Virus record (IMG/VR): IMGVR_UViG_3300028293_000003
Coordinates: 1-32,619 of that record
DNA length: 32,619 bases
DNA from: a virus
Lineage: Duplodnaviria > Caudoviricetes
Strand: one strand, 5' to 3'
Shown here: positions 1 to 32,619 of the stretch, piece after piece
Layout of the letters: each line of letters begins with the position of its first letter
Position numbering within the stretch: the first letter of the stretch is position 1
Made by a program: the position numbers and the translations under genes
The notes under the pieces: generated by a model
The model's database searches: none
What the model was told of the DNA's origin: nothing
What the model saw: only the letters and a program-made list of their open reading frames with translations

Positions 1-127
1 GTATAGCCGTTGAATCTGGCAAAAAAAAGCAAGCTTTATATCCTGCTATGGGCAGAAAGCATGTAAGTCTACTCAATGAGGTTAAGCTCGTCTTTGATTC
101 AGAGCCAAGAGCGGTATTTAAGACCAT
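1..127. repeat. Terminal overlap, exact copy of 32493-32619 (circular assembly join)
   Basis: GTATAGCCGTTGAATC...TTTAAGACCAT is identical at both ends. 127 nt is a common assembler k-mer length, and a gene reads in frame across the join. Confidence 0.97.
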
Positions 128-1679
128 TAATTACATGTATGTAGTAGATGGCACATCTGTTTATGTAATCGATGCCGCATTCAATAGAAGACAAATTGGC
201 ACAGTTCATCTTGGTACTAATATTTGGTTTGACTTTTTGCCTGTTGGTAATTTGGTTTATGCCATGATGACTGACGAGCAACATATTTATGTGATTACCG
301 AAGATGGAACTTCGGTCACTATGGGCACGGTTACCGATCCATTAGCTCCTGGAGGTTCTACCACAGGCGGCAAACCTCTCTATGTCGCTTCATTTGGTAA
401 CCGATTTGTTGTAAGCGTCAAAGATAGTCCTGATTTTTATTTGACCACTATTAATTTAACTGGTGATTTAAATACTTATTTCACTATTAATGGGGCTGCA
501 TTAAATGCGAGAGCATCTGGAATTATAGGCCAGATGGATGTCCTTCATAATACATTATATATATTTTGCGATTTCACTACGGATATTTGGTCAAATATTA
601 TCACTCAGATTACTGTTGCTGGCGTTACAAGAGAGTTTCCTTGGAAATTAAATAGCTCTTATAACTGGGACTATGGTATAGCTGATCCATTTAGTCTTTC
701 AGTGGATTTTGGTCGTATGTGTTGGCTTGCAAAAAATGCTACGGGTCTTGTGAGTTTTATGACTTCAAATGGACAGATGCCACAAGAGATTTCTACTCAA
801 GCAATTAATGTTTTGCTTCAAGGAAGCGCTCAAGATTCAAGTTTTACTAGCCCATTTATAGAAAATACTGCGAAAGGATTTCTTTACCAATATGAAAGCA
901 CGATATTTTATCGTGTATCGGCTGGTCCTTATGAAAACTTTGGCCAATTAGATGTCACTGCAGATGCTAATTGCTTGGAATATAATTTTGATACAAATAC
1001 ATGGCATCGATGCATAGAGCTAAATGGTGAAAGGAATAGGATTGAATCCCATACATATTTTGCTAATACACATTTAGTCACTGTTCAAAGCGATCCCGCC
1101 ATGTATCAGATGGCTGGAAATATTTATTACAATGAATTGAGAAATATGGCTCAGCCTGATATTCAAGCCCCAGATGCATTCCTTAAATACCCAATGCGCT
1201 ATGAAGCAATAACACAGCAAATATATGAAGAAGATTATTCTGAGTTTAAAACTCAATATGTTGAAATTGATTTCGTTTTTGGTGAACAAAGCTTCTATCA
1301 AAGCAATGCACCTTTTCTTAATACCGTCTTTGTTATTAAAGATGGAGAGCCACCTGATTCGCCAGTTTATATTGTTAGTGAAGATAATAAGTTCATCATT
1401 CAAGATGGCACTAATACGCCTACTTTCGATGATAATCATTACAACGCATTATTTAAGCCACACATTGAGCTCTACTACAGTGATGATGGGGGCGTTACGT
1501 TTATTAGCGCGGATTTGCGCCCTTTTGCTCAATTGGGCCAATATAGATGGAGAATGAGGTGGTATCAGCTAGGCGTAAGTCGAAATAGATGTTATAAATT
1601 AATATGCGTAAGTTCTGCTCCCATTGTAATTTTAGGAGGAGTACAATTAATAGAAAGAACTTCTGGAGGCGCTAATTAA
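1..1679 (+). CDS. P22 gp10-like tail hub / packaged DNA stabilization protein (3' part; the gene starts at GTG 32405, about 588 aa in total)
   Basis: The frame is open from 32405 across the join into the ATG at 48. Beta-rich sequence, C-terminal 'IELYYSDDGGVTF...LGQYRWRMRWYQLG...R.YKL' typical of gp10-like hubs, and it follows the adaptor gene. Confidence 0.85.
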   Translation, partial: IAVESGKKKQALYPAMGRKHVSLLNEVKLVFDSEPRAVFKTINYMYVVDGTSVYVIDAAFNRRQIGTVHLGTNIWFDFLPVGNLVYAMMTDEQHIYVITEDGTSVTMGTVTDPLAPGGSTTGGKPLYVASFGNRFVVSVKDSPDFYLTTINLTGDLNTYFTINGAALNARASGIIGQMDVLHNTLYIFCDFTTDIWSNIITQITVAGVTREFPWKLNSSYNWDYGIADPFSLSVDFGRMCWLAKNATGLVSFMTSNGQMPQEISTQAINVLLQGSAQDSSFTSPFIENTAKGFLYQYESTIFYRVSAGPYENFGQLDVTADANCLEYNFDTNTWHRCIELNGERNRIESHTYFANTHLVTVQSDPAMYQMAGNIYYNELRNMAQPDIQAPDAFLKYPMRYEAITQQIYEEDYSEFKTQYVEIDFVFGEQSFYQSNAPFLNTVFVIKDGEPPDSPVYIVSEDNKFIIQDGTNTPTFDDNHYNALFKPHIELYYSDDGGVTFISADLRPFAQLGQYRWRMRWYQLGVSRNRCYKLICVSSAPIVILGGVQLIERTSGGAN

Positions 1680-1972
1680 TGAGTTTCTTTTTAGACAGAA
1701 TTGATTCGGTTCCAGGACAGAATGAAGACTTTTCTTTTGAATTTAGCTCATGGCTTGCAGTTTTAGTTGACACATTAAACGAAAATCTGCTCGACTTAGA
1801 GCGCATTGTAAATTTATTTACCAGCCAAAGTTATACGGCAGCAGAAATTGCTCAAATGTTTACAGATGGCGACTTAGAAAATGGTATATTTTTATACGAT
1901 ACTGATAATAATGTATATGTTGGAATGCAAAGCGGTGCATTAGTCAAATTCACAACATCAGCTTATCCATAG
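1679..1972 (+). CDS. Small virion protein (position of P22 gp26 tail needle)
   Basis: TAATG coupling to the hub gene. The functional call is from gene order only. Confidence 0.5.
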   Translation: MSFFLDRIDSVPGQNEDFSFEFSSWLAVLVDTLNENLLDLERIVNLFTSQSYTAAEIAQMFTDGDLENGIFLYDTDNNVYVGMQSGALVKFTTSAYP

Positions 1973-1982
1973 GGAGATTGTA

Positions 1983-2639
1983 ATGAGTTGGTTATCAAAT
2001 TTTCTTCATCCTGATCGCGGCTATAAGAAAGCTCAAGAGCAATTAGATAAATATTATGCTCAAAGCCAAGGATATTTAGAACCTTACAATCAATATGGTC
2101 AAAATGCCTATGGAAGCATAAATAGTGCAATGAATTCATTGCTCAATCCCGAAGAACTTCAAAATAAATGGATAGAAGGCTATGCAGAATCACCAGCGGC
2201 AAAACAGGCAGAGGCGCTTGCTCAAGAACATGGTCTTGATGCTGCTTCTGGTTTGGGGCTTATGGGTTCTAACACTGCTTTGGATGCAATACAATCTGGA
2301 GCAACCCAAATTGGACTTAATGATAGACAAAACTATCTTGATAACTTAATGCAAAAATATCTGGCAGGTGTTGGAATTGGTCAAGATATATTTGGGAAAG
2401 GTGCTAATTCTGCTAATCAAATGAGCAATAATGCTATGAACATGGCACAAAATGCTGCTCAAATGGCCTATGGAAGGCAAAATGCTGGCGGGGATTTGTT
2501 TAGCAAATTACTAGGTGGCGGAATTGGATTATTAGGAAGTGCTTTAGGCGGCCCTATTGGTGGCGCAATAGGAGGAGCTATAGGTCAGAATATGGGATGG
2601 TCACCAACAGGAACTTATAATCCTTATGGAGGTCGATAA
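1983..2639 (+). CDS. DNA ejection/transfer protein, P22 gp7-like
   Basis: GGGAG SD; Gly/Ala/Gln/Asn-rich; 'LEPYNQYGQNA' segment; Gly-rich hydrophobic C-terminus (GGGIGLLGSALGGPIGGAIGG); lies after the tail genes. Confidence 0.7.
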   Translation: MSWLSNFLHPDRGYKKAQEQLDKYYAQSQGYLEPYNQYGQNAYGSINSAMNSLLNPEELQNKWIEGYAESPAAKQAEALAQEHGLDAASGLGLMGSNTALDAIQSGATQIGLNDRQNYLDNLMQKYLAGVGIGQDIFGKGANSANQMSNNAMNMAQNAAQMAYGRQNAGGDLFSKLLGGGIGLLGSALGGPIGGAIGGAIGQNMGWSPTGTYNPYGGR

Positions 2640-3745
2640 TGGCTTTAAATATCCCAATGCCTGGATTGCCTGGGACAGGATTTTTAGAAGGATTAAATTC
2701 AGGTTCTTCGATGTTTACAAGAATGATAGAGCCGCAATTGCAGCGTGAACGACAAAGGCAATTAGCTGAACAATTTAATCAAGAAATGGCATTAAGAAAA
2801 GCGCAATTAGCGCGCTCTAATGCAAATTCAGATTTGCAACGTGCTCTATTACAACAACAAATAGAACATGCCAAAAATATTAATGATCCAATGTATAAAA
2901 TTAATCAGTTTAGAAGAATTCAAAGTCTACTATCAGGAAATCCTGATATGAATCAAGGAGGGATGCTGCATGACCAAATGCCTATGAATGCAATAGGACA
3001 AGGTATGGGAGCATTTCCTTCTGAAAGACCCGAAGAACAAGTATCATTACCAACAGAAAATAAAGAAATTCCTCAAAATATGACGATAGATTCACTAAAG
3101 AAAAATCCACTGTTAAGAGGTTATTTCAGGTCTCAATTTGGTTTCGATCCATTATCAGAAACACCAGAACAAAAGAGAGCAGCTGAATTCCAACAACAAA
3201 TAGATTTAGAAAATCTTAAGACAGAAAATAAATCACGAGAAGCAAAAAATAAAGAAATAATGGCTGTTAATAAAGACTTGCCAACTCTAGAAAAGTCATT
3301 GAAAGGTGTAGACCAGCTCATAAAGATTGCTGAAAATAATCCTGATATGTTTGGTCATGGATTTTTGCCAGAGAGATATGCAAAGACTACCAAAAATAAG
3401 AATTTTGGTACTTGGCAAAACTTAATCTCAGATGCAATTGCAGGTTTAGAGCAAAAATTGTCAGCCAGAGGTAACATTGTTGCATTAAAGATGGCTGCTC
3501 AATTAAAGCCAAGCCATGCTGAACAACAGCCTGTAGCAATTGGAAAGCTTGAATCCATGCGAAGTCAGTTAATAGACTCAATTAATCATTCAAGAGAATT
3601 GCTTGGTAAGAAGCCTTTGGAAAATAAACTTGAGAGTCAGGCAGCTACAAAAAAATACAATGATAATGATTTGGTAATAGTGGAAGGACCAAATGGTCAA
3701 GAAACTATGACATATGCTCAAGCAAAAGCACTGGGAGCTCAATAA
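2639..3745 (+). CDS. Probable ejection (internal virion) protein, gp20-like position
   Basis: TAATG-coupled, Gln-rich and helical/coiled-coil; gene order as in P22-like phages. Confidence 0.55.
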   Translation: MALNIPMPGLPGTGFLEGLNSGSSMFTRMIEPQLQRERQRQLAEQFNQEMALRKAQLARSNANSDLQRALLQQQIEHAKNINDPMYKINQFRRIQSLLSGNPDMNQGGMLHDQMPMNAIGQGMGAFPSERPEEQVSLPTENKEIPQNMTIDSLKKNPLLRGYFRSQFGFDPLSETPEQKRAAEFQQQIDLENLKTENKSREAKNKEIMAVNKDLPTLEKSLKGVDQLIKIAENNPDMFGHGFLPERYAKTTKNKNFGTWQNLISDAIAGLEQKLSARGNIVALKMAAQLKPSHAEQQPVAIGKLESMRSQLIDSINHSRELLGKKPLENKLESQAATKKYNDNDLVIVEGPNGQETMTYAQAKALGAQ

Positions 3746-4941
3746 TGGCAGGATATAGAATCTTAGGATTAGCCAATCAGCAGCAACCTATTCAAAATCA
3801 ATCATATAAAATTAGAGGTTTATCTCCTGAGCCAATTCAGGAAGAAAGACCAGGAATTATGAGTATTCCAGGAGACATTGGGAATGCCGGTCTAAATCTA
3901 TTAATGGCTGCTGGTGAGAAGGGAATGCAATTACCTGATGAATTCTCTGAAGCAAGTCAAGCCATTTCAGAACATCCCATTAAAGGCGCTGCAAGGGCTG
4001 GTGGTGGCATTATGTCTGGTTTACTAGAAGGGGCAAAGGGCCTTTATAACTTGCCTCTAAATGTTAATACCTACCTTGGTTCTAAAGGAATATTTCCATT
4101 CAATCAAACAATGGGCTTGGCTGAAAAGTTAAAGATAGGTGATACAGGATTAAAAAAAGCTGTCTTAGGTGAGCCCCAAAAAGGTGATGTATTATTTGAA
4201 GATATAGGTGCGATTGCTCCAATGTTTTTAGCCCCAGAATCATTAACTGGTAAAATACCAGCTGTATCTGCTAAAGGCATCATGAAGTCTATTTCTAAAG
4301 AAAAAGCAAAACAATATGGTATTGCAAAAGCTGATTATAGGAATTTATTTGATGAAGCTGAATCAATGGGACTTCTTCATGCCAAGCCAAATAAAGAAAT
4401 AATGTCCAATCAAGCGAGTATCATTAAGAATTCACAGCCTAAGTATCATACTGCATTAAAAGAATATTTGAATTTCCCAACTATTGAAAATGCTCATTGG
4501 GCGCAAAGTGAATTAGGGGCATTAGAGCGATACTTTAATAAAATAGACCAGAAAGCTGGGCTTACTCCTACTCAATTAAAAACATTGAAGGCGGTTCAGG
4601 AAACAAGAAATGGAATCAAGAAGTCGATGTTTTCTAATAACTCTCTTGGAAAGAATCCTGGTCTTGCTATGAAGTACGAAGACTTGGCCAATAAGTATAA
4701 AGAAAATGTCATTCCTTATACATCTTTAGAGCCGTTGTCAGCTTATGAAGCAAATAGATTGCGTCCAAATAAGGCCATCCAAAAGCTTCTAAACAATGAA
4801 GAATTTAGAGTTAATTTAGCCAGAAAATATCCAGGAGTTTATTTAAAAACTCCTACTGCTAAAAAAATAAAATATGGTGCTTTAGGTGCAACTGGATTAT
4901 TTGGATTAAATGAATTAAAAAATTTAATTGAGGGACGCTAA
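3745..4941 (+). CDS. Probable ejection (internal virion) protein, gp16-like position
   Basis: TAATG-coupled; Gly/Ala-rich amphipathic segments with a helical basic C-half; third gene of the trio. Confidence 0.55.
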   Translation: MAGYRILGLANQQQPIQNQSYKIRGLSPEPIQEERPGIMSIPGDIGNAGLNLLMAAGEKGMQLPDEFSEASQAISEHPIKGAARAGGGIMSGLLEGAKGLYNLPLNVNTYLGSKGIFPFNQTMGLAEKLKIGDTGLKKAVLGEPQKGDVLFEDIGAIAPMFLAPESLTGKIPAVSAKGIMKSISKEKAKQYGIAKADYRNLFDEAESMGLLHAKPNKEIMSNQASIIKNSQPKYHTALKEYLNFPTIENAHWAQSELGALERYFNKIDQKAGLTPTQLKTLKAVQETRNGIKKSMFSNNSLGKNPGLAMKYEDLANKYKENVIPYTSLEPLSAYEANRLRPNKAIQKLLNNEEFRVNLARKYPGVYLKTPTAKKIKYGALGATGLFGLNELKNLIEGR

Positions 4942-4991
4942 ATTTCAGTTAAGATAACAAATATAAGTGTTATGAAAAATAAAATTATCAT
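4938..4991 (-). CDS. 17-aa hydrophobic membrane peptide MIILFFITLIFVILTEI (not in ORF track)
   Basis: ATG at 4991, AGGAG SD 6 nt upstream (4998-5002), TAG overlapping the stop of the convergent gene, and a promoter directly upstream. Confidence 0.6.
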   Translation of the reverse strand: MIILFFITLIFVILTEI

Positions 4992-5015
4992 TTACAACTC
5001 CTGAAAAGATTTTGA

Positions 5016-5051
5016 TACAAGTATTGTAATATACAGATGGACAAAAAACAA
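5016..5051 (-). promoter_or_regulatory. Leftward sigma70-like promoter TTGTTT-17-TACAAT overlapped by the palindrome TACAA-GTA-TTGTA
   Basis: -35 at 5051-5046, -10 at 5028-5023, palindrome at 5016-5028. Confidence 0.55.
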
Positions 5052-5072
5052 GCATATTATTAAGGATGACAA

Positions 5073-7196
5073 ATGGCTGATACTTTTGTAAGAGGAAGCA
5101 ATCCCGTCTGGTTATTTGCAGACCTTACTGGACACTTATTTGATGACACTTACTACATGTTTGTGCTTGAAAATACGATACCTTATATTCCTGCAACTGT
5201 TTATACAACTGTTTCTGGGATTCCCTGGAATAACCCAATTCAATTTTTGGCTAATGGTACATTGCCAGTTGATATATTTTGGGACCCAACCGTTGTTTAT
5301 CGTCTTGAGTTTAGAAAAGGCCCAACACAATCTGACCCATTAATTTATTTGGTTGAGAACTATTCTCCAGGAAGCAGCGGCAACGTTCCTATCGATACAT
5401 CAGCGATTGCTACTGATAACCAGATTACTAATCCTCAATTTTCATTAATAAGTTTTAATTCGCCTTATTCTGCCACTACGATTACGGATCCTGAACCAAT
5501 TGAAGTTGCTCCAGGCTGGTTTTTAAATTTAACTGGCACTGGAAATGTGGCGCTTGAACGTTTAGCCATAACAAGCACATTAGACAATCCTTCTAATGCA
5601 CCTTATGCATTACGTATTACGATATCTGGAAGTTGGACAGGAACGCCATATCTGTCTCAAAGATTTAATCAAAACGGCATATTATGGTCTACTTTTAATC
5701 AGCCACGATATGTTGCAAGCTCAATAACTGCAAGAATACAAGGTTCCCCACAAGAAATCTCAGCGCAATTGTATGATTCTATGGGAACGCCTTTAACTAC
5801 GGTTTTGAGTTCTACGGTAATTACAGATACATTTAATGAATACAATGACCATGGATTAATGCCTGCATCAACTAATACTGATACTCCTCCTGACGCATGG
5901 ATTGAATATCGATTATTTTTACCAACGACCGTTGATATATATGTAACCAGTTTACAGTTGGTCACTTCTAGTACAATAAACAATTTCGAATACATTCAAG
6001 ATACAATTGAAAGACAACAAGATTATACTTTCCATTACTATCGCGATTCTTTATTACGACAACAGAAAGAAAGCGTTTTAACTGGATGGGATTTTGCACT
6101 TAATCCATGGCAATTCTATCCTGTTACCACAACGAATTTGGCGACATTCGGCTATGTTGCTGATCAAACAATATTGGTTCAACAAAAATATGTGGCAAGT
6201 GCTGCAGGAAATAATATTTCTACAGAAAGAGCTTCATATGCAAATAATTATGGATTCCAAGTCAATGCAGTAACAGCAGACAATCAATTTGCGATGATTC
6301 AATACATTGACCCAGCAACGATTAGAGGCGGATGGGGTAAAGTATTTTCCAGTTTAGTAAAGCTTGTTGCACAATTGCAAAATGACGCTCTGAATCTTCA
6401 AGTGAAAATGAGATTAATTTATAGCCAGAATCTTCCTGCTTCATTATCACAAACAGAACCAATTTTATCATGGGCAGCAAATGGAGAGCCTGTATTTTCT
6501 GCTGATTGGACAACTATTATCTCTCAAAATGACCCAGTCTATATAATATCAGATGGAGCAAACACGCTTACATTTGAAGGATTTAATTTGCCTGCTGCTA
6601 CCAGTTCAGATATGACATTAGGCATTGTTATATACACTTTAAAATCTATGGTGGAGACTGGTACTCCAGACCATATTATCTTTGATAAAGTTTCACTTGT
6701 ACAAAATGATTTTGCTATTGATACGCCTTCTCTTACTTATGATGAGACTTTGAAAAGATGTCATTATTATTATGAGACTAGCTTTAATCCTGGAACGGCG
6801 ACTCTTACAACAGGTCCTCAACAAGCAAGTCAAATAAGTGCGGTCTATGCACCCATGAATGCGTTTTTCAATCAAGGCGCTACGCAAATGTCTTGTGTTC
6901 CAAATGGATTTGGGCTGCAATATAAAGTAATTAAGCGAGTAAATCCCACACTCAATTTTTATTCTGGGGCATCAACTACATCTGATCGGGTTTTTGCTTT
7001 TCTTAATGCTTCTACTCCTACATCTGGAGAAGTACAATTATCTTCTTTTTTTACTACATTTGGTGCAGATGGTTTACAAGGGTTCTCATGGCAAGGAACT
7101 GCATTAAGTACAATGATTGGCCCTGCATTTTCTACAGCCGCTGGGTCTGCTGGCATACTTTATCATTATACAGCTGACTCAAGAATGGGATTATAA
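5073..7196 (+). CDS. Tail spike/fibre, receptor-binding protein (707 aa)
   Basis: N-terminal virion-anchor-like 'NPIQFLANGTLPVDIFWD...YRL'; two beta-sandwich-like blocks starting 'NQITNPQF' and 'VLTGWDF'; 'ETLKRCHYYYETSF' resembles the 'ELALCQRYY' motif of phage fibres; P22 gene-9 position. Confidence 0.65.
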   Translation: MADTFVRGSNPVWLFADLTGHLFDDTYYMFVLENTIPYIPATVYTTVSGIPWNNPIQFLANGTLPVDIFWDPTVVYRLEFRKGPTQSDPLIYLVENYSPGSSGNVPIDTSAIATDNQITNPQFSLISFNSPYSATTITDPEPIEVAPGWFLNLTGTGNVALERLAITSTLDNPSNAPYALRITISGSWTGTPYLSQRFNQNGILWSTFNQPRYVASSITARIQGSPQEISAQLYDSMGTPLTTVLSSTVITDTFNEYNDHGLMPASTNTDTPPDAWIEYRLFLPTTVDIYVTSLQLVTSSTINNFEYIQDTIERQQDYTFHYYRDSLLRQQKESVLTGWDFALNPWQFYPVTTTNLATFGYVADQTILVQQKYVASAAGNNISTERASYANNYGFQVNAVTADNQFAMIQYIDPATIRGGWGKVFSSLVKLVAQLQNDALNLQVKMRLIYSQNLPASLSQTEPILSWAANGEPVFSADWTTIISQNDPVYIISDGANTLTFEGFNLPAATSSDMTLGIVIYTLKSMVETGTPDHIIFDKVSLVQNDFAIDTPSLTYDETLKRCHYYYETSFNPGTATLTTGPQQASQISAVYAPMNAFFNQGATQMSCVPNGFGLQYKVIKRVNPTLNFYSGASTTSDRVFAFLNASTPTSGEVQLSSFFTTFGADGLQGFSWQGTALSTMIGPAFSTAAGSAGILYHYTADSRMGL

Positions 7197-7216
7197 ATAA
7201 ACAAGGAGAATTAAAA

Positions 7217-7555
7217 GTGGCAATACAATATAATAGCAATTATCATGAAACAATTCCTTTTAGCGATACAGATTATCAAATAGGTCTTCAGGCAAATAGT
7301 GAGCAATCTTTTACTGTTCCTGGTACGGATACTACTCAATATCAAGCATTGTTTTCGTTCAATTCAACTGCAAATGTATTCGTATGTTTAAATTCTGTGC
7401 CATCTATTCCTCCTTTAGGAACAGTTGGAACTCAACAATATAACGAATTTCGACCATGTAAACGTTATGTAAAAGGCGGGGACGTGATACACTTAATTAC
7501 ACCCGACACAAGCGCTTATGTAGGAGTCTCTTTAAGACAACTACAAGGATCGTAA
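7217..7555 (+). CDS. Small beta-rich virion protein
   Basis: AAGGAG SD, GTG start, between the two fibre genes. Confidence 0.5.
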   Translation: MAIQYNSNYHETIPFSDTDYQIGLQANSEQSFTVPGTDTTQYQALFSFNSTANVFVCLNSVPSIPPLGTVGTQQYNEFRPCKRYVKGGDVIHLITPDTSAYVGVSLRQLQGS

Positions 7556-7578
7556 GCTCTCAATAGTCACAAGGATTA

Positions 7579-10500
7579 GTGATGGTCAATACTATAAAAT
7601 TCAGCGAATTTGCAAATGGTGGAGATTTATCCAACGACAAAATAACAGTGGGATTAGATTCTGGACTGACTGTAAATACCAGATATAATAATCCTTGGAC
7701 TTTTTTAGCTCCAGGAACAACGGGCGATAGACCAGCTCCAGATCCAAGTATTTATTATAGACTTAGAGTTAACACAACTTTACAAGTTTATGAATATTAC
7801 GATCCAATTACTGCTATGTGGGTTGAATTATCTGGCAGTGGAACTGGTACAGTAAATCCTGGAACGACTAACTCGGTTGCATACTATGCTTCAAATGGAA
7901 CTACAGTATCTCCTACTAATTCAGTTAATAATGCAGTTTTAGTTACTGATAATACAGGGCTTCCTTCTTTTAATACCACTTTGCCCGCAGGCTTAATCAT
8001 TCCTGGTTATGAGCCTACTATTACTCCTCAGCCATTAACCAAAACAAATGATACGAATGTAACTTTGACGCTTGGCGGAACTCCTGCCACATCTCTTTTA
8101 CAACCTGTTTCATTGACTTTAGGATGGACTGGTCAATTAGGAATCTCAAGAGGCGGTACTGGCGTAAGCTCAGTAACTACTTCTCCTACTGCCACTGCAT
8201 TTGCGGGATGGGATTCGCATAAAAACTTCTCTGCAAATTCATTTATTGTTGGCTATACAACTACTGCAACAAGCGGTGGAACTACAACTTTGACAGTTGA
8301 TGACACACAACAACAATATTTTACTGGATCAACTACTCATACATTAGTATTGCCTGTTGTATCAACATTAGTTTTAGGACAAACATTTTTAGTTGTCAAT
8401 AATTCAACTGGCGATGTAACGGTTCAGTCATCTGGATTGAATGATATTCAGATTATGAGTTCGAACACTAATGCAATTTATACTGTGATTTCAACTTCAG
8501 GAACCACTGCAGCATCTTGGGATACAAACTATACATTTGATGCTGTAGGCGTAACATCGATTACGGGAACTGCTAATCAAGTTATAGCCTCCGCACCTGT
8601 TGGGAATGTGATTTTAAGCCTTCCACAATCTATAGCGACAACAAGCAGTCCTACTTTTTCAAACTTAACTTTATCAAATCCACTGGGCGTTGCTGATGGC
8701 GGAACAGGATTGTCTACAATAACTGCACAGCAATTATTATATGGTCAATCCACAGGTATTATTGGGCAATTAAGCTCGGGTAATAATTCAATCTTAGTGA
8801 CTGATGGAAGCGGTAATCCATTTTTTAGTACAACATTACCATCAGGAATTTCTATAACCGGACATCCTTTAACAAAAGTAGATGATACCAACGTCACTTT
8901 AACATTAGGCGGAAATCCGTCTACAGCACTTCTGCAAGCAACATCTATCACAGCAGGCTGGACCGGAACACTTAGCGGAGCACGTGGGGGTACCGGAGTT
9001 GCTAATACTGGATTAACTATTGATTTAAGTAGTGCAACTGCAGGCTATGTATTAACTGCTGATGCATTCGGTAATGCGACATGGCAAATAGCATCTGGAA
9101 CAGGTTCAGTAACAACGATAGATGGTGATACAGGAAGTGCAACCCCGACTCTTGGGGTGGTTACAATTTCAGGTGCCGGAACAGGATTAACAACCTCTGG
9201 AAGCGGTAGCACTTTATCTTTAGGTGGCGTGTTATCTTTAGCAAATGGCGGAACAAACCATAATTTATTAGCCAATGCTGGAGGTATAGTTTGGTCAGAT
9301 GCATCAAAATTAAACATTCTTGCAGGTACTTCTACTGCTAATCAATTGCTTCTTTCAGGAAATGCTGCCACTCCTGTATGGTCTACAAGTACTTATCCAA
9401 CAACAAATGCTATTAATACTTTATTGTATGCAAGCAGTGCTAATACTATGGCTGCATTGGCTACAGCAATAGATGGTGTGTTGATTACGTCTCATACAGG
9501 CGTTCCATCTTGGCTTGCTAATAGTGGAACTCCAGGTTTCGTATTAACGGCAAATAGTGGTGCTCCTCCATCTTGGCAATCCGCATCTGCAAGCGGCGCT
9601 ATTACAACAATTAATGGTGATTCTGGTAGTGCAACGCCAACGGCTGGCGCTGTTACAGTATCTGGAGGAACGACAGGATTAACAACAAGTGGATCAAGTT
9701 CAACTTTAAACTTAACTGGAACATTGAAATTAATAAATGGCGGTACCAATGCTGCCTTGACTGCAAGCAATGGAGGAATATTTTATTCCACTGCAACAGC
9801 TGGGGCTATATTGTCTGGTACAGCTACCGCTAACCAAGTATTACTTTCAGGTTCTAGTACAGCTCCGGCTTGGTCAACAGCTACTTATCCTGCAACAACT
9901 ACAATTAACCAAGTATTATATAGCTCATCCGCGAATGTTATTGCAGGAATATCATCTGTAAATAATGCGGTAATGATAACTTCTGCTGGCGGTGTGCCAT
10001 CTTTTGCAACAACACTTCCTTCAGGTCTAACTATACCTGGTTACCAAACAACAATAACTCCAGCTGCTTTAACGAAAACTGATGATACGAACATAACATT
10101 GACTCTTGGAGGCACGCCTGCTTCTGCACTCTTGGCTGCTACATCCATTACTGCTGGCTGGACTGGTACTTTAGCTGTATCTCGAGGAGGAATAGGCTCT
10201 GGTTCAGCAACAGCATATGCTGTTATCTGCGGAGGAACAACAAGCACAGGAGCATTACAATCTGTAGCTAGTGTGGGTACTTCAGGGCAGGTTTTAACAT
10301 CCAATGGCGCTGGAGCTTTGCCTACATTTCAAGATCCTTCAGCAGGAAGTTTTACAATTACAACACAAGTTTTTACTTCAGGCTCAGGAACATATACTCC
10401 TACCGCAGGAACACAGTATGTATGGGTAAGAGCTGTTGCAGGAGGCGGTCAAGGTGGTGGCTGTACTTCAGCAACTGCACAGGTCAATGCTGGTAGTGGG

Positions 10501-10992
10501 GGCGGTTCTGGCGCATATGGAGAATTTTGGGAAGCTGCAACTAGCAGAGCATATGCTGTTGGAGCTGGTGGAAGCACAGGAACTACTGGAACAGGTCAAA
10601 CAGGTGGTACAACATCTTTTGGTACAGCCGGGGCTCAAATGAGTTTAGCTGGAGGTGTTGGTGGTGTAGCAGGGACTTCAAGTGCTGCCAGTGGAACAGT
10701 GAATGGTGGTAACGGTGGTGCTGCAACAACTGCTACAGTTGGTATAGCTGGAGGCAAAGGTGGTTGTGCTTGGTTCTATACGGCTGGTGGTGGTATTTCA
10801 GGATTTGGGGCTAACTCGCCTTTAGGAGCTGGAGGTCCTTGTCAAGGTCTAGTAGGCTCAGCAAGTATTAGTGGTTTAGCTGCCACAGGATATGGTTCTG
10901 GTGGAGGAGGCGCTATTGCTTCAGGTAACTCATCATCGGGTAATGGTGGGGCTGGCGCTTCAGGAATAATAATAATTACAGAATATCATTAA
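7579..10992 (+). CDS. Long Thr/Gly/Ser-rich tail fibre with internal repeats and C-terminal glycine-rich domain (start GTG 7579 or ATG 7582)
   Basis: Repeated 'L..ANGGTG'/'RGGTG' shaft motifs, two nested repeat families, C-terminal 'QVFTSGSGTYTPT...GGG...G.SGIIIITEY'. Confidence 0.8.
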   Translation: MMVNTIKFSEFANGGDLSNDKITVGLDSGLTVNTRYNNPWTFLAPGTTGDRPAPDPSIYYRLRVNTTLQVYEYYDPITAMWVELSGSGTGTVNPGTTNSVAYYASNGTTVSPTNSVNNAVLVTDNTGLPSFNTTLPAGLIIPGYEPTITPQPLTKTNDTNVTLTLGGTPATSLLQPVSLTLGWTGQLGISRGGTGVSSVTTSPTATAFAGWDSHKNFSANSFIVGYTTTATSGGTTTLTVDDTQQQYFTGSTTHTLVLPVVSTLVLGQTFLVVNNSTGDVTVQSSGLNDIQIMSSNTNAIYTVISTSGTTAASWDTNYTFDAVGVTSITGTANQVIASAPVGNVILSLPQSIATTSSPTFSNLTLSNPLGVADGGTGLSTITAQQLLYGQSTGIIGQLSSGNNSILVTDGSGNPFFSTTLPSGISITGHPLTKVDDTNVTLTLGGNPSTALLQATSITAGWTGTLSGARGGTGVANTGLTIDLSSATAGYVLTADAFGNATWQIASGTGSVTTIDGDTGSATPTLGVVTISGAGTGLTTSGSGSTLSLGGVLSLANGGTNHNLLANAGGIVWSDASKLNILAGTSTANQLLLSGNAATPVWSTSTYPTTNAINTLLYASSANTMAALATAIDGVLITSHTGVPSWLANSGTPGFVLTANSGAPPSWQSASASGAITTINGDSGSATPTAGAVTVSGGTTGLTTSGSSSTLNLTGTLKLINGGTNAALTASNGGIFYSTATAGAILSGTATANQVLLSGSSTAPAWSTATYPATTTINQVLYSSSANVIAGISSVNNAVMITSAGGVPSFATTLPSGLTIPGYQTTITPAALTKTDDTNITLTLGGTPASALLAATSITAGWTGTLAVSRGGIGSGSATAYAVICGGTTSTGALQSVASVGTSGQVLTSNGAGALPTFQDPSAGSFTITTQVFTSGSGTYTPTAGTQYVWVRAVAGGGQGGGCTSATAQVNAGSGGGSGAYGEFWEAATSRAYAVGAGGSTGTTGTGQTGGTTSFGTAGAQMSLAGGVGGVAGTSSAASGTVNGGNGGAATTATVGIAGGKGGCAWFYTAGGGISGFGANSPLGAGGPCQGLVGSASISGLAATGYGSGGGGAIASGNSSSGNGGAGASGIIIITEYH

Positions 10993-11008
10993 TTTTTAAG
11001 GACAAATA

Positions 11009-11608
11009 ATGGCTATAAATTCAATAACTGGATTCTTAATAAATAAGAATGAAAGCTTTACATCATGTGTTAGCGCTATAGAAACGACTGATAGCTTAAG
11101 CACTGCTTTGTCCACTGGATATTTAAATGGCGATTCATCTGGTGTATTAGCAAATAATCAGGATGCAATAGTTGTCACGACTGACGGAACATTTAAATTA
11201 AAAGTTATTTTTTCTGGTGACGATCAAAATCTGCAATTACCTTTAAATCCTCCTTTATCTTCAGCTACGCCTACTTTTTCAAGCGCCACAACAGCGACAA
11301 TCCTATCATCTACTCAAGACGCATTGGTATCATACAGTTTTGATGTTACTGTAAGTATTTCCATATTATCAGGGCAATCTATTACAGCTACTTTAAATTA
11401 TGCTGATGATTCAAATATGAGTACTAATCCTGTAACTGTAGATTCGATGATGATTTCAAATTCAGGAGTTGTGGGGCTAGACCAAACTATTTCTTTAAAA
11501 CTGTCTGGCATTGTACCAAGAGGAAAATATCGTAAAGTTACATTTGCTGTTACAGGAAGTGCGACAGCTCCATCTTCTATAAAAGCTGGACAAGAGGTAT
11601 TATTATAA
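11009..11608 (+). CDS. Probable virion appendage/decoration protein
   Basis: Ser/Thr-rich beta protein whose N-terminus resembles that of 13346..14170. Confidence 0.5.
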   Translation: MAINSITGFLINKNESFTSCVSAIETTDSLSTALSTGYLNGDSSGVLANNQDAIVVTTDGTFKLKVIFSGDDQNLQLPLNPPLSSATPTFSSATTATILSSTQDALVSYSFDVTVSISILSGQSITATLNYADDSNMSTNPVTVDSMMISNSGVVGLDQTISLKLSGIVPRGKYRKVTFAVTGSATAPSSIKAGQEVLL

Positions 11609-11631
11609 AGTTAATTTATGGAGAGATTCAG

Positions 11632-12360
11632 TTGAGAAATTATTTATTTGGTCTATTTTTAGTATCTAATATTGCATGCCCTGGTATTTTTTTATCACCT
11701 TTAGAAGAAGATAATACTGCTAATTTCAATGATGCAGTAAAAAGTGCATGCAGTAGTTTAGCTTCTAGAACAATAAATTTTTCTCATGGGAACTTCATAT
11801 TTAAATCTGCTCCCGATCCAATTCCTTGTGCTATTAATATAATGGGTGATGGCATAGGCTCTACTACATTAATTAGGCAATATAATGGACAAACATTTTT
11901 AAAATGGACCAGAGGTATTGATCATAGTGGTGGATCAATAAAGAACTTAACCATTCTTGCTGGTTCGGGAACAAACAAAGGTATTGCTATATTAATAGAA
12001 GCTATTGCAGATAAGACAAATAAAGAAAACTCTTATAATCGTCATTCCTTTTTTATCGACAACATAATTGTTGGTAGAGAAAGCACTACAAATACATCTT
12101 GGGACTTCGGGCTTTATTTAGATGGTTCCAAAAACTTAGATGGTAATGTTAATTCGGCTCCTGGCATTAGAGCAATTTTTGTTGACCATTCGACATTTGG
12201 GGGAACTAATATCTCCAATGTTTATGTTAATACAGGCCGAGGGATTGATTTACATATTGAATGTTATACACCTTTAAATGGCTCAAAAGCTTCTGTAAAG
12301 ATGAATAAAGCAACACAATCTGTATTGTTAAATTCTAGGAATTGTGAATTAATGGGTTGA
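11632..12360 (+). CDS. Pectate-lyase-like beta-helix protein with N-terminal hydrophobic leader
   Basis: GGAG SD + TTG; 'DNTANFNDAV...TINFSHGNFIF...INIMGDGIGSTTL' matches the N-terminal pattern of Pectate_lyase_3-type beta-helices. Confidence 0.6.
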   Translation: MRNYLFGLFLVSNIACPGIFLSPLEEDNTANFNDAVKSACSSLASRTINFSHGNFIFKSAPDPIPCAINIMGDGIGSTTLIRQYNGQTFLKWTRGIDHSGGSIKNLTILAGSGTNKGIAILIEAIADKTNKENSYNRHSFFIDNIIVGRESTTNTSWDFGLYLDGSKNLDGNVNSAPGIRAIFVDHSTFGGTNISNVYVNTGRGIDLHIECYTPLNGSKASVKMNKATQSVLLNSRNCELMG

Positions 12361-12385
12361 CACAATAATTCTACAAGTTCACTAT
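12357..12385 (+). promoter_or_regulatory. Possible sigma70 promoter TTGACA-17-CACTAT
   Basis: Perfect -35, weak -10, upstream of the small-gene cluster. Confidence 0.4.
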
Positions 12386-12416
12386 AAATATTTCAAAATA
12401 AAAATGGAGGAAAGTT

Positions 12417-12629
12417 GTGGATACAAAGGAACTGTTACAAAGAATTACTACTATTACCGAAGAAATGACAAATCTTAGAGTTTCTTATTCTAAGTTAGAA
12501 GGTCATTTAGCTGAGGCTAAATTTTGGCTTGCACAAGGTGGAGCATCTGAAGAATCTAAAAATGAGACAGAGAATGAATCTATAGGAGAAAAGCAAAATG
12601 GCGAAGCTGACAACGAAGCGAAGGGATAA
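12417..12629 (+). CDS. Small coiled-coil protein with acidic tail
   Basis: GGAGG SD, GTG start, heptad pattern; possibly a fibre chaperone (inference). Confidence 0.55.
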   Translation: MDTKELLQRITTITEEMTNLRVSYSKLEGHLAEAKFWLAQGGASEESKNETENESIGEKQNGEADNEAKG

Positions 12630-12825
12630 GTTGCCTAAAAGTGAGTTTGCTTTAGAAGGATCTAGAAAATATCCTATAGATACAAAAGCCCGCGCAATCA
12701 ATGCAAAGGCAAGAGCAACGCAGATGGAAGAAAAAGGGAAGTTGAGTAAGAGCGCCAAAGCAGAAATTGATGCTCGGGCAAATAAGGTGATAGGAAAATC
12801 TAAGGATGGGAGCAAGAAAAGATGA
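12598..12825 (+). CDS. Small basic protein, DUF6582-like
   Basis: AGGAG SD; 'MAKLTTKRRDKLPKSEFAL...RKYPIDTKARAINAKAR' matches the family pattern as I recall it. Confidence 0.7.
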   Translation: MAKLTTKRRDKLPKSEFALEGSRKYPIDTKARAINAKARATQMEEKGKLSKSAKAEIDARANKVIGKSKDGSKKR

Positions 12826-13010
12826 GTTTATTGTCAAGTTTTATCAGAAACAATCTAATCAAAGCAATAGAAGCAGAATTAGTTGAAGCTGCACCTCATT
12901 TACAAGAAATTGCAATTCAAGAATTGAGGGCTTTTGCAGATGAAATTATCCAATGGACTGAATCTAAATTACAATTAGATTTAAATCATGATAGCAAAAT
13001 AGGGAGCTAA
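12822..13010 (+). CDS. Small amphipathic helical protein
   Basis: ATGA overlap with the upstream gene, GGGAG SD; no transmembrane segment. Confidence 0.6.
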   Translation: MSLLSSFIRNNLIKAIEAELVEAAPHLQEIAIQELRAFADEIIQWTESKLQLDLNHDSKIGS

Positions 13011-13012
13011 AA

Positions 13013-13102
13013 ATGAAAAAAGAAAAAAAAGAAGATAGGAAAGAAGAAAAAAAAGAAATGAAGAAGCCCGCTAAAAAAGCTATGAAGAAAGGCTGCTACT
13101 AA
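13013..13102 (+). CDS. 29-aa Lys/Glu-rich peptide MKKEKKEDRKEEKKEMKKPAKKAMKKGCY (not in ORF track)
   Basis: AGGGAG SD; fills the gap between two genes; the next gene's SD follows its stop. Confidence 0.65.
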   Translation: MKKEKKEDRKEEKKEMKKPAKKAMKKGCY

Positions 13103-13114
13103 TAGGAGATTGTC

Positions 13115-13333
13115 ATGGCTTACAATAATGCTCCTGTAAAAAGGAATGATGAAGATGGAAGCCGAAGGACTAGTCCTACTGATTACGATCGGGATATTGA
13201 TAATGCTAGGATGGCGCGCAATAATCAATTAAAAGATTCAGACCCGATGATTGAAAAAGAGGGCTTCTTAGGTGTAGATGATTTGGACAAAATAAGACGT
13301 AGGAAGTTAATTAGACCAAACAATATATTATAA
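13115..13333 (+). CDS. Hypothetical charged protein
   Basis: AGGAG SD, in operon context. Confidence 0.6.
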   Translation: MAYNNAPVKRNDEDGSRRTSPTDYDRDIDNARMARNNQLKDSDPMIEKEGFLGVDDLDKIRRRKLIRPNNIL

Positions 13334-13345
13334 GGAGATTGGTTC

Positions 13346-14170
13346 ATGGCTATTACAAGTATTTTAAGAAACTTTGATGGTGATCCAAATATAGTTTCTA
13401 TTGTTACAAGTGATGATTTGGCAGCTATTACAACAGCTGGTTATTGGTCAGCTCAATCAGCAAATGTAGAATTGCTTAACAATGGTGTTTTCCAATGGGC
13501 TGATACTGATATCGTTTTAATATCTTATGCGCCTGATTTCTTAGTAAACTGGTTCGTATATGATGTTGCTACAGATACTTTTGTTGCAAACCCTGCTGCT
13601 GGCGGTTTAAGTAACAGTCTTCCAAGTGGCGACATTTTTGTTGGTAATGCTTCTAATATTGCTACAGGCGTTGCGATGTCTGGTGATGCTACCATTGATA
13701 ATGCTGGTGCTGTAACAATTGCTAATGCTGCTGTAACTAGTGCTAAAACTGATGCGACTTTAATCCAATATGCTGAAGTAGACTTTACTGCTGCGCAATG
13801 GAATGGTATGTATGCAACTCCACGGCAATTAGTAGGTGCCCCTGGCGCGAATAAAGTTATTGTCATTGATAAAATTGTTTTAGACATGACTTTTGTTTCT
13901 GCCCAGTATGCTGCTGGTGGTGTTGTTGCTGCTCAATATGATTCTACTGCACATGGCGCTGGGGCTCCTGCTTCTGCTACGATTGCCGCTGCTACTATTA
14001 ACGGATATGCTGCTAGTACTGGCATTATGGTTGATGGCGCTATGGATTCTGTTCTATTCACTGATATGGTTAATAAAGGTGTTTACCTTTCTAACCAAAC
14101 AGCTGCATTTACAACAGGTGACAGTACTTGGAAAATTCAAGTATGGTATAGAATCGTTGCTACAGCTTAA
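13346..14170 (+). CDS. Probable abundant virion decoration/head-fibre protein
   Basis: AAGGAG SD; Ala-rich with strong GCT/GGT codon use like the coat gene; 'GDIFVGNASN...MSGDATIDNAGAVTIANAAVT' fibre-like segment; followed by a terminator. Confidence 0.6.
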   Translation: MAITSILRNFDGDPNIVSIVTSDDLAAITTAGYWSAQSANVELLNNGVFQWADTDIVLISYAPDFLVNWFVYDVATDTFVANPAAGGLSNSLPSGDIFVGNASNIATGVAMSGDATIDNAGAVTIANAAVTSAKTDATLIQYAEVDFTAAQWNGMYATPRQLVGAPGANKVIVIDKIVLDMTFVSAQYAAGGVVAAQYDSTAHGAGAPASATIAAATINGYAASTGIMVDGAMDSVLFTDMVNKGVYLSNQTAAFTTGDSTWKIQVWYRIVATA

Positions 14171-14181
14171 TAATAAATTAT

Positions 14182-14205
14182 ACCGCCTTCGGGCGGTTAA
14201 TTTTT
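14182..14205 (+). terminator. Intrinsic terminator
   Basis: ACCGCC-TTCG-GGCGGT (cUUCGg tetraloop) followed by TAATTTTT. Confidence 0.8.
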
Positions 14206-14218
14206 ACTGGAGAATGTC

Positions 14219-14359
14219 ATGCCATTAGTCAAAGGTAAAAAAGCTTCTACGCGAGCAGGATTTTCAGAAAATATAAGAAGAGAAATGCGAGAAGGTAAAA
14301 AACAATCTCAAGCTGTAGCTATTGCTTACAGTGAAGCTGAAAAAGGTAAAAAAAAGTGA
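14219..14359 (+). CDS. 46-aa basic protein MPLVKGKKASTRAGFSENIRREMREGKKQSQAVAIAYSEAEKGKKK (not in ORF track)
   Basis: GGAG SD; matches a widespread small phage protein pattern 'MPL.KG.....S.NI..E...GK.Q.QAVAIA.S.A'. Confidence 0.8.
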   Translation: MPLVKGKKASTRAGFSENIRREMREGKKQSQAVAIAYSEAEKGKKK

Positions 14360-14390
14360 TATGATACAAGCTATAGATTTAAGGGCTTGT

Positions 14391-14879
14391 ATGATAAAAG
14401 AAAGAAAAGGCATTAATATAAATTGTTCTGCTTGTGGAATAGAATTTTATGTCCCGAGATATAGAATAAATTCAGCAAAATTTTGTAGTCATGAATGTCA
14501 AAATCACAAGCAATATGACAAGCATATATTTAATTGCAAGTCTTGCGGCAAAGAAGTCATAACGTCTCCTTCTAGAAAAATTGTTTCGAAAAAATTCTGT
14601 TCTCTAGATTGCAGAGAAGTAAATTGTAAAAATGTTATCGAAAGAAGAAAACTTTCAAAAGCTCTTACTAGATTAAAGAGAGGCTCAAAAAGCAATCGTT
14701 CATTAAGAAGAAATGTCTTTTTAATAAAAGATAAAATCTGTGAAAAATGTGGATATCATGAATATGATTTTTGTTTAGATATACATCATATAGATAATGA
14801 TCCCACAAATAATGAATTAGATAATTTATCTATATTATGTTGTATTTGTCACAGAGTTTTGCATAAGAAAGGACTATAA
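14391..14879 (+). CDS. HNH endonuclease with tandem Cys-rich zinc-finger repeats (probable free-standing homing endonuclease; start 14391 or 14361 rather than 14322)
   Basis: Two CxxC...KFCSxxC repeats, then 'CEKCG...LDIHHIDNDPTNNELDNLSILCCICHRVLH'. Confidence 0.85.
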   Translation: MIKERKGININCSACGIEFYVPRYRINSAKFCSHECQNHKQYDKHIFNCKSCGKEVITSPSRKIVSKKFCSLDCREVNCKNVIERRKLSKALTRLKRGSKSNRSLRRNVFLIKDKICEKCGYHEYDFCLDIHHIDNDPTNNELDNLSILCCICHRVLHKKGL

Positions 14880-15317
14880 ATGAGTATTGATATAGATTCA
14901 GTAAAGGCATGGATTAAAAAATGTGAAGGTTTTAAAGATATGCCTTATTTAGATTCAGTTAGAAAATTAACAATAGGATTTGGCAGAAACCTTCAAGATA
15001 ATGGTATATCAATTGAAGAAGCAGATTATATGCTTTCTAATGACATAAATCGTTCAATTAAAGAACTTGAGCAATATAGCTGGTATTTGATGCAGCCAGA
15101 TTCAGTCAAAGCCGCACTCATTAATATGAATTTCAATTTAGGATTATCGCGTCTACTTACTTTTAGGAAAATGATTGATGCTTTAATTAATAGAAATTAT
15201 ACCATTGCTTCTAAAGAAGCATTAGAGAGTGATTGGTCTAAACAAGTAGGTGATAGAGCTAAGGATGTAGCTTTAATGATTCGCGAGGGAAGCGATGCTG
15301 AGACCGGAAGAAATTGA
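14880..15317 (+). CDS. Lysozyme/endolysin, T4-type GH24
   Basis: Catalytic E-x8-D-x5-T (CEGFKDMPYLDSVRKLTIGFG), 'LINMNFNLG', 'SDWSKQVGDRA'. Confidence 0.9.
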   Translation: MSIDIDSVKAWIKKCEGFKDMPYLDSVRKLTIGFGRNLQDNGISIEEADYMLSNDINRSIKELEQYSWYLMQPDSVKAALINMNFNLGLSRLLTFRKMIDALINRNYTIASKEALESDWSKQVGDRAKDVALMIREGSDAETGRN

Positions 15318-15654
15318 TCACATTAATACAGTAAATTGGTTTGAACATAATTTTCCTCATCTAGCTGACGACTTCCATCATTTTGCAAATGAGCGCAAAT
15401 GTACGGTTATGGAAGGAAGAAAGCTTAAGCGAATGGGAGTCAAAAAAGGTGTTCTTGATTTCCATTTGGCTTTACCTTGCGGAGGTTATCATGGCCTTTG
15501 GGTTGAATTGAAAGTTGGGAAAGGAAAATTATTGCCAGAACAAGTGGAATTTATTTCCCGTAAGAATGAGCGAGGATATCTCGCTGTTGCTGTTTGGGGT
15601 TTTGATGCTGCAAAAAAAGTCATAAAGACCTATTTAGATAAGTCGCCAACTTGA
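15295..15654 (+). CDS. VRR-NUC domain nuclease
   Basis: 'HFANE...KRMGVKKGVLDF...GLWVELK...LLPEQVEF...GY' is the VRR-NUC pattern. Confidence 0.9.
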   Translation: MLRPEEIDHINTVNWFEHNFPHLADDFHHFANERKCTVMEGRKLKRMGVKKGVLDFHLALPCGGYHGLWVELKVGKGKLLPEQVEFISRKNERGYLAVAVWGFDAAKKVIKTYLDKSPT

Positions 15655-15863
15655 GATTCTGTGATTCCTTTTCCGCAATTCTGACATCTAACAGCATTTC
15701 CATGCGGACTAAGGTAAAAATGATCACAATAGTTATTAATCATTGATTCAATTCTTCCAAGCAGTTCCTCATGATGCAATTGAGCAATTGTTGGCCTATC
15801 TACCACATAGGCCTTTCCCCATTCATATATATCAAATAAATCTTCAGCTGTTAAAGTTTCCAT
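15630..15863 (-). CDS. Hypothetical protein with C-terminal C/H...CxxC
   Basis: AAGGA SD; last gene of the leftward operon; 'IESMINNYCDH...RCQNCG'. Confidence 0.6.
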   Translation of the reverse strand: METLTAEDLFDIYEWGKAYVVDRPTIAQLHHEELLGRIESMINNYCDHFYLSPHGNAVRCQNCGKGITESQVGDLSK

Positions 15864-15864
15864 A

Positions 15865-16047
15865 TTATTTCAAAGGACACCAATTGGGGATTTTTTCAAA
15901 ATCTTTATGAATATCTGCCGCAATAAAACTATCTAATCCAGGTTTTGCCCTATCATGTTTGCAGACATAAAAGCTATCTGATGTCTCTTTAACCTGATGC
16001 GCCATCGGACAATCTCTGCAATCTGTTACATCAATTTCACATTTCAT
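15865..16047 (-). CDS. Small Cys-rich protein (CxxCP...C...PxWCPL)
   Basis: AGGAGAG SD; common small phage protein pattern. Confidence 0.7.
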   Translation of the reverse strand: MKCEIDVTDCRDCPMAHQVKETSDSFYVCKHDRAKPGLDSFIAADIHKDFEKIPNWCPLK

Positions 16048-16063
16048 CTAACTCTCCTATTTA

Positions 16064-17806
16064 TTAAGCTACACAATAATTATCTTTCTCATTAAATACT
16101 TTCTTTTTAATTTTGTAATACTCACCTTCTTTAACAACAAAGATAGAATCAGGTGTATTTACATAATTTAGCATATCAACCATTTTCCCGCGATCGTCAA
16201 TATGGTTATACCAATTAGATGATTTATTACAATGTTTTTTTATAAATTGACCATAGAACACACGCTTAGCTTTGTCACTAGAAGGCGTGTAGTTTTCATA
16301 GACGACAATATTCTTTCCTTTTTTATCTATGCATTGATACATACAGTTGATTCTGAAATTCGAGCTCGTAGCACAATTAGAAACGCCATACTTCGCCGCT
16401 AAAACAGAAAGCTCATATAAATCTTCTATCCCATTAATCTTCTTCATGGAAAGTTTGGAATTTGGATCTATTAATTCTGCTTGACAAGCATGGCAATGCC
16501 TGGCTGCAATATCATTTTTTTCATTACACGTTGAATTAAGACATTCCTTGAATTCGAAAAAGTAATCACATCGAATATTATTTTGCATTCCAATACATCT
16601 CCTTGCTGTATCAGTATTATTTTGCATGCATTTAGGACAGATTATTGGCTTTGGTTTTTCTTTATCCTCTGTTTGTACTAGGGCTTTTAGTAAAATTGGA
16701 TTGTCCCAATGGCTGTGGCGCTCTATATTGCCCGCAAAATCCAATACAAGCGCCTCTGTCTTGTTTGTAGAGGGAGATAGCCTTAATGCCCTACCCAAAG
16801 TCTGAACGAGCAATACAAGGCTTTCTGTGGGCCTTAGATAAGCTATAGTGTCAAATGGAGGAACATCAACGCCAACACTAATAATAGCAATATTAACGAT
16901 ATACCGAATATTTCCTTGTCTGGCTCCATTTAGAATCCTTTCTCGCTCTTCTTGTGGGGTTTCTCCGAGAATTAAACCACTTTCATTCTCAGGAAGGTGA
17001 CTCAAAATCTCTAATGCATGTTTTTTAGTGGTTGCAAAAATGAACACTCCAAATCTAGATTGAGATTCCATGATATGAATAAGTTGTTTGCATATTAGCT
17101 CAGTTAGCCGAGCGTTCTCTGAAACAACTACCTCCAATTGCTTAGAATCGAACTGTCCATTTTGCTTTATTTTGACATTTGAGAAGTCAATTATATACTC
17201 TCTATCCACCTTAAAGTTAGGCTCCACGAGAAATCCTCTTTCGATGAGGTATTCGGTGGTAATATTGCCGACTTGTGTCTTGAACAAGCATCCTTCTCCG
17301 ACAATTCTTGAACCTTTGAAGCGATAATTAGTTCCAGTGGCCCCCAAGAGGCGCATATCGGGATATTGTTGTTTATAGTGCCGTAGGATGCGCATAAATC
17401 CAGTCCGATCATTAATATGGTTAATAGCGTGCGCTTCGTCGACAACGATGATATTGAAATGGACATTTGATATCTCCTCATTCTTATTTATTCCATTAAG
17501 AACTGATTGAGGCGTACCAAAAACAACAGGGGCGCTTACATCTTTACTTTTCAATGCAGCACAATAAATTGATGAATTTCCTCCTTGCTCTCTAAATGTA
17601 TCACAATTATTTCTAACAAGCTCTGCATTATTTACAAGGCATAATGCTCTCTTTCCTGCCGATTGCATAGAAAGCAATATTGATGCCAGCATTAGACTCT
17701 TTCCTGCTCCAACACTTGCTAATAACAAAACTGGTTCATCATTCTTTCGTAATGCTTCCCAGCATTCATTTACAGCTTCCTTTTGATATGGCCTGAGTTC
17801 TTTCAT
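16064..17806 (-). CDS. SF2 DEAH helicase, RadD/YejH-like, with zinc ribbon
   Basis: Q motif LRPYQ, Walker A VGAGKS, DEAH, TGT, QTLGRALR, 'VLDFAGNIERH', several CxxC. Confidence 0.92.
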   Translation of the reverse strand: MKELRPYQKEAVNECWEALRKNDEPVLLLASVGAGKSLMLASILLSMQSAGKRALCLVNNAELVRNNCDTFREQGGNSSIYCAALKSKDVSAPVVFGTPQSVLNGINKNEEISNVHFNIIVVDEAHAINHINDRTGFMRILRHYKQQYPDMRLLGATGTNYRFKGSRIVGEGCLFKTQVGNITTEYLIERGFLVEPNFKVDREYIIDFSNVKIKQNGQFDSKQLEVVVSENARLTELICKQLIHIMESQSRFGVFIFATTKKHALEILSHLPENESGLILGETPQEERERILNGARQGNIRYIVNIAIISVGVDVPPFDTIAYLRPTESLVLLVQTLGRALRLSPSTNKTEALVLDFAGNIERHSHWDNPILLKALVQTEDKEKPKPIICPKCMQNNTDTARRCIGMQNNIRCDYFFEFKECLNSTCNEKNDIAARHCHACQAELIDPNSKLSMKKINGIEDLYELSVLAAKYGVSNCATSSNFRINCMYQCIDKKGKNIVVYENYTPSSDKAKRVFYGQFIKKHCNKSSNWYNHIDDRGKMVDMLNYVNTPDSIFVVKEGEYYKIKKKVFNEKDNYCVA

Positions 17807-17828
17807 CGTTAAATCCTTTAACTTATTT

Positions 17829-18164
17829 TTATATACATGGATAATCAGGTAATGGCATCCAATGCGTAACTGCTATAGTTTTCGAAATAGTCTGGGTGCC
17901 ATTTGTCCACAATCCATACTCTCTATGGCCAGTCATAATGTCACGCTTGCCATTTGGATATACAGCAGCATACAAAACATCTTTAAAGTCATCCGGCATG
18001 ATTTCATCAACATCTATCCAACAATCCCCCGGTTTTTTTATATTAAGTGGCAAAATCTCAGTAAATTTGAATGTACAAAATTCTGAGCACATTGGATTTT
18101 CGAACCCATGTATTTCATCCCAATTTTGAGTTACATTGCAGCTAGGGCATGTTTTTTGTTTCAT
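17829..18164 (-). CDS. DUF551-domain protein with N-terminal Cys motif
   Basis: 'WIDVDEIMP...VL...VTHWMPLPDYP'. Confidence 0.8.
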   Translation of the reverse strand: MKQKTCPSCNVTQNWDEIHGFENPMCSEFCTFKFTEILPLNIKKPGDCWIDVDEIMPDDFKDVLYAAVYPNGKRDIMTGHREYGLWTNGTQTISKTIAVTHWMPLPDYPCI

Positions 18165-18187
18165 TTTAGCATCCTTGCAAAATAGAT

Positions 18188-18343
18188 TTATTTTAGTTCG
18201 GTTTCATTTATATTGTTTTTTTTATCATCATAATTCTCAATTATAGATATTAGTTTGTTTTCCAATGGATAAAGGACATTAATTAATTGCTTAATTAAGC
18301 ACGAATGTAGTATAGATAATTCTTCTTTTGTAAAATCATTCAT
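18188..18343 (-). CDS. 51-aa protein MNDFTKEELSILHSCLIKQLINVLYPLENKLISIIENYDDKKNNINETELK (not in ORF track)
   Basis: AAGGA SD in the end of bet; fills the gap between genes. Confidence 0.7.
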   Translation of the reverse strand: MNDFTKEELSILHSCLIKQLINVLYPLENKLISIIENYDDKKNNINETELK

Positions 18344-18345
18344 TT

Positions 18346-19209
18346 CTATTCCTTATCAGGGCATTTACTTAATATCCCAATGAAATCTTGGGCTTGAGAG
18401 CTCGTTAAATCTACAAGCTTTTCAACCTTATAATGTTCCAAAGCACCTTTCAGTCGTGCGCCATCAAAAACCTTTACAGCTAAAAGAGCATGTATTTCTT
18501 CGAGATCGTCTGATGTAGCCAATTCGCCTGTTTCATTTGATTCAGATGGATTGATTTCTATGATTTGTCCTTTGGCTGCTTTAAGCTTGCCCATTAATTC
18601 TTGTGATTTAGATTCTTTTCTGCTTGGTTCTCCTGAAGAATTCTCTGACATTTCTTCTTCACCATATGTTCCGCCAAGCAAGTCTTGAAAGCACGCTCTT
18701 AAGCATTGTGACTCTGCTACTTTCTTAATCATAGTTGCAGGTTTGCCTGTCTGAGGATTCCATAGGCTTTTGCCAGTAGAGTATTCTCTGAGTTCAGCAA
18801 ATACATAAAGAGGGCGTGATGATTTATGACGTTTTGCAATACAATATGCGCCTATTAATGCGCCTCTATTTGTCAATGTATATGCATGACGTACTTCACC
18901 ATTAACGACCTCAAATTTGTCATTCTCGTACACTGCATCAGATTGATGATAATCGTATTCACTGTGAGCTTGAGCTGCTTTTCTGTAACCATCTCGTCCA
19001 ATAAAGACTTGTGCAGGTCGCTCATCGTACTTTACTGACCATATTTCCCTTAGAAAGGGATTCAAAGATGCAGATTTACCTATTCCTATAAAATATTGAA
19101 ATTCCAAGTCAGTTAATTTAGGAGCAAATAATTTTCTAATTTCTTCTAGCTTTTTATTATCTTCCCACATGGTCAAACTACTGTTTAAAGTTGTTAATGA
19201 ATTACTCAT
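18346..19209 (-). CDS. bet: Single-strand annealing recombinase, Bet/RecT family
   Basis: 'LNPFLREIWSVKY...IGRDGYRKAA', 'GAYCIAKR', 'W...PATMIKKVAESQCLRACF...GTYGEEEM'. Confidence 0.9.
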   Translation of the reverse strand: MSNSLTTLNSSLTMWEDNKKLEEIRKLFAPKLTDLEFQYFIGIGKSASLNPFLREIWSVKYDERPAQVFIGRDGYRKAAQAHSEYDYHQSDAVYENDKFEVVNGEVRHAYTLTNRGALIGAYCIAKRHKSSRPLYVFAELREYSTGKSLWNPQTGKPATMIKKVAESQCLRACFQDLLGGTYGEEEMSENSSGEPSRKESKSQELMGKLKAAKGQIIEINPSESNETGELATSDDLEEIHALLAVKVFDGARLKGALEHYKVEKLVDLTSSQAQDFIGILSKCPDKE

Positions 19210-20036
19210 TATTCTTTCTCCTCGGTTAAGGTTGCATATTTAGGAATGCTTAACTCTTGTACAGAATATCCTGGCCATTTTCCAGAATCAAAGCAAGCCT
19301 TTAATTTTCTTTTATACGTATTAAATTGCTCTACACCAAACTTCAAAGCTTCATCGTCCATCATAAATACCGCAGGAACATGAGGCGCTTCTTTTTCACA
19401 AGCCAATATGACAAACATGTCAAAAGGCTTACCTAATGCTTTACATCCTTCATATGCCATACCTGCTTGAATGAAATATCCATAATTCAAAGCAGAACGG
19501 CTGAAGTTAAATGAATTGGCATCACAAGTTGTTTTTAGGTCGACAACCATTTTTGATGACCAAATATCAGGTCTTGTTTTGAACTGAAGTCCTGTTTCTT
19601 TATCGGTCCAAAATATAGACTTCTCGAACAAAGCTTCATCTAAAAGAGTTTGAACTATTTCATGTTCTCTTATCTGTTCTGCCATAGTCTTTGCTTTATC
19701 GAAATATTCGTCGGTAATTACCGTTCTTTTTCCAATGCATGATTGAAATATTTCCCAGTCCTCTTTACCTTTCGTCGTTCTTCTATCGATTCGAGGAGAA
19801 AGAATGTATTCGGAGTCAAACTTATCTGGCTCTAACAAAAGAGTATGGAATAGTGAACCAATAATCATTGATGGTGTTGGTTCTTTTTTTTGAGCTTTTC
19901 CAGAGATTGCTTCATACCAAAAGTGATAAGGGCTTTTATCTAAAAGCATTAATTTGCTTCGTGAAATGCCATCAGAGCCATGATATTCGTCATTAGAAAT
20001 GTCATAAACCCCGTCATTAAAATAAGTTTTACTCAC
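19209..20036 (-). CDS. PD-(D/E)XK exonuclease (RecE/ExoVIII C-terminal-like)
   Basis: 'ISNDEYH...ISRSKL...SPYHF', 'GSLFHTLLLEP', 'KTRPDIW...VVDLKTT', 'YFIQAGMAY'; coupled to bet. Confidence 0.9.
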   Translation of the reverse strand: MSKTYFNDGVYDISNDEYHGSDGISRSKLMLLDKSPYHFWYEAISGKAQKKEPTPSMIIGSLFHTLLLEPDKFDSEYILSPRIDRRTTKGKEDWEIFQSCIGKRTVITDEYFDKAKTMAEQIREHEIVQTLLDEALFEKSIFWTDKETGLQFKTRPDIWSSKMVVDLKTTCDANSFNFSRSALNYGYFIQAGMAYEGCKALGKPFDMFVILACEKEAPHVPAVFMMDDEALKFGVEQFNTYKRKLKACFDSGKWPGYSVQELSIPKYATLTEEKE

Positions 20037-20064
20037 GATAAACTCCTTTGTTTATATAGTTAAT

Positions 20065-20138
20065 ATTATTACAAATATTTGTAATGCTGTCAACAGAATA
20101 TTACAAGTGTTGTACCCTGTCAAGCTTTGTAATATACT
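20065..20138. promoter_or_regulatory. Divergent early promoters with palindromic operators
   Basis: Leftward TTGACA(20093-20088)-17-AATAAT with TG extension; rightward TTGTAC(20110)-17-TATACT(20133); palindromes at 20068-20085, 20102-20114 and 20119-20131. Confidence 0.75.
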
Positions 20139-20162
20139 TGTCAAAAAAATAGAGGAGAAAAT

Positions 20163-20351
20163 ATGAAACCGAAAGAAGTGAGAAGATATTTTAAATCCCA
20201 GTATAATTTTCATAAGGTTACCGGAATGTCTGCTGCATCTCTTGGAAACTGGCTTAAATGGGGGTTTGTTCCCATTCTTTCCCAGCTTAAGCTTGAGAAA
20301 ATTACTAACGGGGAATTGAAAGCAGAATGGAAAAATGGGGAATTAAAATAA
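20163..20351 (+). CDS. Cro-like HTH regulator
   Basis: GAGGAG SD; 'YFKSQYNFHKVTGMSAASLGNWLKWGFVP...QLKLEKITNGELKA' is a Cro/YdaS-like pattern; first gene of the rightward unit. Confidence 0.8.
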   Translation: MKPKEVRRYFKSQYNFHKVTGMSAASLGNWLKWGFVPILSQLKLEKITNGELKAEWKNGELK

Positions 20352-20364
20352 AAAGGAGAAAAAA

Positions 20365-20682
20365 GTGGAAATAGAAGGATTAATTAATCACACCTTAGCA
20401 TCAGCAATTCTAGAAAGAAATTTCATCGCTCAAAGGATGGTTGCAAATAAAGAGCATATAACTTTCTGGAACTCAGTAAAGAAGATTCACACCAACGAAG
20501 ATATCCGTAGCAAACTAGAGAATATCACTCATATCAGGCAGATTCTTGGCTCTGAAGAGTATATGGAATATATGATTCAACAAGACCCAGAAGATCCTCT
20601 GGAGTATCTAGGCATTCCTCTAAAAACCATCGAATTTTACATTCATTTGCGCGATTCGCTAGAGACTAAAACAATTTTTTGA
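20365..20682 (+). CDS. Hypothetical protein
   Basis: AAGGAG SD, GTG start. Confidence 0.65.
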   Translation: MEIEGLINHTLASAILERNFIAQRMVANKEHITFWNSVKKIHTNEDIRSKLENITHIRQILGSEEYMEYMIQQDPEDPLEYLGIPLKTIEFYIHLRDSLETKTIF

Positions 20683-20684
20683 AG

Positions 20685-20778
20685 TAAGATGACCGAAGAT
20701 ACTAGTCTTGACCTAATATCTTCGGCTGGCGAAAGCCATTGACAGTTACATCACACAACCATAAGACTTGATGCAACT
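20685..20778 (-). ncRNA. Predicted antisense structured sRNA 1
   Basis: Leftward TTGCTT-17-TACAAT promoter (20813-20785); three stems; two A.C mismatches on the + strand are G.U pairs on the - strand. Confidence 0.55.
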
Positions 20779-20823
20779 AAAGATATTGTAATGTCAGGAA
20801 GATAAAAAAGCAAAGGAGAATCT

Positions 20824-21027
20824 ATGTCTATAGATATAAATGCAAAATCTGTTGAACTCTTAAGTCTATTAGCAAACTCTATCTACGATCGCAGTAATGT
20901 TTTACAATCGTTACCATTCACTTTTAGACCAGAAGAATTAAGTATTGTTGAACAATGGCTGAAAGAAATTTTGCAAGACCCATTCAAAATAAGAGAGAAT
21001 ATAGAAAGCCCGAAAGTGGAGTACTGA
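20824..21027 (+). CDS. Hypothetical protein
   Basis: AAGGAG SD. Confidence 0.65.
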   Translation: MSIDINAKSVELLSLLANSIYDRSNVLQSLPFTFRPEELSIVEQWLKEILQDPFKIRENIESPKVEY

Positions 21028-21073
21028 TCGGGCTTTTTACTATAACAAGGAAGATAAAATGAAACTACAATGC
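21003..21073 (-). ncRNA. Predicted antisense sRNA 2
   Basis: Perfect leftward extended -10 TGTTATAAT (21088-21080); would end at the 21005-21036 hairpin. Confidence 0.45.
21005..21038. terminator. Probable bidirectional terminator
   Basis: AAAGCCCGA...TCGGGCTTTTT. Confidence 0.65.
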
Positions 21074-21087
21074 AAGAGGATTATAAC

Positions 21088-21318
21088 ATGAATATAAATA
21101 CAGATGATATATATTGGCATTATTTTTCTATATCTGAATTACTAAGGGAATATAAATTATATCCAGATATATCAGTAAAAAATCTTTTTGAAACAGTCCC
21201 ATTTGGAATCGTAAAAAAATCCTTAATATTAGGAAATTCTACACCTATATGTGATTGGGTCATGGAATATTTTGGATTTGAATATGATAACGAAAAAGAT
21301 GGTTGGATTAAAAAGTGA
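21088..21318 (+). CDS. Hypothetical protein (start more likely 21088 than 21070)
   Basis: GAGG SD 8 nt before ATG 21088. Confidence 0.55.
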   Translation: MNINTDDIYWHYFSISELLREYKLYPDISVKNLFETVPFGIVKKSLILGNSTPICDWVMEYFGFEYDNEKDGWIKK

Positions 21319-21408
21319 ATAAAATTTAGGGCATCCAGCCCCAAGTCCTCGAATCAACTGCAATCGATTTTGAGGGTACATCCTTAACGCTCTAGCGGAG
21401 CAAATAAC
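21318..21408 (-). ncRNA. Predicted antisense sRNA 3 over the rep leader
   Basis: Perfect leftward extended -10 TGGTATAAT (21423-21415); G.U-containing stems on the - strand; terminal hairpin UUGGGGC/GCCCUAA followed by AUUUU. Confidence 0.55.
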
Positions 21409-21422
21409 GAGGTCATTATACC

Positions 21423-22298
21423 ATGTCAGATCACACAAGCAACCCCCGTGAATTATCTTATCGTGCATGCATTCCATTTCACATTCTTTGGGATACCGAT
21501 TTAAACGCAAATCATCTTCGTTTTTACGGCCAAATCGAGCAGATGGAAAACCATCCTAGTGAAAAAGTTCAGCCCACATTTTCTTATCAATGGATTGCCG
21601 ATATTTTAAAAATTAATAGACGTAATGCAATTAAAATAGGCAATTTATTAAAGAAAAAAGGATACATTAAAAGAGAAGTAATTGGACCAAATGAATACAT
21701 ATGGAACACGGTAAAAAAAGGTGTGGTAGTGTCACAGGAAGACACTAGACTAGTGTCGCACAAAGACACCCCCCTAGTGTCTCCCAGAGACACCCAAAAT
21801 AGAAAGAAAGAAACTAAAGTCTATAAAAGAACTACTACTAGGGAAAAAGACCAGAGTAGTAGTAGTTTTTTTTCTTTAAATCAAAAAGAAGAATTCTTAA
21901 AACTAAAACTAGAATCAGATACCCGTTCTGATGAGCTTTTCATTTCTCACTGCCAATGGCATATTGAAAAGCAAACCAACGATTTCCCTAAGTACAAACG
22001 AATAAGGGGATTATTAAAGCTTCTTAGAGCACTTAATGAAGCCGGAGAGGCATTTAAATCCACAGGATATGTTGACTTGGAGGAAAAAAAGAAAGCTGAT
22101 GAAGAAAGAGCAAAACAAGAAATAAAAAATCGCTACGATCGGTACAAAAGCGTTTTCTTAAATGACAGGGATAGACTTAAAATTGCTAGAGTGCAAGGAA
22201 GAGAGCCTATGATATTCGATGAATGGCTTCTTTCCGACGAAAATAAAGAAAAAGGATTTCAATATGAGGACCAGAGAAGAATGCAAGCAGTTGCTTAA
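21423..22298 (+). CDS. Replication initiator (lambda O-like layout, N-terminal winged HTH)
   Basis: 'IPFHILWDTDL...FYGQI...FSYQWIADILKINRRNAIKIGNLLKKKGYI' HTH; internal iterons followed by an A-rich tract. Confidence 0.8.
   Translation: MSDHTSNPRELSYRACIPFHILWDTDLNANHLRFYGQIEQMENHPSEKVQPTFSYQWIADILKINRRNAIKIGNLLKKKGYIKREVIGPNEYIWNTVKKGVVVSQEDTRLVSHKDTPLVSPRDTQNRKKETKVYKRTTTREKDQSSSSFFSLNQKEEFLKLKLESDTRSDELFISHCQWHIEKQTNDFPKYKRIRGLLKLLRALNEAGEAFKSTGYVDLEEKKKADEERAKQEIKNRYDRYKSVFLNDRDRLKIARVQGREPMIFDEWLLSDENKEKGFQYEDQRRMQAVA
21727..21870. repeat. Replication origin: three iterons plus A-rich tract and inverted repeat
   Basis: TAGTGTC-N7-GACAC at 21727, 21751 and 21775 (24-bp period); AACTACTACTA/TAGTAGTAGTT at 21830-21867. 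Confidence 0.8.
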
Positions 22299-22461
22299 AG
22301 AGGTTGCGGTCAAATACGGTGTTTCACCAGCGCTAATTTCAACGCGTCTCTTGAGCACTGAGGATAAAGAAGATATGTTAAACGGGGATTTATCTAGGGA
22401 AACATTGGAATGTTATGTCAAGGATTGGATTGATTATCGTGTTACTAATTCCGACGACTGA
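22264..22461 (+). CDS. Hypothetical protein (start 22264)
   Basis: AAGGA SD before ATG 22264; overlaps the 3' end of rep. Confidence 0.6.
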   Translation: MRTREECKQLLKEVAVKYGVSPALISTRLLSTEDKEDMLNGDLSRETLECYVKDWIDYRVTNSDD

Positions 22462-22579
22462 TTTTAAGGCACTTCCTAGGCATTTTGTGGTAAAATAATA
22501 GGGTACCAGGGATAGGTCTTAAAAATTGATTGTAGACGAGATTTGAGGCCTTATTTTAAATATTTAAATAGGATTTAAA

Positions 22580-22777
22580 ATGCTAGAAGGAACTGTGAAG
22601 TGGTTTAATGAAAAAAAGGGGTTTGGATTCATAGAAAGCGAACATAAAGATTATTTTGTTTACTTTAAAGAAATCAAAATGGATGGCTACAAGAAATTGG
22701 CTGAAGGACAGAAAGTAAGTTTTGAAGCAGCCCTTTCCGATAAAGGGCCACTCGCTAAGAATGTAACCGTCTTGTAA
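22580..22777 (+). CDS. csp: Cold-shock domain protein (CspA family)
   Basis: GTVKWFN, RNP1 KGFGFI, RNP2-like YFVYF, '[13 protein letters not shown]', 'KGPLAKNV'. Confidence 0.95.
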
Positions 22778-22778
22778 A

Positions 22779-22910
22779 TTACTTAAAGCCTCTTGGCTTA
22801 TTACATCGACTGCAACAATCGCTCCAGTGCTTTGTGTAACATCTTACGCTTGGGCGATATTGCATTAAAAACTTATGGCCTTTAAATAAACATCTAATCC
22901 GTTTAACCAT
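22779..22910 (-). CDS. 43-aa Cys/His protein MVKRIRCLFKGHKFLMQYRPSVRCYTKHWSDCCSRCNKPRGFK (DUF1660-like; not in ORF track)
   Basis: AAGGAG SD; C-x3-GHK...CxxC pattern. Confidence 0.7.
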   Translation of the reverse strand: MVKRIRCLFKGHKFLMQYRPSVRCYTKHWSDCCSRCNKPRGFK

Positions 22911-22935
22911 TTTCAATCTCCTTATTTTTTGTAAA

Positions 22936-23157
22936 TTAATCCAAATTTATTTTGTCATAAAAATGCAAAAACCTGCGACATAGGTCTGCAAAACTCTCCA
23001 TTGCACAAGGATGAATCCCGCTGCCTTCTATTGTCAATGTGTCGTCATCTCCTTCGATTTCTAAGTCAAATCCGAACTTTTTATTTTTACCTACCCACAC
23101 GCTAAAATTTTCAGCCATCAAGTCATAAAGCGTTACGTCTTCTATTGTTCTGCTCAT
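22936..23157 (-). CDS. Hypothetical acidic early protein
   Basis: AGGAG SD with a strong promoter upstream. Confidence 0.7.
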   Translation of the reverse strand: MSRTIEDVTLYDLMAENFSVWVGKNKKFGFDLEIEGDDDTLTIEGSGIHPCAMESFADLCRRFLHFYDKINLD

Positions 23158-23186
23158 TGCTATCTCCTGTTAATTGATACATTTTT

Positions 23187-23223
23187 ATTATTACAATGAT
23201 TGTAATATATGTCAATAGTTGTA
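23187..23223 (-). promoter_or_regulatory. Leftward promoter TTGACA-17-AATAAT (TG-extended) with two operator-like palindromes
   Basis: Same layout as the promoter at 20065-20093; TACAA-TGA-TTGTA at 23192-23204 and GTCAA-TAG-TTGTA at 23211-23223. Confidence 0.75.
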
Positions 23224-23254
23224 AGAAATAAATTTGCAAATCGTAGACGATATT

Positions 23255-23283
23255 TTGTACATGGATTTTGTTTGTGTTATGTT
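23255..23283 (+). promoter_or_regulatory. Candidate late-operon promoter TTGTAC-17-TATGTT (TG-extended)
   Basis: Spacing and motifs read directly; lies at the head of the long rightward unit. Confidence 0.5.
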
Positions 23284-23370
23284 AGTGATGTGGGCTAGTT
23301 GTGGTTTTGTCCTTTTACCGGCAATAGTCCACATTATTAATCGATTAATAATAAAACACGGAGAGTTACC

Positions 23371-23556
23371 ATGAGCGAAGTAAAAGACTATAGTTCAGAT
23401 GCAGGAAGTGAAGGAAATACACATTATAATGGCGTTTCTTCTATGTACGGCCGAATGGTTGAAGACCAAAACCGTATGCAACCAGATTACTGCGAACCAG
23501 GTGCTGCTGATGGCCGTATGCGCGGTGAGAAAAGAAATGAGCAAGCAGGCCCCTAA
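23371..23556 (+). CDS. Hypothetical hydrophilic protein
   Basis: GGAG SD. Confidence 0.6.
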   Translation: MSEVKDYSSDAGSEGNTHYNGVSSMYGRMVEDQNRMQPDYCEPGAADGRMRGEKRNEQAGP

Positions 23557-23558
23557 TA

Positions 23559-24161
23559 ATGGCGCTTCGGAATTATAAAGAAGTAAAAGTGTGTGAATTG
23601 GTTAATTTTTCTGCTAATTCACGCACTCATTCTGAAGAGCAAGTCAATCAAATCGTACAATCAATCAAAGAGTTTGGCTTTACATCACCTCTACTAATCG
23701 ATGAAAAAAATATAATCATTGCAGGTCATGGAAGGCTACAAGCAGCAATCTTTTTGAAAATGGAAACGGTCCCTTGCATAATTCTGGAAGGACTATCTGA
23801 TGCCAAGAAAAGAGCTTTGGTTATCGCCGATAATAAAATAGCGCTCAATTCATCTTGGAATATAGACATACTTAGAAAAGAAATATCTGACCTTAAAACA
23901 TTTAACTATGACCTATCAACTACTGGATTTGATATAGCTGAGATCGAAGATATATTTACAGATGTAATGCCAGAAGTATTTTTAAAGGATTATGATGATA
24001 AATTTCAAAAAACTTCCCAGAATGATTCTGCATTTCTACGTAAAAAAAAAGAACTCACGAAGGAAGAAGATAAAGCGTCTCAGAACTTTAAATACCCTTA
24101 TAAAGATTACTTTATTGATTTTGGTGATTTATTTGCAGAGCTATTGCCCGGGAATGCCTAA
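23559..24161 (+). CDS. ParB/Srx N-terminal domain protein
   Basis: 'NSRTHSEEQVNQIVQSIKEFGFTSPLLIDEKNIIIAGHGRLQAA...IADNKIA...W'; this type commonly precedes terS. Confidence 0.9.
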   Translation: MALRNYKEVKVCELVNFSANSRTHSEEQVNQIVQSIKEFGFTSPLLIDEKNIIIAGHGRLQAAIFLKMETVPCIILEGLSDAKKRALVIADNKIALNSSWNIDILRKEISDLKTFNYDLSTTGFDIAEIEDIFTDVMPEVFLKDYDDKFQKTSQNDSAFLRKKKELTKEEDKASQNFKYPYKDYFIDFGDLFAELLPGNA

Positions 24162-24330
24162 GACTATAGAGGAGTTTTTATGGACTATCTATCTTGGCCA
24201 AGGAGCTGTTCTAACTAGTAGATTATTTGGAATTAGAATATCTACACTTTCTCGCGCCTTAACTATCTTAGGCGAATCTTCTCACCACAATATCTTGTTT
24301 AGAAATTCTAAAAAAGCACAAAATAAATGA
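24154..24330 (+). CDS. Short HTH-like ORF, or frameshifted C-terminus of the ParB-like gene
   Basis: 'GAVLTSRLFGIRISTLSRAL' is HTH-like; weak SD. Confidence 0.4.
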   Translation: MPKTIEEFLWTIYLGQGAVLTSRLFGIRISTLSRALTILGESSHHNILFRNSKKAQNK

Positions 24331-24403
24331 TTGATTAAGAAAATTAGAATGATATATTAATCTTAATGATTACAGCGGATGTAATAATTAATCGGAGAAA
24401 TAA

Positions 24404-24748
24404 ATGCCAGATCCAACTCCTCATGTGCCAACGGATAAAAGCCGTGGCGAGGTCATGGCCCTAACTTCTTTTGGTAACACTCAGGAAGAGGTCGCAGCTT
24501 ATCTTGGAATATGCGTAGATACGCTTGTTAAATACTATCGCCATGAACTAGACACAGCAGTCATTAGAGCCAATGCCCAAGTTGCCAGGGCTCTCTACAA
24601 TAAAGCAGTCGCCCAAGATGATTTAGGTGCTCAAGTATTTTGGCTTAAGACAAGAGCTAGATGGCGCACTGCAGACCAAGAAGATGCTAAGAAACGTGAT
24701 TCTGCTGTTGAAAGATTTTTATTAGGTAAAAATCAGTTGGTGGAATAA
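24404..24748 (+). CDS. terS: Terminase small subunit
   Basis: HTH 'TQEEVAAYLGICVDTLVKYY', 'ANAQVARALYNKA', 'AQVFWLKTRARW'; upstream of terL. Confidence 0.8.
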   Translation: MPDPTPHVPTDKSRGEVMALTSFGNTQEEVAAYLGICVDTLVKYYRHELDTAVIRANAQVARALYNKAVAQDDLGAQVFWLKTRARWRTADQEDAKKRDSAVERFLLGKNQLVE

Positions 24749-24901
24749 ATGAACTTCCGAGAAAAATTTATCGCTAGGATTAAATGCCTTAAAAAGGGGC
24801 ATAAATATCTTATTGATGAGCAGGATTTAAACGGCGTTCTTATTGCAAAGCATTGTTTATATTGTTGTAAACGAATAAAGGCAAAGACTATTTATGTCTG
24901 A
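24749..24901 (+). CDS. 50-aa Cys/His protein MNFREKFIARIKCLKKGHKYLIDEQDLNGVLIAKHCLYCCKRIKAKTIYV (DUF1660-like; not in ORF track)
   Basis: Starts right after the terS stop and overlaps the terL start; C-x3-GHK...CxxC. Confidence 0.65.
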   Translation: MNFREKFIARIKCLKKGHKYLIDEQDLNGVLIAKHCLYCCKRIKAKTIYV

Positions 24902-26423
24902 AGAAATGTTAGTAAGGGTATTAACGGAACTCCCTCTTTTTTCTAAAAACTTCTTAAAGATTCGAACAAAATCTGGGTCGATAGATAATTTTGTCTTTAA
25001 TAGAGCACAAGAATATATTCACTCATGTCTTGAGAAACAAAAAGAACAAACTGGGAAAGTGAGAGCGCTCATATTAAAAGGGCGCCAGCAAGGTTGTTCA
25101 ACTTATGTCCAAGCAAGAGACTTTCATATCGTATCAACAACAAAGGGAATGAAAGCATTTATTCTTACTCATGAAGCTGAAGCCACTAAAAACTTATTTG
25201 AGATGACTAAGCGTTATTACGATGAGCTTCCTAATGGCCTTGTTCCAGTTCCAGATACATCAAGCGCTAAAGAATTAAAATTTGATGCATTAAACAGTAG
25301 TTATTCTGTTGGAACAGCGGGAAATAAAAGTGTCGGTCGTTCACAAACTATACAAATATTTCATGGCTCAGAAGTTGCCTATTGGCCTCATGCAGAAGAG
25401 CATGCCAAAGGAATATTGCAAGCTGTTCCAAATGCTATCGGTACTGAAATAATTCTAGAATCAACAGCTAATGGTATCGGCAATTATTTTTATAACATGT
25501 GGGTCTCAGCTATTACGGGTAAGTCTGATTTTCAGGCGATATTTATTCCTTGGTACTGGCAGCCTGAATATAGTTGTTCGGTTCGCGATGATGAAACGCT
25601 TCACTTAACTGACGAAGAACAAGCGATCTATGATAATTACCAATCAAATGGATTAACAAAAGAACATCTTTACTGGCGACGTCATAAGATGTCTGAATTC
25701 GGAAAGGATTTTGAGACAGCTTTAGAGCTTTTCAATGTTGAATATCCAATGACAGCTTTGGATGCCTTTAGAAATCCTGTAGCCGATAGATTTATCAAGG
25801 CAGACATGGTTCAAAGAGCAAGGAAATTTAAAGTTACTTCTGAATCGCCACTTGTTATAGGCGTTGACCCTGCTATTTCTGACCATGATAGAACTGCAAT
25901 TATAAGGCGAAAAGGACGACTTGCTTACAACATTGAAACACACTTTAACTTAAATACAATGGAGCTTGTAGGTTTAATCAGGCGTATGATTGACAAAGAA
26001 CGCCCATCCAAAGTATGTATAGATTGTATAGGAATTGGCGCAGGAATTGTCGATAGATTGTTAGAAATTGGTTATGATATGGTAGAAGGCGTTAATGTGG
26101 CCCGTTCTGCTAATGACAAAGACAAATTTCGTAACTTAAGAGCAGAACTTTGGCATGATATGAGGGAATGGTTTACACAAGAATCGCCAGTCCAAGTTCC
26201 AGACTCTGATGAATTATTAGGCGATTTAACCTCTTTAGGTTATAAATATGACAGTTCAGCTAGGCTAGTTATCGAGTCAAAAGATGATTTAAGGAAACGA
26301 GGGATAAAATCTCCGGATACTGCTGATGCCTTAGCGCTCACATTTTATGTAGGAGAATATTATCAGCAAGGTGGATTTAAAGTTAATCGATTGCCTGATA
26401 AATCGGCTGGCATGTTTACATAA
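24894..26423 (+). CDS. terL: Terminase large subunit
   Basis: 'LILKGRQQGCST' Walker A-like, 'IFHGSEVAYW', 'ILESTANG', RNase H-like 'IGVDPA' and 'SPDTADALALT'. Confidence 0.95.
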   Translation: MSEEMLVRVLTELPLFSKNFLKIRTKSGSIDNFVFNRAQEYIHSCLEKQKEQTGKVRALILKGRQQGCSTYVQARDFHIVSTTKGMKAFILTHEAEATKNLFEMTKRYYDELPNGLVPVPDTSSAKELKFDALNSSYSVGTAGNKSVGRSQTIQIFHGSEVAYWPHAEEHAKGILQAVPNAIGTEIILESTANGIGNYFYNMWVSAITGKSDFQAIFIPWYWQPEYSCSVRDDETLHLTDEEQAIYDNYQSNGLTKEHLYWRRHKMSEFGKDFETALELFNVEYPMTALDAFRNPVADRFIKADMVQRARKFKVTSESPLVIGVDPAISDHDRTAIIRRKGRLAYNIETHFNLNTMELVGLIRRMIDKERPSKVCIDCIGIGAGIVDRLLEIGYDMVEGVNVARSANDKDKFRNLRAELWHDMREWFTQESPVQVPDSDELLGDLTSLGYKYDSSARLVIESKDDLRKRGIKSPDTADALALTFYVGEYYQQGGFKVNRLPDKSAGMFT

Positions 26424-26452
26424 ATAAGCGTCAATACGCTCCATTTCAAGGA

Positions 26453-28681
26453 ATGAATATGGCCAAGAAAGCAGAGAAAGTTGCACACAAAGCGCGTCTT
26501 GCGTGTGAAAAGTGGAGAGAATATTTTAAGTTCAATATCGACCAATATCATATGATGCATACTTTCGTTCTTGGCCAGCAGTGGACTGATGATGAAGAGG
26601 AAATGCTAAAGACATTTAGGAAGGTTCCTCTCGTTTCTAATAAATTAGCCACGATGGCTAATGCATTATGTGGTGAGCAGCAGCAAAATACTCCGCAATT
26701 GCAAGTGGTTCCAATGGATAACTGTGATGAAGAGACAGCGCATATCCGAGAGCTCATTGTCAAAGACATCATGTTCTCAACATCGGCTCATACTGTTTAT
26801 CAAGTAGCAGCATCCCAGGCTTTCATTGGCGGCTTTTCAGCTTTTTGTATTGATACAGATTATACCCATCAAAAAGCTTTTGAGCTTGATATTGTTTACC
26901 GTCATTTTAAAGATGCTTCTCGTTGCTATTGGGATGTCGGCGCAGAAAGGGTCAATAAAACTGACGGCATGCATTGCGGATATATTACTCGCATGACAAG
27001 AGAAAAGTTCCGTGAGATTTATGGTCGAGAATTAGAGGAAAAGATTTCTCGAACAATGTCTCCTGGCCAAACTCAAGAAGAAATTGCATTAGTGACTCAG
27101 CCTTCTGAAGGTGACGATCCATTTACGTGGGCAGACAATGAAGCGGTTACTATTCTAGACCATTTCGTGCGTAAATACGAAAAGGATATGCTTTATAAAC
27201 TATCTAATGGAAAAATAATAGACCAGAAAGAAATGGACGATCTTATTGAAGATTCCATGGAACGTAATAATGTTATGAATGAACAAATGTTTTCTGGGAT
27301 TGGTGATAATACAGAAGAAATTATGGAAGTTCATGAACAAACTGAAACGCCAGAAATGGAAGAAGAGGAAATAAAATCAGTAAAGGATATAGACCCTAAT
27401 TTTATTACTCTTTGGGATAATGACGAGATAGTCCGCATCGAAGAAAAAAGAGAAACCAAGAAACATAAAATCATGCATTATAAGATTGCCGGGGATTATA
27501 TTTTAGATGAAAGCGAATTTCCCTCTGAACAACTTCCAATGCCTTTTGTTGACCAGAATAGTTACTATGACAAGAATGGAAAGCAAATATGTCGATCCTT
27601 CTTTGGCGACTGTAAAGACACTCAACGCTATATTAACTACCTAAGAACGCAATCTGCATATATTCTTAAAATTAGCCGTTATGACCAATTTATCGGTTCA
27701 AAGAAAAACGTTCAAGGATTAGATACTCAAAGAAACTGGCAAGACCCAAATAATACTCAAGGTCTTTTGGCTTATGATGAATCTCCTAATGGCCATAAAC
27801 CAGAACAAATTAGGCCCCCTGAGTTGTCAGCTTCATTATTGACTCAGTATCAACTCGCAATCGAAGACCTTTATACATCCACAGGCCTATACCCAACTCG
27901 AATGGGCCAATCAGGCAATGAAGTTTCAGGTGCTGCGATCGATGCTAGAACTCGTCAAGGAAGTTATCCAACATTTGTTGCTTTTAACTCGGTTAATAGA
28001 GCTATCGCAACCGGGGGCGAGATTGTTAATGAAATGATTCCTCGTGTATATGACTCTGAAAGGGTTATTGCACTAATGACACCTGATGAAGGATTGAAAA
28101 ATATTACTATCAATAAACAAGCCGATGAATATGGTGAAGTTATAGAAAATGATATTCGTAAAGGCACCTATGAAGTTAGGCTTAAACCAGGGCCAAGTTA
28201 TGAAGGTCAAAAACAAGAAGCACTTCAATCTCTTCAACAGATTCTTCAAGCTTCACCACAAGCATTTGGATTGATTGCAGACCTGTATGCAGAAAATCTT
28301 CCTTTAATGAACACCATTGAAATCAAAAATAGATTGAAGACTTTAGTGCCGCCACAAATTGTACAAGCTGGTAAAACTGGAAAAATGCCTGAACAATCAG
28401 GTCAGCAATCACCAGAACAACAAATGGCAATACAAGAATCTAATATCAAACAAATGGAGGTGCAATTAAAAGCAAAAGAGATTGAATTAAAAGAGCAAGA
28501 AATTCTTATGGAAGCGCAATTTAAATTGCAAGAATTGCAAACCCAAAAAATGGAAGCAGCAGCTCAGTTGCAGGAGCAGGAACTGAGATATGCAGCAGAA
28601 ACCCAAAGGACTCAGAGTGATAGTCAAATCGCTCACGCAGATAATTTGGTTAAAATTTTGACACATAGGATTCAACAATAA
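26453..28681 (+). CDS. Portal protein, P22-like
   Basis: 'FVLGQQW...RKVPLVSNKL', 'KDTQRYINY', 'SGAAIDAR', 'YEVRLKPGPSY'; C-terminal Gln-rich coiled-coil barrel; 742 aa. Confidence 0.93.
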   Translation: MNMAKKAEKVAHKARLACEKWREYFKFNIDQYHMMHTFVLGQQWTDDEEEMLKTFRKVPLVSNKLATMANALCGEQQQNTPQLQVVPMDNCDEETAHIRELIVKDIMFSTSAHTVYQVAASQAFIGGFSAFCIDTDYTHQKAFELDIVYRHFKDASRCYWDVGAERVNKTDGMHCGYITRMTREKFREIYGRELEEKISRTMSPGQTQEEIALVTQPSEGDDPFTWADNEAVTILDHFVRKYEKDMLYKLSNGKIIDQKEMDDLIEDSMERNNVMNEQMFSGIGDNTEEIMEVHEQTETPEMEEEEIKSVKDIDPNFITLWDNDEIVRIEEKRETKKHKIMHYKIAGDYILDESEFPSEQLPMPFVDQNSYYDKNGKQICRSFFGDCKDTQRYINYLRTQSAYILKISRYDQFIGSKKNVQGLDTQRNWQDPNNTQGLLAYDESPNGHKPEQIRPPELSASLLTQYQLAIEDLYTSTGLYPTRMGQSGNEVSGAAIDARTRQGSYPTFVAFNSVNRAIATGGEIVNEMIPRVYDSERVIALMTPDEGLKNITINKQADEYGEVIENDIRKGTYEVRLKPGPSYEGQKQEALQSLQQILQASPQAFGLIADLYAENLPLMNTIEIKNRLKTLVPPQIVQAGKTGKMPEQSGQQSPEQQMAIQESNIKQMEVQLKAKEIELKEQEILMEAQFKLQELQTQKMEAAAQLQEQELRYAAETQRTQSDSQIAHADNLVKILTHRIQQ

Positions 28682-28693
28682 GAGAGGGATTAG

Positions 28694-29605
28694 ATGGCTA
28701 CAGAAACAAGTAACATTGATGATATGTTGATGTCAGGAAAAAATTCTACGCAACCGGAAGCTCCTGAGCATCAATATAAAGAACATGTGGAAGTTGAGGA
28801 ATCTCAGGATTTTAGTTATGAAGATTCAAATAATTTAGAAACAGAACCGCTTAAAAATGATTCGCATTCTGAATATGATTCACCCGAAGAAGTTCAAGAA
28901 CATGAAGAGGCAGAAAGGGATTTAGATGAATATGGAAATGACAAACCTAAGCCTCGCATGTACACAGAAGAAGAAAAAAATGAAGCGATACGTAATGCCA
29001 TTCAACGTCGTTTCAAAGAAGATAGACAGCCTCAGCCTTCCCAACAACAAATCCAACAAGCACAACAAAACTTTGAATACGATCCAAATTCAGAAGGAAA
29101 TTGGCAGCAACAATTAAAGAGTTATATCAAAGAGACCTTTAATGAAATTCAAAGAGATGATGTTGTCCGTGCTCAGCATTACAAAGAAGTTCAAGCCAAT
29201 CAAGAATTCCAGGATAAATTTACAAATGGCATGGATAGATTTTCAGACTTTAAAGAAGTCGTTGGAAGTCAACCTATTACTGACCCTATGACTTATGCGC
29301 TACGTGGAATTAAAGACCCAGCTGCTTTCATTTATTCAGCAAGCAAACGACATTCACAAGAACTTGAAAGAATATCAAAAATTCCTGATGGTTATGCTCA
29401 AATGGTTGAGATGGGAAAACTTGAAGAGCGCATGAGAAAGACATCTCAAGCTACTAAAGCGCCTAGACCTGTTCAGCGAACGAGAGAAGATACAGGAATG
29501 CCGGAGCCAAAGAAAAAGCAAGATGGAGACTCTATCGAAGACTTAATAGCAAGAGCTGATCAAAAGCGTCGTGCACAACTTACACAGCGACGAGGAAGGG
29601 GATAA
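28694..29605 (+). CDS. Scaffolding protein
   Basis: Acidic, helical, basic C-terminus; between portal and coat. Confidence 0.8.
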   Translation: MATETSNIDDMLMSGKNSTQPEAPEHQYKEHVEVEESQDFSYEDSNNLETEPLKNDSHSEYDSPEEVQEHEEAERDLDEYGNDKPKPRMYTEEEKNEAIRNAIQRRFKEDRQPQPSQQQIQQAQQNFEYDPNSEGNWQQQLKSYIKETFNEIQRDDVVRAQHYKEVQANQEFQDKFTNGMDRFSDFKEVVGSQPITDPMTYALRGIKDPAAFIYSASKRHSQELERISKIPDGYAQMVEMGKLEERMRKTSQATKAPRPVQRTREDTGMPEPKKKQDGDSIEDLIARADQKRRAQLTQRRGRG

Positions 29606-29775
29606 TGTTTGTCGATTTCGATGAAGAAAAGAAAAAAAGAAGAGATAGACCAAGGAAAAGAAGGGAGGGCTATTTTTGCCCTCATCCAGAAGAGTCACCT
29701 TTTTATGATGATATAGAGAACCCATACGAAAAGCTCGATCATTGGCAAAAAAGATTAAATCCAGATTATATTTGA
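29605..29775 (+). CDS. 56-aa Arg/Lys-rich protein MFVDFDEEKKKRRDRPRKRREGYFCPHPEESPFYDDIENPYEKLDHWQKRLNPDYI (not in ORF track)
   Basis: TAATG coupling to the scaffold gene; purine-rich SD. Confidence 0.65.
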   Translation: MFVDFDEEKKKRRDRPRKRREGYFCPHPEESPFYDDIENPYEKLDHWQKRLNPDYI

Positions 29776-29934
29776 CAATCGATAAATCTTTGTTCTAACA
29801 TTCAACTAGATGCGTAAGGGATTCCATCACCCAAATTACAAAGACGTGTAATTATTGTCGACCGTCGGACAAATGAGAAGCAAAGGCGCTCAGTACGAGC
29901 AATTTTTCTATTTATTTGTTCAGGGAGAACAATA
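29772..29934 (+). promoter_or_regulatory. Coat-gene promoter TTGACA-18-TAACAT and multi-hairpin 5' leader
   Basis: Stems at 29834-29853, 29855-29872, 29888-29900 and 29916-29932 (the last holds the SD). Confidence 0.55.
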
Positions 29935-31182
29935 ATGGCTAACGTTTTTCGCGAGACCCAGTACGTCCTTGACGACGTATTCGTCCGATTCTGGAACTCA
30001 CTAGCATTTGCTAGAACATCAAACCGTAACCTTGAAGGCGACTTTAAGAACTTACGATTCGCTACTGGTCAAACAATTGATTACCGTTTAGAAGAAAGAT
30101 ATCTTGCTGGTGAAGGTGCTACAGCTACTGCTGAAGCTCGAGTCCAGGTAATTCGACCTCTTTCAATTACTAAACAATTCCGTACCATGATTGAATACAC
30201 AGGCTTCAACCTTACATTCGACCGTGCTCGGGATGAACCCTATCTTGAAATGGCAAATGCTCCACGAGCTAAGCGTTTAGCTAACTTAGTGGAAAATTTC
30301 ATTGCAAGAGAAAACTTCTGGCCACAGACTTATCAAGCGGTTGGTACGCCAGGTGTTCCTGTAGACTTCAACACTATTCTTACTGCTGATGCCTACATGA
30401 CTGAATTAGCAATTCCTGAAGACGGTAAGCGTTATGCTGCTGTACCACCACGAGTTGCTGCTAACCTTTCAAATGACCTGTTTGCTGTATTTAACAACAC
30501 TGTAAACACTGGTGCTTTAATTGATGGATTTATCGGTCATTTATCTGGCTTTGACTTCTTTAAAACTAACTTCTTGGGACGTCAAGTTGCTGGTGCTGGA
30601 CAAGCTGGCGGTTCTCCACCTGCTGGTTTCTTACTCGCTGGTACTGTTACTAACGGTCCTATTGTAAGTGGCAATACAATTTCTGTAACTGGTCTTGGAC
30701 AAGCTCCTGGAACAGTTGTATTTAACGAAGGCGATATCATTGAAGTTGATGATTCAGCTGGTGTGTTTATGGTTAACCCATTGACATATGAGCCTTTATC
30801 TCAACGAGCTCAGTTCGTAGTTACCGCAACTGTTATTTCTGCAAACGGTTCTACCGCTGACATTCCTGTTAACCCAACTATCGTTATTGATGGTGCTCGA
30901 CAAAACATTTCTGCTGCTATTCCTAACGGTGCTCAAATGTTACTTCGTGCAAGTCATAATGTTAGCTTGGCTTATCATACTCAAGCAGTTGTGTTCGCTG
31001 CGCCTCCTATCAAGGAACTGAGAGGTGGTGTTGAAGCGGTTACTCGATACAGTGACTTGTATAAGTTAGCAATGACTTATTCACTTGGTGCTGATATCCG
31101 TAACTACGAACAGTTAGACCGTATTGACGTTATCTGCGGTGTGGCTATTAACCCTGAGTTTGCTGTTCGTATATGTTCATAA
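29935..31182 (+). CDS. Major capsid protein, P22 gp5-like
   Basis: 'MANVF', 'GQTIDYR', 'IGHLSGFDFF', insertion domain with 'FNEGDII', 'LAYHTQAVVFA', 'RIDVICGVAINPEFAVR'; strong codon bias. Confidence 0.95.
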   Translation: MANVFRETQYVLDDVFVRFWNSLAFARTSNRNLEGDFKNLRFATGQTIDYRLEERYLAGEGATATAEARVQVIRPLSITKQFRTMIEYTGFNLTFDRARDEPYLEMANAPRAKRLANLVENFIARENFWPQTYQAVGTPGVPVDFNTILTADAYMTELAIPEDGKRYAAVPPRVAANLSNDLFAVFNNTVNTGALIDGFIGHLSGFDFFKTNFLGRQVAGAGQAGGSPPAGFLLAGTVTNGPIVSGNTISVTGLGQAPGTVVFNEGDIIEVDDSAGVFMVNPLTYEPLSQRAQFVVTATVISANGSTADIPVNPTIVIDGARQNISAAIPNGAQMLLRASHNVSLAYHTQAVVFAAPPIKELRGGVEAVTRYSDLYKLAMTYSLGADIRNYEQLDRIDVICGVAINPEFAVRICS

Positions 31183-31185
31183 GCT

Positions 31186-31216
31186 ATTCTGGAGCCTCTT
31201 TATGGGGCTCCAGAAT
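31186..31216 (+). terminator. Stable hairpin after the coat gene (leaky terminator or mRNA stabiliser)
   Basis: ATTCTGGAGCC...GGCTCCAGAAT; poor U-tract. Confidence 0.65.
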
Positions 31217-31230
31217 TATAAGGAGGAGCG

Positions 31231-31464
31231 ATGCAAGGGACGCAAGTTAATTATTTAGGACGCTCCATTGCCAAGGAAGGTTTTCGAGCTTTTATATATA
31301 GCGCAAATGGTCAAACAAAGCTTGTAGAAAGCTGGGAGCAATTCGAAAACTATATGGCTTCTGGAATTTGGTTTGCGAGTAAAGAAGAGATAGTAGAACA
31401 GAAAGTTGAAGAAGTAGATGGGATTGCCGAAAGTAAACAGGTTTACAAAAAAAGAGGTAAATAA
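31231..31464 (+). CDS. Hypothetical protein after the coat gene
   Basis: AAGGAGG SD; coupled to the adaptor gene. Confidence 0.7.
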   Translation: MQGTQVNYLGRSIAKEGFRAFIYSANGQTKLVESWEQFENYMASGIWFASKEEIVEQKVEEVDGIAESKQVYKKRGK

Positions 31465-32405
31465 TGCCCTATACGGTTCGAGACTTTTGCTTTCAGAGTT
31501 TCCGTCTAATCAGCGCTCAAAATCCTACAGTGCCTTTACATGGTGACGATCAGAATCTTTGTATATTAGTTTTGAACCAATTGCTCGATTATTATTCTAG
31601 CAATGGTTTAATGCTTACGATTGCAAAGACTGTCAGTGTTGATGTGAATTTAGGTCAAAGTTTCGTTTACTTTACACCACAAGATTATCCAACAAGTACA
31701 ACTCTAACTGAGATTGTTACTTTATCTAATGGTTCGCCAACATTTAATGTAGTAAATGGTTCAATATACTTTGCAGGAGATTCGGTTTCAGGGAATGGAA
31801 TTCCTGTTGGAACGATTATCACGAACGTATTTGGTAATACCATTACAATTAGCAATGATGCAACACTTAGTGGGACATCAAATTTAACTTTTATTCACGA
31901 TCAAACTGACCCTACGGTTGCATATATTAAACAAGGAAGACTTGCCAATTTAGATAGCGCTTGGCTTGAATTATCTGGTGTTACTTATCCATTAATATAT
32001 AAAAGCCGTGATGAATTCTTATCAGCATGGAAATATGAGCCTCTTAAGGGCCTTCCAAGGTTCATTATTTTATTTCCAGATACTGAGATTGTAACTGCAC
32101 AATTATATCCTGCACCTAGCCAATTCTTTAAATTTTTTGCTAGGGCTAAATTTCAGCTCACCCAATTAACGGCAAATGATGATTTAAGCAGTCTTCCTCA
32201 GTATTACCAAAGATTCTTTTTATTCGCTGTCGCTAAAGATGTTTCTTTATACACTGGTCGAGCTGAAGCATGGACTTCAAGACTTGAAGAACAATATAGA
32301 GAAGCTAAAGATGTCATGGAATCCGCAAGCGAAGTTAATCTTTCAATAACTGGCGATGAGCAATCATTACTTAATGGCGCATGGCGCGTCAGGGCAGGTA
32401 TCTAG
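31464..32405 (+). CDS. Head-tail adaptor, P22 gp4-like, with inserted beta domain
   Basis: Helical N-terminus 'TVRDFCFQSFRLI...LVLNQLLDYY', 'LYPAP', 'LPQYYQRFFLFAVA'; lies between coat and hub genes. Confidence 0.8.
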   Translation: MPYTVRDFCFQSFRLISAQNPTVPLHGDDQNLCILVLNQLLDYYSSNGLMLTIAKTVSVDVNLGQSFVYFTPQDYPTSTTLTEIVTLSNGSPTFNVVNGSIYFAGDSVSGNGIPVGTIITNVFGNTITISNDATLSGTSNLTFIHDQTDPTVAYIKQGRLANLDSAWLELSGVTYPLIYKSRDEFLSAWKYEPLKGLPRFIILFPDTEIVTAQLYPAPSQFFKFFARAKFQLTQLTANDDLSSLPQYYQRFFLFAVAKDVSLYTGRAEAWTSRLEEQYREAKDVMESASEVNLSITGDEQSLLNGAWRVRAGI

Positions 32406-32619
32406 TGCCAATTGAGCCATTGCCAATATTCACTTATTACGATAAACAAAGATTTACGCAATTTGGATCGATGGATTCTGCAAACTGGTATGGTATAGCC
32501 GTTGAATCTGGCAAAAAAAAGCAAGCTTTATATCCTGCTATGGGCAGAAAGCATGTAAGTCTACTCAATGAGGTTAAGCTCGTCTTTGATTCAGAGCCAA
32601 GAGCGGTATTTAAGACCAT
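32405..32619 (+). CDS. 5' part of the gp10-like hub gene (MPIEPLPIFTYYDKQRFTQFGSMDSANWYGIAVESGKKKQALYPAMGRKH...)
   Basis: GTG overlaps the adaptor TAG and adds 45 aa before the Met at window position 48. Confidence 0.85.
   Translation, partial: MPIEPLPIFTYYDKQRFTQFGSMDSANWYGIAVESGKKKQALYPAMGRKHVSLLNEVKLVFDSEPRAVFKT
32493..32619. repeat. Terminal overlap, copy of 1-127
   Basis: Exact identity. Confidence 0.97.

Follow-up and report, generated by a model that had tools for sequence, protein, structure and literature searches.

Leftward promoter sequences and predicted antisense RNAs in the early operon of a CI-less phage related to Legionella Mobile Element-1

Described antisense systems and the phage locus

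In CopA/CopT, the IncB/IncI Inc RNA, pT181/pIP501 and the repABC ctRNA, as predicted for the locus described here, a short counter-transcript lies ahead of the initiator gene, according to the portions of PMC4485353, PMC5415839 and PMC3155836 available to us. The excerpts of PMC4485353 also give a YUNR loop on one partner as a mark of loop-loop antisense pairs. The OOP RNA of phage lambda, in the available parts of PMC5869508 and PMC12197685, is made from a leftward promoter in the early region and ends in a hairpin over the 3' end of the upstream gene. For CsrA, the accessible text of PMC7652899 and PMC5338858 gives the consensus RUACARGGAUGU and A(N)GGA. LME-1, short for Legionella Mobile Element-1, integrates at dif via host XerL and its episome exceeds 200 copies, as far as the source excerpts go. 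In the portion of PMC12407071 at hand, integration splits repO and thereby limits replication, neither mitomycin C nor UV induces the element, and no regulator is described.

The window analyzed here is the stretch of 32,619 nucleotides in IMG/VR record IMGVR_UViG_3300028293_000003, a complete viral record of 32.6 kb with terminal repeats and P22-like structural genes (portal, terminase, capsid). Its leftward operon consists of exonuclease VIII (the first gene, 19209..20036, minus strand), RecT and helicase, and its rightward operon of a Cro-like gene, three small ORFs, a likely initiator gene and cspA. The Cro-like regulator (20163..20351, plus strand; P22_Cro, E 8e-6, below cut-off; phrog_409) is the only helix-turn-helix regulator found in the window. 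It is followed on the plus strand by a 105-aa ORF (20365..20682) matching no family, a 67-aa gene (20824..21027), a variable 76-aa ORF (21088..21318) also matching no family, and the likely replication initiator gene, rep (21423..22298), which has weak PHROG matches (E 4e-4 and 6e-3) and HTH matches in its homologues. We refer to the three intergenic spaces between the 105-aa ORF and rep as gaps 1 to 3. A search of the complete record, with working controls, found no tyrosine integrase, ParA, HTH_3 or S24 peptidase, and so bears out an earlier interpretation made from the letters alone (hereafter the sequence-only reading) in its claim that no CI gene, of the HTH_3 or S24 peptidase type, is present.

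Several other features surround these genes. Palindromes of the form ATTACAA...TTGTAAT overlap TTGACA promoters in the exo/cro gap (20060-20150) and recur at 23185-23215, before a leftward 73-aa gene; judged by their sequence they are likely Cro operators. In this window only, a half site of the same palindrome overlaps the gap-1 -10 (20786). Inside rep, three 19-nt repeats with 24-nt spacing (21727-21793) form an inverted pair and are followed by a 16-nt inverted repeat and an A/T tract (21825-21872), a cluster that is likely the origin. The cspA gene (22580-22777), encoding a cold-shock RNA chaperone, stands directly after rep in most close relatives, and the phage-borne chaperone could act on the gap RNA structures.

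The window had no DNA match to annotated phages; its rep protein retrieved zero viral loci as a query, and a genome scan gave a single distant match in a gut bacterium. Its DNA recurs in other sequencing runs, as a comparison with four DNA runs showed. More than one fifth of its words are contained in 18 runs (all DNA, 17 from soil), and no RNA run was among the 24 listed. Against LME-1, the window matches in the exonuclease (52% identity), the Cro-like protein (36%) and three other small matches, with no match among structural genes. One relative (L015) also matches LME-1 and has proteins named as Legionella pneumophila. Because of the relatedness to LME-1 and the dif-like sites in relatives, we infer a host in the Legionellales.

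Loci of relatives were gathered by protein and by motif. Among 135 loci screened, 84 had the 67-aa gene and 46 of these were distinct, a set that includes loci first found via the gap-2 pattern and is hence not fully unselected. The gap-1 set consists of 19 members among the 46, picked by eye with the degenerate locus L089 excluded, and the members of the gap-2 (24) and gap-3 (28) alignments were chosen by their motifs. The counts below overstate the number of independent events because the relatives share descent. Across relatives, the gaps are better conserved than the flanking genes.

Leftward promoters and the three gap elements

The three leftward promoter sequences put forward in the sequence-only reading were confirmed on the minus strand. 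They read TTGCTT(20813-20808)-17-TACAAT(20790-20785) in gap 1 (sigma70-type, 20785..20813, predicted start 20778), TGTTATAAT at 21088-21080 in gap 2 (extended -10, 21080..21088, predicted start 21073) and TGGTATAAT at 21423-21415 in gap 3. The gap-3 promoter (21415..21442) combines an extended -10 with TTGCTT at 16 bp over the rep start codon, and its predicted start, 21408, falls just left of the rep Shine-Dalgarno sequence (SD). All three overlap SD/start regions. The perfect TGnTATAAT motif occurs three times in the whole window, twice in these gaps; the third, on the minus strand at 15196-15204, lies inside the endolysin gene. A generic promoter scan listed none of the three and showed no regional excess (24 versus 26.7 in shuffles), and because that scan was uninformative, the case for the promoters rests on conservation.

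In gap 1, a TTG-16/18-TAnnnT promoter was present at 17 of 19 loci with the gap-1 motif, versus 1 of 25 loci without it, and the -10 varied in its middle bases across relatives while T, A and T stayed constant. Transcription starts follow a pyrimidine-purine rule. An extended -10 with a pyrimidine-purine start, 30-125 nt past the stop codon, was found in gap 2 at 27 of 42 loci versus 11% of random windows; it was retained in two loci (L164 and L165) where the ATG of the gap's small reading frame was lost. Over the start codon after gap 3, TGnTAnnnT occurred at 27 of 30 loci with a detected hairpin and a downstream ORF (16 further loci, with the hairpin out of range or no ORF, were left out). 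In the three misses the script had chosen an upstream ATG, and a later ATG does show the signature. It also turned up at 12 of 155 control starts; by sequence every one of these belongs to gap 2 or gap 3, and the other 143 gave 0. The predicted gap-3 start was pyrimidine-purine in 28 of 28.

A further search for the gap-3 motif gave 84 distinct matches, of which 69 with G+C of at least 45% were discarded as likely chance. Among the 15 kept, 13 had the stem and 12 of these the promoter, the remaining one being truncated by a contig end; new members from this later search carried the promoter in 4 of 4 cases. What follows the motif is one of several unrelated initiator genes or, at some loci, a gene of 80 aa. 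The initiator gene itself has been swapped among several unrelated families with the gap-3 motif and promoter retained, and initiator residues 6-7 are N/K-rich in most relatives, as a leftward -35 would require. The sequence-only reading had staked its proposal on promoters and stems being conserved in relatives, and both are. Conserved signatures, together with the gap-1 covariation described below, support leftward promoters and antisense RNAs well, and we consider it very probable from their sequences that the promoters are active.

The predicted antisense RNA 1 (20692..20778, minus strand, ~87-94 nt) comprises the stems P3 (20744-20778), P2 (20727-20738) and P1 (20692-20726). Its motif was present in 19 of 46 loci and missing in 25 of 44; a covariance model detected it in 14 of 26 records. 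In a plain sequence alignment uncorrected for relatedness, 23 of 30 named pairs changed two-sidedly, as in 0 of 500 shuffles, and paired cells amounted to 79%, compared with 64% for shuffles and 23-43% for slid controls. The window's own gap 1 folds with z-scores of -5.75 (minus) and -4.07 (plus). The minus strand had the lower z-score in 18 of 19 members and the lower energy in 15 of 19. On the sense strand, 18 of 19 members have YUNR in the 7-nt P1 loop (20706-20712 in the window), which takes 15 different sequences, compared with 5 of 19 on the antisense strand and a background of 25% per strand; the P2 loop (20731-20734) is GNRA in 17 of 19. By these comparisons the gap-1 RNA folds into three covarying hairpins and is under selection on the sense as well as the antisense strand. 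A candidate rightward -10 hexamer immediately 5' of P1 (20685..20690, plus strand) reads TAnnnT in 17 of 19, with a poor -35 in the window, and is a predicted convergent sense promoter.

We found no covarying sense partner for the P1 loop within 900 nt downstream (the cognate was best in 2 of 18), and masking the RNA 1 region altered predicted SD accessibility little and in both directions, which gives no sign of an SD switch on RNA 1 binding. By eye, pairing of the P3 loop with the upstream GGA region was seen in about six close relatives only. U-tails are poor in both gap 1 (9 of 19) and gap 3 (12 of 26), so the 3' ends of RNAs 1 and 3 are uncertain.

Between gaps 1 and 2, the 67-aa gene encodes a conserved helix-loop-helix protein of 55-69 aa that matches no family and is predicted to form two soluble helices. 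It had no fold match in the Atlas, the PDB or viral folds, and on that ground a Rop-like or CII-like identity was rejected. At the end of the 67-aa gene is a bidirectional terminator-like hairpin (21005..21038), whose inner loop is a conserved UGGA(G) on the sense strand; in the aligned loci the A-tract is kept in 23 of 24 and the T-tract in 22 of 24. The predicted antisense RNA 2 (21003..21073, minus strand, ~70 nt) has an unpaired 5' part of ~37 nt spanning an SD (21047-21053) and the start of a 10-codon mini-ORF (21059-21091), and a 3' hairpin covering the 67-aa gene's end. This SD and mini-ORF unit (21047..21091, plus strand) ends in a stop that overlaps the next ATG; SD and ATG were conserved in 28 of 42 loci with peptide sequence and frame variable. 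The window's gap 2 folds at z -4.0 (minus) and -4.48 (plus). By these features, gap 2 consists of a single bidirectional terminator and a mini-ORF.

The predicted antisense RNA 3 (21316..21408, minus strand, ~85-93 nt) consists of a small hairpin, a linker A(N)GGAUGU (21385-21378), a variable stem-loop (21347-21375) and a terminal hairpin (21344-21326) with GGA in its loop; given the poor gap-3 U-tails, it may run on to the gap-2 hairpin. The middle stem, 25-35 nt long, had a z-score below -2 in 23 of 25. For the gap as a whole the z-score was better on the plus strand in 26 of 28, with the window at -2.0 (minus) and -1.4 (plus). The gap-3 loop is YUNR on either strand in 18 of 26, versus 43% background, with 18 distinct loops among the 26; the window's own loop is not YUNR. 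Scanning with a gap-3 covariance model gave the motif in 20 of 26 records, the majority of which had served to train it, and covariance model R2 detected nothing when applied to the LME-1 element. Near the gathering score, Rfam gave no match in the window, nor in 13 relatives besides sub-threshold cspA matches; gaps 1 and 3 are two structured RNA motifs without an Rfam match.

These results change several details of the sequence-only reading, which had seen one repeated unit with 70-95 nt of stems in each gap. The gaps are three different elements that share only the promoter arrangement, with no common sequence or fold, and the stem description fails for gap 2, with its unpaired stretch, single hairpin and plus-strand mini-ORF. 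The argument that mismatches on one strand become G-U pairs on the other holds for gap 1, where P1 has 26 A.C versus 5 G.T cells and so favours the antisense fold, but not for gap 3 across relatives, where the middle stem was better on the minus strand in 11 and on the plus strand in 11 of 26. The sense-strand U-turn, the GNRA loop, the mini-ORF and the CsrA-like GGA sites are additions to that reading.

Proposed regulation and competing explanations

In our best explanation, each gap's leftward promoter sequence is the likely source of a different short cis-antisense RNA. By pairing with the early mRNA, these RNAs would reduce expression from the 67-aa gene, from the gene coupled to the mini-ORF and from the likely initiator gene. 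RNAs 1 and 3 would meet the mRNA by loop-loop kissing, as in plasmid copy control, in which case specificity (incompatibility or superinfection groups) would lie in their variable loops. In RNA 2, the unpaired 5' tail would cover the site where ribosomes load on the mini-ORF, and the RNA would also reach over the end of the gene upstream, in the manner of lambda OOP. Duplex cleavage and polarity would be the likely result, along with interference from polymerase bound over start codons; the SD would not be masked directly, because RNAs 1 and 3 begin left of it. Less certainly, binding of host CsrA to GGA sites on RNA 3 and the sense leaders would tie the circuit to host growth phase. In the aligned relatives the promoter signatures are conserved, the stems covary and the variable loops are of the U-turn type, and loop kissing and the action of RNA 2 are the steps we infer. 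Overall, we find it reasonably probable that the antisense RNAs regulate the sense message. This would add a plasmid-like antisense layer and two motifs unmatched in Rfam to the LME-1-related family, in which LME-1 is the single relative in culture, and would offer an answer to how CI-less phages stay quiet, with a possible growth-phase link from CsrA to phage development.

The position of all three promoters over SD/start regions, together with the weak U-tails, would suit promoters that act mainly by transcription interference, in which polymerase occupies or traverses the start regions, with the RNAs as by-products and the stems as sense attenuators or processing signals. The GNRA and terminator loops are sense features, and the gap-3 z-scores favour the sense strand. 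However, the gap-1 stems are better kept on the antisense strand, gap 3 has GGA sites on the antisense strand only, and hypervariable U-turn loops would have no role under pure interference, which we consider unlikely as the main mode of action.

Regulation by the antisense RNAs could involve host CsrA, for which candidate sites lie on both strands. The RNA 3 linker reads A(N)GGA in 27 of 28 (N being A, G or U) and GGAUGU in 21 of 28; its loop has GGA in 25 of 26, preceded by U in 22 of 26 so that the A is mostly missing, in a set partly selected on the GGA letters though not on the A. One relative (L014) retains the gap-3 hairpins without either GGA. On the sense strand, 13 of 24 mini-ORF SDs read GGAnGU, compared with 17 of 274 control starts. 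Two weakly CsrA-like GGA sites 18 nt apart, the second within the SD of the 67-aa gene, stand in tandem at 20795..20818 (plus strand), and such a tandem was found ahead of the 67-aa gene in 31 of 40 leaders, compared with 124 of 274 control starts. By eye, LME-1 and L009 both show, upstream of rep, an antisense-strand hexaloop of the form C-AUGGAN-G (C-AUGGAU-G in LME-1), and the rep start of LME-1 lies under a leftward TTGTTC-17-TATAAT. The LME-1 rep leader (L172, 29551-29707) also contains three CAAGGAG repeats resembling CsrA sites. No phage-encoded CsrA was found (0 of 26 records). The paper listings searched showed no comparable CsrA/antisense case, and the word CsrA has a count of 0 in PMC12197685 and PMC12407071. 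From the site sequences, we lean slightly towards host CsrA binding at least one candidate site.

The same sites raise the question of whether RNA 3 is chiefly a small CsrA sponge that would relieve CsrA repression of early genes and lead to lytic growth. Its two antisense-strand sites, the sense-leader GGA sites in gaps 1 and 2, the missing phage CsrA gene and a start left of the rep SD all fit, but known sponges are many-sited (22 GGA in CsrB, in the available part of PMC7652899), and RNA 3 stays with the rep leader, its loop being variable as a sponge would not need. We regard this as quite unlikely. Compatible with antisense regulation of the message, gaps 1 and 2 might form a unit like a type I toxin-antitoxin or immunity system, with RNAs 1 and 2 as antitoxins flanking a gene that has its own rightward -10 and a structured leader ahead of it and a terminator directly 3' of it. 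The predicted two soluble helices of the 67-aa protein match no toxin fold and the gene occurs without gap 1 in 25 of 44 loci, making such a unit very unlikely. In P4 CI and P1 C4 a sense RNA acts in trans on targets in the same transcript, and a processed RNA of this type is extremely improbable here despite a sense multi-stem element with a GNRA loop in the early operon, given the dedicated leftward promoter, the lack of an Rfam C4 match in the window and 13 relatives, and the lack of a covarying target within 900 nt.

A dif-like palindrome, close to the LME-1 att site, occurs in 17 of 26 records (17 of 25 relatives; reversed control 0) and is absent from the window. It lies at 11590 in L002, 12487 in L003, 10001 in L007, 11749 in L010, 11064 in L016 and 10875 in L052; in L002, L003, L010 and L052 it is beyond the helicase gene and outside rep, and in L009 inside rep. 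An integrase was found in 0 of 25 relatives, and HTH_3 scored above cut-off in none of the records, with 4 weak matches. The relatives are likely, by these sequences, a broad family of Xer-integrating Legionellales phages. In three of them (L012, L016 and L011), several Cro-like genes and a MerR/excisionase-like HTH gene replace gaps 1-2. An att site outside rep would leave rep whole in the prophage, so another brake would be needed. The three elements would serve not only lysogeny, because the window keeps all of them without a dif-like site.

One could go further and see antisense RNAs and CsrA together as the main developmental switch of Legionellales phages without CI or integrase. Constitutive antisense RNAs with strain-specific kissing loops would silence the early operon and define immunity groups, host CsrA would be a borrowed repressor that binds sense leaders and stabilizes the anti-rep RNA, and host Rsm RNAs would remove CsrA at the end of replicative growth, leading to phage release. 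If true, it would fill in the trigger, independent of SOS, that is undefined for LME-1. The Cro-like protein, a candidate repressor, with its operator-like palindromes, likely Xer/dif integration in relatives and rep splitting in LME-1 leave the switch unproven, and with it the main control over lytic commitment suggested in the sequence-only reading, and we consider it doubtful.

Comparison with known systems

Plasmid copy-control RNAs, as far as the source excerpts describe them, share with the gap RNAs a YUNR recognition loop on one partner, an irregular upper stem and a variable loop. As with CopA, a promoter signature on the opposite strand lies in the initiator leader, and a stem-loop with a variable YUNR loop is present in gap 1 and, more weakly, in gap 3. 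In three relatives (L056, L064 and L069) the loop is UUGGCG, identical to the loop of CopT and ColIb-P9. No pseudoknot partner, induced terminator or SD switch of the plasmid type was found in the gaps, and for a downstream partner like that of IncB/IncI, the cognate of the gap-1 loop did no better than non-cognates. Unlike the plasmid RNAs, the elements stand three in series in a P22-like phage, lack an Rfam match and have antisense GGA sites.

RNA 2 shares the promoter and hairpin-overlap geometry of lambda OOP, and RNA 3 shares its position next to the initiator start in the lambda gene order. In contrast to lambda, neither CII nor CI was found here and there is no sequence match; the overlap of RNA 2 with the upstream gene is ~23 nt in the window and in many relatives takes in only that gene's terminator, whereas OOP overlaps by 52 nt. 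That upstream gene is no counterpart of cII, the 67-aa protein having no CII match. The A(N)GGA/GGAUGU linker and hairpin-loop GGA of RNA 3 resemble those of the Csr/Rsm RNAs (CsrB, RsmY/Z) and CsrA-repressed leaders, as described in the available parts of PMC7652899 and PMC5338858; RNA 3 differs in having two sites only, a loop site mostly without the A, and a phage-encoded cis-antisense origin.

LME-1 is alike in its lack of an integrase, its leftward promoter over the rep start and its antisense GGA hairpin. It differs in that its att site splits rep, and on reading its early region neither a gap-1 nor a gap-2 element was seen. The 17 of 25 relatives with dif-like sites group with the IMEX (dif/Xer) elements and the window, without such a site, does not; with neither an Rfam C4 match nor a covarying target, it also stands apart from P1/P7 C4 and P4 CI. 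By analogy, the elements most likely work in the manner of plasmid antisense copy control and of OOP, and fall outside every family compared here.
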